Assembly (NCBI GenBank): GCA_963727895.1
Contig: CAVSHT010000012.1
Coordinates: forward strand, 32,001 to 96,000
From: an uncultured Methanosarcinaceae archaeon
GTDB lineage: Archaea > Halobacteriota > Methanosarcinia > Methanosarcinales > Methanosarcinaceae
Length of the DNA: 64,000 nt
Reading direction: 5' to 3'
Shown here: piece by piece, positions 1 to 64,000 of the stretch
How the letters are laid out: every line of letters begins with the position of its first letter
Position numbering within the stretch: position 1 is the stretch's first letter
Program-made: the position numbers and the translations under genes
Notes under the pieces: model-generated
The model's database searches: none
Seen by the model: the letters and a program-made list of their open reading frames with translations, nothing else
What the model was told of the DNA's origin: nothing

Positions 1-399
1 ACAGTATGCCTGTTGGAACTGCCTGAGATTGTCCTGAACATTCAAGGCTCAATCTCTAAATTAAGATTAAAATAATACTATATAAAAGATTACTATAGTT
101 ATTTATAATCAGTTTCATTGAACTAAAATTTTAAATCAAAGATATTTGAAAGTTTCAACTCCATACTTTTTAAGGTTTTTTTAGTATTTTCGTTTAAAAT
201 TAAGGCTGAAGCATAAAGTAAAAAGTATAAACAAACATTTTAGTTTTAAGTACTGAAATCTTCTTTTTAAAAGAGAGACCTTAATCAATAATTATGATAT
301 GAACAGGTAAAATAGAATACCCAATATTTCTTGAACAATGCAGGCAGAAAAACGAGAACAGACCTATTCAAAATAACCTTTTAAAAATATTTTTAAAAT

Positions 400-423
400 A
401 TAGCCGGCTTTAAGGCCGGCTAT
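400..423 (-). terminator. GC-rich hairpin downstream of mtbA
   Basis: ATAGCCGGC-tttaag-GCCGGCTAT inverted repeat about 65 bp past the mtbA stop, flanked by T/A runs. Confidence 0.55.
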
Positions 424-488
424 CTGTTTTTTAAAGCGTCACACTTCAGTATCGATACTCTAAGTCCTTAGATTATTAAGCAATATTG

Positions 489-1508
489 TCAGTACTTGTG
501 ACTTTTTGCGCAGCTAATCATTTTCTGAAGGTTAACTGTAGGAGTCATACTGACAATACCACAGCCAACGGTAAGTAATCCAACGCCTGCATCAAGTACC
601 TTCTTTGATACTTCTTCAATACTCTCAGGAGTTCCATTCCAAAGTACGGCTACAGGGTCAAGATTTCCTACAAGAATGGCATTTTTCACATTAGCGCTTC
701 CGGTCTTGATGTCTACTCTCTGGTCTACACTGATCCCGTTTACACCGGTCTTATCCATAATTCCAAGACCGTTAGTTGTGTTTCCACAAATGTGAAGAAC
801 TGTCGCCACATCGAGTTCTTTCATTGCATCGGCAATCTTTTTCTGGTAAGGAAGAGCGTACTTTTCGTAGAATTCTCCGCCTATCAGTTCATAGCTTGCT
901 GTTGGGTCAATTATAGCTATGGTGTCTGCTCCGTTCTCAACCATTGCTTTTGCATATGCTACGTTGAAGTCCGAGCAGAAATCCAGAAGTGCAGGTACAA
1001 CTTCTTCTCCTGTGAATATATTTCCAAACCAGGCGTCTCCGTTGATGTGTTGGGCAAGAGAGAAGGGGCCAATCATGGATCCTATTATGGGGAGTTCTTT
1101 TCCGTATTTTTCGGAAAGGATCTTGACGGCTTCAAGGACTACTGCAATTCTGCCTTCTTTCAGGCTGTAGTTCCTGAATTTGTCCAGGTCTTCCATGCTC
1201 TTAACACTGGGTTTGATCACTGATGGCTGCTGCTTCAGGTCTCCATCCTTAATTCCGCAGCCAAAAAATTCGGCTTCAGCAGTGATGTCAAAAGGAATTC
1301 TTACAGCTTCAAAACCTACTACAGTATGTGCTGCTTCTGCAAGAGTTGCCATTTTCTCTGCGTCGGCATGGGCATCTGGCCAGTAGGCTCCACAAGCTTC
1401 CATCTGTTCTACAGTTGCAGTCTGAGTGAAACAGACAGCTGGCATCCTGTCCACCTGCTGTTTCCTTAATGCACGATACAATCTTTCTTTTGGGGTATAT
1501 TCTGCCAT
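489..1508 (-). CDS. mtbA: Methylcobamide:CoM methyltransferase, methylamine-specific
   Basis: 339 aa URO-D-like protein with Zn motif HICG...GCG; N-terminus [17 protein letters not shown] resembles MtbA; next to ramA/pyl. Confidence 0.92.
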
Positions 1509-2459
1509 TTATAATCCCTCTCTTATTTTTATAGGTGCATAAGATTATGAAAAATACATAATATTAAAAAATATGTATTTTATCCTTTTATTAAAAATTA
1601 TGTTATAAAAACTTATCAATTGAACCGTCGGAATTGGCTGAAAAATTCTCTAAAACAAGTAAATTTGTTTTATTAAACTCCAGCGGAAATAATATATTAA
1701 ATCTTCTGTAACTTGCTTCTTTAATCAAATTTTATATCCATTAACATACTTCGAGTTTTAATAACTGGAATGAATACAGGGAAATTTACACTCATTTTCG
1801 GGGAACCACGTAATGGTTCTATCAATAGAATTTAAAAAATTATCGTATATCTTGTAAAAATAGGTTGAAAATCAGAAAAACATTCAATTTTAAGTATTTC
1901 TCTTTTATTTGTTTGATCTTTACTTAAAATCAACATATTTTTATTATAATGGGTAAATGGGAAACAAAATAAAAATTTGCTGATATTTCTTGTCCTAATG
2001 AAGCTTGTAAACTATATGGGTTTTCTGGAATATAATCATCATAGGTAATGGCACTTATCAAATCAAGAACAAGAACATTCAAAAATAGATCTGCCGTGAA
2101 TGCGGCAGAGTTAACAATGATCTTCTGTGCAATAACTATTTTTATCCTGAGCATTACTACGCGCAATTAAAAACAAAAGACCGAGTAAAACAAAGACTAT
2201 CACCACGGCGCAGAAAAAGTACAAAAAAGCCATATCTGGAGGTATTTTAGCTCCATAATCCATAGTTGCCAGACCCATATATATCTATATGGCAAACAAA
2301 GATAATAAGATTTGCAGAAATCCTCTGACTAACGAATTATCAATAGCTTTAATCTGGACTATCTGATTATTATCCGCTCGAATACCATCAGGCAAGGCAG
2401 CCTCTTGAGCAGTTTTGTGAGATACCGGATTCTATAAGAAGAGTTTTTGGAAAAACTCT

Positions 2460-2963
2460 TTATTTTTCCTTGTTTTGTTCAATATATCGATCTTTAGATT
2501 CCTTAAGTATACTAATTGCTGTGTCAAGATCTTTCCAGCCAATAACTTTTACTCTTTTGTTTTCTAGACTTTTGTAATTTTGGAAAAAATGAGTGATTTC
2601 TTTGAATAGATGCGGTGGAAGCTGATCGACTGTCTCAATATAATTCCACATAGGATCGTTCTTTGGAACACAGAGAATTTTTTGATCTCTTCCTTTATCG
2701 TCCTCCATGTCAAACAATGCTATAAGATATACATCTATCATACAACCTGGAAAGGTAGGTTCCCAGGTTAAGACCATGGCATCTAAAGGGTCACCATCAA
2801 GTGCCAGGGTTTCGGGGAAAAAACCATAATCAGAGGGGTATACCATTGAAGAAGAAAGCATTCTGTCGTACTTAATCACTTTCTTTTCTTTATCATACTC
2901 GAATTTGTTTCGGTTTCCTTTTGGAATCTCAATAAGTACACTTTCAACCTGTCTTTCAGTCAT
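2460..2963 (-). CDS. ppa: Family I soluble inorganic pyrophosphatase
   Basis: EIPKG..NKFEYD, YPSDYGF, DGDPLD and DQKILCVP motifs. Confidence 0.95.
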   Translation of the reverse strand: MTERQVESVLIEIPKGNRNKFEYDKEKKVIKYDRMLSSSMVYPSDYGFFPETLALDGDPLDAMVLTWEPTFPGCMIDVYLIALFDMEDDKGRDQKILCVPKNDPMWNYIETVDQLPPHLFKEITHFFQNYKSLENKRVKVIGWKDLDTAISILKESKDRYIEQNKEK

Positions 2964-2977
2964 ATCAATACTTCCTA

Positions 2978-3238
2978 TTATTTCTTGTTTTCAACTACAT
3001 TATAACAACCACACCAATGAAATAAAAAAGGCATGATTCTGATACGAAAAAGTTCCTTTAATTGTTTCCACATTAGCTTTTTATCGATATTTACCTCTGT
3101 ACGAAAAGTCAAAATGATTTTCCCAAAAGTGGCAATAATTAACTCAATAATGGCAACTGATAAGCCTAGCTTTTGCGGGACAATGCTTGTTAATAATATC
3201 AAAGAATCTTTAATAAGTAGAATAGCATCCGCTTGCAT
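2978..3238 (-). pseudogene. Truncated, internally deleted cation:proton antiporter N-terminus
   Basis: Only 86 aa; KLGLSVAIIELI...FGKIILTF..TEVNID resembles the first helices of CPA antiporters; GAGGT SD; directly follows the riboswitch. Confidence 0.6.
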
Positions 3239-3255
3239 GAACTACCTCTATATGT

Positions 3256-3306
3256 GGTAGGAGTCATTAGCTGTACAAGCGGTTCAAGGCAGACTCCATT
3301 GCCTAT
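3256..3306 (-). promoter_or_regulatory. Fluoride (crcB) riboswitch
   Basis: Minus strand reads GGCAATGGAGTCTGCC-TTGAACC-GCTTGTACAGC-TAATGACTCCTAC: P1 GGCA/TGCC, pseudoknot GGAGT/ACTCC, conserved GCTAATGAC; TATA-like TATATAT near 3327-3334. Confidence 0.92.
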
Positions 3307-3481
3307 TCAATATCATTTATTACTGCATATATACTTAAAATTTGTTATATAAATACATTAAATAATAAAAGTAAAATATATATTGTCAATTAACTTATCA
3401 ATTTTATAAATTCTCTTAAACTTCATAGTGCATATATGAGAGCTGTTAATAGTGAGTTGTTAATATCTGATAGCTACTTAT

Positions 3482-4220
3482 GGCTTTGATAATTAACTAT
3501 AGTTATATACTATTAGAAAGTATATTTCTTCATGGACTGCCCCAGATGCAATAGTTCTAATCACAAAAAGAATGGTATAGTTGGCGGGCGTCAACGGTAC
3601 AAATGCTCTGATTGTGGCTATAACTATACAGTAGAGTTAAAATCAACTGCTTTTTCTGCTTCTGTAAAAAGACAGGCTTTACAACTCTATCTTGAAGGAT
3701 TGGGCTTTCGCTCAATAGGACGATTTTTAGGGGTAAGTCATGTTTCTGTCCAAAAATGGATAAAGAAATTTGGTCAAGAGTGAGAGAACCTAAAAAGTGA
3801 AAGTGAGATATCTATTGTTGAAATGGATGAGATGCACACTTACATCGGTAACAAAAAAATATTGCTGGATCTGGATTGCTGTTGATATAGCTGGGAAAAA
3901 GTTCATCAACTGCTCTTTTGGTAACAGAGGAACAGAAACTGGAAAACTACTCTGGGAAAAATTGAAGAAAAAAGAGATTGGAGAAGTGATGACAGATCAC
4001 TGGAGGGCATATGCAGAGTTTCTTCCAGAAAAGAGTCATACTCAATCCAAAGCAGAAACATTTACAGTTGAGGGATATAACAGCATATTGAGGCATTTTC
4101 TAGCAAGATTGAGACGAAAGACAAAGTGTTATAAAAAAGTCTTGAAATGCTAAAGTACTCGGTTATTATATTGATGAAATACAGAAATAAAGAGCTAGAC
4201 TATGTTTAGTTAACAATGCC
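3482..4220 (+). mobile_element. IS1-family element copy 1 (defective)
   Basis: InsA zinc ribbon CPRC..CSDC (3532-3783) plus InsB DDE fragment; GG..CC ends; 8-bp target duplication CTACTTAT at 3474-3481 and 4221-4228; internal TGA. Confidence 0.95.
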
Positions 4221-4430
4221 CTACTTATTAATACTTCTAGCCAGCTACTAGTAATATTTTATAATTCATAAATTTTAAAATTATTATATTCTCTTTCCTA
4301 TTACTGTCGAATTAGAAATATACTAAAATATAATGTCATACTTAAGCACAATTCATATCCCACCCTTTTATGTGGTAGTCTCTACTGCCGGACACCTCAA
4401 AACATTATATGTTCTTGGAGGACCTGAAAA

Positions 4431-6058
4431 ATGTATGGAATAGCACTTGATCTGGGTACCAGCGGTTTTAGAGCCCAGCTTATCGATCTTAACACGAAAG
4501 AAACCTTAAAGACAGTCATAACAATGGGTCATCCCCTTCCTGGGGGAAATGTTATGGACCACCTGGATTTTGCAATCACAACAGGTGAGGATGTGGCTCA
4601 TGCGGTAATTATCGAAACCATCAGGAGGATGTTCCTGCGGTTCGATGTTGACCTTTCCAAAGTGGAACGGCTGGCAGTCTGTGGAAACCCTATTCAGCTT
4701 TCCCTTTTCCAGAATATCGAAATAAGGGATCTGGCTTATGCAGGAGAAAACAAGCAAAAGAAGCTTGGAGTCCAGAATGTAAAAAGAGATGCCCGTGTAT
4801 TTCCTGCTTCCGAGATTTTCGGGGAAAAAGACTTACCAAACTGTGAAGTTATTGTGCCCTCCTGCAATCAAACACGAGATTGGAGCTGACGCTCTGGCTA
4901 TGATGCTTGAAACTGATTTCCTTATCCAGTCCGAACCTTCACTTGTCACGGATTACGGGACAAATGCCGAAATGGCTCTTAAAGTCGGGGATAGGATTAT
5001 CACCGCAAGCGCGGCTGCAGGACCTGCAATTGAAGGACAGGGTATAAGCTCAGGCATGCTCGCAAGCCCGGGTGCGATCTGTGACGTAAAACCTGAAGGA
5101 CAGTACTGGAGAATTATGGTTCTTGACAGGGAAATGGAAAAACAGAATGCTTACCTTATCCATCCGGTTACAGGGGAGATAAAGAGAGTCCTACGGGTAC
5201 GAGGCAGTTGGAATCACCGGCACAGGAGTTATCTCGGCCTTTGCTCTTGCACTCAAAAGCGGGCTGATTGAAAAATCTCCTAAACTTCCGAACGGAAAGC
5301 TGATCCTGGGCCCTGGAATTGAGATCACTGAGAAAGGATGTGGAAGAAGCCGGAAAAGCTATCGGGGCAATCCGGGCTGCTCATATGACTCTGATCGTTG
5401 AATCCGGGATTAAGTACGAAGATCTGGAGTACGCATATATGTCAGGAGCCTCCGGAGCCTATGTGGACGCTGAAGATTCCCGCAGGCTCGGAGCCGCACC
5501 GGGTTATGCAAAAAAAATTGTCCAGTTCGGAAATACCTCGCTTGCGCTTGCTCGGGAACTTGTGCTTGATAAATCCAGGCTGGATGACGTAGTAACGATT
5601 GCAAAGAAAATTACTGCCGACCACCTGATGATGGCAACCAGCGATGACTTTCAACAATTTCTACCTCTGCGAACTTTCCTACTGGACCCAGGGCATGCCT
5701 CTTGAGATGTACGACCAGATGCTTGAACTCTATGGCCTGCCTCCTCCTCCCCAAAACTCTTGAACACGTAAGCATCGAAAAACGAGTCAGCAAAGACATA
5801 GAACAGGTAGGACCAGGTGGGCTTGCCATTCTCAAAGAAATAGGCATAATTCTGGAAGTCCCAGTGGAAAAGTGTATCTACTGCAAAAAATGCGTAAAAG
5901 AATGTCCTGAGTCTGCTCTTGAAATCGTAGAAATAGACGGCAAACGAATCGCAAAATACGACAGCCAGAAATGTCTCGGCACAAGCTGTCACCGCTGTGT
6001 TTCTATCTGCCCTGAAAGTGCCATCGATATAACAAAACTGAAAATTACAGCAAAATAA
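4431..6058 (+). CDS. ramA: Methylamine methyltransferase corrinoid reductive activase (about five +1 frameshifts, probably assembly errors)
   Basis: MYGIALDLGTSG ASKHA-type N-terminus, DYGTNAE, AAAGPAIEG, C-terminal 2x[4Fe-4S] motifs (CIYCKKC..CP); fragments join across single-base insertions near 4858, 5185, 5333, 5650 and 5750. Confidence 0.88.
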
Positions 6059-6440
6059 TTTTATGGTGGATTAAACTTCCACTCATTTTTTTAAGTTTCG
6101 TTTTTCTTAATTCACGGAGTTCATCTCTAACTTAGCTAATATTTTTCTAACTTTTAAAATTGATTTAATTCTCTCGAAGAAATTAAGATTAAAAACAAGA
6201 TCAAAGTATAATTTTAAAAATCAATACAAGTTTAATTACATAATAAATTTCTATGTATAAAGAGAATTAAAGTCCTGAAACTGGAAAAGTAGGTTTATTT
6301 CTGGAAACATCTTCGCATAGTTTGCCGGGGCAAAGTGGGAGCTCTATAAACGATATAAAATTTAATATCTCAGATTAATGTAAAAAATAAATCAAATCAG
6401 AGTTCAAAAGTTTTCAAAAAGGGTTTTCAGAACTCAAGTT

Positions 6441-7220
6441 TTAGAGTACAGAATACAGCATTGACGCTGTTCCTATTCCCAGGGGTTCAGCTATAAGTTG
6501 CACATCATATTTTTTTCGCAGATCTTCAGAAATTGCGTAAGGAATTCCAGGGGTGGAAAGTACACAATTCTCCGAAAGTACAGCTTCAGGAATCGTATTT
6601 GCACATGGGGTTGCCTCGAAAATGGTGGAAAACTTTTTTGGAATTGCAGGGTCGAAAGGAATCATTTCAAGCTTTGAGGTAGTCTTCTTCAGAAGTTTTT
6701 CATCGGCATCATATCCATAAACCTTGAAACTTTTGTTCACAAGATGGGCTGCTCCGGGAAAACCTACCTTTCCGAGTCCAATAACAAGTACATCCTTTGA
6801 TTCGGCTATCAGGTTCCTGGAAGCAATCTCAGCATAGATTATACCTGTGCATGGCTGATTGTTGGCGATTTTTCCGTTTTTGATGTTATGTGCAAGAAAG
6901 GTGTGGTCATCAGCCATAAGGATAATTTCGGCTTCATTCTGTACAGCTTCGTAATAGCCGCTAACATCCGGCGTATCTGTAATAAAGCTGTCAAATCCAA
7001 AATACTGTGTAATTGCATTCAGAGATGCCGAAAAATTACCTATTATCCCGTTTCCTGAAGTTATAGGCACTATACCTACTTTTTCAAAACACGACAAGGT
7101 ACCGTAGAGATTTTCGCAGATTTGTTTTATATCAGATCCTGTTGCTTTCTTTACAGCAGAATCAGCTTTTTGAAGCTGTTTATTTATATTTGCCAAATCA
7201 TCGGGGGTTAAGAGTGCCAT
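6441..7220 (-). CDS. pylD: Pyrrolysine synthase (3-methylornithyl-N6-lysine dehydrogenase)
   Basis: 259 aa; MALLTPDDL start, MADD motif, Rossmann GLGKVG; last gene of the pyl operon. Confidence 0.96.
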   Translation of the reverse strand: MALLTPDDLANINKQLQKADSAVKKATGSDIKQICENLYGTLSCFEKVGIVPITSGNGIIGNFSASLNAITQYFGFDSFITDTPDVSGYYEAVQNEAEIILMADDHTFLAHNIKNGKIANNQPCTGIIYAEIASRNLIAESKDVLVIGLGKVGFPGAAHLVNKSFKVYGYDADEKLLKKTTSKLEMIPFDPAIPKKFSTIFEATPCANTIPEAVLSENCVLSTPGIPYAISEDLRKKYDVQLIAEPLGIGTASMLYSVL

Positions 7221-7299
7221 TTTATTCCTATTTCCTGTTTTTAGAAATTTTTAGTTTTTTAACCTTTTTTAATTCGTTTTCCAGCGCCTCTATTCATTC

Positions 7300-7656
7300 T
7301 TAAGACACAACTCCTAAACGATTTTTCAGAATCGAGATCCCTTTACATTTTTTTTCCTCGGCTTCTTCCTTATCTTTGCCCCAGAAAATCAGGGTAAATA
7401 CCTGTTTTTCTCCTTTGCGAAGCAATATCTCAATGCCAGGTTCTTCATAGAATTTTTCGTAGTCATCATCCTTGGAAAAAGCCAGGTTTCCCACAGGAAC
7501 AAGACCTCCATTTTTTTCGAGTATTAGGTGTTCGTAAATACAGTATTTTTCGCAGATTCCTTCTATATCAAGCCCTTTTACTTTTTCAACGGGAGAATAA
7601 GATTTTTGAAGCTGCTCATTTATATTTGCCAAATCATCTGGAGTTGAGGGTGTCAT
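7300..7656 (-). CDS. Chimeric PylD(1-36)-PylC(C-terminal 82 aa) ORF from a tandem duplication
   Basis: By-eye alignment: 23/36 identities to the PylD N-terminus and 57/82 to the PylC C-terminus; GGAG SD; upstream spacer homologous to the pylD upstream spacer. Confidence 0.85.
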   Translation of the reverse strand: MTPSTPDDLANINEQLQKSYSPVEKVKGLDIEGICEKYCIYEHLILEKNGGLVPVGNLAFSKDDDYEKFYEEPGIEILLRKGEKQVFTLIFWGKDKEEAEEKKCKGISILKNRLGVVS

Positions 7657-7729
7657 ATTATCTCCATTTTCTGCTTTTGGGCATTTTTAATTTCTTTAAT
7701 CTTTTTTAATTCGCTTTTCAGGCTTTATT

Positions 7730-8827
7730 TCATCCTTCATATAGCGCTTCGAAACGATTTTTCAGAATTGAAATTCCTTTGCTTTTATTTTTCTCGGCTT
7801 CTTCTTTATCCTTGCCCCAGAAAATCAAGGTAAATACCGGATTTTCTCCTTTGCAAAGAAAAATCTCAGTGCCGGGCTCTTCATAGAATTTCCCATAATC
7901 GTTTCCCATAGAAAGTACCTGTTCTCCTACGGGAACAAGAATTCCGTTTTCTCCGAGCATTAAGTGTTCATAAATACAATATTTATTTTCAGGAAGAGCA
8001 CTTATTTCCTCAATACCATCAGTAAAAGCGCGGAAAAGGAGTTCTATCAGGTTAATCCCTGATGAATAATAAACGGTTGTTGGGGTCTGGCTTGGAAAAC
8101 GAGCATCGATTTCGATTACTCTAAGCCCTTTTGGGCCGGATATTGCTTCTACATCCATAATTCCTTTCAAGGATAAATTTGCTGCAAGAGTATAGGATAT
8201 CTGCCTGAAGTGAGGTTCAGAAGGAAGAGGGGTAACCGTGTGGCAGTCATAGGTTTCGTCTATATGGATCAGTGTTTCTTTTACCACAGCAAAATGGTTT
8301 CCATCTCCTATAACTTCGAGAGATACCACTTCTCCTTCTACATATTCCTCGACCATCATTCCAGGTTCAAGGTCTCCAAGTTCCTTGTCATCATAGATTA
8401 TTCTGGCTCCAATACTGCTGCTTTCACAGGGAGGTTTTACAAAATAAGGTGGTTCTGAAGGTTTGTCCTGAGGAGTAGGAACTCCTATGGACTTAAAATA
8501 ATCTTTTGAACGTTTTTTGTCCCTGCTTATCCAGTAAGCTTCAAAATCAAAGAGTACCGGGCAGAAGAACTTTTCTTTTATTGAACTTAGAAATTCGATG
8601 CAGACCAGGTTTTCGTTCACAGGAAGTAACGCATCTACGCTTTTTGAGAGTTCAAGAAGTTTTTCAGGTTCTTTTATCACATCAAAACAATGAAATTCAT
8701 CCACATAATTCCGGATAAGGGCTTGCGGATTTTTATCTACCAGAACTACTCTCATTCCTGCTTTTTTAGACAGATATGCAGCTTCGAAGCCCTGGAGTTT
8801 CCCGCCTACAAGACAGATCGTCTTCAA
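7730..8827 (-). CDS. pylC: 3-methylornithine--L-lysine ligase (ATP-grasp)
   Basis: TTG start at 8827 (MKTICLVGGKLQG) after GGGGTG SD; ATP-grasp motifs VKPPCESSS and EIDARFPSQTP. Confidence 0.95.
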   Translation of the reverse strand: MKTICLVGGKLQGFEAAYLSKKAGMRVVLVDKNPQALIRNYVDEFHCFDVIKEPEKLLELSKSVDALLPVNENLVCIEFLSSIKEKFFCPVLFDFEAYWISRDKKRSKDYFKSIGVPTPQDKPSEPPYFVKPPCESSSIGARIIYDDKELGDLEPGMMVEEYVEGEVVSLEVIGDGNHFAVVKETLIHIDETYDCHTVTPLPSEPHFRQISYTLAANLSLKGIMDVEAISGPKGLRVIEIDARFPSQTPTTVYYSSGINLIELLFRAFTDGIEEISALPENKYCIYEHLMLGENGILVPVGEQVLSMGNDYGKFYEEPGTEIFLCKGENPVFTLIFWGKDKEEAEKNKSKGISILKNRFEALYEG

Positions 8828-8828
8828 G

Positions 8829-9880
8829 CTAGCACCCCAAAACTGCCTCAAAGTCAGCCTGCCTGGCAGGCTCCATACCCATAGTCTCAAGCCTTTGGAT
8901 CACACTTTTTATATCCCTGTCTCGTTCTTCAAGGTCGCGGTCATAGTTTGCAACACCTTCCAGTTGAGAATCGGGGGAAGAATCGAAGTAACAATATTTG
9001 CCCCTGCATTTAGGCGATGAACCATTCCATCAATGCCTTCAAGGTCAAGGGATGCAGGTATAAGGCGTTTAGGGAACATTAACCTGAGAACCGAGATAAT
9101 TTTCAGTTCCGAGAGATTTGATTTCTCTCTGAAATTCTCAAGAGGGGTTCCTTCCTGGGGTAAAAAGGTCATAACTCTGACCATATCTGGGTCATTTGAT
9201 TTCATACCTCTCAAGGACAGAATGGTAGACTCGATATCGTTTCCAACACCTGTAAGAATCCCATCTTCTACACAATATCCCTGTTTTTTAGCAAAAAGGC
9301 GTGCATTGACACGTCCATCGAATGACTGTCCAACTCTTAGTTTCCTGTAGAGGTCAGTGTCATAAGTTTCTTGATAAAGAGCCAGGAAATTTGCTCCTTT
9401 TTCTTTAGCTTTAATAAGAGTAGCATTATCCATTACGCCTGGAGAAATCATTATGGGAAGCCCAAGTTCTTCTTTTACTATCTGGACAAGTTCAACGAAC
9501 CTGTTTGGATCTTCATAATAATAGGGATCTTCTCCCATGGTCAGATCAACCATATGAAAACCTGCTCCTTTCAAGGTTTTGCAGGTTTCTTTTATTTCTT
9601 CTGTGGTTAGACGATAGCGATTGATTTCGTTTCCACAGTTATAATAACAAAAAGAACATTGATTTTTACAGTAAGTGGAGAAATAGATGAAACAATTGAG
9701 AAATACTCTGTTTCCAAAATAGTGATCTCTTACTTTTCGCGCTGCAGAGTAAAGTTTTTTCAGATATTCTTCGGATTCAAGGGAGAGAAGCATCCTCAGG
9801 TCGTCGTCAGATAGTTGATAACCTTGAATTATTCTTTCCCCTAACATGTCAAACTCTTCAAGTGCCATTTTTTGAACCAA
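8829..9880 (-). CDS. pylB: Radical SAM methylornithine synthase (one frameshift at G-run 8973-8977; ends at TAG)
   Basis: CKNQCSFC motif; restoring one base gives ...PPDSQLEGVANYDR...QADFEAVLGC then TAG at 8831-8829. Confidence 0.93.
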
Positions 9881-10188
9881 AATTTCACCCTCTCATATGT
9901 TTTTCTAAACTTTACGGCTCAATTGGGGCCGAATTGCCATTTTAATCATTTTTTTAGCTTATTTTGCCATATTGAATTTTATCATCCCGTTTTTTCTATT
10001 TAATTTTCCAATTTTATTTTGCCATTTAGTTTTTCTATTTAATTTTGTCATTATATATTTTTTTGAACGATTGCCTTTCGATTTTACCATTTATATTGCC
10101 ATTTTCTCTTTTGCCATTCAATTATAATGTTCTAATTCTCTTTTATCCGTTTTTAGCTGCTCCAGATTCTTTAAACAAATTTTTTAGC

Positions 10189-11521
<1,333 letters not shown>

Positions 11522-11697
11522 CTACTTACTGAATATAAGCACGGAATCAACAGTTTGCTGACCACTACCCGGAAAATAAAAGTGATCCCATACAGTAGAA
11601 CCAATTTATAAGTTCTGAAAGGTTCTATAATTATTCTGAAAAAAATTTCCAGATTAATAATTGGGGTATTGTGTTGCCATTCCGGGATTCAGAAATA

Positions 11698-11769
11698 TGG
11701 CGGAAACCCCGGGAATCTAACCCGGCTGAACGGATTTAGAGTCCATTCGATCTACATGATCAGGTTCCC
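11698..11769 (-). tRNA. pylT: tRNA-Pyl (anticodon CUA), CCA encoded
   Basis: 72 nt GGGAACCTGATCATGTAGATCGAATGGACTCTAAATCCGTTCAGCCGGGTTAGATTCCCGGGGTTTCCGCCA upstream of pylS. Confidence 0.98.
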
Positions 11770-11908
11770 TCCTAGATAAAATAGATTTAACAAAGCGTTT
11801 TGCTTCCTGTATGGTGATCTTATATTTCATTATAAAATAATAGTGTTTAGTATATATCTTTATTGGTAAAAATCCCTACAAAAAGTTGAACTCTTACTTA
11901 TATTTTTT

Positions 11909-11940
11909 GCAAGCCTTTTTAAAAAAGGCTTGAGCGAAAA
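11909..11940. repeat. Palindromic intergenic repeat, family A
   Basis: GCAAGCCTTTTT/AAAAAAGGCTTGAGCGAAAA; the same motif occurs twice, in opposite orientation, at 19888-19987. Confidence 0.75.
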
Positions 11941-11986
11941 ACTCCTCAAGAATAGCATGATATCATGGCGCAATTCAACCCTTTTT

Positions 11987-12742
11987 TCAAAAGGTTTTCT
12001 TTGTTATCCTCCATTCATTAGCAAAGGCGAGCATGGATTCTTTTCTTAGCTGACCTATGAGGCAGACGCTTGTGTTTTTTGCGGCTTCAACGCCTGAGTC
12101 GAAGGGCATTGATTTAGTAGCGATAAGAGGAATTCCTGCTCTTGCAGCTTTTGTGATCATATAGGCAGGCTGCCTGCCTGTGGAGAGTAAGTAATGTTGT
12201 GACAGGTCAAGACCTTTTAGAAAAGCGGCTCCAACGGCTTTATCTACTGCGTTATGCCTCCCAACATCAACAATTTGCATATTCAGTTTTCCGGTTTTAT
12301 CTATCAGGGCTGCAAGATGCGTTCCTCTGGTTAGTTTATATGTGTCGGATTCAAGGTATTCTGTACCTGCAAAGATGACTTGCGGTTCAAAAACCGAGTC
12401 TGAATCTACAAAGATTTCTTTGCTGACTGTTTCTTCGTTTTCGTTTTTTCCGGCGGTTTCGGTATTGAGAGGTTGTTTTTCTTTTTGGGTCTGAATGTGA
12501 ATGTTGTTACCTTCGATCTCAACATTTTTAATTTCACTGAAGCTAATAGCGCCTTCTGTTATAAGGTGTCCGACTGCAAGCTCTTTGAGTTCGAATGGGG
12601 AGACAAAAAGCGTCGTAAAGAGTTTTCCATCAAGAAAAAGTTTAACAGGGAATTCCCTTGCTAGCAGCACGTTAACATTTTCGGTTCTGCCGTTTGAATT
12701 GATTCTTTTTGCAGGGTAAGGAGTGGTATATCTTTCAGGCAT
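11987..12742 (-). CDS. fdhD: Formate dehydrogenase accessory sulfurtransferase
   Basis: ELAVGHLITEG, TRGTHLAAL, DVGRHNAVDKAVG motifs. Confidence 0.9.
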   Translation of the reverse strand: MPERYTTPYPAKRINSNGRTENVNVLLAREFPVKLFLDGKLFTTLFVSPFELKELAVGHLITEGAISFSEIKNVEIEGNNIHIQTQKEKQPLNTETAGKNENEETVSKEIFVDSDSVFEPQVIFAGTEYLESDTYKLTRGTHLAALIDKTGKLNMQIVDVGRHNAVDKAVGAAFLKGLDLSQHYLLSTGRQPAYMITKAARAGIPLIATKSMPFDSGVEAAKNTSVCLIGQLRKESMLAFANEWRITKKTF

Positions 12743-12809
12743 ATGGATCTATTTTCTCGCTTTTTTCTTGTTAGTGAACATATATATCCATATGCCTTTT
12801 TCTTTTCCG

Positions 12810-14312
12810 TTAGCTCAGGTAGATTGCAATATAGTCGATATGTAAAGTACCTTGTTGATTATTTTTTGTAATAACTTTCAAGTTAAATATAAGGTCTGAA
12901 GATGAAGCTGGTGATGTTTTAAACGTTTTAGTATCATAAAGAACTCTCCAGCCTGTTGGGAAGTTGGTTATTGAATCAAATTGTACTCCTGGAAGTGACA
13001 TTTCCATTGTTGGTTCCTTAGAGGATTCTTTATCGTACTTATAAATGATCATAACTGTTGCTTTAGAAGGAGTAGATTTAAACTCCATATAATTATTGAA
13101 TTTTAGTGTTAAGTTAATATTTTCGTTTTCTCCTATGTGTTTTGAAAACTCATTTTTAGGGTTATAGGAAATTAGTTCTGTATTTGTAGAGCTTTCTGGA
13201 AGTATTGATGGGTTCACATAGTTACTGTCCTCAAGGTTTGCAGGATCAGGGGACGGAGATAATGCTATATCATTATATGTTCCAGTAAATGTATCAAAAC
13301 AATACCATTGTTTCAGCTTCATTGCACTTCTAATCAAACTATAATCAAAATTACTTTCTGTTCCAAGACCAGCACCTATTATGGTTTTACTTACATAGAG
13401 CCTTTCAAGTGTCTTATCGCCGCTAGGGAGAAAAGAGAAACGTACGTGACCAGAGCCTTGAAGATATTGAACAGTATAATCTTTCCCGTATTTGAGTCCT
13501 TTATCTTGTGCAATTTCATTGAAGTATTCAATCCAGGCATCCGGGTATTTTGTAGCAATTGTCAGGCTAAAAGTGTTGATATTTGACCCCGTGCTATCAT
13601 ATACAGGCTCTGTTTTATATCCTGCCAGTTGAAGTGGAATTATAGTATTTGAGGAAATAGAATAGTGCTTGCCTGAAATTTGGACTGCCTTAATTATGAC
13701 TGTGCACTTGCTTTTGTCAGTTTCATCTTCTTCTATAGTGATTGCAGGCGACTGTCTCATCACAGAGCTTTCATCGTTTGCAAGAATTAAGGCTCCATTT
13801 TCATACCTGAAGATCTGGTTTGGATACTGCTTGTTTTCAGGACAGGTGATTCCCCCACAATCAATAGTAAAGTTATCAGGTTCTATTTTTTGGGAGGAGC
13901 TGCGTGGTATTACTGTCATTGCATACCTCTCGGTATTCACATCAAGTTTTCCATTACATTTTGAAGGTTCTAAAAAAGGAATGTCACACCCTCCCATATT
14001 AACTGGACCAGATATCGAAATACTACGACTCAAATAATTATTTGATTCCATTAGTTTGGAAAATATATCAACACTTGTTTTCACTCCCACCATATCGTTC
14101 CATGTATCGTGCATATGATTCATTTCGGCATCATTTTTCCACTCTGGAACATATTCAAGCTTGACTACTGAAATTATTGTAAATACGAGAGCTAGGAGCA
14201 ATACTGCTGCGATAGCCGTTGCAGCAGCAGATTCCGAATTGAAAAAACAGGATAAGCTTTTTTCTTTCCTGCTTTTTGTCTCTCTCCTTGTTGTAATAGT
14301 TTTCGGGAACAT
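12810..14312 (-). CDS. Large pilin-like protein (minor pilin/adhesin)
   Basis: Class III-like signal (SESA/AATAIAAVLLLALVFTIIS), VPEWKNDAE..HM and YENGALIL motifs shared with its neighbour; within the pilus locus. Confidence 0.7.
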   Translation of the reverse strand: MFPKTITTRRETKSRKEKSLSCFFNSESAAATAIAAVLLLALVFTIISVVKLEYVPEWKNDAEMNHMHDTWNDMVGVKTSVDIFSKLMESNNYLSRSISISGPVNMGGCDIPFLEPSKCNGKLDVNTERYAMTVIPRSSSQKIEPDNFTIDCGGITCPENKQYPNQIFRYENGALILANDESSVMRQSPAITIEEDETDKSKCTVIIKAVQISGKHYSISSNTIIPLQLAGYKTEPVYDSTGSNINTFSLTIATKYPDAWIEYFNEIAQDKGLKYGKDYTVQYLQGSGHVRFSFLPSGDKTLERLYVSKTIIGAGLGTESNFDYSLIRSAMKLKQWYCFDTFTGTYNDIALSPSPDPANLEDSNYVNPSILPESSTNTELISYNPKNEFSKHIGENENINLTLKFNNYMEFKSTPSKATVMIIYKYDKESSKEPTMEMSLPGVQFDSITNFPTGWRVLYDTKTFKTSPASSSDLIFNLKVITKNNQQGTLHIDYIAIYLS

Positions 14313-14380
14313 TTTCCAAACCTTTGAGTGTGAGTTTTATTATTCCTTAAGTTTTTACCTAATTCCACATTCAATTCAGT

Positions 14381-15431
14381 TCAGATTAAGCCGATTCCAG
14401 GTTCAGCCTTGATTACAGTCTCACTTATATACAGCCTTTTGATGATATCAGAATTGGTATTACTCCCGCTATTTCCTTTGCTTGTATCGGGTGCTGCAGT
14501 GAAGGTAAAACGCACATTGTTGCCAGTAAGCCTTTCAATGTTGTATTTTTCTGAGCTTATTTTTGCATCTTCCATTGCTTTATTTAGATACTGAATCCAG
14601 GCTTCTGGATAATTTGAAGTAATTATCATTATAAATTTGTCTACACTCATTGGCTGACTTTTCTTACTTTCATCGCCCGAATTATCTGTCTCACTATCAT
14701 AATGGGAGACGTAATTAATTCCTGTAAGACGGAGGGAGCATTCGCTATTTGATGAAATTATTTCAGGGAGAACATGAGGGTTCTGACAGACACTTATCGT
14801 ATTTATTGAAATATTACTCATTATGCCCATTGTTTGCTGTCGTGGAGAAACGGAGCGAAGGATAGAGCATCATGACTGCTTGGTCATCTTGGTCCAGTAT
14901 TAAGGCTCCGTTTTCATAACTGAAAACCTGATCTACATAGTGGCCATTCTGAGAAGTGTAAGTAACGGTACCGCAATCGATAGAGTTGACTTTTGGAGTG
15001 GTATCAGGGTTTACTATTATGCTTATTACGCACTTACCTTTGTTTACAGCAAGAGTTCCACTTGACTTCATTGAGACTATGAATGGAATGTCTCCGCCTC
15101 CCATATGAATAGGTACACTTGTTACTAAACCAGAGGCTGTACAATTTGAATACAAGGAATTAATTGGGGTACAATTAGAGCTTGAAGCTAGGACAATTGA
15201 CATCACATCTGCTCTTAACTTAAGTTCTGTCATGTCTTTCCATACATCATCCATATGAGCGTATTCGGCATCGTTTTTCCACTCAGGGACGCAGTCTACC
15301 CATGCAATGGTGAGTACTGAAAATATGATTCCCAATAGCAATACTGCCCCAATGACAGTTGCTGTTCCAGATTCAGAATTGAAAAAAAGCTCTTTTTCTG
15401 ATCTGGCTCTCTTTTCTTTGTTTTTTTTCAT
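14381..15431 (-). CDS. Pilin-like protein paralogue (frameshift near 14820)
   Basis: SESG/TATVIGAVLLLGIIF, VPEWKNDAE, YENGALIL; the second fragment continues homology (SNYPEAW, RLYISETVI) to 12810-14312. Confidence 0.7.
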
Positions 15432-15472
15432 TTATTTTCAAACCCCCTGCCTCCAACTCCTTATTCGAGTCA

Positions 15473-16561
15473 TCACTCCGCATGGATCGCGATAAAGTCA
15501 ACCCAACCAATTTTATTGTCACTGTTTGCAATACCATATGCTGAAAACCTTACTGTAAGATTTCTGAGTTCTTCAGTTGTATCTACCCAAGTTTTCAAAT
15601 CAATGAGAGCCAAACTATTATTGCAAGTAGTCGTGTCTTTATATAGAGGCATACCAGGCCCAGTAACAGTTATCCATTTGTCAGGGTTTTTATCGTTAAT
15701 TTCAAGCGTCAAGTCTTTCTGACTGCTGTCATGTGCTGTATATATTATTTTTAAAAGAACTTCTTTTAATGGATTTTGAAGATCCAGTCCATATTGATCT
15801 ATCCCAAAGGTAAAATTTTCACTAGACCATTTGCCCTGATACATCTGGCAATCAGTCTGAAGGTTATCACCAATTCCGTCAGTTAGTTCGGTGTGTAGCC
15901 ATTCATTTGTAGAGTTATCATATACACTTCCATAGGGATGAGGAGTAATCCAGTAAGGAAAATTACTTTCCCTGTTACCCTTTTGAAGCACTACTTTCTG
16001 GATCACCTGCTCGGATGGAGTGTCCACGAAAAACATATCTATGTCATCAGTAGTTTTGAGGTCGAGCATCTTCGTTGGGTCTTTTGGGTATGCTGGATCT
16101 CTCGTGCTATTAGTGTTAATTATGATACAATCCCCTAGCCTGAATACATTGTCACTGAAATAAGTCCCATCTGAATTTTTGGATTTGAAAGTGCCATCCG
16201 AGTTTTTGACTCTAAGAGTGCCATCCGCGTCTTTGACTTGAAAATTAGACCTGTCATATGGAGGAACAACCTGCAATCCATTGACGTAAAGTATTATTTT
16301 GATGGCGGACAGGTCAATAGTTTCTCCCCCACTGTGGACGATTTGTATCTCATTAGTATCTGCGTTAATATTTTCACGCAGATCGGTATTCGGAGTATGT
16401 TCCGGCTTCACAGCTCCAGGATCTGAAAATACTGCCAGGCCGATCATAGAAAAGGCTATTACAACTATACTTATCATGAGCAGTTGCCCATATACTTCTG
16501 AAACTGCCCGACAGTCCTGGCAAAGTAACCTGCGCTTCTGACCCTCCAGGATAAAAGCCAC
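15473..16561 (-). CDS. Type IV pilin N-terminal-domain protein (minor pilin)
   Basis: RA/VSEVYGQLLMISIVVIAF prepilin motif; IVHSGGE motif of DUF1628-type pilins. Confidence 0.8.
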   Translation of the reverse strand: MAFILEGQKRRLLCQDCRAVSEVYGQLLMISIVVIAFSMIGLAVFSDPGAVKPEHTPNTDLRENINADTNEIQIVHSGGETIDLSAIKIILYVNGLQVVPPYDRSNFQVKDADGTLRVKNSDGTFKSKNSDGTYFSDNVFRLGDCIIINTNSTRDPAYPKDPTKMLDLKTTDDIDMFFVDTPSEQVIQKVVLQKGNRESNFPYWITPHPYGSVYDNSTNEWLHTELTDGIGDNLQTDCQMYQGKWSSENFTFGIDQYGLDLQNPLKEVLLKIIYTAHDSSQKDLTLEINDKNPDKWITVTGPGMPLYKDTTTCNNSLALIDLKTWVDTTEELRNLTVRFSAYGIANSDNKIGWVDFIAIHAE

Positions 16562-16847
16562 CTTCTAAAAGATTTAATTACCAACTTAGTAATATGTTTT
16601 TAATTTAATATTGACTTGACTGTATGAGAAAATTTATTAAAGTAGAACTGCGAATATGTATCTTGCTGAAATAATTTTGTATGTGATCACAAACTGTCCT
16701 TCCCAACATTCAACAAAATTTTAAATACGTATAAAAGATAGGAGGGTATAATCTAAAAAATTAAACAATGTTATTTGTGTATTTTAAAGTTAAAAGTTTC
16801 TGGCAGGCTTTTCTGTCCGAATACATTTAACCAGGAGGGAGAAACAT

Positions 16848-17318
16848 ATGGATTTCAAGAAATTATTTAGAAAAGATGATAAAGCAGTTTCTCCGGTCAT
16901 CGGTGTCATCCTGATGGTTGCAATAACCGTCATCCTTGCCGCCGCAATCGGATCTTCTGTTTTCAGTCATGGAACTGCCCAATCTGCACCGCAGGCGAAC
17001 TTCGATATTAAAGCAGTGAGTCCTAGTGTTACTACGGGCACAGTTGCAGATGCAGTTATAAAAATTGAGCACCTTGGTGGGGACACAATTCATTTTAAAG
17101 ACAAAGCAAAACTTACGGCTACAGGGTCTGATGGAAAATCTGTTGAGATCGATGCTACAGGTCTTGGTGATTTCAGTGCTGGTGATGTCCAGACCCTATC
17201 GTTGACAGCCGTAACTGGTAGTACCAGTCCAATCGTTAACTCGGGGAATACTATAAACATCAAAATTATCGATAAAGAAACCAATCAGCTAATTTGTGAC
17301 AAGAATGTAAGGTTCTAA
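16848..17318 (+). CDS. Archaeal type IV major pilin (DUF1628 type)
   Basis: KA/VSPVIGVILMVAITVILAA, IEHLGGD; strong GGAGG SD. Confidence 0.92.
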   Translation: MDFKKLFRKDDKAVSPVIGVILMVAITVILAAAIGSSVFSHGTAQSAPQANFDIKAVSPSVTTGTVADAVIKIEHLGGDTIHFKDKAKLTATGSDGKSVEIDATGLGDFSAGDVQTLSLTAVTGSTSPIVNSGNTINIKIIDKETNQLICDKNVRF

Positions 17319-17328
17319 AAACAGGTTT

Positions 17329-17361
17329 AAGCACCTCAAACAGGTGCTTTATCTTCTTTTA
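17329..17361 (+). terminator. Hairpin plus T-rich tract after the pilin gene
   Basis: AAGCACCT-caaac-AGGTGCTT followed by tatcttctttt. Confidence 0.6.
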
Positions 17362-17830
17362 TTCAGCTAGTTTTTTCGAAATTTTCTTGTTATATTTCAG
17401 CGTGGACTTTTACAGAATTGCTTTTACTCTTAATTTTACCACACATAGGATCACTTTTCCAGATGATCTGTGTTCACTCACATTTTACCTTTTCATTGTA
17501 ACTATTCAGCTTATGTAATATCAGTCTATTGAGGTTTATTTCAACGTAAGTGATATTGTAAATTACCTGCGATAACTAAAAAAGTAATCACAGTAATTGA
17601 AGAAAATATACTTGGAGAATTTATCTATTTAATTTACTAAAAATGACAATTGATATTGTGTTGCCGGCTGAAAAGTTACAGCTTTCTAAATAACTTTTCC
17701 AATATTTTGCGTTTTTGATACAAACTTGAGTTCTAAGAAGAGATCTTGGGCTATTGCCTTATCTAGTTAGGTGAAAAAAGGGTAAAATTGAGGGTTTTCC
17801 TAGATAAACCCTCAAACTTCTCTATAAAAT

Positions 17831-19809
17831 TCAAACAAACATGGTGAAAACCACGTAAGCTAAAATTACCATGCTTACACTGTACTTCAGGCCCAGATAT
17901 GCAGACCCCTGTCCCATCTTTCCGGCAACAAGTCCTGAGGTAAAACCCTGCACAAGGGCTGAGTGGAACATAAGCATGGTGTACTCTGCGACATTAAAAT
18001 ATCCGCCGATTCCAGCCATTCCCTGCGAGGAAGTTGCAAACTTAGCTGTTTGCGGGAAGAAGTTTGTAGCCAGGATATAGACTATGAACAGGAAGACAAA
18101 AAAGGATACATAGATTGTGACAACGTAGACCACCATTGCTGATGAACGCTCTGCTCTCATGTCCTCGTCATTTCTGACCTGTTTGGCGGTAATAGAAAGT
18201 ACGCTTTTAAGGTCACTTGTAGACTCATTTGCTTTTACTAAAATATGGAGAATGCGGCTTGAAGAAGGTGTTCTTATGCTTCTCTCAAGGTTCATAAGGG
18301 CTCTTGATGTGGAAGTGCCCCAGGAAATGTCTTCCGTTACCTTTTTTAGTTCTTTACTGAGAATTCCCATTTTAGATTCGGCTATTATTTTTAACGAGTT
18401 TGCAAGCATAATTCCTGACTCATTCATGCTGGAAAGGCTTTTCAAAAAGTCAGGCATCTTCTCGTCAATTTTACGCATTCTCCAGCCTTTGATCTCATAA
18501 AATATTATAAAGGGAATCAGGGAAATGACAATAAAAATAACAACATAATCATCAACAGCAGTAACAAACTTTATAGCACTGTCAGTTACATGGGCAAAAT
18601 TTATACTTAGATGATGTAAGTTAGAATAGCATGCTGTGTTTAAGACTTCTTGGAAGTTGGGTAGATAATAAAGCCCAAGCGGAATTCCAATGAAAAACGT
18701 GTATCTCGGCTCTTCTCTGATAGTCCTGTAAGGATTAAGAATCATGTCTTTGAGATTATTAAGTCCTCTGTACAGCTTGTACATTTTTCTCCTTTTCTGC
18801 TCCCTCTCTTCAGTGAGCCCTGAGTCTATTTCCGGAATATCGGCAAGATTTATCATAAAACTACGAATGTCACCTTTTTTAGGATCAATGGAAAGTTCTC
18901 CCACGGTACCGAGAAGCACTAAATAAAGCAGAGTTGCAAGAGGAAGTATCACATAAACAAGCATGTAAAGGATCTGGGCTGAAGCTGGCTGGAAAAACTG
19001 CCTCACAACAATAGTTACATTACAAAAAGCGGGCCTGCAACCAGTGCAGTCACGTAAATCTCGGCAAGCACATCAAGTCTCTGTAACAGGTTTTTGTTCG
19101 CCAGCGCAGCCATGCCCTGATATTGTTCGGACTTGTTTTTAATGTACTCAGTTATGGCTCCACTGCTTGAAACAATGATTAGCTCATCAACAAAATCTTT
19201 AAAAACTTTGGAAGGGGTTCGGTCCTTCGCAATTTTAAGGGCACTTATGAAGTCTTTTCCCAGGTAATCCATATCTCTTACAACATAGGATACTTCTTCT
19301 GCAGTTGCTCCAAATATGTATGTATACCTGCTCAAAGAGCGGAAAACATCATAAATTGACATTCCTCCTTTCGTCAGAGCATACATGTAAGTTATTGCCG
19401 GAAGCATGGATTTATCAATAGAAGCTTGCCGGTTATTTGCCTGGAAATAAGGATATATATACAATAAGAAACACGATAAAAAACTTACAAGAAATAATAC
19501 AAAACCTGCTAAAACCGCTAGAGGATACACATATTTGCCTGCAATGTCAGCACGTACAGGATCCACAAAAAGGTTAAGTCTGGACACCGAGTTCCCAAAG
19601 ATTTTCAGTCCCAGCCATAACCCAAAAGCTCCTCCAGCAATCCCCACAATTACCGAATACATAAAAGCAGAAGCCAGATATTGATCCACTGACATGGAAA
19701 TATGGGAATATCTTATCTTGACCTTTAAATCTTCAAAATGTACTTTATTTCTATAAAAAAAATCCCCGTAAAATCTGTATGCCAGTTCATCCACAATAGT
19801 ATAAGTCAT
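17831..19809 (-). CDS. T2SS-F / TadC / FlaJ-like pilus platform protein (1-bp deletion near 19017)
   Basis: Two T2SS-F halves with many TM segments; LAEIYVTALVAGPLF continues in the shifted frame; QGFTSGLVAGKMG C-terminus. Confidence 0.85.
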
Positions 19810-19887
19810 ACTCCCCCTCTTAAGAAACCATATTCCTGTTTCATACCGCTACTATTGAAAAGTCTTGTGACCACGCCTACAATGATG

Positions 19888-19987
19888 TTTCGCTCAAGCC
19901 TTTTTGAAAAGGCTTGCAGAAACCGTTGCGCCGGTTTATCACGCCACTACTAAGGTTTTCGCTCAAGCCTTTTTTGAAAAGGCTTGC
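19888..19987. repeat. Two tandem family A palindromes
   Basis: TTTCGCTCAAGCCTTTTT(T)GAAAAGGCTTGC at 19888-19917 and 19957-19987, between the ATPase and platform genes. Confidence 0.8.
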
Positions 19988-19988
19988 T

Positions 19989-21600
19989 TTACGAAGCCAT
20001 ACCCTCTATCATATCCTGAAGGGTATCATTGTCCACAGCTTCCATAACCATCTTCGGATAAGTCTTGGTATGCCTGAACTACGATGGACACCTGAATATA
20101 GTTCCTTATACCATTTTGATACATATAATCCAAAATTTTTCTCCTATTATCCATCTCATTTCTTAATTGGCTGGAATCCCATACTCTTACATCCATAATC
20201 TCCTGTAAGATATGAGAATCCCCAACTTTCGTGAAGCAGTCCTCTAAAGGTTCCCAGTTGAAAAGCTCATTTATGCCAAGATCTCCTGTTTCAGGGTCGA
20301 CATTCAAGACTTCCACAAGACTTCGAGTTCTTCGAACTCTTTTTCCTTCTATGTACACCTGCTCTTGAATACAGAGCACATTCAGAGACTGCAACATAAC
20401 GTGAGGTACGTTTATTGGCTCGTGAGTGAGCCTGTTTACAACAGTCTGTACATCTCCTGCGTGCATTGTTGAGCTTGTTGCATGTCCTGTTGACATTGCC
20501 TGGAAAAGAGTAAGGGCTTCACTGCCTCTGACTTCACCCACAATGATGTAGTCTGGACGCTGTCTGAGAGCAGCTCTCAAAAGATCGTACATGGTAATTT
20601 CTCCAGAAGAATCAGCTGCAAAACCCTCTCTTGCAACCCCGGAAATCCAGTTATTGTGGTAAAGTAAAAGTTCCCTTGTATCTTCAATCGAGACTATTTT
20701 CGTTGTCGAAGGCATGAAAAGGGAAGTAGCATTCAGTATAGACGTTTTTCCTGAAGCTGTACCCCCTGCAAAAAGCATGTTATATCCATTTTCTATAGCC
20801 ATCCAGAAAAATACAAGCATGTCAAGATCGCATGTCTTATAGCCAAGCAAGTCTATAGGAGTCATTGGATCTTTCCTGAACTTACGGATAGTAAAAGAAC
20901 TGCCTCTGGGAGTAATCTCTCTCCCTAAAACCGCCTGAAGTCTTGAGCCGTCCTGGATTGTCGCATCAACTATTGGCTGGCTTACAGAAACGTGTTTATT
21001 ATTCAACTGGCACATCTTAATTACAAGTGCATCAAGTTCCTCTTCTTCAAAAGTAATAATTACTTTCAATATTGAGATATCTGTTATGATAAAAATATAG
21101 AGGTACTCCAACTCCATCGCAGGAAATATCTTCTATATAAGGATCATAAAGGAGAGGATTGATTTTCTCGTATCCCAGCAGGTTTCTTCTAAGGTAGTAC
21201 ATAATTTTTAGAAGCGCTGCTTTTGAAATTTCAGCCTTATAACGTTCGAGAAGAAAGAGAGCTCTATCAACCAGGAATTCATCTTTTTCTGACTTCGAAT
21301 GTGTAGACCTCAAAATAAGGATATCCTGAAAATCTTTATATATTCTTTTTAAGGGTTCTTTCTCAAATTTTGTGAGTGAAGGTTCAATAAGCCTGTAATA
21401 TGTTGTTCTGCTGTCTTCCATAACTGAGACAAAAGTATAAGGTTCCTGAAGCCAGTATCTTTCGATTTCTTTTAGTCCATCAGGCACTACAAATTGTACA
21501 AGAGGTCCTTCTTTTTCTGGATCATACTCTGGCAGAGTCCTTAATGGCCTATCAAAATAGTTTCTAGCTTTTTTATGGTCTCTGCAATAGAGTTATGATC
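19989..21600 (-). CDS. VirB11/FlaI/PilB-type pilus assembly ATPase (several frameshifts, 5' end unclear)
   Basis: IEDISCDG, TIRKF, Walker A GGTASGKT, SIEDTRE, LRQRPDYIIVGEVRG, TGH..TMHA. Confidence 0.85.
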
Positions 21601-21865
21601 GCTTTTTTTCCCCAATAACCCTGAAATAAAATTATTCTTCGCTAGCATTTCTTTTAAGTCATTCAAACTCTCGCCTTCAGGTTGTTCTTAGGTCATATAA
21701 GTCCAACGTTTTATAAAAATATTGCATGTTCCGGCTGCACTATGTTAAACTATAATGTATTCAAATTAAAATTCCCAAAACAGAATGATGTTTTTCTTAA
21801 CCTAAACTATTTTCACGAGGAATAATTCTTGTTTATTTTAAAAAAGTTCAATACATTGATTTACA

Positions 21866-22081
<216 letters not shown>

Positions 22082-22274
22082 CTCTAAGATATGATTCTCT
22101 AAAATTAAAAATTGACTCTGAAAATAGAAAATGGTTCCAAAGAACTCTAGCGGTGATCAAAAAATAACTGGTCACTGTGAGTTTAAAGGAATCACTAATG
22201 TTCAGAATTACTGTTCAATAATTTAGGGACACAATCCAATCATGTAAGCACTCAATAAGTAGAAGACTGCAGAT

Positions 22275-23084
22275 TCATTGTTTTTTAGCAGTTAAATAGA
22301 TTCTTTCAAACTTTAAGTTAACCATTCCTGAACTATCTGCCTGTTCTTTAAGAGCTTCTTTAACTAATTCACGAAATGTATTGATATAATCGTCTGTCAA
22401 AGTTACTGTGTAATAAAACTGGTTTAAGTAACCGTTTTCGGCTCCGGATTGATATATTTTATATGCCTGTTCAACAGAAAAGAAATTTGATTCTTCCCTT
22501 ATTTCGCTATAAATTATATCAAATCCATTATTTCTAAAAAGCTGTTCATATTCTTCCTTACTGTCACAGAAAAACCACGGATTTTTAAAGTATTTAAATA
22601 CCTCTCGTGTATGTGGGTGAATACGGATTTTTTCTATTGCTGAAATAAAGTTCGGACAATAAGATTGAGTAGCTGGAGCCTGTATCCCTATTCTGCCTCC
22701 TTGCTTAAGCACATTAAAACAACGCATTAATACCTGTTCTGGTTTTTGAAACCACTGAAAACAAGAATTACACACAATAACATCAAATTTCGTATTTAGC
22801 TCAAGATTTTCAGCATCCATGACAGAATATTTTAAGTTGGGAAGCTCTTTGTTGGAACTTACTGCTTGTTCTATCATACCTTGAGAAACATCAATTCCCA
22901 GTACATTTCCTTTTGTAGCTTGTGCAATTTTTTTTGTGATATGACCTGGCCCACAGCCTATATCAAGTACATCTTCTTCAGGTTGAATTGACAATAAATT
23001 CAAAAGAACCTCAGAAGCTGACTTTTGAACCAATGCATTATCTGCATATGTAAAAGCCTTGGAACTAAAATTAACTTTCGACAT
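22275..23084 (-). CDS. Class I SAM-dependent methyltransferase (Tam/BioC-like)
   Basis: VLDIGCGPG, GIDVS..MI, FDVIVCNSCFQW, LKQGG motifs. Confidence 0.85.
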   Translation of the reverse strand: MSKVNFSSKAFTYADNALVQKSASEVLLNLLSIQPEEDVLDIGCGPGHITKKIAQATKGNVLGIDVSQGMIEQAVSSNKELPNLKYSVMDAENLELNTKFDVIVCNSCFQWFQKPEQVLMRCFNVLKQGGRIGIQAPATQSYCPNFISAIEKIRIHPHTREVFKYFKNPWFFCDSKEEYEQLFRNNGFDIIYSEIREESNFFSVEQAYKIYQSGAENGYLNQFYYTVTLTDDYINTFRELVKEALKEQADSSGMVNLKFERIYLTAKKQ

Positions 23085-23152
23085 AGTTTTAATCACTTCT
23101 TTCAAAAAGTGTTTATATTATTTAGGACTTGCGTGGTTGAACTGAAAAATAA

Positions 23153-23881
23153 GGTATGGTTAACTAAACATATTTAACTCTTTATTTCTGTATTTCATCA
23201 ATAGAATAACCGAGTACTTTAGCATTTCAAGACTTTTTTATAACACTTTGTCTTTCTTCTCAACCTTGCCAAAAAGTGCCTCAATATGCTGTTATATCCT
23301 TCAACAGTATACGTTTCTGCTTTGGATTGAGTATGGATCTTTTCTGGAAGAAACTCTGCATATGCTCTCCAGTGATCGGTCATCACTTCTCCAATCTCTT
23401 TTTTCTTCAATTTTTCCCAGAGTAGTTTTCCAGTTTCCGTTCCTCTGATGCCAAAAGAGCAGTTGATGAACTTTTTCCCAACTCTATCAACAGCAATCCA
23501 GATCCAGCAATATTTTTTTTGTTACCGATGTACGTGTGCATTTCATCCATTTCAACAATAGATATCTCATTTTCACTTTTTAGATTCTCTCACTCTTGAC
23601 CAAATTTCTTTATCCATTTTTGGACAGAAACATGACTTACCCCTAAAACTCTTCCTATTGAACGAAAACCCAATCCTTCAAGATAGAGTTGTAAAGCCTG
23701 TCTTTTTACAGAAGCGGAAAAAGCAGTTGATTTTAGCTCTACTGTATAGTTATATCCACAATCAGAGCATTTGTACCGTTGACGCCCGCCAACTATACCA
23801 TTCTTTTTGTGATTAGAACTATTGCATTCATGAAGAAATATATGTTATAAGCATATATATCTATTTTTGTGTACCAATGCC
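23153..23881 (-). mobile_element. IS1-family element copy 2 (defective)
   Basis: Homologous to copy 1; target duplication AAAAATAA at 23145-23152 and 23882-23889; internal TGA; about 10 bp deleted just after the insA ATG. Confidence 0.95.
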
Positions 23882-24053
23882 AAAAATAAATATGAGCTTA
23901 ACCTTCAACTCTCTACAGCGCATATTTTACATAAATGTCTGTCATACCTGATTTTGCACCCCAAGCGCATACAGTTTTATTATAATTCCCAAATCAAATA
24001 TACCGGTATCCAACTACAGGCCTTGTACTTTAATTTCTGTAAATTCTAAATAT

Positions 24054-24190
24054 GGGACTATCCCAAAACTCAAAATCTGTTTATTTATATTTCGTATTTT
24101 AAATGACTAACAGAGCTCCTAATCACAGAATTAAATTTGTACAACATAATATTATTGGTGTTATTAAATATTGATTTTAGGTTTAAGAAT
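24054..24190. repeat. Degenerate MITE-like repeat, family B (CCAAAACTCAAAAT end)
   Basis: Shares the end motif with 49622-49750 and 50037-50105. Confidence 0.5.
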
Positions 24191-24677
24191 GATAATATGC
24201 TATCTAATGCCTTTAAGTGAAAACATTACTAAAGAGAAACTATCCTACTAAAATAGTACACGAGCAGAATAATAAAAAGTTCGCATTTTGTGAAGAATAT
24301 TCAAAATATTGATAGAAAAATAGTGGTTTTTTGGTTAAAATCCGAATGTTGTAACTCATAAAGTTCGTGTCTATAATAATCTGAAAAAGTAGATTTCTAT
24401 GAAATTATATAGTTTCATAATGATATGTCTGAATTCTGTCAAGTATACGAGATTAATTATATGTTTGAATGCATTTGGAATTAATATCTTATTTCTCGTA
24501 GACTTTCTAGAGTGATAAATAGTAAAATTTAACTATTTATAAAAAAGTTTTCTGTGTGGAGACATGCATAAAAATCTATAACCGTCTTAGTTTTTTTACG
24601 TATCTCACCAAAACAGTTTATTAAGAATTGATAAATATACAATTTCAGATATTTAAAAAACAGGGACTATTTCAAAT

Positions 24678-24853
24678 CCAGCGTAGCTGTCATCTGAGGC
24701 AAAGTAAATGACACTAAATTCTAATTAGCTCTGTACCTCTTGTTGTTACCACAAAAACAGGATTTTCTGATATCATAGTCTGTGTACTTCATTTTCCATG
24801 AAGATTTTACAGATAAAATTAACCTACTTTGCGGATGGTAACAGCTACGCTGG
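24678..24853. mobile_element. 176-bp MITE / internally deleted IS
   Basis: Imperfect 29-bp terminal inverted repeats CCAGCGTAGCTGT-N8-GCAAAGTA at both ends; no transposase; no clear target duplication. Confidence 0.7.
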
Positions 24854-24925
24854 TACTACTCCTGTTCGGGACTTTTCAGGATAATTCTGCTTATTTGATG
24901 CACTCTAAAGAAAAGAAAATAGGGT

Positions 24926-25117
24926 TTATTCAGCTTTAAGGAAAAATATATTTTTACCTGTCATGCGGTAAACATGGGCTGCAGAGATGAAAATTCCATC
25001 CACGAAAGCGAGGAAAACGAACTCGTAGCAGTTAGTTTTAACTGCTGAATTCATAATTAAAATAATCCCGATAAACCCCATAATATAAAGAAGATACCCA
25101 AGTGTTTCACGTTTCAT
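24926..25117 (-). CDS. Small two-TM membrane protein
   Basis: 63 aa with two hydrophobic segments; GAGGT SD 9 bp after the upstream stop. Confidence 0.65.
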   Translation of the reverse strand: MKRETLGYLLYIMGFIGIILIMNSAVKTNCYEFVFLAFVDGIFISAAHVYRMTGKNIFFLKAE

Positions 25118-25126
25118 AGAACCTCT

Positions 25127-25650
25127 TTAGTAATAAAAGGTTATTTTATGTCCTCCTACGTAGTATGTCCAAAAGTGTGAGAGGCAACCTTTCACTAAAT
25201 CTACATAATATGCCTTGAAATCAAGAGATCCGTTACTGTTTTTATACTTATAATAGTATTCTGTTGGTAAGAATCCTGTAGCAGCTACCACTAAAGTTGC
25301 AGCCAAGCCTAAATCTGGTCGCTTTTTAATTAAGTAGGCAAATATGGCCGTCAACACATAGCTTTGTTGTGATAATATATGATTGCAGTCATTAGAACTT
25401 AAATGTACTGTAATGGCTATTGAGCCAATTGTGTAATAAGATCCGCTTGAAGTTGCTGTGGCTCCCTGTGTTAATGAATTGATAATATACACTTTATTAG
25501 GGTTCTTTGAGTAAGAAACACAATAGTATGGGTTTTTGTCAATCTTTTCTAAGTCAGACTTTGCGTTTACAGCAGTCACACAAGATATGCTCACAATTAG
25601 AATCGCCATAAACAGCGAAGCAATTCTAATCCTTTTTATTTTTTTGCCAT
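25127..25650 (-). CDS. Secreted protein of unknown function (A-run at 25639-25645 one base short)
   Basis: AGGAG SD before ATG 25650; adding one A gives signal peptide MAKKIKRIRIASLFMAILIVSISCVTAVNA in frame with the 160-aa ORF. Confidence 0.7.
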
Positions 25651-26781
25651 TTATATTGCTCCTATGTATTTTACCTAGGAGGCAGAATTAAGTAGGTTTA
25701 AATTTTTTTACAAACTAACATAATATGCCTCCGGGCAGAGATTATGGAGTTCAATTGGACCTGGAAGTACTTTTGAACTCCATAAACAACCTTAGTTTAA
25801 CAATAAATAAATTTAACTGATTATATTTTCAAAATAATAATTTTCGTCTATATCTAAAGTCTATAAAAATTCATATTTTATAATTTATCGACGCTAACCG
25901 AAATCATAATATACGGTGAAATGTGTCGCAAGACATTCATGTATATTATAAAAAAGAAAAATCTAATTCTATTTGAGGATTAGTTAATTTTTCTAGGATA
26001 AGATCTTAAAAGATAAGTATTATTTTAAGATTGTTTCATACATTTAATCATTTATATACTACGTAGGTAAAATCTAGTAACAGATGATCATTTTGAAGCT
26101 CTCTTTTTATTAGTCCAGGAGACAAATTATTAAGATAATGATTAATTTTGAGTTCATTAATTTCAAATAGTCTATCATCCGTTAATATATGTTATCCCAG
26201 ATTTCGTTGCAAAAATCTCAGAATAAGCATGTAAATCTATGGATAATAAACGAAAGTCAAACTATCCAAGGGGAAGGTATTCTACTATGTGTTTCTCTAT
26301 GTTTTTTTGCGTTTAAGTGAGGTTTATCGAAAGAAACAAGCATATTCATATAGACTATGTAACAATCAAGAAAACAAACACATAGGCGATTGTGGAAAAA
26401 TCAGCCTGAAATTGGCAATTTTCATTAAAACAATAATCAGATGATGAAACAGAAATAATATTTTTTGTATTATAATTTTTAGCAAAGTTATGTAAGTTCT
26501 GCATACTTAGAGGTATTTTGTAATTTTTCAGGAATCTGCAACTTTGAATATCCATAGATTTTACCATGAAACCTATGAAAAATAGAAAGCAAATTTACAG
26601 AAGAATCAGTACACTGCCCAACTTCAAGCAACAACATATTGAATATATCAATTTCAATCATCGATCACAGGAAAGATGAACTTGAACGTTTTCCTTGTTG
26701 AATGGCTTTTGAGACTGTCCGAGAGGTTTTCATGAAGAGTAGCCATCTTGAAAATCTTGTATTGATTTAAACCATATTACT

Positions 26782-26894
26782 ATAATTAAGCCCTCTTGAG
26801 CGAAGCGAAAAGGGTATCGTGCTCCCGAAGCGAAACTCGGGTAGCGAAAAGGGCACCGTCCTCCCGAGACGGGATTCGGGTAACGGAACGCGGG
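26782..26894. repeat. GC-rich REP-like repeat, family C
   Basis: ATAATTAAGCCCTCTTGAGCGAAGCGAAAAGGG..CTCCCGA..TCGGG with an internally duplicated unit; second copy at 35615-35688. Confidence 0.85.
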
Positions 26895-26897
26895 AAT

Positions 26898-28079
26898 TTA
26901 AGAGATTAGTGCCTTGAGTCCTTCAACTGCATTTACCAGTGTATCCACTTCTTCTTCTGTATTATATAGTGCAAAAGAAGCTCTTACTGTACTGTCCACT
27001 TTCAGGAAGTGAATAACTGGAATTGCGCAGTGATGTCCGCTTCTAACACAGATTTTTCTTGTTTGATCTAGAATCAGAGCCACATCATGAGAATGAAGTC
27101 CTTTTACATTAAAAGGCACTACTCCTGCTCTATCTTTGGGTCCGTAGACTTCTACGTGTTCGAGTTCAGAAAGCCTTTTTGCAGCTTCTCTGGACAATTT
27201 TATCTCATGCGATTCAATTTCCGAAACCCCGATTTTTTCTACATATTCAACTGCTTTCCCTAACCCTATGACTCCGGGAATATTTGGGGTGCCAGCTTCA
27301 AAACAGGCAGGAGAAGGTTCCAGTACGTAATTATATCCTTCAACGTCCGAAACTGTTCCTCCTCCAACTGAAACACTGTCAAGTACTTCTGGGTCTTTGA
27401 TATAAAGTACTCCAGTGCCCTGTGGCCCAAGAAGTCCTTTATGTCCGGCAGTTGCAAAGAAATCACAGTTCAGGTCTTTAACGCTGACCGGTATATGTCC
27501 TGCAGACTGGGCTCCATCCACCAGGACTTTTATACCGTTTCTATGAGCAAGTTTCGTTATATTTTTTACATCCTGAACAGAGCCGAAAACATTTGAAATC
27601 TGAGTTATGGCAACAAGTTTGGTTTTCTCAGTAAACGCATTCTCTATTGAAGAGATATCAATTCTACCTTCATGGTCTGGACTTACAACTGTGACGTTTA
27701 CTCCTTTTTTTTGAAGGCGCAGCCAGGGTAGGAGATTTGAATGATGTTCAAGCAGAGTTGTAACAATATGGTCTCCAGCTTCCCAGGGATAACTGTTTGC
27801 AATTAGATTTATTCCTTCCGTGGTATTTTTTGTAAAAACAGTCTTTGAAGGTTCTACATTCAGGAAACGTGCAACAGTCTCCCTTGCATCTTCATAGCGG
27901 TTTGTAGCCTCCCTTGCAAGACGATGCGCTCCTCTTCCGTGGTTGCCAGCATACTTATAAAAATACTCAACCATAGCTTCAACTGCTGGTATTGGAGTCT
28001 GAGTCGTTGCCGTGCTGTCAAGGTACACGACTTCTTTTAAAACAGGGAAATCTTCACGAACCGCATATACATCGTACAT
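26898..28079 (-). CDS. Cysteine desulfurase, SufS/group II type
   Basis: YLDSTATTQ, EHHSN, DGAQS, PLP lysine in TAGHKGLLGP, RSGHHCA. Confidence 0.92.
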   Translation of the reverse strand: MYDVYAVREDFPVLKEVVYLDSTATTQTPIPAVEAMVEYFYKYAGNHGRGAHRLAREATNRYEDARETVARFLNVEPSKTVFTKNTTEGINLIANSYPWEAGDHIVTTLLEHHSNLLPWLRLQKKGVNVTVVSPDHEGRIDISSIENAFTEKTKLVAITQISNVFGSVQDVKNITKLAHRNGIKVLVDGAQSAGHIPVSVKDLNCDFFATAGHKGLLGPQGTGVLYIKDPEVLDSVSVGGGTVSDVEGYNYVLEPSPACFEAGTPNIPGVIGLGKAVEYVEKIGVSEIESHEIKLSREAAKRLSELEHVEVYGPKDRAGVVPFNVKGLHSHDVALILDQTRKICVRSGHHCAIPVIHFLKVDSTVRASFALYNTEEEVDTLVNAVEGLKALIS

Positions 28080-28121
28080 GCCTATTTTTTAGTAACGATA
28101 AATAAAAAAAGGTTTTGCAGG

Positions 28122-28277
28122 TTATTTACCCTGCACACCGCCTATCATAAAGCGGTAAAGGTCTAATTCGTCTGAGTCCAGGCTGTCAGTGAAACCTTTC
28201 ACAACGGAATGGTAACTGCTTTCCTGGTGTATTTGTTGTTCTTTTCTTTTTCTGTATTCATTCTTTAGTTCGCTCAT
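28122..28277 (-). CDS. Small hypothetical protein, 51 aa
   Basis: MSELKNEYRKRKEQQIHQESSYHSVVKGFTDSLDSDELDLYRFMIGGVQGK; purine-rich SD-like sequence; below the ORF-track cut-off. Confidence 0.45.
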   Translation of the reverse strand: MSELKNEYRKRKEQQIHQESSYHSVVKGFTDSLDSDELDLYRFMIGGVQGK

Positions 28278-29266
28278 AATTTTCTTCCTGTCTCTTCAAT
28301 GTTTGCGCTTGCATGTGGGTCAACAGTCCTTCTGGATACTAGAGGCCCTGTAATCTGGGTTAAAGTTCCCAGTCTTTTTAGATGCAGCATGTTGATTACA
28401 GGTTTAAAATCACGGTCCTTCAAAGGCATCTCTATCAAGTTGTTCTCTAAATCCTGAGGACAAATTCCTGCATTACGGTTAGAGCTTTCTATTCTCTAGA
28501 TCAATACCTGAACGCAGACCCGAATTTTATTTCCCTTGGGCTAAAAAAACCCCGCAACAGCGCAACAAGCGTTGTTCTTACCCACAATATAATATTAATT
28601 GTCAATTGTAATATATATTGTTTCCGGATTTCTTTTATATTAACTTCAAATTTTTTCAATTGAGCCAAATTTTTGAGCTAATATTTTATACCATTCCCGA
28701 ACGATAATTGTTATAATACTTATTTTGAAAGTCTCATTCCTGTTGTTTTATTCATCAATTGGCTCTCCTCTTCCTACGTTTTATTTTTTCACTCAATGGG
28801 TATACGGAATCCTATTCCCATTATATGTTATAAATAACCTTTGCTTGTCTGTAGCATATTAAATAAAGATTCAAAATAACATAAAAATTCATTTGTATTC
28901 GGTTAAGGAATCTGTTAACGTTATAATGACTACTGCAATAATCTATGCATCTGGATTTACATTTATAGGTTTACAGAAATGGCAACAAAGATAACACATT
29001 TTCTATAAATCGTATCTTAACCGAATACAAATGCATAAAAATTAGATGTTTTGATTCTAAAAATGGGCTCTATAGAAAATCTCTGAAATAATAGACTCTA
29101 TTAAAGTGAAACAAATAATCTAATAGCTTTTTATTCTTTTTTTTCAGCGCATGAAATGATTTAGATAATTCTCTCCAAAGCCAAAAAATGCTATAAAAAT
29201 TCCCTTTAAGCTTGTTTTCTACAAACTCAGTTATTATTCAAAATCTTTATATCTCAACCAAAAAGT

Positions 29267-29803
29267 TTACTTTTTATTTTCAAGGTTATTCATGAGCCCT
29301 GCAAGATGAGCTGGAATTGCTCCGATTGCAGTACAGGTTTCAAGAGAAAGTCCTTTGCAGGTAATGTCAAGATGATACCTTCCTCTCTCGAAAAGCTCTT
29401 TTGGAAGCCCTTTATGCCCGAGCCCGACAAGAAATAGAAATGAGTGATTTCGAAGGGCTTCCTCTGCAATCTTTACAGGTATAACCTGTCTTTTTGGATC
29501 AGGTTTTGAGGTCGTGATAACGACTTTCCCAAACTGAGAAGGAAACCCTTTCTTTGGAAGATCGGATACTGATAGGTTATTTTTTTCATAAAGGATTTTG
29601 AGATAACTTCCAGATTCCCCTATTGTGGTTTTTTCCATCACATAAGCCACCAGTTCTTCTGCAGTCATCTTAAAAGGAAAATCATAAAGAGCAAGATGGA
29701 ATCCAAAAGCATGGCAGATAGGTGCAGCTCTTGCAATTGCTCGATAATGAGCATCAAGGATTTTGATCTTATCATAAGTGTTTACTATTCCAAGAGTGAG
29801 CAT
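29267..29803 (-). CDS. DUF531 family (SPOUT-like) protein
   Basis: MLTLGIVNTYD, AHYRAIARAAPICHAF, GLGHKGLP, SLETCTAIG. Confidence 0.8.
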   Translation of the reverse strand: MLTLGIVNTYDKIKILDAHYRAIARAAPICHAFGFHLALYDFPFKMTAEELVAYVMEKTTIGESGSYLKILYEKNNLSVSDLPKKGFPSQFGKVVITTSKPDPKRQVIPVKIAEEALRNHSFLFLVGLGHKGLPKELFERGRYHLDITCKGLSLETCTAIGAIPAHLAGLMNNLENKK

Positions 29804-30722
29804 AAGGTGTTTCATTATTCTTTTTCATAAAATAATGTTTTGTCGATTTCTAGTGACTTACTTAAGTTTCTTTTTTGATTTTTATAATTCTTTAACAATC
29901 AATTCCCATATCACACTTATAATGGCGCAGTTAAACTCGATAAAAAGTAATAAAATCGCTATTTCGGATTTGATATTCTGCTATTTAATTAATAATAAAC
30001 AAAAAACAGAAGGTAACTATTCAGCCTGGGTAATAACACATCAATAACTGTCTTTATTAAAATTCAACAAACAAAATTTCTGTAACTTTATTTTCTTTGA
30101 TTACTGGTGAATAGTTATGTTTTTTCATTATCCCTCAGTATTTATTGGATTCCTTTTTATTAGAATCATTATCATTAGACCTGTTTTTATTGGATGAATA
30201 GTTACAACAGAAGGTTTGCCAGATTAAACCTAATACATTTAAATAATTTTATTATAGTTTTGTGTTTTATATCAGGCTTCTTGTAAAAAATGTTTATAAA
30301 GCCCACAGTAGTCTTTATCTAATGTCTCTGTGCATGTGTAAGAATTGTCTTTATACCCAATACATCTCGATCTGTATTCACATTTATCATGAAACAGATT
30401 TATTTTCCCAACAGTTGTGTTAAAAAATCCCATATATTACTTAATGCAATTAACATATTTAAATTAATAAAACCGTATCAGTCTACAGAATTTGATATCA
30501 AACATTTTCACTTTTTTTAGATAGTTATTTTATGAATCCATCCTAAAACATGTTTATTTTGAATCACCATAAATTTTCAGGCTCTTTTTTTCATGATCAT
30601 ATATTCTATTAACTGTTATGAGATCCAAAAATTAAAATGATGAGGTTCGGTATAAGTTCATACCGAAGTTACCCAATTTTTTATACTTAAGTTTTGTACT
30701 TATTTTCCAATTAAGGTATTCA

Positions 30723-32108
30723 TTACTGTTTAGAGACTTTAATGTATCCAGACACTGTTTTAGTGTTACTTCCCGCAGCGTTCTTTACTGTTAAACTGAC
30801 AGTGTATTTTCCTGCTTTACTGTATGTGTGTGAAGGACTCTTAGATGTTGAATATGCTCCATCTCCAAAACTCCATTTCCATAAAGTTGGTGATCCTGTA
30901 CTTTTGTCAGTAAATTTCACTTTGAGAGGGGCTTTTCCTGAGGTTGGAGATGCCGAAAATGCAGCAACTGGAGAATAAACCAGGGTACCCATGTAAATAT
31001 CCGAGTTTCCATTGCGCATATCTGTCCACACTATCCTGTCACCGTAGATATCTGGATAGTACTGATTTGATTTATCGGTAGTGTGACTTTCTTGACCAGT
31101 AGCAAGATCATACACATAGATATCCAAGTTTCCATTGCGATCATCATCCCACACGATCCTATTTCCATAGATTGCAGGATAATATGAATCTGATGGATTG
31201 GTAGTTATCCTCTTTTCCTTTTTAGTGGAAAGATCATACATGTAAATATCCGAGTTTCCATTGCGATCATCCTGCCACACTATCCTGTTACCGTAGATTG
31301 CAGGAGACTGCTGATTGGAGTCATTGGTGGTTATCCTCTGTTCCTTTTTAGTGGAAAGATCGTACATGTAGATACCTCCATTTCCATTGCGCCAGTCTTC
31401 CCACACAATATAGTTACCATAAATATCAGGAGAATAATGATCATCTGATCCGTCGGTGGTGATCTGAGTTTCCTTTTTAGTGGAAAGGTTGTACTCATAA
31501 ATATTGTACACATCGGAGTCTGGACCGTAGGGAGAACCTGTCCAGACAATCTTGTCACCGTAAATTGCAGGAGTGTATGCTGATCCCGTTGTAGTTATCT
31601 GAGTTTGTTTTTTAGTGGAGAGATCTTGCAGATAAATATCACTACCTACATTGCGCTCATCTGCCCACACTACTCTGTTATTGTAGATATCTGGAGAATA
31701 CTGAGCTGATTTGTTGGTAGTAGAAATTTCCTTTTTAGTAGAGAGGTCATATATGTAGACATCCCAGTTTCCATTACGGAGGTCTGACCACGCAATCTTG
31801 TTATTAGAAATAACAGGGCTCCACTGATCAGCTGAATTGATTGTAATTCGGGTTTCAGTGATCTTGAGAGCGGCAGGTTGTATAGATTCTGAACCAACAT
31901 TTACTCCAGTATCGGGCAGAACCTGGTCATCTGATGGATCACCTGCTCCAGTGGTGATCCCCGGTGGGGTGGTGGTGATGTTATCATGTGTTGGTATGTA
32001 TGGAAGTAGTGGTATGAGTGCTGATGCCGTAGATGATACAAAAATCAAAAATAAAATCATAATCGTTGAAGCTAAAGCTATTGAATACGCTTTCTCTCTC
32101 TTTTTCAT
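30723..32108 (-). CDS. Cell-surface protein with Methanosarcina-type beta-propeller repeats and a PKD domain
   Basis: Signal peptide; about seven P(A/D)IYGNRIVWxDxRNGNxDIY repeats; C-terminal PLKVKFTD..WSFGDG..YTVSLTV. Confidence 0.92.
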   Translation of the reverse strand: MKKREKAYSIALASTIMILFLIFVSSTASALIPLLPYIPTHDNITTTPPGITTGAGDPSDDQVLPDTGVNVGSESIQPAALKITETRITINSADQWSPVISNNKIAWSDLRNGNWDVYIYDLSTKKEISTTNKSAQYSPDIYNNRVVWADERNVGSDIYLQDLSTKKQTQITTTGSAYTPAIYGDKIVWTGSPYGPDSDVYNIYEYNLSTKKETQITTDGSDDHYSPDIYGNYIVWEDWRNGNGGIYMYDLSTKKEQRITTNDSNQQSPAIYGNRIVWQDDRNGNSDIYMYDLSTKKEKRITTNPSDSYYPAIYGNRIVWDDDRNGNLDIYVYDLATGQESHTTDKSNQYYPDIYGDRIVWTDMRNGNSDIYMGTLVYSPVAAFSASPTSGKAPLKVKFTDKSTGSPTLWKWSFGDGAYSTSKSPSHTYSKAGKYTVSLTVKNAAGSNTKTVSGYIKVSKQ

Positions 32109-32495
32109 ATTTCCTTCCTCTTTTCTATTTATTTTAGTGTTTATTATTTTCTTGAATTGTAGAAATCGAGCATTGATTTCGTTCGAAACTGGCTACCATC
32201 ACGAGAAAATATGAAAAACATTCAATATTTTATTCAGTAAAACCCCAACTATTTGCAATGGTTGCCAATTAGTATTAAAAGGTCCTTATATACAATACTT
32301 TTGAATTTTTTATATCCCCCTTAACTCGTCAAAAATTGACATTCATTTTGCTAGCATTTGACTTAGTCAATCGAAAACCCATAACATGAAGAGCTTCCTT
32401 ATTTTTTTGGACTTTTTTCAAATCATGGGATGCAAGATTTTTGATCTGGAAAACGGGATATTATAAAGTGAAAGAGTGAGAATTAAGTAAAAAGT

Positions 32496-32939
32496 TTAGC
32501 GATTGTAAGAATATTTCATTGCTTGTTGTGTACACTTTTCAAAATGCTCACAATTTTCGCAATCTTCCCAGAGAGATGACTTATCGGAGTTCTCTATTTT
32601 TTTAAAATTTAGTTTTTCAAAAAAGTAAGGGGCAGTTGTCCTAACATACAAGTCGCAACATGGATCCATAATCTTAGTCAAAAGATACTTTATGAGCAGT
32701 GTCCCTATCTTTTTTCCCTTGAAATTAGGATGCACGGCAATAGAATGAATTTCATAAAATTCTTTGCCCTTAAACTCGGATTTTATAAGGGAAGCGCATC
32801 CTCTAATTTGTTCATCGATTTCAGCCAGCACGAAATCTTCCGGCCCAAGTCCTTCAATATCAAGAAAGTAAGTGGATAGAAGTTTCTGAATATCCAGAAG
32901 GTCGGATTTTTTTGCTTCTCGGATAAGGATTTTTATCAT
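32496..32939 (-). CDS. GNAT N-acetyltransferase
   Basis: SIAVHPNFKGKKIGT acetyl-CoA motif; FFEKLNF; WEDCENC (ArgA-like). Confidence 0.85.
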   Translation of the reverse strand: MIKILIREAKKSDLLDIQKLLSTYFLDIEGLGPEDFVLAEIDEQIRGCASLIKSEFKGKEFYEIHSIAVHPNFKGKKIGTLLIKYLLTKIMDPCCDLYVRTTAPYFFEKLNFKKIENSDKSSLWEDCENCEHFEKCTQQAMKYSYNR

Positions 32940-32948
32940 AGTTTTTCC

Positions 32949-33794
32949 TTATTTCTCTAAATTCTTTTCTGGTAATCTTATTTTTTTCAATGTATAAGGT
33001 TCATCCATGCTCCCACTCCGAAAACCTTCTAGATCAAGGGTTACGTACTCAAAGCCCAGGGATTTCAAGTGCCACGAAATTTTATCTCTTTCCCGCAAAG
33101 CTTCCCCCATTTCTTCTTGGATTACTTCTATTCGGGCTAAATTTTCATGTATCCTTACCCTGAACTGAGTAAAACCCATGGAAAAGAGAAACTCTTCAGC
33201 CTTTTCAATTCTCTGAAGAGCTTCTAACGTTATTGGTTTCCCGTAGGGAATACGAGTAGCAAGGCAGGCTGCAGACGGTCTGTTGGCTGCTGAAAGCAAA
33301 AGTTCAGAAGCAGTTTCCCGAATTTCTTCTTTTGTCATATCATATTCCACGAAAGGAGAAATGACCTTTTCTCCTGCTTCCTTTACTGCCCTATACCCTG
33401 GACGATTTTCTCCCTGTATTTCAGAGGAATTTGTACCCTCAAGTACTACATTATATCCCTCTTTTTCTGCAAAATCCAATAGGGTTTCAAGCAGGGCTTT
33501 TTTACAGAAATAACACCTGTTTACTGTATTTGAGGAAAAATAAGGAAGATTTAGCTGGGAAAAAGAGAGTATTTTGTGTGGAATTCCTATTTCACAGGCT
33601 GTTTGGACAGCTGTTTCCAGTTGCTTTCTTGGAAATAGTGGAGAATCTATAGTTACGGCAAGAGCTTTTTTGCCCAGTACCTCAAAAGCAAGAGCTGTAA
33701 GGGTTGCACTATCCACTCCTCCTGAAAATGCAATAACTGCACTTTTTCGGGCTTTTATAGCTTCCTTTATCAACTTTATCTTTTCAACGGCCAT
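32949..33794 (-). CDS. larE: ATP-dependent sacrificial sulfur transferase, LarE family
   Basis: PP-loop AFSGGVDS, RCYFCK, RPG, ACLATRIPYG, GFRSGSM. Confidence 0.88.
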   Translation of the reverse strand: MAVEKIKLIKEAIKARKSAVIAFSGGVDSATLTALAFEVLGKKALAVTIDSPLFPRKQLETAVQTACEIGIPHKILSFSQLNLPYFSSNTVNRCYFCKKALLETLLDFAEKEGYNVVLEGTNSSEIQGENRPGYRAVKEAGEKVISPFVEYDMTKEEIRETASELLLSAANRPSAACLATRIPYGKPITLEALQRIEKAEEFLFSMGFTQFRVRIHENLARIEVIQEEMGEALRERDKISWHLKSLGFEYVTLDLEGFRSGSMDEPYTLKKIRLPEKNLEK

Positions 33795-34068
33795 TAATAA
33801 CGGATTTTTAGCTAATAAGATATATGTATTTGCTAACCCTATAGTCAGCTACTTAAGATAGTTGAAAACAGATTAATTTGTTTGCTTAATGAATGTTGTT
33901 TCTGAGCTTGATCCATTCTCAGAATTACATCAGTTCGAAATCATTTTTATATTTTTACTTCCTGAATTCTGATTGTCAGAGTTTTATTTATCATAATAAA
34001 TCTAAACAGAGAGCAAATTTACCCTTATGGCAGAACTCTCAATCAAATCATAAAGATGGAGACCTTAT

Positions 34069-35424
34069 ATGGCATTATTCGGAACTAATGGTGTACGTGG
34101 AATCGCCAATGAATATATAACTCCAGAACTGGCAGTCAATTTAGCCAGAAGCCTTGGTACATATATGGGATCGAAAGGCACAGTTGCTATAGGCTGTGAT
34201 ACCCGAATTTCAGGCCAGATGCTGAAATCTGCCGCAATTGCCGGAGCTCTTTCAACAGGCTTGAACGTAATTGATGTGGGAACGCTTCCGACTCCTTCTA
34301 TTCAATATTATGTGCGAGACTATGCAGATGCGGGAATTGTTATTACTGCATCTCACAATCCAAGACAATATAACGGAATTAAACTAATTGCTGGAGATGG
34401 TACGGAGTTTCCCAGAGATGGAGAAAGAGAAATCGAAAAAATTTATTCTTCTGGAAAATATTCCATTGTGTCTTGGGAAAAGACCGGCAGTTTCGGGATC
34501 GATCCAGGGGTCAATGATTACTATATCAAAAACATTATTAAGGCTGTAGATGCCGAAAAGATTCGCAGTCGCAAACTCAAAATAGTTGTTGATACAGGGT
34601 GTGGAGCAGGTTCGCTCACTCTTCCTTTCCTGCTAAGCGAACTTGGTTGTAATGTGTTGACTCTTGGAGCTCAACCCGATGGGACTTTTCCCTGGAGAAA
34701 TCCCGAGCCTACTCCTGATGCTTTACCCGAGCTTTCCAAGCTTGTAAAGTTTACTGGAGCCGATCTTGGAGCAGCGCACGATGGGGATGCGGACAGAATT
34801 GTCTTCATGGATGAAAATGGTGAATTTGTAAATGAAGAAGTCTTGCTTTCCATGATGGCAAAATATATGCTTGAACGTGAAAAAGGGCCCATTGTAACTC
34901 CTGTTAGTTCTTCACAGCGTATGGTCGATGTTGCAAAGGAGGCAGGTGTTGAACTTTATTGGACCGCAGTAGGCTCCATCAACGTTGCCCGAAAAATGAT
35001 GGACGTAAATGCGGTCTTTGGAGGAGAAGGAAACGGAGGTCTCATTTTCCCGAAACATCAGTATTGCAGGGATGGAGCAATGGCCTGTGCCAAGATCCTT
35101 GAAATTCTGGCTGGCGGGAAAAAGCTTTCCGAGCTTGCCATGAGTGTACCGCAATATTTTAACGCAAAAACCAAAACTCCATCTAAAAATACGCAGGCCA
35201 CTATGGAAATGGTGAAACAAGAAGCTTCAGGGCTTGGATACAAACTGGATACTACTGACGGAGTTAAAATCTGGTATGAAGATGGCTGGGTGCTCATCCG
35301 TCCTTCAGGAACAGAACCAATTTTCCGAATTTTTGCCGAAGCAAAAAAGCAAGAAAGAGCCGAAGAACTTATGCAAAAAGGCCTGCAAATGGTCATAAAG
35401 GCAGAAGCTTCGGTTTCCAAGTGA
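34069..35424 (+). CDS. glmM: Phosphoglucosamine mutase / PMM-PGM family
   Basis: LFGTNGVRG, TASHNP, DGDADR, GGEGNG, RPSGTEP. Confidence 0.88.
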   Translation: MALFGTNGVRGIANEYITPELAVNLARSLGTYMGSKGTVAIGCDTRISGQMLKSAAIAGALSTGLNVIDVGTLPTPSIQYYVRDYADAGIVITASHNPRQYNGIKLIAGDGTEFPRDGEREIEKIYSSGKYSIVSWEKTGSFGIDPGVNDYYIKNIIKAVDAEKIRSRKLKIVVDTGCGAGSLTLPFLLSELGCNVLTLGAQPDGTFPWRNPEPTPDALPELSKLVKFTGADLGAAHDGDADRIVFMDENGEFVNEEVLLSMMAKYMLEREKGPIVTPVSSSQRMVDVAKEAGVELYWTAVGSINVARKMMDVNAVFGGEGNGGLIFPKHQYCRDGAMACAKILEILAGGKKLSELAMSVPQYFNAKTKTPSKNTQATMEMVKQEASGLGYKLDTTDGVKIWYEDGWVLIRPSGTEPIFRIFAEAKKQERAEELMQKGLQMVIKAEASVSK

Positions 35425-35614
35425 ATTATTAATATTCTTGTAAACTGATCTTTAAACTTAGATTAGAACAAGCTATTCTAAACACTCTTCAGTAACAACG
35501 GAAAACAGCAATATCAAAAAGCTGTCCATCTTTTCTTTTTTATATTTTTGCATCTTTGCAACGGAACCACAAAATTTACTTCCTTCCGCAAACAGAAAAA
35601 CGAATTTTCTGGTC

Positions 35615-35688
35615 ATAATTAAGCCCTCTTGAGCGAAGCGAAAAGGGCACCGTCCTCCCGAGACGGGACTCGGGTGACGGAACTCGGG
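35615..35688. repeat. GC-rich REP-like repeat, family C, copy 2
   Basis: Near-identical to 26782-26894 without the duplicated unit. Confidence 0.85.
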
Positions 35689-35960
35689 TGATTATGTTTT
35701 AATTTCAAATTTGTAGCAACAAATTATAAAGATGTTCATTACTTTATTACATATCTGGCTAAAAACGAAAGATTCTTCAGTCTATAGGTATGTCAGTATG
35801 AGAGCCTCCTAAGCTCAGAATGTACAATGTTGTGACTGAAAATATGTAAAACTCGAACTTGTTTAAGGAACAACCGGTAGTACAAGATCAATTTAAAAGT
35901 GCAAGATCAATAAATTGATTTGAATAGTAAAGATCTAGTCAAAAGGAGTATAAATAAAAT

Positions 35961-36700
35961 GGCATTGTTATTTAAATATATCTAGTTCTTTATTTATGTA
36001 TTTTATCAATAGAATAACCGAGTACTTTAGCATTTCAAGACTCTTCGTATAACACTTTGTCTTTCTTCTCAATCTTGCTAGAAAATGCCTCAATATGCTG
36101 TTATATCCCTCAACTGTAAATGTTTCTGCTTTGGATTGAGTATGGATCTTTTCTGGAAGAAACTCTGCATATGCTCTCCAGTGATCTGTCATCACTTCTC
36201 CAATCTCTTTTTTCTTCAATTTTTCCCAGAGTAGTTTTCCAGTTTCCGTTCCTCTGCTACCAAAAGAGCAGTTGATGAACTTTTTCCCAACTCTATCAAC
36301 AGCAATCCAGATCCAGCAATATTTTTTTTTGTTACCGATGTAAGTTGCATCTCGTCCATTTCAACAATAGATATCTCATTTTCACTTTTTAAAGCCTCTA
36401 ACTCCGGACCAAATTTCTTGATCCATCTTTGGACAGAAACATGACTTACCCCTAAAACTCTTCCTATTGAGCGAAAACCCAATCCTTCAAGATAGAGTTG
36501 TAAAGCCTGTCTTTTTGCAGAAGCGGAAAAAGCAGTTGATTTTAGCTCTACTGTATAGTTATATCCACAATCAGAGCATTTGTAGCGTTGACGCCCACCA
36601 ACTATACCGTTCTTTTTGTGACTGGAACTATTGCATCTGGGGCAGTTCATGAAGAAATATATGTTATAAGCATACATATCTATTTTTGTATACCAATGCC
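35961..36700 (-). mobile_element. IS1-family element copy 3 (lacks the shared TGA)
   Basis: Target duplication AATAAAAT at 35953-35960 and 36701-36708; insA reads through KKFGPELEAL; full InsB C-terminus. Confidence 0.95.
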
Positions 36701-36942
36701 AATAAAATATATTCTCAAAATTAAATCTCGACTGGAAATCTGGACTAAAACTCGAATTCAGGTGTGGAGTTGATAGAAAAAATAGTAGCAGAAGTGGAAC
36801 AATAACATACGCGAAAAACCCAAAAAATAAATAACCTGTTCTCAAACACATCTCACGAAATTTACTTAATACATAACAATGAGGTATGGTTTTCAAAGTC
36901 AATATTAGAATTCTAAATGACTTTCAAGCCGATCTCCTTAAT

Positions 36943-38076
36943 TTAACTTTTTTCAAGTTTTTGATGTTTTTCCCAGTATCCTGTGAGTTTACCGTTAAGG
37001 GCAAGTTTTCCAAGCTCCCTCCTTACTCTGTCACTAACTTCTGTAGAACTGGCTGATGCATATGGAGTCCCTGGAAGAGGAGTTAGATAATGAGCCCTTA
37101 CGGTTCCTTCTTTTTTACAGATCCAACGGATAAGGTCAAGGCTTTTTTCCTGGTCTTTTTCGGTTTCAGTGGGAAGGCCAAATATGAAATCGACAGCAGG
37201 GACAATTTCATGTTCCATACAGCATTCAACTGCTAAAATAATATCTCTGACAGTATGTCCTCTTCGGATCTCTTTTAATATCCGGTCGCTACCGGACTGA
37301 GCTCCAAGGCTAAGACTATCATTTGCGCAGTATTTTCTTACAAGTTCAGCTGACTCATCGGTTACAAATTCTGGACGCACTTCCGAAGGAAATGTACCAA
37401 AAAAGATTTTCTTATCCGGCAGTTTGTAAAGTGCAGAAAGCAGTTTCTCAACTTTATCAAATCGGGGGTGGATTCCGTCACTTCCGTAGCCAAGTGCGTT
37501 AGAAGCTATAAATCGAAGGTCGTCATAATACCCTGCATTTTTTACAATGGAATCTATGCTTCTATGTCTCACTTCTCTTCCGAAAAGCCTCGGAGTCTGG
37601 CAATACTTACAGCTCCAGGGGCAACCTCTACTAATTTCAATAGGAGCCCGAAGTTTTTCAGGGTTAAAGCAGGGATAAGAATCAAGGTTTACATAGGGTC
37701 TGTTCGGAGTTTTCACCGGTTTACCCGTTCTTGCGTCTATGTACGCAATGCCGGAGATTTTATATGGATCTTTCTTTTCCTGGATTGATTTCACAAGTTC
37801 TGGAAGGGTCTCCTCTCCCTCTCCTATCACAACATAATCAAAATATTCAAGAGTCTCTTCTGGGGCTCCAGATGGATGAGGTCCTCCAGCAATGAAAATT
37901 GAGTCTGTACTTGCATTCTCTACTTCAGTAAAAACTTTTGCTGCCTGACGTGTTGTAAAACTGTATATCATGATCCCATTTACAGGTTTATATACAAACC
38001 CGGCTTCCGGCAATAAAGGGGAAAGGACTGCAAAACTGTAAGAGTTTTTTTTGCTGTAACGGAAATTCACGTCCAT
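36943..38076 (-). CDS. B12-binding domain / radical SAM protein (TIGR04013-like)
   Basis: AGGPHPS, GEGE, EISRGCPWSCKYC, GTFPSEVRPE. Confidence 0.85.
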   Translation of the reverse strand: MDVNFRYSKKNSYSFAVLSPLLPEAGFVYKPVNGIMIYSFTTRQAAKVFTEVENASTDSIFIAGGPHPSGAPEETLEYFDYVVIGEGEETLPELVKSIQEKKDPYKISGIAYIDARTGKPVKTPNRPYVNLDSYPCFNPEKLRAPIEISRGCPWSCKYCQTPRLFGREVRHRSIDSIVKNAGYYDDLRFIASNALGYGSDGIHPRFDKVEKLLSALYKLPDKKIFFGTFPSEVRPEFVTDESAELVRKYCANDSLSLGAQSGSDRILKEIRRGHTVRDIILAVECCMEHEIVPAVDFIFGLPTETEKDQEKSLDLIRWICKKEGTVRAHYLTPLPGTPYASASSTEVSDRVRRELGKLALNGKLTGYWEKHQKLEKS

Positions 38077-38111
38077 ATTATTTTCCTCCGTTTTTGAAGC
38101 ATAAGGCCCTT

Positions 38112-39224
38112 TCAGGGAGTGGGCTTAAAAGGAATCAGAGTGAAGCAGAGTAAGCCCAGAATAAAAGTAATTATTCCTAAAAGCATGCGTTTTTTGTCAA
38201 GCTCTACTTTGTCATGCAGGGGAGATGGATGTCCAGCTGCTGCAAAAACCCATAGGAGAAGAGCCCAGAATATCCATATAAACCCATCTTCCTTCAACCA
38301 GTAGATTACATAAAGTCCTACAAGGAACAGAATACGTGGCATTAGGAATGAAATTTTTTCCGCTTTTTTACCCATCATAGCTCTGAGAATATGTCCTCCA
38401 TCAAGTTGCCCTGTGGGAAGAAGGTTAAGTAAAGTTACGAACATTCCTACCCAACCTGCAAAAGCTACAGGATGCAGGTTATCTCCTGTAACACCTACGA
38501 GTCTTTGAATAAATACAAAAAGGGGAGGCAAGCCAAAATTAAGCATCATAGAATCTGGCAGGGGTTTTACTGTAGGCACTTCGAGTTTAAGTCCTATTAC
38601 AGTAACTGCAATTGACACAATTAATCCTACAAGTGGGCCTGCAACTCCAACATCAAAAAGGGCTTTTCGGCTTGGTACCGGTCCTCTATAGCGAATAACT
38701 GCTCCCATAGTACCGATAAAAGAGGGAAAGGGAATAAAATAAGGGAGAGATGCCTTCATCCCATGATACCTGGCCATTACATAATGAGCCATTTCATGGG
38801 AGCCAAGAACCGTCATTATCGCAAGGGTAAAAGGTAGACCCCGATAAATCTGGGAAGGTTCGTTTACAAGGTATACACCGAACATCCAGGCTCCGCAAGC
38901 CATTGTTGTAAAAATAGTCGTTATGAATAGGAGAAGGTTTATCCATGTCTTTTCTTTTTCTTTCTTTTCAGGAAAAACCAACAGTATATATTCTCCAAGC
39001 TCGTGTTTTAACGTGCATCCTAACCCAAAATGCTGTAAGGGTTCCCAAAGCTCTTTAGTGATATTCTCAGTATCGGTTTTAGGAGTTCCATAAAAGTAAA
39101 TAGCGTTCTTGGAATTTTGGATCTCATAAACATCAAATACCCTGGTTATGAAGGGGTATAAGCGCGAAACCGTTTCTTCGGCATTGAATTTTCCTTTGCC
39201 TTCTTTATGGTTTTCCTGGTTCAT
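38112..39224 (-). CDS. Site-2 (M50) membrane metalloprotease
   Basis: HEMAH, AGP, NLLPTGQLDGGH; multiple TM segments. Confidence 0.92.
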   Translation of the reverse strand: MNQENHKEGKGKFNAEETVSRLYPFITRVFDVYEIQNSKNAIYFYGTPKTDTENITKELWEPLQHFGLGCTLKHELGEYILLVFPEKKEKEKTWINLLLFITTIFTTMACGAWMFGVYLVNEPSQIYRGLPFTLAIMTVLGSHEMAHYVMARYHGMKASLPYFIPFPSFIGTMGAVIRYRGPVPSRKALFDVGVAGPLVGLIVSIAVTVIGLKLEVPTVKPLPDSMMLNFGLPPLFVFIQRLVGVTGDNLHPVAFAGWVGMFVTLLNLLPTGQLDGGHILRAMMGKKAEKISFLMPRILFLVGLYVIYWLKEDGFIWIFWALLLWVFAAAGHPSPLHDKVELDKKRMLLGIITFILGLLCFTLIPFKPTP

Positions 39225-39312
39225 TTTTCGAGTTCCTATTCCCTAACTTAAAATTTATTTTCAAATCTATCAATTTTCAGTTTTTAGTGTTTAATCTATT
39301 ATGTTTAATCTA

Positions 39313-39735
39313 TTATTTTTCTTCATGTTTGATAAGTTCAATATATCCTTCATTCCCATTAACCAGAACAAGATCTCCGTTACCTAATACCTGGTAAGGG
39401 TTTTTCTCAAGCATATCAACAAGTGGAATCTCGGAAATAATAGCTCCAACTGCAACTATAGGTTCGGTTTCAAGATTTATTATTGCTGCAGGAGCAGTGC
39501 CGTTTTTTTTCAGCTGATACATAACATACGAACCTACTGTAGAGCCTTTACCGTGGGGAAAAACAAGGACTTTTCCCTGTATTGATTTTCCTTCAAGGGC
39601 GTGATTTTCTTCAACTACAACCCCGGTTTTTGGGTCTACACTGCCAAGGAAAGAAATAGGATCTCTGGAAATCCATACTTCTCCTTCTGCACATCCTCTG
39701 GAAATAGTCCTTCCTTTAAGTTTAATAGGAATCAC
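39313..39735 (-). CDS. AcnX swivel subunit (DUF126), phosphomevalonate dehydratase small subunit
   Basis: ISFLGSVDPKTG, GKGSTVGSY; overlaps the AcnX large subunit; start is GTG 39735 or a few codons later. Confidence 0.88.
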   Translation of the reverse strand: MIPIKLKGRTISRGCAEGEVWISRDPISFLGSVDPKTGVVVEENHALEGKSIQGKVLVFPHGKGSTVGSYVMYQLKKNGTAPAAIINLETEPIVAVGAIISEIPLVDMLEKNPYQVLGNGDLVLVNGNEGYIELIKHEEK

Positions 39736-40927
39736 CTGTCTTCTTTTCTGTACCGTCAACTGCTTCCTCAACACAGGCTTCCAGACTTCCATATACAGCT
39801 TCAGCCCCACACATACCTGGTACGTAAGCAAGGGCTTTTCCTGAGTTTACCATAACGCAGGAATAACTATTGGTCGCAGGAGATACTACCATACAGGTAT
39901 CACAGACGACTTTAGCTCCACTTTTCTCAATAGTCTTGATATATTCAGGGTAGCGTTTTGTAAGCTCTCTTGAGGTAAAAATCCAGAACTCTTTCGAAAC
40001 AGTTTTTCCTTTAAGGAGTTTAGCTACTTTTTCCAGCTCTGCTGCTGAACAGTGTGGGCATCCAACGGTTATTAATTCTGGTTCCTTGCAGGCTTTTTTC
40101 CGGCACTCATAAACCTCTTCGAGTTGTTTTCTCTCAATAGTTATTTTTTCTACCGGTTCTTCAAAACTCATCCTGAGAATTTCAGGTGTGACTCCTTCCA
40201 CGTGGTAAAGAGCAACTGCTCCTGAGGCTGCCATTGCAGCTCCAAGTGCTTTTAATTCATCTACTCCAGGACTGTTCTTGAGATGAAAAACAGGCACTTT
40301 ACTCCCAACAAGTTTGCCAGCCACATAACCAAGTGCACCGTAATCAGATACCTCTAACTTATCTTCTACATAAATTGAGATTTCAGGCACACGGTTTTCG
40401 TCCAGATGAAATCCATAATTTGCAGTTTTACCAAAGAGTGCAGCAGAAAGGGCCGATGGACCCCCTTCTCTATTTGTCTTGGCTCCAAGCACGGAATTTG
40501 CATAGGATACTGCTGACGATTCACTCCATGCCAGATGGTCGCCGTAACCAACATTAAAACCTTCAAGGGTATAAGGCGTACAAGTGCATTCGCATTGAAT
40601 TCCAAGTTTTTTATACGCCTGAACAATCAATTTTTGTTTTTCTGCAAAATCAGACGAGATCCTGAGTCTTTCCCAGTCTTCCAGGTCCATTCCTGCAGGA
40701 TTCAGAATCGCAGGAACCTTAACTTTTCCCTGCAGATCCGATATCCACTCAAGACCTGCATCGCCTATAGTTTTATAGGAGACTCCTGCTATCTGTGCAC
40801 TTTTGATTGGGATAAGCCTGTCTGCACCGTAAATATCTCCAAGTGTCACCAGGATTCCAATAGCCTGTCTTAAAGTCTCTCCAGCTTCCCCATTGAGGAT
40901 TTGCTCTTCTTCTTTTGTAAGATACAT
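39722..40927 (-). CDS. AcnX catalytic subunit (DUF521), phosphomevalonate dehydratase large subunit
   Basis: GVSYKTIG, CTCTPY, WSESSA, GCPH, DTCMVV. Confidence 0.9.
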   Translation of the reverse strand: MYLTKEEEQILNGEAGETLRQAIGILVTLGDIYGADRLIPIKSAQIAGVSYKTIGDAGLEWISDLQGKVKVPAILNPAGMDLEDWERLRISSDFAEKQKLIVQAYKKLGIQCECTCTPYTLEGFNVGYGDHLAWSESSAVSYANSVLGAKTNREGGPSALSAALFGKTANYGFHLDENRVPEISIYVEDKLEVSDYGALGYVAGKLVGSKVPVFHLKNSPGVDELKALGAAMAASGAVALYHVEGVTPEILRMSFEEPVEKITIERKQLEEVYECRKKACKEPELITVGCPHCSAAELEKVAKLLKGKTVSKEFWIFTSRELTKRYPEYIKTIEKSGAKVVCDTCMVVSPATNSYSCVMVNSGKALAYVPGMCGAEAVYGSLEACVEEAVDGTEKKTGDSY

Positions 40928-40971
40928 TAAAATTCACTCGGTAATTGCCAGATAAGTAAAATAATTTTTGT

Positions 40972-42240
40972 TTATTCTTCCGGAATTACTGCCCTTTCAA
41001 AATTTTCCTTTTCTACAAGAACCTTTGTAGCATCAACTCCCACTTTTGTGGTCGTCCCGTCAGGATCTCCTCTTGGGTCCAGAGAACTGCCCCGGACATT
41101 GGGGATAATCAGAATGTCCATATCTCCTTTTACTCTCGTGGCAATTGCAAACTCAACATCATTAGGATCAAAAATGTTTATATCTTCATCCACAACTACC
41201 ACATGTTTCAGGCTTGTATGGGCTGCAAAGGCTGCCATAATAGCATTTTTTCCGTCTCCTTCAGTCTGTTTCTCTATCTGAACGACTGCGTGGAGATAGC
41301 AGCATCCTCCTTCTGTCAATACCACATTTTTGACGGTAGTTACCTCTCCGACAGCTCTGTAAATTCTGGGCTCGTAAGGCACACCCATCATCAGAAGATG
41401 TTCAGGGCCAGCTGGTAGAATCCCGTGATATATCGGGTCTTTTCTATGGATAATTCGGGTGATGTGGATAACAGGTTCTTTTCTTACTACATCGTAAGTT
41501 CCTGTAATGTCCACAAAAGGACCTTCATCAACTTTTTCAGTTGGATCAACATAACCTTCAAGCACAGTCTCAGCGTGAGGAACCTTTACTCCATTTGAAC
41601 ACTCAAAAAGTTCCACAGGAGCTCCTCTAAGAGCAGCTGCGTATTCGAATTCTTTTCCTACAGGAACCCTTGTTGAAGTAGCATATATAATTGTAGGGTC
41701 ACAGCCAAGTACAATTGCAATAGGCAGAGGTTCACCTTTTTCAGCAGCTTTTTTGTGCAGGAGATATGTATGTCTTGGAGGAACCAGGCGAGCTGCGAGT
41801 TTATCTTTTCCTACAAGCATAAGCCTATGAATCGAAGCATTAATCGTTCCTGCGTATTCGGAAACCACAATTCCTGCAGTTATATAAGGAGCTCCATCTT
41901 TTTCAAAATGTGTAAGGATAGGGAGTTTTGTCAGATCAACTTCATTTTCCACAACTTCAAGCGTTGGAGATTCTGACACCAGCCTCACTTCACCTTCAGG
42001 AGAAACTTCAGAAAGCTTCTTTATAATTTCTTCTTTAGGAACGCCGAGCATAGAAGCCAGTTCATCCCTTGATCCAAGCATGTTCATAATCACTTTTGAA
42101 CCTGAAATATTATGGAAAAGAACTGGAGATCTTGCGTTTTTTGCAACCCTCGAAGCTTCAAATCTCGGAGAAGTAGGTTGCAGAATTTCTACCAGTTTTC
42201 CGCTTTCTTTTAACTGGTCGATAAAAGCTCTAAAACTCAT
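40972..42240 (-). CDS. UbiD-family decarboxylase (probable trans-anhydromevalonate phosphate decarboxylase)
   Basis: SIHRL, EGPFVD, VVVVDEDI, GSSLDP; in an operon with the AcnX pair, as in the archaeal mevalonate pathway. Confidence 0.88.
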   Translation of the reverse strand: MSFRAFIDQLKESGKLVEILQPTSPRFEASRVAKNARSPVLFHNISGSKVIMNMLGSRDELASMLGVPKEEIIKKLSEVSPEGEVRLVSESPTLEVVENEVDLTKLPILTHFEKDGAPYITAGIVVSEYAGTINASIHRLMLVGKDKLAARLVPPRHTYLLHKKAAEKGEPLPIAIVLGCDPTIIYATSTRVPVGKEFEYAAALRGAPVELFECSNGVKVPHAETVLEGYVDPTEKVDEGPFVDITGTYDVVRKEPVIHITRIIHRKDPIYHGILPAGPEHLLMMGVPYEPRIYRAVGEVTTVKNVVLTEGGCCYLHAVVQIEKQTEGDGKNAIMAAFAAHTSLKHVVVVDEDINIFDPNDVEFAIATRVKGDMDILIIPNVRGSSLDPRGDPDGTTTKVGVDATKVLVEKENFERAVIPEE

Positions 42241-42870
42241 GGGTATCTGGATACCAAAAAGCTGTTAGATAATAAAAAGATTGTCCGATCACAAGTTTTA
42301 AAAGACGTTTTTATTTTTTTGCTATCTTCAGCAGGTAATTTAGAGTCTCTTTCTAAATTATATAGATAATCCCAAAATTCAATTACTTTTCTGATCTCAG
42401 ATTCCTGATAATTAATCGATTCTAATCATGAAAATAATTTTAAAGTTTTGGGGATTTGGAAATAAAGTTAGTTTTTTTCATGAGTTATTTGTATAACATA
42501 TTTTTTGAACTAAAGTTATGATTTAAGGAATGTCTTTTTTACTATATAAGGCTATGAAACATAACAACTTCCACTATATATTAAATTAAATCTTATATTA
42601 ATTTATACGACTTCTCCATTTTTTACTTCTACACATTTATAAATATTTCAAACACGCATTCCACATATAGTCAAACTTGAGAGTTACCGAGTAGCCGTTA
42701 AAATGTGAGTGGCCACTAGACGATATTTCTCATGAATAACGACATATTTCATTTAAATGAGATATTTGTGAGTGGACTTTAAAACAAAAAGGCGGCTATT
42801 GGAAGTTTTTTCCTTCACTGTAATTATATTAAGACAGTCAAATATCCAACTTAATCTGGAAATAATACCA

Positions 42871-44706
42871 ATGGCTAAAAAAAATATACCTATTATACTT
42901 ATAGTTCTGCTGTTATTGAGTTCAGTTGCAGCAGCAAGTAACAGAGCTGGAGATCCCCCAAAGGGAGAAGTAAAATCCTTAGTAGCAAAGCCTTTGATGA
43001 CTACATCTATGGGTCTTTCTACAACATCCACTACATCTACAGGCCTTTCAACAAAAGACCTTACTACTGGACTAACTCCAGAGCAACTGGTTAATAGTCT
43101 GCTTGGGTCTGGAGTTACAGTAACGAGTGTCAAATATACTGGAGCTGACGTTGCAGCCGGTACGTTCACTGGAGGTTCAGATAACATCGGAATCGAAAGT
43201 GGAGTTGTACTCAGCAGTGAGGCAGTATCCAGCGTTGTGGGTCCAAATCAAAATTCGGCTACATCGACAAACAATTGGATGTCAGGAGACACAGATCTTA
43301 ACGGACTGATTCCAGGTTATTCCACAAATGACGCTGCATCCCTGGAATTTGGCTTTATTCCCGATTCTGATCAGATAACCTTCAAGTATGTGTTCGGGTC
43401 GGAGGAATATAATGAGTATGTTGGTACCCAATATAACGATGTTTTTGGCTTCTTCTTAAATGGTCAGAACGTTGCATTGATACCTGGAACTTCTACCCCA
43501 GTCTCAATCCACAATGTAAATCTATATAGCAACTTGGAATATTATCGAAATAATGAAGGAGCAACAATTAACACGGAACTTGATGGATTGACAACAATCC
43601 TGACTGTCACTGCTCCTGTACATAAGGGACAAGTAAATACAATTAAACTGGCCGTTGCAGATGCTGGAGATTATATACTCGATTCTGATGTTTTCATTGA
43701 AGGTGGCTCATTTACTTCCGCAGATTTCTTCCTTTCGCCTTCTTCTGCAACAAGTGAAATAGGAGATACCCACACTCTTACATCAGAACTTAAAGAGAGC
43801 ACAGGTGAACCAATAGTTGGAGAAACAGTCAACTTTAAAATCACAAAAGGGCCAAACGCTGGTTTAACAGGGTCCAATGTTACCGATTCAGATGGAAAGG
43901 CAACCTGGAGCTACACAAGCAGCGTTGCAGGTACTGACAAGATATATGCTTATGTAGGAACAGAGGATGACCCAAAATATAAATCAAATGTGGTGACCAA
44001 AGAATGGACTAAAACGTCTAATCTATCACCTGTAGCCAATGCTGGTCCTGATCAAGTAGTTGAGCAGGCGAATCCGACTGGAACTTCTGTAACTTCTGTA
44101 ACTCTTGATGGATCAGGTTCCACTGATGACGGCCAAATTTCACCATTGACATATGACTGGACATGGAATGGTGGATCAGCTAGTGGTGAGAAACCTGTGG
44201 TAACTCTTCCCTTAGGGACAACAACAATAACCCTGACCGTCTCCGATGGGCAGTTTTCGAGTACCGATACCGTTGACGTAACAGTGCAAGATACAACTCC
44301 ACCGACAATAACAACTTCAGGTAAACCAAAAGTACTCTGGCCACCAAATGGTAAATATCAGACCGTTTCTCTCTCTGATTTCGGTATTTCAGTGACAGAT
44401 GCCGGTGATCCAACTGTGGATGCCAGTAAAGTAGTAATCACATCAGTTAGCAGTGATGAATTTGAGGATGCCTCTGGTGTAGGAGATGGAAATACATTGA
44501 AGGACATTGTCATTAAGGATCCCCAAACAGTTTCTTTAAGGGCAGAAAGAGATGGGAATGGAAACAGCAGAGTATACACAATTAATTATAAAGTAACGGA
44601 TGCTTCAGGTAATACAGCAACAGGTTCCTCTCAAGTCTGGGTTCCTCATGATCAGGACACAGGAGCTACAGCAGTTGATGATGGTGCAGCTGCAGATACA
44701 CAGTGA
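42871..44706 (+). CDS. Secreted multidomain surface protein (choice-of-anchor-L-like, Ig-like, PKD-like, C-terminal HYR/Ig-like)
   Basis: Signal peptide from ATG 42871; YVFGSEEYNEYVGTQYNDVFGFF..DSDVFI; PVANAGPDQ..LDGSGS; DTTPP..LWPPN..LRAERDG. Confidence 0.8.
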   Translation: MAKKNIPIILIVLLLLSSVAAASNRAGDPPKGEVKSLVAKPLMTTSMGLSTTSTTSTGLSTKDLTTGLTPEQLVNSLLGSGVTVTSVKYTGADVAAGTFTGGSDNIGIESGVVLSSEAVSSVVGPNQNSATSTNNWMSGDTDLNGLIPGYSTNDAASLEFGFIPDSDQITFKYVFGSEEYNEYVGTQYNDVFGFFLNGQNVALIPGTSTPVSIHNVNLYSNLEYYRNNEGATINTELDGLTTILTVTAPVHKGQVNTIKLAVADAGDYILDSDVFIEGGSFTSADFFLSPSSATSEIGDTHTLTSELKESTGEPIVGETVNFKITKGPNAGLTGSNVTDSDGKATWSYTSSVAGTDKIYAYVGTEDDPKYKSNVVTKEWTKTSNLSPVANAGPDQVVEQANPTGTSVTSVTLDGSGSTDDGQISPLTYDWTWNGGSASGEKPVVTLPLGTTTITLTVSDGQFSSTDTVDVTVQDTTPPTITTSGKPKVLWPPNGKYQTVSLSDFGISVTDAGDPTVDASKVVITSVSSDEFEDASGVGDGNTLKDIVIKDPQTVSLRAERDGNGNSRVYTINYKVTDASGNTATGSSQVWVPHDQDTGATAVDDGAAADTQ

Positions 44707-44962
44707 GTTATCCCTGAATGAACAATATAATTCTCTAATTAAAGTGACATCAGATATGAAAATAAAAGACAAAAAGAGGATCATCTTCCTTCTTTTTACT
44801 TTTTTGGATGCTTTTCTTTTTAAAGGGAAAAGCGATGAATTCAGGAATTCTGAAAAAAGACGTATACACTCAGTCATTCCTGAAATCTATTTTGAAGGAT
44901 GAAAAGAGCAAAATTGAGAGCTTATATTACTCCTCATTTCTCTTCAAAATATTTGAGTAATT

Positions 44963-46030
44963 TTAACATTCATCAAGCATAAAAGCTCTAGGTCTTATGA
45001 TTTTTTTCTTTTCATACTGATCAAAACAGTGCGCTATCCAGCCTGAGACCCTGCCAATTGCAAAGATGGAAGTCGCAAGTTGTGAAGGAACATCGAGATA
45101 TTTGTAAATGACTCCTGAATAGAAATCTACGTTCGGATAAATGGGTTTTCCTTTCTTTTCTACAAGTTCACGGATAACAGTATTTTCTACTGCTTCGGCT
45201 GTATCGTACCAGTGCATATCCCCTTTTGCTTTTGCTAACTGCTTAGCAAGTTGCTTAAATATTGCGCCTCTTGGATCGTAAGTCTTGTAAACTCTATGTC
45301 CAAAACCCATAATTTTTTCTTTGTTTTGCAGTTTATTGAGGACATAACTCTCTGCATTTTCTGGATGAGCAATCTTCTCTAGCATGGTTGTGACTTCTGC
45401 TCTTGCTCCTCCGTGCAGAGGACCTTTAAGAGTGCAGAGCCCGGAAATTACGGCAGAATAGAGGTCTGAAAGAGTAGAAGCAGTAACTCTTGACGAGAAA
45501 GTGGAGGCATTTAGCTCGTGTTCGGCACTGAGGATGAAATCTTTTTCCATAATCTCAGCTTCCAGCTGAGTTGGTTTACTTCCTCTTATCATATACAGAA
45601 AATTAGCTCCATGAGAGAGAAATGGATTTGGGGATACAGGTTCATTTCCATTTGAGATTCTATAATATGCAGCAACTATGGTTGGAATCTTGGCAATTAA
45701 CCTTATTGATTTTCTCATATTTCCTTCAGGAGAACTGTCATTAATATCTGGATCGAATTGTGATATAAAAGAAACGACTGTACGCAGCGCTTCCATACTG
45801 TCGATATTGCTATTGCACATACGGATAACGTCCATCGCCTCCCTGTTGATTTCACGCTCCCCATGCAAGCGGGCTGAATATTCGGCAAGCTCTTTTTCTT
45901 TAGGGAGCTCTCCCTGAATAAGCAGATAGGAAACCGCATCATAGGGAAGCTCAACAAGCTGATTAATGTCTACTTCCCTGTATTTCAGGATGCCTTCCAA
46001 CCCGTCAATGAAACATATATTTTTACTCAT
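44963..46030 (-). CDS. gltA: Citrate synthase family protein
   Basis: EHELNASTF, GPLHGGA, MGFGHRVYK, YPNVDFYSG; likely start ATG 46030 after GAGGT. Confidence 0.9.
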   Translation of the reverse strand: MSKNICFIDGLEGILKYREVDINQLVELPYDAVSYLLIQGELPKEKELAEYSARLHGEREINREAMDVIRMCNSNIDSMEALRTVVSFISQFDPDINDSSPEGNMRKSIRLIAKIPTIVAAYYRISNGNEPVSPNPFLSHGANFLYMIRGSKPTQLEAEIMEKDFILSAEHELNASTFSSRVTASTLSDLYSAVISGLCTLKGPLHGGARAEVTTMLEKIAHPENAESYVLNKLQNKEKIMGFGHRVYKTYDPRGAIFKQLAKQLAKAKGDMHWYDTAEAVENTVIRELVEKKGKPIYPNVDFYSGVIYKYLDVPSQLATSIFAIGRVSGWIAHCFDQYEKKKIIRPRAFMLDEC

Positions 46031-46354
46031 TTTATACCTCACAGTTATGCCCAGAGGATTTTTCAAAAAACTTTGAAGTTTGGGGGATCCTCTGCTTATA
46101 CGTGGAAGATTTAACGTGAAGGGCTTTCTAAAACCCAAAAATAGGATGACAATGCACTTCTATTATCATCGAATAAGTATATTAAATTTGTTGAAATTAT
46201 ATCTCATTATCTTTACAACTATTTTTGGTATTTTGAAGGCACTGCAGTTTTAAATATTTAATTTATTTTACATACAGAATTTGCTCTTTTCAGAACAGTA
46301 TCTCCATCAATACGCCTTTGATACTTAATATAACTCTTTTTTCGATCAGTAAAT

Positions 46355-46406
46355 GAAAAGGTTCTAAAAAAATGGGGTTTTTATGTAAAATTTTTAGAAC
46401 CTTTTC
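46355..46406. terminator. 16-bp inverted repeat downstream of acnA
   Basis: GAAAAGGTTCTAAAAA ... TTTTTAGAACCTTTTC. Confidence 0.5.
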
Positions 46407-46444
46407 CAAAAGTTTTGTTTATGCAGTCCAGTACTACTAGCTAA

Positions 46445-49243
46445 TTATTTTTTCTTCACTGAATCTCGCAAAAACTTATGCAGAATTCCACCATTCAAGT
46501 AGTACTCTATTTCTACAGCCGAGTCTAGCCTTAAGGTTACCTGGAACCTAATTTCTTCTCCATTCTCATTCTTTGCACTTACTGTAAGCTCTCCATGAGG
46601 CTCCATGTGTTCAATGCCCAGAATATCATAGCTTTCCTTTCCTGTAAGGTCTAAGATATCAGCATTTTCGCCTTCTTTAAATTGCAGTGGCAGAACTCCC
46701 ATGCCTACAAGGTTGCTTCTGTGGATACGCTCGAAGGATTCGGCAATAACTGCTTTTACTCCCAGAAGGAATGTTCCTTTAGCTGCCCAGTCTCTAGAAC
46801 TGCCTGTTCCGTACTCCTTTCCTGCAATAACTATCAAAGGAGTATCATTTTCAGCATAGAGCATTGCTGCATCATAAATCGGGATTCCTCCACAGGTTTC
46901 CTCAGGAAAATCTTCTTTTCGAGAATGATACACAGTCCATCCTCCTTCCCTGGTCACAAGTTTGTTCCTGAGCCGGATATTTCCAAAAGTTCCGCGTATC
47001 ATTACCTCATGGTTGCCTCTTCGGGACCCATATGAATTGAAATCTTCAGGGCTTATTCCCCATGAGATCAGATATTTACCTGCAGGATTCTCGGCTGGGA
47101 TATCACCTGCAGGAGATATATGGTCTGTGGTAATGCTGTCTCCGAAAAGTGCCAAAACTCTTGCATTCTTTATGTCCTTAGGCGAAGATGATGCAAGTGG
47201 GAAGTCCATGAAATATGGTGGTTCCTGAATATATGTGGACATAGGATTCCAATCATATAACGTACCTGTAGGGGCCTCCAGTTCTTTCCAGAGTTTTGGG
47301 CCTTCAAGAGCGCCTGAATACTCTTTTTCGAACATTAAAGGTTTAATGCTGTTCTTTTCGGCATCTTTAATCTCTTCTTCTGCAGGCCAAATATCTTTTA
47401 GGTAAACAGGGCGTCCGTTTGGATCATAAGCAAGCGGATCAGTTTCAAGGTTAATATTTACAGTACCTGCAATTGCATAAGCCACAACGAGAGGCGGAGA
47501 CGCCAGGAAGTTTGCTTTGACAAGGGGATTAATCCGACCTTCAAAATTACGGTTTCCGCTTAGTACGGCTGCAACAGTAAGGTCATTTTCCTTAATTTCC
47601 TTAGTCACTTTTTCTGGCAGAGGTCCACTGTTTCCGATGCAGGTTGTACATCCGTATCCAACCTGGTGGAAACCAAGAGCTTCAAGATATGGTAAAAGAC
47701 CTGCAGTTTTGAGATATTCCGTAGCTACTCTTGATCCCGGAGAAAGACTTGTTTTTACAAAAGGTTTAACGTGCAGGCCTTTTTCTATGGCTTTTTTTGC
47801 AAGTATCCCGGCTCCTATAAGAACTGAAGGATTTGAGGTATTGGTACAGGAAGTAATTGCTGCAATCACTACTGAACCATGTGTTACCCTTAAATCTTTT
47901 CCTGAATATTTTACATATTCTGTAATAAGATTTTCAGATTCATCTACAGGTTTTCCTCCTTCTCCTATCCAGCGCTGGTAAGCAGAATCCTGAGAAAGTT
48001 CAAGTCCTGACTCTTTCTTTTGGGTAAAGGTCTGCTGCATTATTTCATGGTATTTTTCAGGAACTTCACTCAAAAAAAGCTGGTCTTGAGGGCGCTTTGG
48101 ACCCGCAAGACAGGGTTTCACCGTGCTCATGTCAAGCTCCAGAGTACGGCTGAAAATAGGGTCAGGTTTGTTGGTAGAATAGAGAAGGTCCTGAGCTTCC
48201 AGATATTTTTTCACAAGGTCAATCTGCTCTTTGCTCCTGCCAGTTCTTCTCAGGTAGTCAAGAGTTTCAGAATCAGGTGGAAAAATTCCAAGGGTTGCTC
48301 CATATTCAGGAGCCATATTGGAGATTGTTGCTCTGTCAGGAAGACTCAGTGAGTTTAATCCGGGACCATAGAACTCCACGAATTTGCCAACAACTTCCTC
48401 TTTTCTCAATATCTTTGTAATTGTTAGAACTATATCTGTAGCAGTGACTCCTTTCGCGGCTTTTCCGTAGAGCTTGAAGCCAATAACTTCAGGCACAGGC
48501 ATGTAATAAGGCTGTCCTAGCATTACGGCTTCTGCCTCTATGCCTCCTACTCCCCAGCCGAGTACTCCAATTCCGTTGATCATTGTAGTATGAGAATCGG
48601 TCCCTACAAGAGTGTCAGAGAATGCAGATAATTCCCCATTTTTCTCTTTGAGGTGCACAAGTGGGGTCAGGTACTCAAGGTTCACCTGATGGATTATTCC
48701 TCTGCCAGGAGGCACAACTCTGAAATTGTCAAATGCTTTCTGGGCCCAGCGCAGGACAGAATAGCGTTCTTTATTGCGTTCAAACTCTTTTTTCTCGTTT
48801 TCTTCAAGGGAATATGCTGTGCCATAGGAATCCACCTGAACTGAGTGGTCAATAACAAGGTCAGCAGGAATAACAGGATTTATTTTTGTGGGATCGCCTC
48901 CCAGACGCTGCATTGCTGATCGAAGGGCTGCCAGGTCTACTACAGCTGGAACGCCTGTAAAGTCCTGCATAATTACTCTTGAAGGAATAAATGGAATATC
49001 CCTATTAATTACGTTTTCAGGGTTCCAGCGAGCAAGCGCCTCCACATCCTCGGCAGTTATTATGTGCTTTTCAGTATCAGCATGCCTGAGCAGGGATTCC
49101 AACAGGATCCTTATGGAGTACGGAAGCTGGGAAATTCCCTCAAAGCCTTTTTCTTCCAGTTTGCCCAATCTGTAAATTATAGCTTTTCCGGCAGCTGTTT
49201 CAATAGTGTCTCTTACCCCAAATGGGTCTGGACCTTCTCTCAT
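46445..49243 (-). CDS. acnA: Aconitate hydratase A
   Basis: QDFTGVP, DHSVQVD, DSHT, SCTNTSN, GCTTCIGNSG, TTDHISP, GSSRDWAAKG. Confidence 0.96.
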   Translation of the reverse strand: MREGPDPFGVRDTIETAAGKAIIYRLGKLEEKGFEGISQLPYSIRILLESLLRHADTEKHIITAEDVEALARWNPENVINRDIPFIPSRVIMQDFTGVPAVVDLAALRSAMQRLGGDPTKINPVIPADLVIDHSVQVDSYGTAYSLEENEKKEFERNKERYSVLRWAQKAFDNFRVVPPGRGIIHQVNLEYLTPLVHLKEKNGELSAFSDTLVGTDSHTTMINGIGVLGWGVGGIEAEAVMLGQPYYMPVPEVIGFKLYGKAAKGVTATDIVLTITKILRKEEVVGKFVEFYGPGLNSLSLPDRATISNMAPEYGATLGIFPPDSETLDYLRRTGRSKEQIDLVKKYLEAQDLLYSTNKPDPIFSRTLELDMSTVKPCLAGPKRPQDQLFLSEVPEKYHEIMQQTFTQKKESGLELSQDSAYQRWIGEGGKPVDESENLITEYVKYSGKDLRVTHGSVVIAAITSCTNTSNPSVLIGAGILAKKAIEKGLHVKPFVKTSLSPGSRVATEYLKTAGLLPYLEALGFHQVGYGCTTCIGNSGPLPEKVTKEIKENDLTVAAVLSGNRNFEGRINPLVKANFLASPPLVVAYAIAGTVNINLETDPLAYDPNGRPVYLKDIWPAEEEIKDAEKNSIKPLMFEKEYSGALEGPKLWKELEAPTGTLYDWNPMSTYIQEPPYFMDFPLASSSPKDIKNARVLALFGDSITTDHISPAGDIPAENPAGKYLISWGISPEDFNSYGSRRGNHEVMIRGTFGNIRLRNKLVTREGGWTVYHSRKEDFPEETCGGIPIYDAAMLYAENDTPLIVIAGKEYGTGSSRDWAAKGTFLLGVKAVIAESFERIHRSNLVGMGVLPLQFKEGENADILDLTGKESYDILGIEHMEPHGELTVSAKNENGEEIRFQVTLRLDSAVEIEYYLNGGILHKFLRDSVKKK

Positions 49244-49863
49244 ATGTTTCTTACCTCCAGCAGAAATATGAAATTAAAATCATGATATTATAGATTTTTC
49301 TTTGTTGTATGAAATCCCCATCTTATCGTTAGACTATTTTATTCCTTCGGGTTTAAGTACACATCTTTCTGTAAAAAATTCTCTCTGACTGATACATTTC
49401 ACTATATTTTTATTGGGAACAGATACTTGTGCTGCTATTTTATGCAGTAACATGAAGTGTATCTTTAACTTATATTTTTTGTATTTTTAACTTATATTTT
49501 TTGTATTTCAGTAGTATAAGTAAACAGAAAAGTGAAGATTATTAAAAAGGATTAAGAGGAAATGGATTTCAAAAATTTCAGATCTCTAAAACGGTCTCAA
49601 ATTTGAATATTTTCAGAATTTAGGATTCCAATTAAAACTCAAAATTTATTTTTTTAATTCAAAAGTTTTAATGAGTAATCACGTTTCTTGCCACGGAATA
49701 TGTTTTGAAACTTTTTTAGTTGATAAGAAACTTGGTTTTAGGATGAGATTTTAGGATGAGTTATACACATGAATTTCAGTCATTAGATTTTAAAAAATAT
49801 AAAATTTTATAATTATTTATAATTCGAAACATTAACAATTTTAGTATTCTTCATGCAGCCTCT

Positions 49864-50004
49864 TCATCCGAAAATCATTATTGAATCGAGTCTTGCAGTA
49901 CCTACTTTTGTCCAGTACTTGCAAACACTACAATACTGAGTTTCACCATCTGCACGTAATTTCAGGTCAGAGTGACATTTTGGACATATTTTCAGATGTT
50001 TCAT
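49864..50004 (-). CDS. 46-aa zinc-ribbon microprotein
   Basis: MKHLKICPKCHSDLKLRADGETQYCSVCKYWTKVGTARLDSIMIFG; CPKC..CSVC; AAGGAG SD. Confidence 0.7.
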   Translation of the reverse strand: MKHLKICPKCHSDLKLRADGETQYCSVCKYWTKVGTARLDSIMIFG

Positions 50005-50036
50005 GACTATAACTCCTTAATTTTTCGTTTAATTTT

Positions 50037-50105
50037 GAGCTAATTCCAAAACTCAAAATTTGTTCCCTTAATTTTGAATTATTATTCAAGTTTTGGAATG
50101 GGTTC
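50037..50105. repeat. Short hairpin member of repeat family B
   Basis: GAGCTAATTCCAAAACT ... AGTTTTGGAATGGGTTC imperfect inverted repeat. Confidence 0.6.
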
Positions 50106-50342
50106 AAACATTTGAATTCTGATGAGATCTTTGGAGGTTGGTTGATTGTTCATAGACTACAGAGGCTAGCTTATTTGTTCTGGGTTTATTCTTCTCCCAT
50201 TTCTTTTCTGAATTCGATGTAATCTATCTCAACTTTTTCGAGTTCGTATTCCATTTTTATACCTCTTTTTGTGGTTTGTTATTTCAAATTGTGTTTCTAT
50301 TATTCCGCAGATAATTTTTTGGAGGCTGTCTGAAAGTTGATT

Positions 50343-50522
50343 TTAACAAACTTTTTTAAGATGTACTTTTTCTCTGTTTGTTTTTAAGTTTGTATTTGTG
50401 TTGTTACATGAATATCCTTGAACTTTCTCATAAATTTCATCAGAGGTTAACAGCATGCCATTCCAAAACAAAGATCCATGTGAAATTAGTTTTGAAAGCT
50501 TCTTCTCTGTTATTTTATTCAT
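50343..50522 (-). CDS. Small hypothetical protein, 59 aa
   Basis: MNKITEKKLSKLISHGSLFWNGMLLTSDEIYEKVQG...; GAGGAG SD; decayed paralogue near 28.7 kb. Confidence 0.45.
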   Translation of the reverse strand: MNKITEKKLSKLISHGSLFWNGMLLTSDEIYEKVQGYSCNNTNTNLKTNREKVHLKKVC

Positions 50523-50751
50523 TAAATGGCTCTCCTCTATCTTACATTTTATTTATCCTATTAATAGGAGTACGGAATCCTAATTCCTCTTTATCTTAGA
50601 AATAACTTTCTTTTTACGGTTCTGTAACGTCTTCGTCAGTTTGGAACATTCTAAAATGCATGTAACATATCGTATGGTGTGAGTAACACAAATAAAAAGA
50701 AATTACCTATTAAAAGTCTAAAATTTTTGTGTTTTATTGAGGGGATATATT

Positions 50752-51216
50752 ATGAGTTCAAAAATGGTTTCAAATCAAATTAAAAAAGTAAATATTCTAT
50801 CAAGTGATACCTGTCTAACAAGTAATATTATGCCAAAAGTAGAAATCAATGCTAAGGGTATAAAACAAACTGTAAAGAGACTACAATTCTCTACTAATAC
50901 ATTTTATGATTCAATATTCGAATATATTTGGAATGGATTCGATGCAAATGCATCTGAAGTTATTTTGAACTATCAATTTAGAGATAATGGTACTCTAAAT
51001 GAATTATCTGTTAAAGATAATGGAAGTGGGATAACTTATGAAGAGTTAGAAAAAAAATTCAAATATGTACACGATTCTGATAAAATAAATAATGATGATA
51101 GAGTGTATAATAATAAATCAGAGATACATGGGAAAAATGGAATCGGAAGATTAACTTTTTTTACTTTTGCAAATTTTGCTAAATGGACAACTGTTTATAC
51201 TAAAGATAAAAATTAT
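50752..51216 (+). pseudogene. GHKL (HATPase_c) ATPase N-terminus truncated by IS1
   Basis: EYIWNGFDA, DNGSG, GKNGIGR boxes; the frame runs into the IS end at 51217; very AT-rich. Confidence 0.8.
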
Positions 51217-51955
51217 GGAATTGGTAATTAAAAATAGATATATATGCTTATAACATATATTTCTTCATGAACTACCCCAGATGCAATAGTTCTAATCACA
51301 AAAATAATGGTATAGTTGGCGGGCGTCAACGGTACAAATGCTCTGATTGTGGTTATAACTATACAGTAGAGCTAAAATCAACTGCTTTTTCCGCTTCTGT
51401 AAAAAGACAGGCTTTACAACTCTATCTTGAAGGATTGGGCTTTCGCTCAATAGGAAGAGTTTTAGGGGTAAGTCATGTTTCTGTCCAAAAATGGATCAAG
51501 AAATTTGGTCAAGAGTGAGAGAACCTAAAAAGTGAAAATGAGATATCTATTGTTGAAATGGATGAAATGCACACTTACATCGGTAACAAAAAAAATATTG
51601 CTGGATCTGGATTGCTGTTGATAGAGTTGGGAAAAAGTTCATCAACTGCTCTTTTGGCAGCAGAGGAACGGAAACTGGAAAACTACTCTGGGAAAAATTG
51701 AAGAAAAAAGAGATTGGAGAAGTGATGACCGATCACTGGAGAGCATATGCAGAGTTTCTTCCAGAAAAGATCCATACTCAATCCAAAGCAGAAACGTATA
51801 CTGTTGAAGGATATAACAGCATATTGAAGCATTTTCTGGCAAGATTGAGACGAAAGACAAAGTGTTATAAAAAAGTCTTGAAATGCTAAAGTACTCGGTT
51901 ATTATATTGATGAAATACAGAAATAAAGAGTTAAATATGTTTAGTTAACAATACC
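51217..51955 (+). mobile_element. IS1-family element copy 4 (defective)
   Basis: Homologous to the other copies; internal TGA; first Cys changed to Tyr; flanks match only partly (AAAATT). Confidence 0.93.
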
Positions 51956-51962
51956 AAAATTC

Positions 51963-52029
51963 GGTATTGGTAATCAAAAATAGATATGTATGTTATAAGC
52001 ATATATGTCTATTTTTGGTTACCAATGCC
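51963..52029. mobile_element. 67-bp palindromic mini-element made of two IS1 left ends
   Basis: GGTATTGGTAATCAAAAATAGATATGTATG-ttataag-CATATATGTCTATTTTTGGTTACCAATGCC; 30-bp arms with 4 mismatches. Confidence 0.85.
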
Positions 52030-53043
52030 GAATATTAATCACTAAAATACCTATTAAATCATGTAAATAGGATATGTTAAGTAAATTTGATTTTATATTA
52101 AATCAAGTAAAATTAATTTAATGTTTATAAATATTACGCTTTATAAAAAATTAGGGATGTTAAAATATATATAATTAACATTAAGTAAAAATATTTTTAC
52201 TTGACATTAATTGTATAACAAAACAATTGTACTTTAATTGTAGATTCCAGTTTTTCTAATATTTTCAGGGAAGCTTCAAAGCTTTTAAATCAGATGTTTG
52301 TTGGTAATTAAAACAAGGGTTGAAGGTATATTCACAAAAATTTCACAGTGAGAGTTTTGTACATCAACTTGACATACAGCTTGTTTAATCTAAATCCAAA
52401 CGATAGATGGAAACTTTACAAAAATTAAGGGAATCGAAATATGAATAAACCTATTGAAAATAGAGTTCCGTTGCAAAAAATCTGGCTCTTTTACAAAACA
52501 AGTGAAAAATAATCGAATGACTGATGTTTGATTATGTATAGAGATAACCCGGTTGAAGCCCAGTATAACAGCGACCCCGAGTATATTTGGAGATCTTAAA
52601 AATTGAACCTGGAAAACTCTGACTTGAAGATTATATTTTCGGTGATTTTACCTTTGAGATATGAGCTGAGTGTTACCTAGTCAATGAAAAAAGTAGAAAG
52701 AAACTGCCTGATAACAGGATTATCAGAGTTTTATTTCAGCAAAACGTTTGTCAATAAATTAGTAGTTTTTTGATAATTCTCAAAGGTTTTACGATATTAA
52801 ATCCCTAATTTGACAGAAGCATAAATATTAAAATGAATAACTCCGCCATACGCTTATGTTTTTCCCTACAATTATAATTTAGATACTATGTTCTTTGATT
52901 TTTTATATTTTCATTTTTCCAATAAATTCTATGCCGAAGTAAGGTGTTTTTTGTAATGAGCAACTTTGTAAATTAACAACTTTTGTCAAATTAAGGTTGC
53001 AATTGATTTTAGACGACATTTTTGTTGGTTATGCGACACCACA

Positions 53044-53454
53044 TCAATATCTTTTCTTGTATTTCCTGAGAACTTCACTGTTTACTTCAAAAGCCTTTTC
53101 GTCAATGTAACCTTTTTCCTTAGTCCATTCAAAGAATTTTTCAAGAACTTTAGCAGCTGTACCTGTGAATTTCTTACCTCCTCCAACCTCAACTATATAA
53201 TCATCTAGGAATTCCTTAATTCCAGAGAGTGTTAGATGCTCAGGGCCAAAAATATCGCAGTAGTTCTTTTTTTCATGTTCTTGCCGGGCATTATAAAGTT
53301 CCCTGTCCTCTTCAGAAAAAGAATCTTCTGCACTGAATTCCAGGAATTCCTCGTAAAGAAGTATCACATCTTCCAGGTCCAGAAAATCATCCGGCTTCAA
53401 AGTGGCTTCCTGCTCATTCAAGAACATCCGAAAAGCTTCATTTATCGTGGTCAT
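53044..53454 (-). CDS. Acidic hypothetical protein
   Basis: Clean 136-aa ORF with host-like codon usage; no recognised catalytic motif. Confidence 0.7.
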   Translation of the reverse strand: MTTINEAFRMFLNEQEATLKPDDFLDLEDVILLYEEFLEFSAEDSFSEEDRELYNARQEHEKKNYCDIFGPEHLTLSGIKEFLDDYIVEVGGGKKFTGTAAKVLEKFFEWTKEKGYIDEKAFEVNSEVLRKYKKRY

Positions 53455-53676
53455 AATATCCTGTAGCTATCCTGTAGCAGTATTTGTAAACAATTATTTT
53501 TGCTGCAAAATATATTATATTTTTCTCAAACCACTCAGTAAAGAAGTGGATAGGTATTTTTCAATAGCTTTATCTCTAGATAGTATCCAGAAGATATTAA
53601 AACACACCTACAATAAAAACAAGAAAAAACTTGAGAATAAATAAAAAATGAAAAATAAAGGGAAAAAGAAAAAAGA

Positions 53677-55387
53677 TTACATAGATTCAGGAGCAGCGAT
53701 TCCAAGCGTATCAAGAGAGTTTGCAAGCACAATCCTTGCGCAATCCACAAGAGCTAACCTTGCCCCTCTGATCTTTTCGTCCTCAGCAGCAATTACAGGG
53801 ACAAAACGATAGAACTGATTAAAGGCATCAGCGAGTTCGCGGGCGTAGATTGCAAGCACATGAGGTTTGAGTTCACGGGCTCCAAGATCTATGATGTTGT
53901 CAAACATTGCCATCTTCTTGATAAGATCGATTTCAGCATCTTCAACAAGTAGGGAAGACTCTATTTCTGTGGAAGAGTTCCAAGCTACTTCTTCTTTTGC
54001 TTTCTCAAGAATACTGCAGGCGCGGGCGTGAGAATACTGGATATAAGGAGCACCTTGCTTCTCAAAGTCAAGAGCTTCTTTCCAGTTGAAAACCGTAGAT
54101 TTTTCTGGCGAGACTCTTACTATGTCGTATCTTACCGCACCTATTCCTACCATTTCAGCAACCTGTTTCTTGAATTCATTAGAGGTTTCAGGACGGCGAG
54201 TTTCGACCTGTTCAAGAGCTGCTTCTGTAACTCTGCCAAAGAGATCATCTGCGCTTATGAACTGACCACGACGGGTGCTCATTGAACCTTCAGGAAGGGA
54301 AACAAACTCGAAGATAACGACTTCAGGTTCCTTGACGCCTATTGCATTCAAAAGTAGCTCTGAGCTGACCTGATATCAATTTGTGGTCAGCCCCAAAGAT
54401 ATCAATTATACGATCTGCCTGCCCAGCTTTCCACTCATGGTAGGCAAGATCTCTGGTAGTGTAAAGGGAAGTACCATTTGAGCGCTGGATAACGAGAGTT
54501 TTTTCAAACCCATAATCCAAAAGGTCTACTACAAGAGCACCTTTGTCCATTTTAGTCCTTCCTGTAGCTTTGATTCTCTCGACAATGTCGTGTACCGCGC
54601 CAGACTTAAGGAAAGTAGATTCGTTGACAAACCTGTCATGGACAACATTTAAGCGAAGCAGAGTTTCTTTAATTCCAGAAACAGCCAGAGAAACTGCCTT
54701 ACTAAAACTATCAATTGTTTTGACATCCCCAGCTTCCACTTTTTCCATAAGAGCATCAATTTCTTTTACGTAATCTGGATTTTTGTCCAGATCTACATTG
54801 GCTTTAATATATACGTCAGCGATAGCAGAATCGGACTTTTTGGAAAGGTCCAGTTCGAAACGTTCACACGCCCAGGAAACTACTGCAATCTGGCGGCCCA
54901 TATCATTGACATAATACTGTACTTCTACATCGTATCCTGCTCTCCTGAGAATACGGGCAAGAGTGTCACCAATAATGGAATTTCTAATATGCCCTACATG
55001 AAGAGGACCATTCGGGTTTGCTGAAGTATGTTCAAGTAAAATTTTATCTTTTGGAACTCCGCAGCCAAATTTTTCCTTTTCTTCCAGAACTGCAGTAACC
55101 GTTCTGTCCAGATAATGCCTACTTGCATGGAAATTAATGTAAGGACCAGAAGCGTTTACCTCTCCTATGTATGAATTATCAGGAATTTCGATTGCAGAAA
55201 CAATGCGGGTTGCAAGTTCTTTCGGATTTTGCTTGTACAAACTTGCCAGCTTGAAAGCGGCCCTGCTCGCAAGGTCAGCGTGAGAAGAGGTTTCGAAATA
55301 AAGTTCGGAATCTTCAATTTCAAGTCCAACTTTTTGGATAGCTTTTTTTAAGATTAATGTAGCTTGAGCTTTGAATTCAAGAAACAA
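53677..55387 (-). CDS. argS: Arginyl-tRNA synthetase (+1 frameshift near 54352, probably an assembly error)
   Basis: GPYINF, EHTSANPNGPLHVGHIRN, MSTRRG, YIQYSHAR, APESM. Confidence 0.95.
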
Positions 55388-55515
55388 GATAAATCACCTG
55401 TAAAAACCACAAAAAAATGTGATAACTCTAATTTACTAGTTTTGATCTGTGATCTAAGAACAGTTTAATTAAAAAAGTATTGGATAAAAAATATTGGATA
55501 GAAGTCTGGAAGATA

Positions 55516-56764
55516 TCAGACTCCTGTACTGTACCTGAGGATTGCAGCAATGCCTCCGAAAGCGTTCATGAGTTGTGAACCTTCATCAAAGTCTGTAGAC
55601 ACGAAAACAACTTTTGAATTGCTTTTGTCAGCAAGGGCTGAAAGTTCATCAACGATATCGGTAACATCTGTGACTTCAAGAGAAGCTCCACAATTTGGAC
55701 AGTTACCTGCCGTTGGTGCAGGCTCCCCTGGCTTCCATCGCCGCGTCCACTTATTTTCATATCCGCAGACACTGCACTTTGTAGTTACCCTTTCAGCTCG
55801 CAGATCTTCGGAAAGTAGAAGCATATCCACAGCATTGATTTCAAGGTTTGCTCGAACCTGAGTTTCCCCATAGGCTACTTTGCCTGAGTCGGAAATAAGT
55901 TCTTTAAAGAAAGCCTTTACAGCATTCTTCTGTCCCATTAGCTCAAGATCCTGGAGCTTATCTCAGGCAGCATTCACGAGCTCTGAAAGCCCAGATTCGT
56001 CAGTATAAGCCGTATCAAAGAGCCCAAGGATCTTTTCTCATAAGTTCATGGTGCAGAAACTCCCCGGCATAAAACTCTTCCTTTGTAGGGGAAGGTCCTC
56101 CAATCAGGATACCCTTTAGATCTTTGGGCTCAACGGCGAGGAAAATGTCATTTGCGGCATCTCCGATCCTCTTATAGAACTCATGGATAGCAATGAACCT
56201 GAGCTGTTGGAAACGATGGGAACTCTGACCACCTTTTCTCTGTTTTCCTGGAACTGTTGAAGTAAGGTTGCGGAAGGCTTCAATTCGTTTTCCGACCAGA
56301 AGCCCTACAGTAGCTTCCCTGCGGTCAAGGACCAGAAGCCCAAAGGTACCTTTGTCTTTGAGCATGTCCTCGAGAGGTTCAAGATAAAAAGCGGAATCGC
56401 AGTGATATTTGTAAACAGTAATGGGCTCAGGAGGAACAATTAATTCGCTCTCCATACTCGTCTTGTTGGCTCCGATATCCACAGCCCCTGTAAAATATAC
56501 GATTCCGTTTTCAGGAACCTTATCCAGATATCTGAGCCTCGAAAGGAGAGATTCAATAGCTCCCTGTACGTTCGTTCTGGTAAGTTTGGACTTGATGTTT
56601 GCAGCCTGACCATGCTCATCTTTTAATTGGTTTGTAACATCGAAAATTTGTTTATCATTAGGAATATAAAGAGTGATTAACTCAGTACTTCTTCCCCTCT
56701 TATCTCTTAAGCTTTCAAGCTTCTTTTTAAATTCGTACTTTTCGTGTGCAGTTTGTTCAGTCAT
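55516..56764 (-). CDS. prf1: Archaeal peptide chain release factor aRF1 (frameshift near 56035 and in-frame TGA at 55965-55963)
   Basis: NIKS, YHCDSAF, GGQS motifs; C-terminal zinc ribbon CSVC..CPNC; FGGIAAILRY. Confidence 0.92.
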
Positions 56765-57346
56765 ATTAAAAAATTCCCCGAAAAGAAAATAATAAAATTT
56801 TGATATTTCTATTAGATATTTCTGATAACTTTTAGTTTGAATCCATTATTGAATTTGAAAGTATAGTTAAGCATTTCAATTTTGAGATTAATAATGAAAA
56901 ATCTTTGTTATTTTTATTATTCAGTTCATAATTCGTTTAGCTTTTCGGTTAGCTTGACAAGGGTGAAAAGAAAATTTGGTAACTACAATCACACAGCGAG
57001 TCTCATCTAAACCGAAAGCTGAACGTAAAAACCACTTATGAACACGAAAAATTATCCTGCTTCGTGTTCTGTTGATAGCACTAGATGTGAGACATAATTA
57101 TACTCAAGCTGTATCTAATTATTTTAAAATTGGATTATCCTTGTAGAAATTATATCCTAATTGAAACCTGAGTTTATATTTGTTTCTATTCCATTAACCT
57201 AAGTTATATATACGTAGATATATAAAAATGTTTATTTATATTACCACTAATGTCAATGCGCATTAAAATAATTTGATTAAATTGACCTATAGATGCTGAT
57301 TAACAAGAAACAAATTACCAAGATAGAAAACTTGAGTTTTATTAAG

Positions 57347-58375
57347 TCATAAAATCTTTTTGACTGGAGATTTCTTTCCATCCTTTGATAACAGGACCAC
57401 TCTACTGATCTCAGATTCGTCTGCGATTTCATACCCAAGGTGTTTTGCAAGTTCCTTTGAGAACTTGAGGACTTCCTCGTAAGTAGGCATTGCAGAGCGA
57501 TCAAGTCTTAGTCTTGAGAAACCCAGGTGCATATACGCTTTTATTTCCACAAAATCAGGGGAAGCTTTTTCCATTAGCTTGGCATAAGCCTCAGGATTGA
57601 ACATATTTTCACCTTTGACCAGAGTAGTTCGGATGACTGTCCTTGTTTTTTTCTGTTTCATCAGGGACAGAGACTCGTTGATCTTTTCCCATAGAGAAGG
57701 CGATCTGGGCTGGCAGACCTTCAGATAGGTTTCAAGGTATGGAGCATCGAGACTCATATATAGCTGTGAAGGAGAAACTTTTTCAAGCATTTCTGGAACT
57801 GTGCCGTTTGTGACAAGAAAAGTCGTAAAACCTCTTTTTTCGTATTCCTCGATAAGTTCGGGAAGATAAGGGTAAAAAGTAGGCTCTCCAGATAGGGAGA
57901 TTGCAACGTTGTTAGGTTCATTACCTTCAATCCAGCGTTCCTTAAGGGCATTTGGAGAACCTCCAAAACCGGTAATCAATTTACGCTGGCAGGCAATGCT
58001 TTCTTCCACAATCTTTTCAGGCGAATCCCATTCTTCAGGCGGAGGTACAGGAACTTCAGTCGGGCGCCAGCAGAAGAGGCAACGTTGATTACATATAAGC
58101 GTTGGAGTCATCTGAAGGCAGCGATGGGATTGAACTCCATAAAACTTCGATTTATAACAGAATCCCTGATCGTTCATAGCATGCCTTAGCCAGAGACAGG
58201 TCTTGACAGCCGAATGGCGGCCTGCCAGAGCATAGCCCTGCTTTTTCAGGAGAGTTTTAAAGTCAGGGATGTCAAAAGGAAGAAAAGTAGATTCTCCTTC
58301 CAGATTTTCTTCTTTAATTTTAGGGAAATCTTCCCCCGCATTTTCCTTTTTTTCTTCCAGCGACATTTTCCGCAT
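57347..58375 (-). CDS. taw1: 4-demethylwyosine synthase (radical SAM, TYW1/Taw1)
   Basis: HSAVKTCLW, CYKSKFYG..SHRC.QMTP, CNQRCLFCWR, SLSGEPT, EIKAY; real start 58375 or 58366, since the longer ORF start lies in the IS end. Confidence 0.92.
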   Translation of the reverse strand: MRKMSLEEKKENAGEDFPKIKEENLEGESTFLPFDIPDFKTLLKKQGYALAGRHSAVKTCLWLRHAMNDQGFCYKSKFYGVQSHRCLQMTPTLICNQRCLFCWRPTEVPVPPPEEWDSPEKIVEESIACQRKLITGFGGSPNALKERWIEGNEPNNVAISLSGEPTFYPYLPELIEEYEKRGFTTFLVTNGTVPEMLEKVSPSQLYMSLDAPYLETYLKVCQPRSPSLWEKINESLSLMKQKKTRTVIRTTLVKGENMFNPEAYAKLMEKASPDFVEIKAYMHLGFSRLRLDRSAMPTYEEVLKFSKELAKHLGYEIADESEISRVVLLSKDGKKSPVKKIL

Positions 58376-58448
58376 ATTAAATCCTTGTGGTATATATAAG
58401 GATCGGAAAATAATTTTGGAGAGGAGTCCAGAATTCAGATTAAAAATC

Positions 58449-59188
58449 GGCATTGGTAATTAAAGAGAGATATATATGCTTATAACATATATTTCTTCAT
58501 TAACTGCCCCAGATGCAATAGTTCCAGTCACAAAAAGAACGGTATAGTTGGTGGGCGTCAACGCTACAAATGCCATGATTGTGGATATAACTATACAGTA
58601 GAGCTAAAATCAACTGATTTTTCTGCCTCTGTTAAAAAACAGGCTTTACAACTTTACCTTGAAGGATTGGGCTTTCGTTCAATAGGAAGAGTTTTAGGGG
58701 TGAGTCATGTTTCTGTCCAAAAATGGATAAAGAAATTTGGTCAAGAGTGAGAGAACCTAAAAAGTGAAAATGAGATATTTATTGTTGAAATGGATGAAAT
58801 GCACACTTACATCGGTAACAAAAAAAATATTGCTGGATCTGGATTGCTGTTGATAGAGTTGGGAAAAAGTTCATCAACTGCTCTTTTGGCATCAGAGGAA
58901 CAGAAACTGGAAAACTACTCTGGGAAAAATTGAAGAAAAAAGACATTGGAGAAGTGATGACAGATCACTGGAGGGCATATGCAGAGTTTCTTCCAGAAAA
59001 GATCCATACTCAATCAAAAGCAGAAACATTTACAGTTAAGGGATATAACAGCATATTGAGGCATTTTCTAGCAAGATTGAGAAGAAAGACAAAGTGTTAT
59101 ACAAAAAGTCTTGAAATGCTAAAGTACTCGGTTATTCTATTGATGAAATACAGAAATAAAGAACTAGATATGTTTAGTTAACAATACC
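58449..59188 (+). mobile_element. IS1-family element copy 5 (defective), followed by an orphan right end at 59189-59223
   Basis: insA ATG changed to ATT; internal TGA; two tandem right ends (TAACAATACC, TAACAATGCC); no target duplication. Confidence 0.93.
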
Positions 59189-59242
59189 AAATAAAAAACT
59201 AGATATATTTAAGTAACAATGCCAAAAATATAAATTTAAAAA

Positions 59243-60016
59243 TTAAAGATTTCTTAAAAACTCAAGGCACTCAATTCCTTCTTCTACAGAACTCATCTCG
59301 GTAACGAAAATTCCTTTATAATCCGAAAGTTTTTCCATAACTCGTTTCCAGTCTATTGAGCCTCTTCCAAGCGGTAGATGTTCATCTTTTTTACCCATGT
59401 TGTCATGGATATGCACATGAGAAATATGATTGCCCAGCTGATCCAAGAACTCATCAATTAAACCTACGGTATTGGCATGTCCAACATCAAAGGTAAAACC
59501 TACGTTATGGCTTCCAATGGATTCGAGAATCTCAAGCATTTCATCAGGATATTTTCCAAAGATCTTCGGCAGATCAGGCATATTTTCTACAGCAATCAGG
59601 ATTCCAAAATCTGCTGCAAAGTCACAAATTTCCCGGAGAGAAGCAAGATTAGTAAAATAAGACTCTTGCGGAACCTGCGCGCCATAAGGAGAAAGATAAC
59701 CAGGATGCACTACAGCCAGATTGACATAGTTAGAGGCAAGAGTAAGATAATGCTTCATCTGAGTGAGAACTTCTGTCCTTATTGCAGTATTTAGACCTGC
59801 AAGATTCATATCCGAAAACGGTAGGTGCAAAGTTAGCTCAAGGTTTGTGGTTTCACTGATATTTTTCAAATTCTGTATATTCCTACTGTTCAGGCACTGA
59901 GATCCTTCCTGTACGATTTCCCAACCAGTATACCCATGATCTTCGAGTGTATAAGCCCATTTGAAAGGATCTTCAACGACTGTACGTGACGAATAACTAA
60001 TTCTGTGCAATTGCAT
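59243..60016 (-). CDS. Sugar phosphate isomerase/epimerase (AP endonuclease 2 TIM barrel) family
   Basis: HLPFSDMN, VVHPG, VENMP, FDVGHA, HIHDN..DEHL. Confidence 0.85.
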   Translation of the reverse strand: MQLHRISYSSRTVVEDPFKWAYTLEDHGYTGWEIVQEGSQCLNSRNIQNLKNISETTNLELTLHLPFSDMNLAGLNTAIRTEVLTQMKHYLTLASNYVNLAVVHPGYLSPYGAQVPQESYFTNLASLREICDFAADFGILIAVENMPDLPKIFGKYPDEMLEILESIGSHNVGFTFDVGHANTVGLIDEFLDQLGNHISHVHIHDNMGKKDEHLPLGRGSIDWKRVMEKLSDYKGIFVTEMSSVEEGIECLEFLRNL

Positions 60017-60188
60017 GATGAAAATTCATTCCTTTTCATTTATCAATTTTCATTTATCAATATACATTGTAGTACAAATTGAGATATATTTAACTGAATT
60101 ATTTAATTGAATTCGTTACTGAATTTTTTAATTTCTTAAATGAGTCTTCAATTGAATTTTTGATTGAATTATATAACAACCCAGTTTT

Positions 60189-60320
60189 GGCTCTGTAGAA
60201 AACCTATCAAATCCACAGGCAATTGGTTGAAACCGACAAATCTACCCAATAAATTATAGTACTTTTTAAATTCGTGTTAATTTTGATTTTCGCCTGAATA
60301 TTGAGGGTTTCTACAGGGCC
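60189..60320. mobile_element. 132-bp MITE with target duplication
   Basis: TIRs GGCTCTGTAGAAAACCT / AGGGTTTCTACAGGGCC; 8-bp direct repeat CCAGTTTT at 60181-60188 and 60321-60328. Confidence 0.88.
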
Positions 60321-60453
60321 CCAGTTTTTACAAAATATTAAAAATATTTTAAAGTTTGTCAATAGTTTGATAGGATTTACAAATCAGACTTTATAAAGCT
60401 TACAAAGCATCAAAGATTTAAAATCTTCAAGCATTTCAAACATTTTAAGCACT

Positions 60454-60942
60454 TCAACCCCTTTCAACATATTCCATTTCGACTTCAACTACAGGTCTTC
60501 CTTCTTCAGTAAGGGGCAAAATCCATTCAAAGAGTCTTTCCATTTCTTCCTTAGAATAAGATTTGATAACTACTTCAATAGATCCTAAAGGCTCTTCCTG
60601 CGCAGGAACACTGAGAACTCCAACAAAAGCAGCCTGTTTGTTAAGCAAAAAATTGACTGAAAGTCCATCATTGGATAAACCTTTACTGAAAACTTTATTC
60701 TGCATACTATCGATAATTTCTTCTCTACGGATTAGCCCATGCAGAGTTTTCAGAATGCCAATTCCTCCTTCTCCTGAAAAGAAAAAAGCGGGAGAAATTC
60801 CTTCTTCTGATCCTGCTAATCTTACAGTATCAATAACTTTTTTTTCGAGTGTAATATCTGTAAAAAGGGAAGAAATTGCTTTGATAACCTTTTGGAAGTC
60901 TTCCGTAGGGTATACAGCTGCTGAGACCTTAACTTGTATCAT
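60454..60942 (-). CDS. DUF54 family putative RNA-binding protein
   Basis: VYPTED..KV..AI, LNKQAAFVG, PLGSIEV. Confidence 0.8.
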   Translation of the reverse strand: MIQVKVSAAVYPTEDFQKVIKAISSLFTDITLEKKVIDTVRLAGSEEGISPAFFFSGEGGIGILKTLHGLIRREEIIDSMQNKVFSKGLSNDGLSVNFLLNKQAAFVGVLSVPAQEEPLGSIEVVIKSYSKEEMERLFEWILPLTEEGRPVVEVEMEYVERG

Positions 60943-61102
60943 AAATCCACTCCAGTAGTATTAAAATGGCTTATTCCAAAATAATCCTGAAAATAATTCC
61001 AGAAGCTTTTCTAGAAATATACTAAATCATTTAACGGACTTTTGTTTAAAATAATGTATTTAAAATAGTGTATATTTTTTGACCGTTCTTAAGACCCAGT
61101 TT

Positions 61103-61660
61103 TTAATATTGGTCTTTTTCTAAATAATTGTTCAAAACTTTAATGACATCCTCTTTGAAAGTTTTTAGAGTGGAATAATTCTCAATTTCAATATTAGATG
61201 CCTCTATAGCTTTTCCCATTCCCCAGCTGAGTTCTCGTTCATCTCGATGGTGAAGCCCTTCTATATTGTTCATATCATCACTTCTGCCTCTTTTCTGAAT
61301 TCTGGAAAAGCGAATTTCAATAGGAGTATAAATAGAGATTAGAACAAAACCTTTTCCGAATTCTCGCCTGAAACATTCCACTTCGGCAATCCCGCGTACT
61401 CCGTCTACAACAACAAGATCAGAACCAGCTTCCTTTATTTGAGAAATACAGCGTATTGCGACTGCATCCATGCCTTCACATTCACGGAGCTGTGTTGCAA
61501 CCATTCCAGTATTGGAATCATTGGGTTCAAGTCCGAGCCTTGAGACTTCCTTTCTTATCACATCACCCATATTAATAACGGGAATGCCCATCTCAGCAGC
61601 AATTCTAGAAGCTTCCGATTTTCCAGATGCTGGCATACCTACAAATGCTATTATTTTCAT
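61103..61660 (-). CDS. P-loop nucleotide kinase (UPF0200 / dephospho-CoA kinase-like)
   Basis: GMPASGKS, MGDVIR, VDGVR, RGRSDD, RDERELSWG. Confidence 0.8.
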   Translation of the reverse strand: MKIIAFVGMPASGKSEASRIAAEMGIPVINMGDVIRKEVSRLGLEPNDSNTGMVATQLRECEGMDAVAIRCISQIKEAGSDLVVVDGVRGIAEVECFRREFGKGFVLISIYTPIEIRFSRIQKRGRSDDMNNIEGLHHRDERELSWGMGKAIEASNIEIENYSTLKTFKEDVIKVLNNYLEKDQY

Positions 61661-62075
61661 CAAAAATTACCCTTTAAACAGTTATAAACCTGAAATATTA
61701 ACTTGAGCGATTAGAGCTGAATTATTAGCTTAAGCCATTAATTTGAGTTATTAACTTGAACTATTGAATTCTTTAGATTTGATAGAAATCTAATGTCATC
61801 GTTCTTAATTCCATAGTGAACAAAATCTAAACTAGAATTTAAGTAGTAACTTGATAATAGAGTGACATATTTTTGAATAATAGAATCATAGAGTTGATAA
61901 GTTAACCACTTATATAATATGAATGTAGTCAAACCACAGGATTGTATATATTATTTCCTGAAAACTGATATTGGATAATAGGAAATAAGCCATAAAGAAA
62001 AGATCGAAAGAAACTGAAATTAAAAAAGTTCAAAATAAAGAAATATGATGAGAGTGAGGATAAACACATTATCCA

Positions 62076-63320
62076 TCACGAAAACATCTTGCTGAAAACT
62101 GATGCCTTGAAATCCACCAGAGGCTTGAGCCTGTAATCTTCAAGAAGTACTTTACGAGTGCTTTCTACTGGAACGCTTAGAGAAATTTCTTTCGTCCGAC
62201 CGTAACGACCTTTACTTACAACCACTGCATTGACTATGCCCAACATATCGAGTTCGGACATGAGGTCAGTAACCCTGCGCTGAGTAAGGATATCTACATC
62301 AATATGGTGACAGAGCTGGCGATAGACATTGTACATCTCGCCTGTTGTTACATTTTTACCTTCTCTACCTCGGCTTCTCAGGAGAATAATACTATAGAGT
62401 ACGAGTTTAGATTGAGTTGGGAGGGTCCTTACCACTTCGACCACGCGATCAATTTCGATTTTTTCTTGAGCACGCCTGACATGTTCTTCCAGAACCTGCG
62501 GCTGGTTTTCTCTTTCTGCAATTTCCCCTGATACCCGTAGGAGGTCAAGTGCACGCCTGGCATCACCGTGTTCCTGGGCTGCAAAGGCAGCACATAAAGG
62601 AATTACCATTTCACCGAGAGCGTCGTCAGTATAAGCCATTTTTGCCCTTTGTTTGAGGATATCGCTGATCTGTTCAGCGTCATAAGGAGGAAAAATAAGT
62701 TCTTCTTCTCCCAGAGAACTTTTAACTCTGGGATCTAAAAATTCTGTGAATTTTAGATCGTTTGAAACGCCGATCATACTTACTTTGGCCCTCTGCAAGT
62801 CTGTGTTGATTCTCGAAAGATTATAAAGAACGTCGTCACCTTTTTTGATTAGTTTATCGATTTCGTCTAGAATTATGATAATGACTTGCTCTCGGGAATC
62901 AATTGCTTCCTTGAATTTCATGAAAACCTGGTCAGTAGGCCAACCAGTCATAGGAACTTCTTCCTCAAAATGCCTGGCAAGATTTGCAAGGAGCCGGTAC
63001 TGTGTGTCAATTACTTCACAGTTAATGTAAACAACCGAACAGAAAAGTGATTTATCTTCACTTACCCTTTCAAGTTCTTTTCCAACATATCGAGTAACTG
63101 CAGTTTTTCCTGTTCCAGTTTTTCCGTAAATCAATACATTGGAAGGAGTTTCGCCTCTGAGTGCAGAAACCAAAATTGTTGCAAGACTATTAATTTGCTC
63201 ATTTCTGTGCAGCAAAAGGTCAGGTGTGTAAGAAGGCCGAAGTACCTCTTTGTTTTTGAAAATTGATTTACCGTCAAGTAATTTTTCGAATAAGCCGTCT
63301 AATGATTGAGCCTTTATCAT
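62076..63320 (-). CDS. cdc6: Orc1/Cdc6 replication initiator
   Basis: IFKNKEVL..Y.P, Walker A GKTGTGKT, YINC, LDEID, GDARRALDLL, winged-helix GRYGRT. Confidence 0.96.
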   Translation of the reverse strand: MIKAQSLDGLFEKLLDGKSIFKNKEVLRPSYTPDLLLHRNEQINSLATILVSALRGETPSNVLIYGKTGTGKTAVTRYVGKELERVSEDKSLFCSVVYINCEVIDTQYRLLANLARHFEEEVPMTGWPTDQVFMKFKEAIDSREQVIIIILDEIDKLIKKGDDVLYNLSRINTDLQRAKVSMIGVSNDLKFTEFLDPRVKSSLGEEELIFPPYDAEQISDILKQRAKMAYTDDALGEMVIPLCAAFAAQEHGDARRALDLLRVSGEIAERENQPQVLEEHVRRAQEKIEIDRVVEVVRTLPTQSKLVLYSIILLRSRGREGKNVTTGEMYNVYRQLCHHIDVDILTQRRVTDLMSELDMLGIVNAVVVSKGRYGRTKEISLSVPVESTRKVLLEDYRLKPLVDFKASVFSKMFS

Positions 63321-64000
63321 GAATGACCCTCTATAAAAACTATAATGTTAAGTGTATAGGAGCTAGATAACTCTAATGCAGATATAATAAACATATCAAA
63401 TTAATATGGTTAAATTAACATAGTAACATTGAAAAATTAAATTATTTAATACAGATAACAAATTGTATATTTCCTTTTTTCATATACTTTTATATTTAGT
63501 TTTAATATATAAATTTAAGAAAGTTAGTCTGATTGAAACTTTGCGGAATATATTTGGAAATCTATTTCGTGTCTAATTTGAAGTTTTTTAAGCTTCAGAA
63601 GAAGCCTATAAATGAGCGCTTCCCAGGTAACTATTGTAATAGAGAAAGCAGTTTTAAGGCATTGTAAATTGAATTCTTGAAAGAAGATATTTGGAAAGGA
63701 AAAAAATCCTTAATTTTTAATTCTAACTTTTAATTCTCAACACTTAGTTCTTATATCTGAAACCAAAGTTTACTTCAACATTTCCATATATTTTGACGCA
63801 TAATTCTTATACTTTTTATGAAAAATTCTATGAAATCCTATTATGAAGAAATGGATAGAAGATACATTTTCTTATAGTTAATGCCTGAAATTCTCATACT
63901 TCTATTAATTACTTACCAAATGGTGAGCAAGCCTAACATTAAGACACTTCTCAAGATTGAAGAAAATCAATATTCCAACCATCCTTAACAAAATATTAGA

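Follow-up and report, generated by a model that had tools for sequence, protein, structure and literature searches.

The pyrrolysine (pyl) operon of this uncultured Methanosarcinaceae archaeon carries, between pylC and pylD, an additional open reading frame (ORF X) which, on balance, we take to be an accessory gene that the M. barkeri group keeps in this operon, coding for protein and under selection. Descriptions of the pyl cluster usually present a fixed cassette of five genes, pylTSBCD. According to a 2024 review, the order of these genes was at first thought to be stereotyped in archaea. In the pyl and M. barkeri literature that we searched, we found no mention of an ORF between pylC and pylD, nor of the locus tags Mbar_A0835-0837.

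The operon is read from the minus strand of the 64,000-nucleotide stretch analysed here (the window), running from pylT (tRNA-Pyl, anticodon CTA; 11698..11769) through pylS (10189..11461), pylB (8829..9880) and pylC (7730..8827; 365 aa, starting from a TTG at 8827 like the crystallised protein) to pylD (6441..7220; 259 aa), with ORF X at 7300..7656. In this assembly, single-base frameshifts occur in pylS, which one extra T near 10606 splits into frames of 286 and 154 aa, in pylB, which lacks one base near 8968-8975 and whose true tail ends with TAG at 8831-8829, and in an upstream gene at 4431-5705. With frameshifts elsewhere in the window, the open frame of ORF X in this genome is by itself weak evidence, and the case rests on relatives. 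The genome has intact copies of three housekeeping genes and of four genes for methylamine methyltransferases, and an mtbB copy lies in pieces at a contig end.

ORF X (minus strand, ATG start, TAA stop) encodes 118 aa and is a chimera. Residues 1-36 match the PylD N-terminus (23/36 identical; E 3.7e-8 to 4J43), and residues 37-118, the C' part, are homologous to PylC residues 282-363 in the C-terminal subdomain (57/82 identities with the PylC of the window; phmmer E 1.2e-30 against 4FFL). An earlier note, made from the letters of this DNA, had given the same identity counts, which proved exact on recount, and had also claimed a retained Shine-Dalgarno motif. That motif is indeed there: GGAG (7662..7665, minus strand) stands 5 nt before the ATG and is kept as GGAGAT in all five species, distinct from the GGCGAT found before pylD in four of the five. 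Invariant columns make up 16 of the 22 in the last stretch of spacer before X, vs 25 of 61 farther upstream.

Both the ORF and its start signal lie within a tandem repeat. Tandem Repeats Finder resolved 7111-7984 into 2.0 copies with a period of 436 (78% matches, 1% indels, score 1091), and a repeat search paired 7293-7548 with 7729-7984 (79%) and 7111-7270 with 7547-7706 (77%), both at a spacing of 436. Copy B (7547..7984, minus strand) takes in the final 82 codons of pylC, the spacer between pylC and X, and the 5' part of X; copy A (7111..7548, minus strand) takes in the 3' part of X (the C' domain), the spacer from X to pylD and the opening 36 codons of pylD. These are two head-to-tail units, each a gene 3' end followed by the next gene's 5' end, with an in-frame junction, the arrangement of a chimera formed by tandem segmental duplication. 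At the junction (7545..7551, minus strand; GAAAAA, or TTTTTC on the plus strand) pylD-derived ...ICE meets pylC-derived KYCIYEH. Both parents have GAAAAT at this position, vs GAAAAA in the chimera, from which the Asn codon of PylC's ENKYC is missing. The tandem duplication of about 440 bp, creating a PylD'-'PylC ORF, that the earlier note had described was thus recovered with a period of 436 and an ORF of 118 aa. With a divergence of about 21% between them, the copies do not represent a collapsed or doubled assembly.

X occurs between pylC and pylD, its frame open and its junction unchanged, in 5 of 177 Methanosarcinaceae genomes, the same five being found among the 59 genomes of the genus; the genome hits are short frames of 128-139 aa which cover X residues 1 or 5 to 114-118. 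The carriers include one complete genome, whose PylC is identical at 363 of 363 residues to the crystallised M. barkeri PylC (PDB 4FFL). A database search returned 15 hits, 12 of them with the junction and the other three PylC fragments. X is also present among NCBI protein records, with WP_155398071.1 as the protein of M. barkeri of the Fusaro/Wiesmoor type. The junction, (I/V)CE joined to K(Y/C/H)CIYEH, is common to all five carrier genomes, these 12 database proteins and all six metagenome loci. The earlier note had named stops or frameshifts in relatives, or a junction unsupported by reads, as outcomes that would count against it; the frame is unbroken in all five genomes and all six metagenome loci, and the junction recurs in independent assemblies, as does the arrangement as a whole, in keeping with that note's view that this is no assembly duplicate. 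X did not arise in assembly, and it is not confined to this genome.

The shared breakpoint in all carriers points to a single origin. The best tree also groups the C' segments of X as a single clade, although its support is only moderate (66/82; 67% of bootstraps), and X has longer branches than its parents. X is absent from 8 of the 13 species of its clade, which requires at least two losses; as at least two lineages have lost it, X is dispensable and not needed for pyrrolysine synthesis. When X-type states were sought in the pylC 3' ends of the X-less clade members, none was found at seven of eight diagnostic sites, the sole such state being that of one genome (G015) at site 179. Any crossover behind these losses would have fallen within the final ~60 nt or the spacer, and the spacer evidence for it is suggestive, not conclusive.

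Selection acts unequally on the two parts of X. In our own GY94/F3x4 fit to five sequences, omega was 0.44 for the whole ORF (LRT 19.2, p 1.2e-5) and 0.37 for the C' part (p 1.5e-5), vs 0.19 for the same segment of pylC; with 11 sequences (IQ-TREE), the values were 0.51 (p 3e-6) and 0.385 (p 9e-8), respectively. These values indicate purifying selection, to be read with the caveat that conversion tracts with pylC exist: conversion imports parental, already-filtered states and so biases omega downward. The C' part nevertheless kept an omega of 0.41 (p 7e-4) once the conversion tract was removed. The PylD-derived leader, on the other hand, gave 0.77-1.1 in the 5- and 11-sequence fits, not significantly different from neutrality. 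A dN/dS near 1, which the earlier note had named as counting against it, is thus not seen in the C' part (0.37-0.41), the leader being neutral. All four gaps in the 11-sequence alignment of X are single codons, and the chance of zero nonsense codons under neutrality on the 5-taxon tree is ~1e-4; for the leader alone, the chance of staying free of stops is ~0.06, which is not significant. Judged by its codons, the leader is free of amino-acid constraint, with its reading frame kept.

Comparison with known families and structures places X near PylC, though outside it. Against the NCBIfam PylC model (TIGR03909), X scores 70.7 bits over profile positions 268-374 of 374, vs a cut-off of 248.3 and 548.7 bits for the window's pylC, and so falls outside the PylC equivalog. 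No Pfam family was found in X at E <= 0.01, vs PF21360 (PylC-like_N) and PF02655 (ATP-grasp_3) in the window's PylC, and there was no PylD hit for X in Pfam (PylD_N, PF21455) or NCBIfam (TIGR03911), which leaves X outside the PylD family as well. AlphaFold2 predicts a fold for residues 38-114 (block pLDDT 64-88), with residues 1-30 below 50 and a mean of only 67.6, and the best Foldseek hits of this model were PylC structures (4ffm/4ffl, E 3e-7, TMq 0.6). With a leader that is both neutral and predicted to be disordered, a role through PylD-like contacts is unlikely. X also has residues of its own: K replaces PylC E293 in all 15 X sequences (E in 30 of 30 PylC), and the position of PylC C325 is never C in X. 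In all, the substitutions specific to X fall at PylC positions 289, 293, 307, 325, 336, 341, 359 and 361. Its GRAVY is -0.48, vs -0.23 for the PylC segment, a more hydrophilic composition as expected of a domain exposed alone, although drift could also produce it. Prediction of a complex of PylC (30-row alignment) with X residues 30-118 gave an ipSAE of 0.00 in both runs, which were made without controls and speak neither for binding nor against it.

The strongest competing explanation, which we consider rather unlikely, is that X is a functionless relic of an uncollapsed duplication, its frame and constraint passively maintained by recurrent conversion from pylC and pylD, with a possible contribution from weak selection against shortened products that misfold. 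Conversion does occur at this locus, in short tracts, as the earlier note, which mentioned neither conversion tracts with pylC nor the repeated loss of X, did not record. A probable tract lies at 7318..7338 (minus strand), shared with the pylC 3' end at 7754-7774, and encodes GISILKNR in both copies in this genome only. In pairwise comparisons (in which this genome is labelled G000), the four pairs that include G000 have their conversion-type sites concentrated at C' nt 211-231 and are mixed, with 7-10 orthology-type vs 6-10 conversion-type sites; in another genome (G032), pylC bears three of eight X-type sites. The six pairs among the four non-G000 carriers, however, show 10-38 orthology-type vs 0-5 conversion-type sites, and frequent conversion would erase the X-specific states that are fixed in all 15 variants. 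A relic would likewise fit the loss of X from most of its clade, its long branches, and a leader that is neutral and whose freedom from stops is within reach of chance, but would not explain why the omega of the C' part stays low with the tract removed or why the GGAG of X has remained distinct from the GGCG of pylD. Synonymous divergence of X from its parents (paralog dS 0.6-0.9) also argues against it, indicating long independent evolution.

Alternatively, selection could act on the operon and not on the peptide, X being translated so that ribosomes cover the pylC-pylD mRNA, for transcript stability or pylD expression. X does sit immediately ahead of pylD within a single transcription unit, and a conserved frame and Shine-Dalgarno motif combined with free leader amino acids is what such a role would leave behind. 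Yet it predicts an omega of about 1 throughout, contrary to the 0.385 (p 9e-8) of the C' part, which is equally left unexplained by the earlier note's suggestion that the frame was kept open to avoid polarity. Moreover, untranslated spacers are tolerated, both between X and pylD (79-198 nt) and in X-less relatives (130-221 nt), and canonical operons have nothing at all at the X position; we therefore regard an operon-level explanation as very unlikely. That X arose as an artefact when this metagenome-assembled genome was assembled or annotated, as the single-base frameshifts in pylS, pylB and the upstream gene and the broken mtbB at a contig end might suggest, is vanishingly improbable, as the copies are only 78% alike and independent assemblies refute it, the same structure being present in four other genomes (one complete), six metagenome contigs, NCBI protein records and RNA-seq contigs.

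These RNA-seq contigs come from two studies of one cultured organism and span the X region of locus L007 with no differences. Contigs from RNA libraries are not proof of transcription, and any sequence intervening between pylC and pylD is expected to be transcribed. Two further runs (X22, X23), from another strain that is 95-99% alike, have no raw-read coverage over X, which fits an X-less strain and is uninformative on expression.

We thus return to X as a selected accessory gene. In the ancestor of the 13-species clade, a 436-bp unit made up of the pylC 3' end, the spacer and the pylD 5' end was duplicated once in tandem, which placed the last 82 codons of pylC in frame behind the ribosome-binding site, start codon and first 36 codons of pylD. 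The leader would supply translation initiation, with only its frame retained, and the product would be non-catalytic: the C-terminal beta-sheet-plus-helix subdomain of PylC, standing alone and preceded by a disordered leader. Selection on the C' domain is about one-third to one-half as strong as on the same PylC segment, and the domain has gained its own fixed substitutions and greater hydrophilicity. We infer that X is translated and acts through PylC-like surfaces. Of the ways in which it might do so, an association with PylC or its ligands that modulates the ligase step of pyrrolysine supply is the likeliest, though in itself unlikely; the fuller proposal, of a built-in modulator of pyrrolysine supply that adjusts the ligase step by binding PylC, its substrate or its product, is speculative and in our view distinctly unlikely. 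The earlier note's suggestion of a partner or inhibitor of PylC/PylD oligomers is hypothetical.

Known systems offer partial parallels. The predicted fold of X matches the C-terminal part of the crystal structure of PylC itself (3-methylornithine--L-lysine ligase, an ATP-grasp enzyme; 4FFL, TIGR03909), but of the ATP-grasp domains X has neither the N-terminal nor the central one, the EIDAR metal-binding motif is missing, and X has fixed substitutions of its own; without these domains and this motif, and with a score far below the family cut-off, X cannot be a ligase. From PylD (pyrrolysine synthase; 4J43, TIGR03911) come the start codon, upstream region and residues 1-36 of X, derived from the pylD 5' end, but X lacks the Rossmann domain and its PylD-derived part is neutral and predicted to be disordered. 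In eukaryotes, dominant-negative 'microproteins' are truncated paralogs that retain one interaction-competent domain. Their likeness to X is one of analogy only, with the PylC C-terminal subdomain as a hypothetical contact surface. Small proteins of Methanosarcina mazei (such as sP26, which acts with glutamine synthetase, and the Mtr-binding small proteins) are reported as enzyme modulators in the same genus, acting on metabolic enzymes or encoded beside them, and make a functional analogy plausible; they are not domain copies of their targets, however, and a partner role for X is drawn by analogy only. Lineage-specific pyl duplications, including an extra PylC, are reported from Methanomassiliicoccus luminyensis by Borrel et al. 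(2014; PMC3941956), where the copies are of whole genes or whole clusters, whereas X is an in-operon partial tandem duplication with a chimeric frame.

X represents a sixth conserved reading frame within the pyl cassette, in the very species group that gave the PylC and PylD crystal structures. Were it functionless, it would be a well-documented, long-lived relic of modest interest. If the protein is made, X becomes a candidate for regulating or assisting the synthesis of pyrrolysine, whose supply and demand are currently under active study, and would be relevant to heterologous pylBCD constructs taken from X-bearing strains. Should it prove to be a modulator, M. barkeri-type strains would have an extra control over free pyrrolysine, and hence over UAG read-through, exerted by a new regulatory protein built from parts of two enzymes inside the operon that it regulates. 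Whatever its function, X is a clean, datable case, within an archaeal operon, of a gene born through partial tandem duplication and later lost repeatedly, with the start of translation coming from one parent and a foldable domain from the other.

The pyl cluster of the window lies on the minus strand, with pylT at 11698-11769, pylS at 11461..10189, pylB at 9880..8829, pylC at 8827..7730 and pylD at 7220..6441, and an extra open reading frame of 118 aa, here called X (7656..7300), sits between the last two genes. Tandem Repeats Finder resolved 7111-7984 into two copies of a 436-bp unit (78% matches, 1% indels, score 1091), and a separate repeat search returned the same two blocks in the window, 79% and 77% alike. 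The unit comprises the last 82 codons of pylC, the intergenic spacer and the first 36 codons of pylD, so that its junction, which falls in a GAAAA(A) stretch (7545-7551), puts the pylC tail in frame behind pylD's ribosome-binding site, its ATG and these 36 codons. The earlier note had proposed that such a tandem duplication created a PylD-PylC chimera; Tandem Repeats Finder and alignment of both copies bear this out, and its identity counts of 23/36 for the PylD-derived part (D', residues 1-36) and 57/82 for the PylC-derived part (C', residues 37-118) are exact.

Other genes in this assembly are disrupted. One extra T (CCAtGACCC) in pylS (10596-10612, minus strand) splits it into frames of 286 and 154 aa, covering the NCBIfam PylRS profile as positions 1-288 and 288-425, a split that could reflect true pseudogenization or an indel of the assembly. 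Compared with two other genomes, G017 and G005, pylB is short of one G at 8960-8980 (minus strand; between ILPP and DSQLEG), which puts the last ~45 codons out of frame; its true tail (8825-8831) has an amber TAG one base ahead of the pylC TTG start. A gene at 4431-5705 is spread over three frames, while three housekeeping genes are intact, as are four genes for pyrrolysine-dependent methyltransferases. The frameshifts may be assembly errors or recent decay, and conclusions on X rest on other genomes, not on the window assembly. From reading translations, 4431-6058 holds an ASKHA-type, corrinoid-activation-enzyme-like gene in frames of 152, 160 and 128 aa, followed by a 4Fe-4S ferredoxin-like ORF, and two ORFs upstream resemble an IS1-type transposase (areas 4431-6058 and 3532-4153). 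Elsewhere in the same genome (G000), a further mtbB copy at the edge of its contig (C10:1-1337) has several stops and frame changes, which points to local assembly errors in this MAG; contig C9 carries an intact mtbB with a single in-frame TAG.

X is neither an artefact nor private to this genome. When 59 genomes of the genus were searched in six frames, with stops read through and counted, a stop-free short frame of 128-139 aa matching X residues 1 or 5 to 114-118 turned up in five (G000, G032, G017, G025 and G005), each time between pylC and pylD, and the same five were the only carriers among 177 genomes of the family. The X ORF is intact in all five (118-133 aa), and common to all is the junction (I/V)CE joined to K(Y/C)CIYEH. 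G005 is a complete genome (4.9 Mb) whose PylC is identical at 363/363 positions to PDB 4FFL, a protein that we take to be from M. barkeri Fusaro; NCBI lists its X both under WP_155398071.1 ('hypothetical protein [Methanosarcina barkeri]') and, mis-named 'Pyrrolysine synthetase', under AKB49418.1 of M. barkeri str. Wiesmoor. Among 5.8 billion proteins there were 15 matches, 12 of them X with the same junction (63-96% identity) and three PylC fragments, while a degenerate DNA pattern of the junction retrieved six metagenome loci, with X open in every one (one is cut by a contig end). The suggestion that X is no simple assembly duplicate thus holds, as the same junction and open frame recur in four other genomes and six metagenome loci, and the junction search in relatives called for by the earlier note yielded carriers without stops in X.

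On balance, X is probably a genuine accessory protein-coding gene: pylD would donate the translation start, the pylC tail would supply a free-standing C-terminal subdomain, and moderate purifying selection would keep it where present, dispensable overall. Against the PylC family profile X scores 70.7 bits (cut-off 248.3) over profile positions 268-374 only; it passes neither the PylC nor the PylD family test and contains no Pfam domains. Without the ATP-grasp nucleotide-binding domains, X can be neither ligase nor dehydrogenase. None of the four PylC active-site positions named in a 2024 review (S177, E179, D233 and T256; PMC11467909) falls within the duplicated part. AlphaFold2 (15-row alignment, mean pLDDT 67.6, residues 1-30 below 50) predicted five strands and a C-terminal helix for residues 38-114 (block pLDDT 64-88), a fold that Foldseek matched to PylC 4ffm/4ffl (E 3e-7, TMq 0.6, rmsd 2.4 Å) and to nothing else below E 0.07. 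X has fixed states of its own: PylC Glu293, present in 30/30 PylC, is Lys in 15/15 X; Cys325 is never Cys in X, and further X states are Phe336 to Ser, Met307 to Lys or Thr, and Phe359 to Leu. The X domain is also more hydrophilic than the matching PylC segment (GRAVY -0.48 versus -0.23, among related rather than independent sequences). We infer that X would most likely engage PylC or its ligands by way of PylC-like surfaces.

Pairwise omega among the five X orthologues was 0.16-0.48 (Nei-Gojobori). Our own GY94/F3x4 implementation, fitted to the five taxa, gave omega 0.44 for the whole of X (LRT 19.2, p 1.2e-5), 0.37 for C' (p 1.5e-5) and 0.77 for D' (p 0.48), with 0.19 and 0.16 for the matching pylC and pylD segments, respectively; adding the six metagenome loci (11 sequences, IQ-TREE GY+F3X4) gave 0.51 (p 3e-6), 0.385 (p 9e-8) and 1.1 (p 0.71). 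The dN/dS comparison proposed earlier therefore puts X as a whole and C' below 1, the D' part not being significant, and these values, set against the parental pylC segment, argue that C' is under purifying selection of about one-third to one-half parental strength. The D' leader is free in amino-acid sequence, yet its frame is held. Each of the four gaps in the 11-sequence alignment amounts to one codon, and the neutral probability of no nonsense codon on the five-taxon tree is ~1e-4 for the whole of X and ~0.06 for the leader alone. Of the last 22 nt before the X start, 16 columns are invariant, versus 25/61 in the rest of the spacer, and GGAGAT precedes X in 5/5 species where pylD has GGCGAT in 4/5.

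Gene conversion is a real complication for X, and a relic held open by conversion together with selection against bad products is the strongest alternative, if an unlikely one. Conversion-type sites cluster at C' nt 211-231 in G000 (quartet site patterns), the only genome in which X and pylC have GISILKNR in common. Pairs that include G000, four in all, show a mixture (7-10 orthology-type versus 6-10 conversion-type sites), whereas the six pairs without it have 10-38 versus 0-5; with the conversion tract removed, omega is still 0.41 (p 7e-4). The pylC 3' end of G032 carries X-type nucleotides at 3/8 diagnostic sites, yielding LSK and ISW in the protein, so conversion also goes from X into the enzyme gene. 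That selection acts on translating the mRNA and not on the X protein is opposed by the constraint on C', and we regard it as distinctly improbable. An artefact, given the recurrence of X across genomes, has next to no probability.

In a tree built on pylC and pylD outside their duplicated parts (29 of the 30 best-matching genomes among the 59 in the genus; G055 was left out because its pylD is cut), the five carriers fall inside a 13-species clade (support 97/96) alongside eight X-less species, and G025 and G005 are nested with X-less G003 and G058 in a group of support 100/99. The single junction and this placement require a single gain and no fewer than two losses, and the best tree points to four or five losses. 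In that best tree for the C' segments, those of X make up a single clade (66/82; 67% of bootstraps) within the pylC sequences of the 13 species, and dS between X and its own pylC (0.6-0.9) resembles orthologue dS among carriers, which puts the duplication close to the base of the 13-species clade. The pylC-pylD spacer is 130-221 nt in X-less clade members versus 27-103 nt outside the clade, and these long spacers are collinear with the carriers' X-pylD spacer, a 16-nt tandem array included, which agrees with a later loss of X through recombination between repeats, although X-type sites are almost absent from pylC 3' ends of X-less clade members. The array itself, AAGAAACTCAGATTTA, lies just upstream of pylD, is expanded in most of the clade, carriers and X-less alike (6.9 copies in G017, L005:1900-2008; also in the spacers of loci L004, L006 and L007 and of X-less relatives), is missing in G000 and in the pylC-X spacer, and could serve in regulation or be prone to slippage. 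Outside any pyl cluster, contig C47 of G042 encodes a stand-alone, PylC C-terminal-like ORF of 107 aa (L035:2564-2887; 44% identical to X residues 32-103), flanked by methyltransferase-like and prenyltransferase-like genes; this ORF could be a relic of separate origin or another stand-alone copy of the subdomain.

At the G005 locus (L007), RNA-seq contigs of one cultured organism, taken from two studies, span pylC, X and pylD without differences, as expected for operon-internal sequence, which is not proof of transcription and is silent on translation; a literature search turned up neither Ribo-seq nor a proteome for any strain with X. In run X23, raw RNA reads of a related strain (95-99% alike) map to pylC and pylD but reach essentially zero depth over X and the spacers (L007:1333-2220), which fits a strain that bears the same species label and lacks X.

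A gene between pylC and pylD was not found in the pyl literature searched, including passages of PMC3941956, PMC2933860 and PMC11467909, and databases list X as hypothetical or under a wrong name. X gives the pyl operon a form not described before and founds a new, small PylC-derived family; its birth event is of a well-known kind.

Follow-up and report, generated by a model that had tools for sequence, protein, structure and literature searches.

The pylB gene of a Methanosarcinaceae genome ends in an amber codon placed one base before the start of pylC, and we show that this TAG is under selection, unlike ordinary amber stops. We tentatively take it to be maintained by selection as part of a junction that couples translation of the two genes and would put a mild homeostatic brake on the making of pyrrolysine, a reading to which we give a probability of about 0.4. 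The TAG is conserved much more strictly than other stops of its kind, and for this reason it is likely to help the cell match pyrrolysine supply to demand. How supply and demand are balanced in cells that read UAG as both stop and pyrrolysine (Pyl) is the subject of two recent PNAS papers, one of which postulates a sensor of read-through efficiency; the junction, if it senses as proposed, would supply part of the "read-through sensing" called for by the 2025 PNAS model. The selection on the amber codon and its position one base before the pylC start turn a one-sentence speculation into a specific, testable idea in a tractable organism. Should the coupling idea fail, the strong conservation of the codon would call for another explanation.

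Both the pylB TAG and the tuning idea are already in print, which answers the query of the initial annotation as to whether this stop had been reported. The TAG end was noted, and taken as a plain stop, by Rother and Krzycki (2010, PMC2933860), and the present amber codon and its position are those published for M. acetivorans, M. mazei and Methanococcoides burtonii. PylB is listed with experimentally confirmed Pyl in a preprint (Kivenson 2024); Pyl incorporation in PylB is also stated by Shalvarjian et al. (2025, PMC12626013, citing O'Donoghue 2014), who raise the idea of tuning through PylB read-through. The portions of the published pylB accounts examined contained neither the location of the UAG between the pylC Shine–Dalgarno (SD) site and start with one-base spacing, nor a family-wide conservation test and the frequent TTG/CTG pylC starts, nor a link of the pylB UAG to pylC coupling.

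The pyl cluster and the pylB–pylC junction

The window, a stretch of 64,000 nucleotides of the genome under study (G000), carries a pylTSBCD cluster of the Methanosarcinaceae kind, with pylT found by ARAGORN and PylS, PylB, PylC and PylD by NCBIfam equivalogs. The cluster and the elements of its pylB–pylC junction are as follows:

11698..11769, minus strand: pylT, tRNA-Pyl, anticodon CUA (ARAGORN)
10189..11461, minus strand: pylS, pyrrolysyl-tRNA synthetase (NF007083, profile 1-288 and 288-425 on two overlapping ORFs)
8829..9880, minus strand: pylB, methylornithine synthase, TAG stop included (TIGR03910, profile 4-302 and 303-347, two frames)
7730..8827, minus strand: pylC, 3-methylornithine–lysine ligase, TTG start at 8827-8825 (TIGR03909, profile 1-374, E 4e-165)
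6441..7220, minus strand: pylD (TIGR03911, profile 1-266, E 1e-107)
8833..8838, minus strand: GGGGTG, SD-like site for pylC within the last pylB codons (sequence; G-run conserved in the alignment)
8829..8831, minus strand: pylB TAG stop (sequence and translation)
8828, minus strand: single spacer base C, separating the pylB stop from the pylC start (length invariant, identity free)
8766..8828, minus strand: frame of the read-through extension, +1 to that of pylC, 20 codons followed by TAA (translation)

The genome also has a need for Pyl decoding, as it carries a match to the methylamine methyltransferase gene mtmB with a single internal TAG (G000:C12:29573-30919).

As assembled, pylB lies in two ORFs, 9880-8909, which matches TIGR03910 positions 4-302, and 8972-8832, which matches positions 303-347. 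The frame breaks at the run 8973-8977, where one base was deleted in the assembly: in 3 of 4 sequencing runs, contigs of related populations have one base more behind 8972, and both parts of pylB are in one frame in 136 of 138 other genomes. Conversely, pylS is split by a one-base insertion near 10603, absent from related contigs in 4 of 4 runs and most likely an assembly error. Run share served only to choose the runs for this check; it was 0.13-0.43 in the 20 runs with the stretch or part of it and next to none in 4 runs added by sample. Essential genes in the window are split as well (argS, 53680-55387; aRF1, 55519-56764), as are ramA and a T2SSE ATPase, in an assembly of 84% completeness that comprises only 19 contigs. 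The repair of the G-run on which the initial annotation relied is thus justified by the related contigs, the split essential genes and the single pylB frame of the other genomes. Genuine pseudogenisation of the pyl system is unlikely, since related populations lack the frameshifts; the split essential genes and the in-frame TAG of mtmB also count against it.

After frame repair, pylB ends ...AVLGC-TAG, and the order on the minus strand is GGGGTG (8838-8833), TGC, TAG (8831-8829), C (8828) and TTG AAG ACG... from 8827. The UAG had been placed between a GGGGUG SD and a UUG pylC start, at coordinates that hold. Translated from the TTG at 8827, pylC gives MKTICLVGGKLQG, which matches the TIGR03909 PylC profile over 1-374. 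The read-through frame of pylB is LEDDLSCRRETPGLRSCISV, followed by TAA at 8768-8766, so that PylB would gain Pyl and 20 residues; our translation agrees with the 21-residue extension, out of frame over the pylC start, described earlier. The 16S rRNA 3' end of this genome reads ...GGATCACCTCCT-3', and its anti-SD can pair with GGGGUG. The idea that the TAG itself belongs to the SD is rejected: on inspection, only its T could pair with the 16S 3' end, and all stop codons have a T. The genes are co-directed and only one base apart in this genome and in 72 of the 138 other genomes, a close spacing of the kind seen in termination–reinitiation pairs.

Amber is a rare stop around this junction. Of the window ORFs, 42 reach 150 aa or more, and these end in TAA (22) or TGA (20) and never in TAG, in line with the earlier remark that every other recognisable gene of the window stops at TAA or TGA; only two window ORFs (70 and 73 aa) end in TAG, and neither matches a Pfam family. 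Genome-wide, TAG makes up 6.9% of the stops of ORFs with 100 aa or more and 3.9% once the limit is raised to 300 aa; the median share reported for Pyl+ Methanosarcinaceae is 4.9% (PMC12626013). The other stop-N-start junctions of this genome use TAA (11) or TGA (12) and no TAG. These 23 of 23 junctions rule out a stop-N-start geometry that favours TAG, and the geometry does not require a G.

The region folds in this genome into a hairpin that encloses SD, UAG and start (-51.2 kcal/mol, z -2.26). RNAalifold, run on 32 sequences, predicted 0 pairs; when the hairpin was laid on the alignment, 69.2% of cells were paired as against 68.2% in shuffled alignments, and double-sided pair changes were not enriched. 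On these results a PYLIS-like or SD-sequestering hairpin is rejected as a conserved element. The mtmB PYLIS hairpin likewise belongs to a UAG decoded as Pyl in a Methanosarcina mRNA, whereas 3' of the pylB UAG we found no conserved structure and no covarying hairpin of a PYLIS-type stimulator. The Kivenson 2024 preprint likewise gives pylB no PYLIS.

Conservation of the amber stop

The table of pylB stops across relatives that the initial annotation had proposed shows the TAG kept well above background. TAG with a one-base gap is found in 69 of the 138 other Methanosarcinaceae genomes, that is, in 69 of the 72 that share the stop-N-start layout. These belong to eight genus-level groups (g1, 32/33; g2, 2/2; g7, 1/2; g8, 11/11; g9, 1/1; g10, 13/13; g13, 6/6; g15, 3/3), and wherever TAG occurs in this layout it always stands one base from the pylC start. 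The bases that flank the TAG vary in the alignment of the 72 genomes while the TAG itself is stable: the spacer is A in 25, C in 24, G in 21 and T in 2, with 8 parsimony changes, while the last sense codon has 7-8 at every position and the start codon 6 at its first base. As controls we took four further genes of the genome under study that end in TAG; they keep it in 0/28, 2/29, 1/28 and 3/27 other Methanosarcina genomes, a pooled retention of 6 in 112 orthologues (about 5%).

Neutral retention of the TAG is rejected, under realistic settings, by simulations along the tree of pylBC whose rate was calibrated against 17 synonymous A/G sites. When the equilibrium share of G was 0.08-0.2 and the rate 1 or higher, none of 5000 runs left G in 69 or more of the 72 tips; the real TAG:TAA ratio of the genome is 0.065-0.11. 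With an unbiased equilibrium (0.5), P was 0.21 at a rate of 0.5, 0.022 at 1.0 and 0.005 at 1.3. The third base of the TAG shows 3 raw changes, the control sites 3-11, and 1 of the 17 controls is equally low. The pylB stop is thus conserved beyond background both by comparison with the control genes and by simulation.

The stop-N-start layout is paraphyletic on the rooted PylB tree, and so ancestral to a nested clade in which pylB and pylC overlap. In 42 genomes, mainly of Methanolobus and Methanomethylovorans, pylB ends in TGA within this ATGA-type overlap; two further Methanosarcina records (L161 and L178) also have TGA, and TAA replaces the TAG in G136, G022 and 3 of 3 genomes of group g6. 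The TAG is absent from one Methanosarcina species, from Methanohalobium-like genomes and from the Methanolobus/Methanomethylovorans clade. The pyl system persists where the TAG has gone, and the device is dispensable.

In the 33 Methanosarcina genomes pylC starts with TTG (22), CTG (7) or ATG (4), and such weak starts fit a dependence on re-initiation; outside Methanosarcina the start is ATG or GTG, so that a weak start is not general. The read-through extension of the relatives runs to 14-42 codons (14, 20, 23, 25, 39 or 42). Outside the Methanosarcinaceae, in a sample of 400 genomes of the phylum, PylB occurs in one other family (2 of 4 genomes), where it ends in TAA and pylC is not adjacent. 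A scan of genome contigs for such loci, with Methanomassiliicoccales and bacteria outside its reach, returned the Methanosarcinaceae type only.

Discussion

A ribosome that ends pylB would have the UAG in its A site and would cover both the pylC SD and the start codon one base downstream, and competition between aRF1 and Pyl-tRNA would then decide the outcome. If aRF1 won, termination would occur exactly where re-initiation on pylC is possible, at a start that in Methanosarcina is usually weak (TTG or CTG). If Pyl-tRNA won, the ribosome would move 14-42 codons onward, out of frame over the pylC start, and would end too far away for re-initiation; PylB would also gain a Pyl-containing tail. More charged tRNA-Pyl would in this way mean less PylC per PylB, where we infer both the effect on PylC output and its sign. 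Re-initiation collapses at a stop–start distance of about 20 nt in Haloferax and E. coli (Huber 2023), so that pylC plausibly loses the ribosomes that have read on for 14-42 codons. A UAG that lacks a PYLIS is reported to be read through only in a minority of cases (Rother and Krzycki 2010, PMC2933860), so that the dynamic range is probably less than two-fold. Feedback on pylC is plausible, and would be at most a modest trim. The initial annotation had spoken of a product-feedback switch: the selection on the TAG (69/72 versus about 5%) and the fixed spacing favour the idea, while "switch" is too strong a word for a range of this size. When pyl genes are knocked out, the remaining ones are up-regulated via a postulated read-through sensor (Shalvarjian 2025, PMC12626013). 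It is possible, if doubtful, that the junction senses in cis how efficiently UAG is read through in Methanosarcinaceae; the operon would then be autoregulated, as its product, in the form of Pyl-tRNA, would decode the stop of the first gene and thereby cancel termination–reinitiation on pylC.

The UAG could instead be a plain stop without a regulatory role, kept by inheritance and by local constraint that has nothing to do with pyrrolysine, such as one on the pylC ribosome-binding region. Natural TAA variants and the ATGA clade without TAG would suit such a stop, as would the finding that a pylB changed from TAG to TAA is functional in E. coli (PMC2933860); the same TAA and ATGA variants and the working TAA gene speak against feedback being necessary. 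Another part of the earlier feedback claim, Pyl in PylB, is stated in the literature. The three third-base changes lie inside the control range, and retention is not significant at the slow rate with unbiased equilibrium. On the other hand, a plain stop should fare like the ordinary TAG stops of this genome, of which so few are kept, and like the other stop-N-start junctions, all of them TAA or TGA; no simulation at the genome's real TAG:TAA ratio matched the retention. By inspection, the A and G of the TAG have no match in the anti-SD, which goes against the local constraint. We regard a plain stop as rather unlikely. More improbable still, and the least probable of the readings considered here, is a UAG that serves as a slow terminator, in which a pause would hold the ribosome at the weak pylC start and so enhance coupling, largely independently of Pyl-tRNA and without sensing. 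UAG is the strongest pause codon in ribosome profiling of M. acetivorans (PMC13663744) and the pylC starts of Methanosarcina are mostly TTG or CTG; the ATG-start genera, however, keep the TAG equally well (g8 and g10, without exception). Moreover, the dwell time at UAG itself depends on the charging of tRNA-Pyl (PMC13663744), which merges a slow terminator into the sensing model.

Alternatively, the UAG may matter through PylB, as a long isoform with Pyl and a tail of 14-42 residues that would differ in activity, stability or partners. The fraction of long PylB would then report read-through efficiency and tune the first step, and the proximity of pylC would be ordinary operon packing. Exactly this idea has been put forward by Shalvarjian et al. 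(2025, PMC12626013); it agrees with the Pyl stated to be experimentally confirmed in PylB (Kivenson 2024 preprint) and with the literature, which places PylB at the first committed step, and the selection on the TAG fits it as well as it fits the coupling reading. Set against this, the tail differs in length and sequence between genera and is simply what the +1 frame yields over the pylC N-terminus, which leaves no particular peptide conserved in its own right, and the invariant one-base spacing wherever TAG is present is left unexplained. We consider an effect through PylB unlikely, slightly more so than a plain stop. As to the pathway itself, PylC does not catalyse its first committed step, which counts against feedback acting on pylC.

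The coupling reading has likenesses in known systems. The prfB gene, for release factor 2, is autoregulated through a +1 frameshift at an in-frame UGA and senses release factor. There, too, the level of the pathway product decides what becomes of a ribosome at a stop within the mRNA of that pathway, and this gives feedback; unlike in prfB, the event in pylB would be read-through and the sensed species an aminoacyl-tRNA, in a function that here is putative. In trp and his leader-peptide attenuation the ribosome reads the level of charged tRNA at cognate codons and sets the expression of biosynthetic genes. Attenuation uses a separate leader and transcription termination, whereas pylB would sense at the stop of the first gene, with translation of the next gene as output. 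Huber and colleagues are said to have treated translational coupling by termination–reinitiation in 2019. In archaeal and bacterial pairs coupled in this way, the genes are likewise co-directed and closely spaced, with the downstream SD inside the upstream gene (Huber et al., 2023). Typical coupled pairs overlap by -4 or -1 with TGA or TAA, whereas the stop here is the one codon open to suppression by the product of the operon itself.

The pylB–pylC junction

The pyrrolysine cluster is complete on the minus strand of the window:

11769-11698, minus strand, tRNA-Pyl (CUA), found by ARAGORN
11461-10189, minus strand, pylS, NCBIfam equivalog match
9880-8829, minus strand, pylB, NCBIfam equivalog TIGR03910 match
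8827-7730, minus strand, pylC, NCBIfam equivalog TIGR03909 match
7220-6441, minus strand, pylD, NCBIfam equivalog match

As assembled, pylB occupies two frames, an ORF at 9880-8909 that corresponds to positions 4-302 of TIGR03910 and 47 codons at 8972-8832 that correspond to positions 303-347, and pylS is split into adjacent ORFs (10189-11461). When contigs of closely related populations from four runs were aligned to window positions 6300-11800, one additional base was present behind 8972 in three runs, the fourth having one gap in the stretch at a place not listed; at 10603, the pylS frameshift site, one base fewer was found in all four. Other genes in the window are also split, including argS (53680-55387), aRF1 (55519-56764), a T2SSE ATPase gene (20029-21487) and ramA, in four pieces (4431-6055), and of 138 other Methanosarcinaceae genomes, 136 have both pylB parts in one frame. 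About 1 kb before the window, next to the pyl cluster and the ramA fragments, lies an mtmB homologue (G000:C12:29573-30919, G000 being the source genome) that contains one in-frame TAG. From the related contigs, the split genes, the one-frame genomes and this mtmB, we attribute the pylB and pylS frameshifts to assembly errors and conclude that the source organism decodes Pyl; the repair of the pylB frame in the initial annotation was thus legitimate. The assembly (84% ‘complete’, only 19 contigs) seems rich in single-base indels, so that any frameshift in it is suspect.

In the second frame pylB ends ...GCA GTT TTG GGG TGC TAG, with TAG at 8831-8829, followed by a single C (8828) and by TTG AAG ACG ATC..., which encodes the PylC N-terminus MKTICLVGGKLQG. 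Read-through of the TAG would add 20 further codons before TAA at 8768-8766. Re-translation of the window returned the coordinates and extension peptide proposed initially, and the observation of the TAG junction is confirmed. The claim that the other recognisable genes of the window stop at TAA or TGA also held, for all 42 ORFs with 150 aa or more (22 TAA, 20 TGA, 0 TAG); two short TAG-ending ORFs had no Pfam match. Genome-wide, non-nested ORFs served as an approximate substitute for gene calls, the assembly being error-rich; TAG terminates 6.9% of them at a minimum length of 100 aa and 3.9% at a minimum of 300 aa. Text of Shalvarjian et al. (PMC12626013) gives a median TAG stop share of 4.9% for Pyl+ Methanosarcinaceae. 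Further junctions in the source genome with one base between stop and start use TAA (11) or TGA (12), and none uses TAG.

In the source genome alone, a long hairpin can form at 8730-8880 (minus strand; -51.2 kcal/mol, z -2.26) that takes in the SD-like site, the UAG and the pylC start, with CUGGGG pairing to CUCCAG of the GGKLQG codons; no RNA structure is conserved at the junction across the family, and the hairpin is without family-wide support.

Conservation across the Methanosarcinaceae

Of 151 Methanosarcinaceae genomes sampled, 139 have TIGR03910, the source genome included. The tabulation of stops and spacings that the initial annotation proposed covers the other 138, and TAG accounts for 69 of the 72 with the same one-base layout.

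Layout of the pylB–pylC junction in 138 genomes
TAG, one base, pylC start: 69
TAA, one base, pylC start: 3 (G136, G022, G035)
TAA, gap 3-4: 2
TGA overlapping pylC start (ATGA or GTGA): 42
TAG 13 nt inside pylC: 3
TAG +10; TGA +20; TGA +2; TAA -1: 1 each
Spacer 77-279 nt (12) or without adjacent pylC match (3): 15

By genus-level group, the TAG layout is found in Methanosarcina (g1, 32/33), g2 (2/2), g7 (1/2), Methanohalophilus (g8, 11/11), g9 (1/1), Methanococcoides (g10, 13/13), g13 (6/6) and g15 (3/3). Of the other groups, g4 corresponds to Methanolobus, g16 to Methanomethylovorans and g3 to Ca. Methanovorans (ANME-3). Eighty named loci, which largely overlap the first genome sample, comprise 44 TAG+1, 29 TGA-4, 3 TAG-13 and four singletons. 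A PylB tree, rooted with the only PylB found beyond the Methanosarcinaceae, makes TAG+1 paraphyletic and places the ATGA genera in a single nested clade (support 0.89); TAG+1 is therefore the older state. Two of the eighty loci, both Methanosarcina-type, no longer have the TAG, each through a different change at the junction (about 1050 nt into the pylB match): L161 reads ...TGC TAT AAT TGA, with a TTGA overlap, and L178 reads TGC TGA ATG, with no gap. Judging from these junctions, both would keep tight coupling despite the loss. Within the ATGA clade, three loci (L090 in G062, L085 in G115, L104 in G014) lack the TGA, and pylB continues to a TAG located 13 nt inside pylC and derived from the Ser-Ile-Ala codons of PylC, apparently a second, incidental route to an amber-ending pylB.

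Second copies of pylB with a TAA stop and without an adjoining pylC were seen in a Methanococcoides genome (one) and in a non-Methanosarcinaceae family (two) (L126 in G080; L322 and L323 in G195); the family of L322/L323 is the single one outside the Methanosarcinaceae with PylB in the phylum sample.

Selection or inheritance

Changes were counted on a tree built from pylB and pylC of the 72 genomes that share the one-base layout. In the stop codon, 3 changes fell on the third base, all of them G to A, and none on the first two; the spacer base had 8 changes, the pylC start had 6 at its first base, and each of the three positions of the last sense codon had 7-8. At 17 control sites (synonymous A/G third positions in invariant Lys, Glu and Gln codons of the same genes) there were 3-11 changes (mean 7.35), and one of the 17 was also as low as 3, so that the raw count does not by itself make the stop an outlier. 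The case for selection lies in direction: the TAG/(TAG+TAA) share of the source genome is 0.065-0.11, yet 69 of 72 tips carry TAG. This was simulated with a two-state model on the same tree, with a TAG root and the rate calibrated to the control sites (1.0 gives 5.9 changes, 1.5 gives 8.3).

Probability of at least 69 of 72 TAG tips (5000 runs) at rates 0.5; 1.0; 1.3
Equilibrium G share 0.08: 0 of 5000; 0 of 5000; 0 of 5000
Equilibrium G share 0.2: 0.004; 0 of 5000; 0 of 5000
Equilibrium G share 0.35: 0.074; 0.002; 0 of 5000
Equilibrium G share 0.5: 0.21; 0.022; 0.005

As an empirical control we took four other TAG-ending genes of the source genome that match a protein family over its full length: DNA ligase, iPGM, a MATE transporter and a histidine kinase. 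In roughly 30 other Methanosarcina genomes, the top match to each ends in TAG in 0/28, 2/29, 1/28 and 3/27 cases, respectively, after exclusion of 1, 0, 1 and 2 that were partial or at contig ends. The total, 6/112, is at the background rate, against 69/72 for pylB, and the possibility allowed for initially, that the stop is conserved no better than background, is not borne out. From the direction of the stop-codon bias, the simulation and the low retention in control genes, we conclude that the pylB TAG is selectively maintained.

A possible feedback on PylC

The 16S rRNA of the source genome ends ...GGATCACCTCCT, with which GGGGUG can form six pairs, one of them G-U (by inspection, not computed); also by inspection, GGGGUG ends five bases before the pylC start. 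From ordinary footprint sizes, a ribosome with UAG in the A site would cover both the SD-like site and the pylC start, and one terminating there would lie one base from that start. According to text of Huber (2023), hardly any re-initiation is left in Haloferax and E. coli once the distance reaches about 20 nt, and the read-through extension is 14-42 codons in relatives, so that a ribosome reading through should not re-initiate on pylC. At the pylC start position, Methanosarcina genomes (n = 33) have TTG (22), CTG (7) or ATG (4), and these mostly weak starts fit with initiation leaning on coupling; in the seven CTG genomes (L017, L052, L019, L026, L022, L018, L030) an in-frame TTG lies 8 codons upstream, within pylB Phe-Glu codons. 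Taken together, the geometry, the re-initiation distance and the weak starts suggest that charged tRNA-Pyl would exert negative feedback on PylC, the PylB tail being a second possible output. Of the feedback switch proposed initially, the TAG junction is confirmed as real, and selection acts on it; the effect is likely to be modest, since passages of the 2010 review (Rother and Krzycki, PMC2933860) describe read-through as a minority outcome, and the feature is dispensable in several lineages.

As to whether this had been reported, the pylB TAG and the tuning idea are already published. The sections of the 2010 review concerned give pylB as an example of UAG as a stop and state that pylB with TAG changed to TAA works in E. 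coli; in parts of a preprint, Kivenson et al. (2024) name PylB as one of the few proteins in which Pyl has been confirmed by experiment, and find no PYLIS in pylB; and Shalvarjian et al. also state that PylB incorporates Pyl, citing O'Donoghue 2014. Text of Britt et al. (2026, PMC13663744) reports that ribosomes pause at UAG and that tRNA-Pyl charging is 21% on methanol versus 58% on TMA; where its passages mention pylB or pylC, the junction is undiscussed. In the main texts searched, no statement was found that connects the UAG of pylB with translational coupling or with the start of pylC. To the literature found, the analysis adds the geometry of the coupling and the test of conservation, which make the hypothesis directly testable.

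Other features of the window

Between pylC and pylD lies a chimeric 118-aa ORF (7300-7656, minus strand), whose first ~13 residues resemble the PylD N-terminus and whose remainder matches the PylC C-terminus (TIGR03909 profile 268-374); this composition suggests a tandem duplication of the pylC/pylD junction. Contigs of related populations cover the ORF. None of 30 other pyl loci examined has it, and in those loci the two genes are ~15-190 nt apart. At 3532-4150 and 35971-36902 there are two pairs of IS1-family transposase genes, each pair made up of an HTH_23 and a DDE_Tnp_IS1 part.
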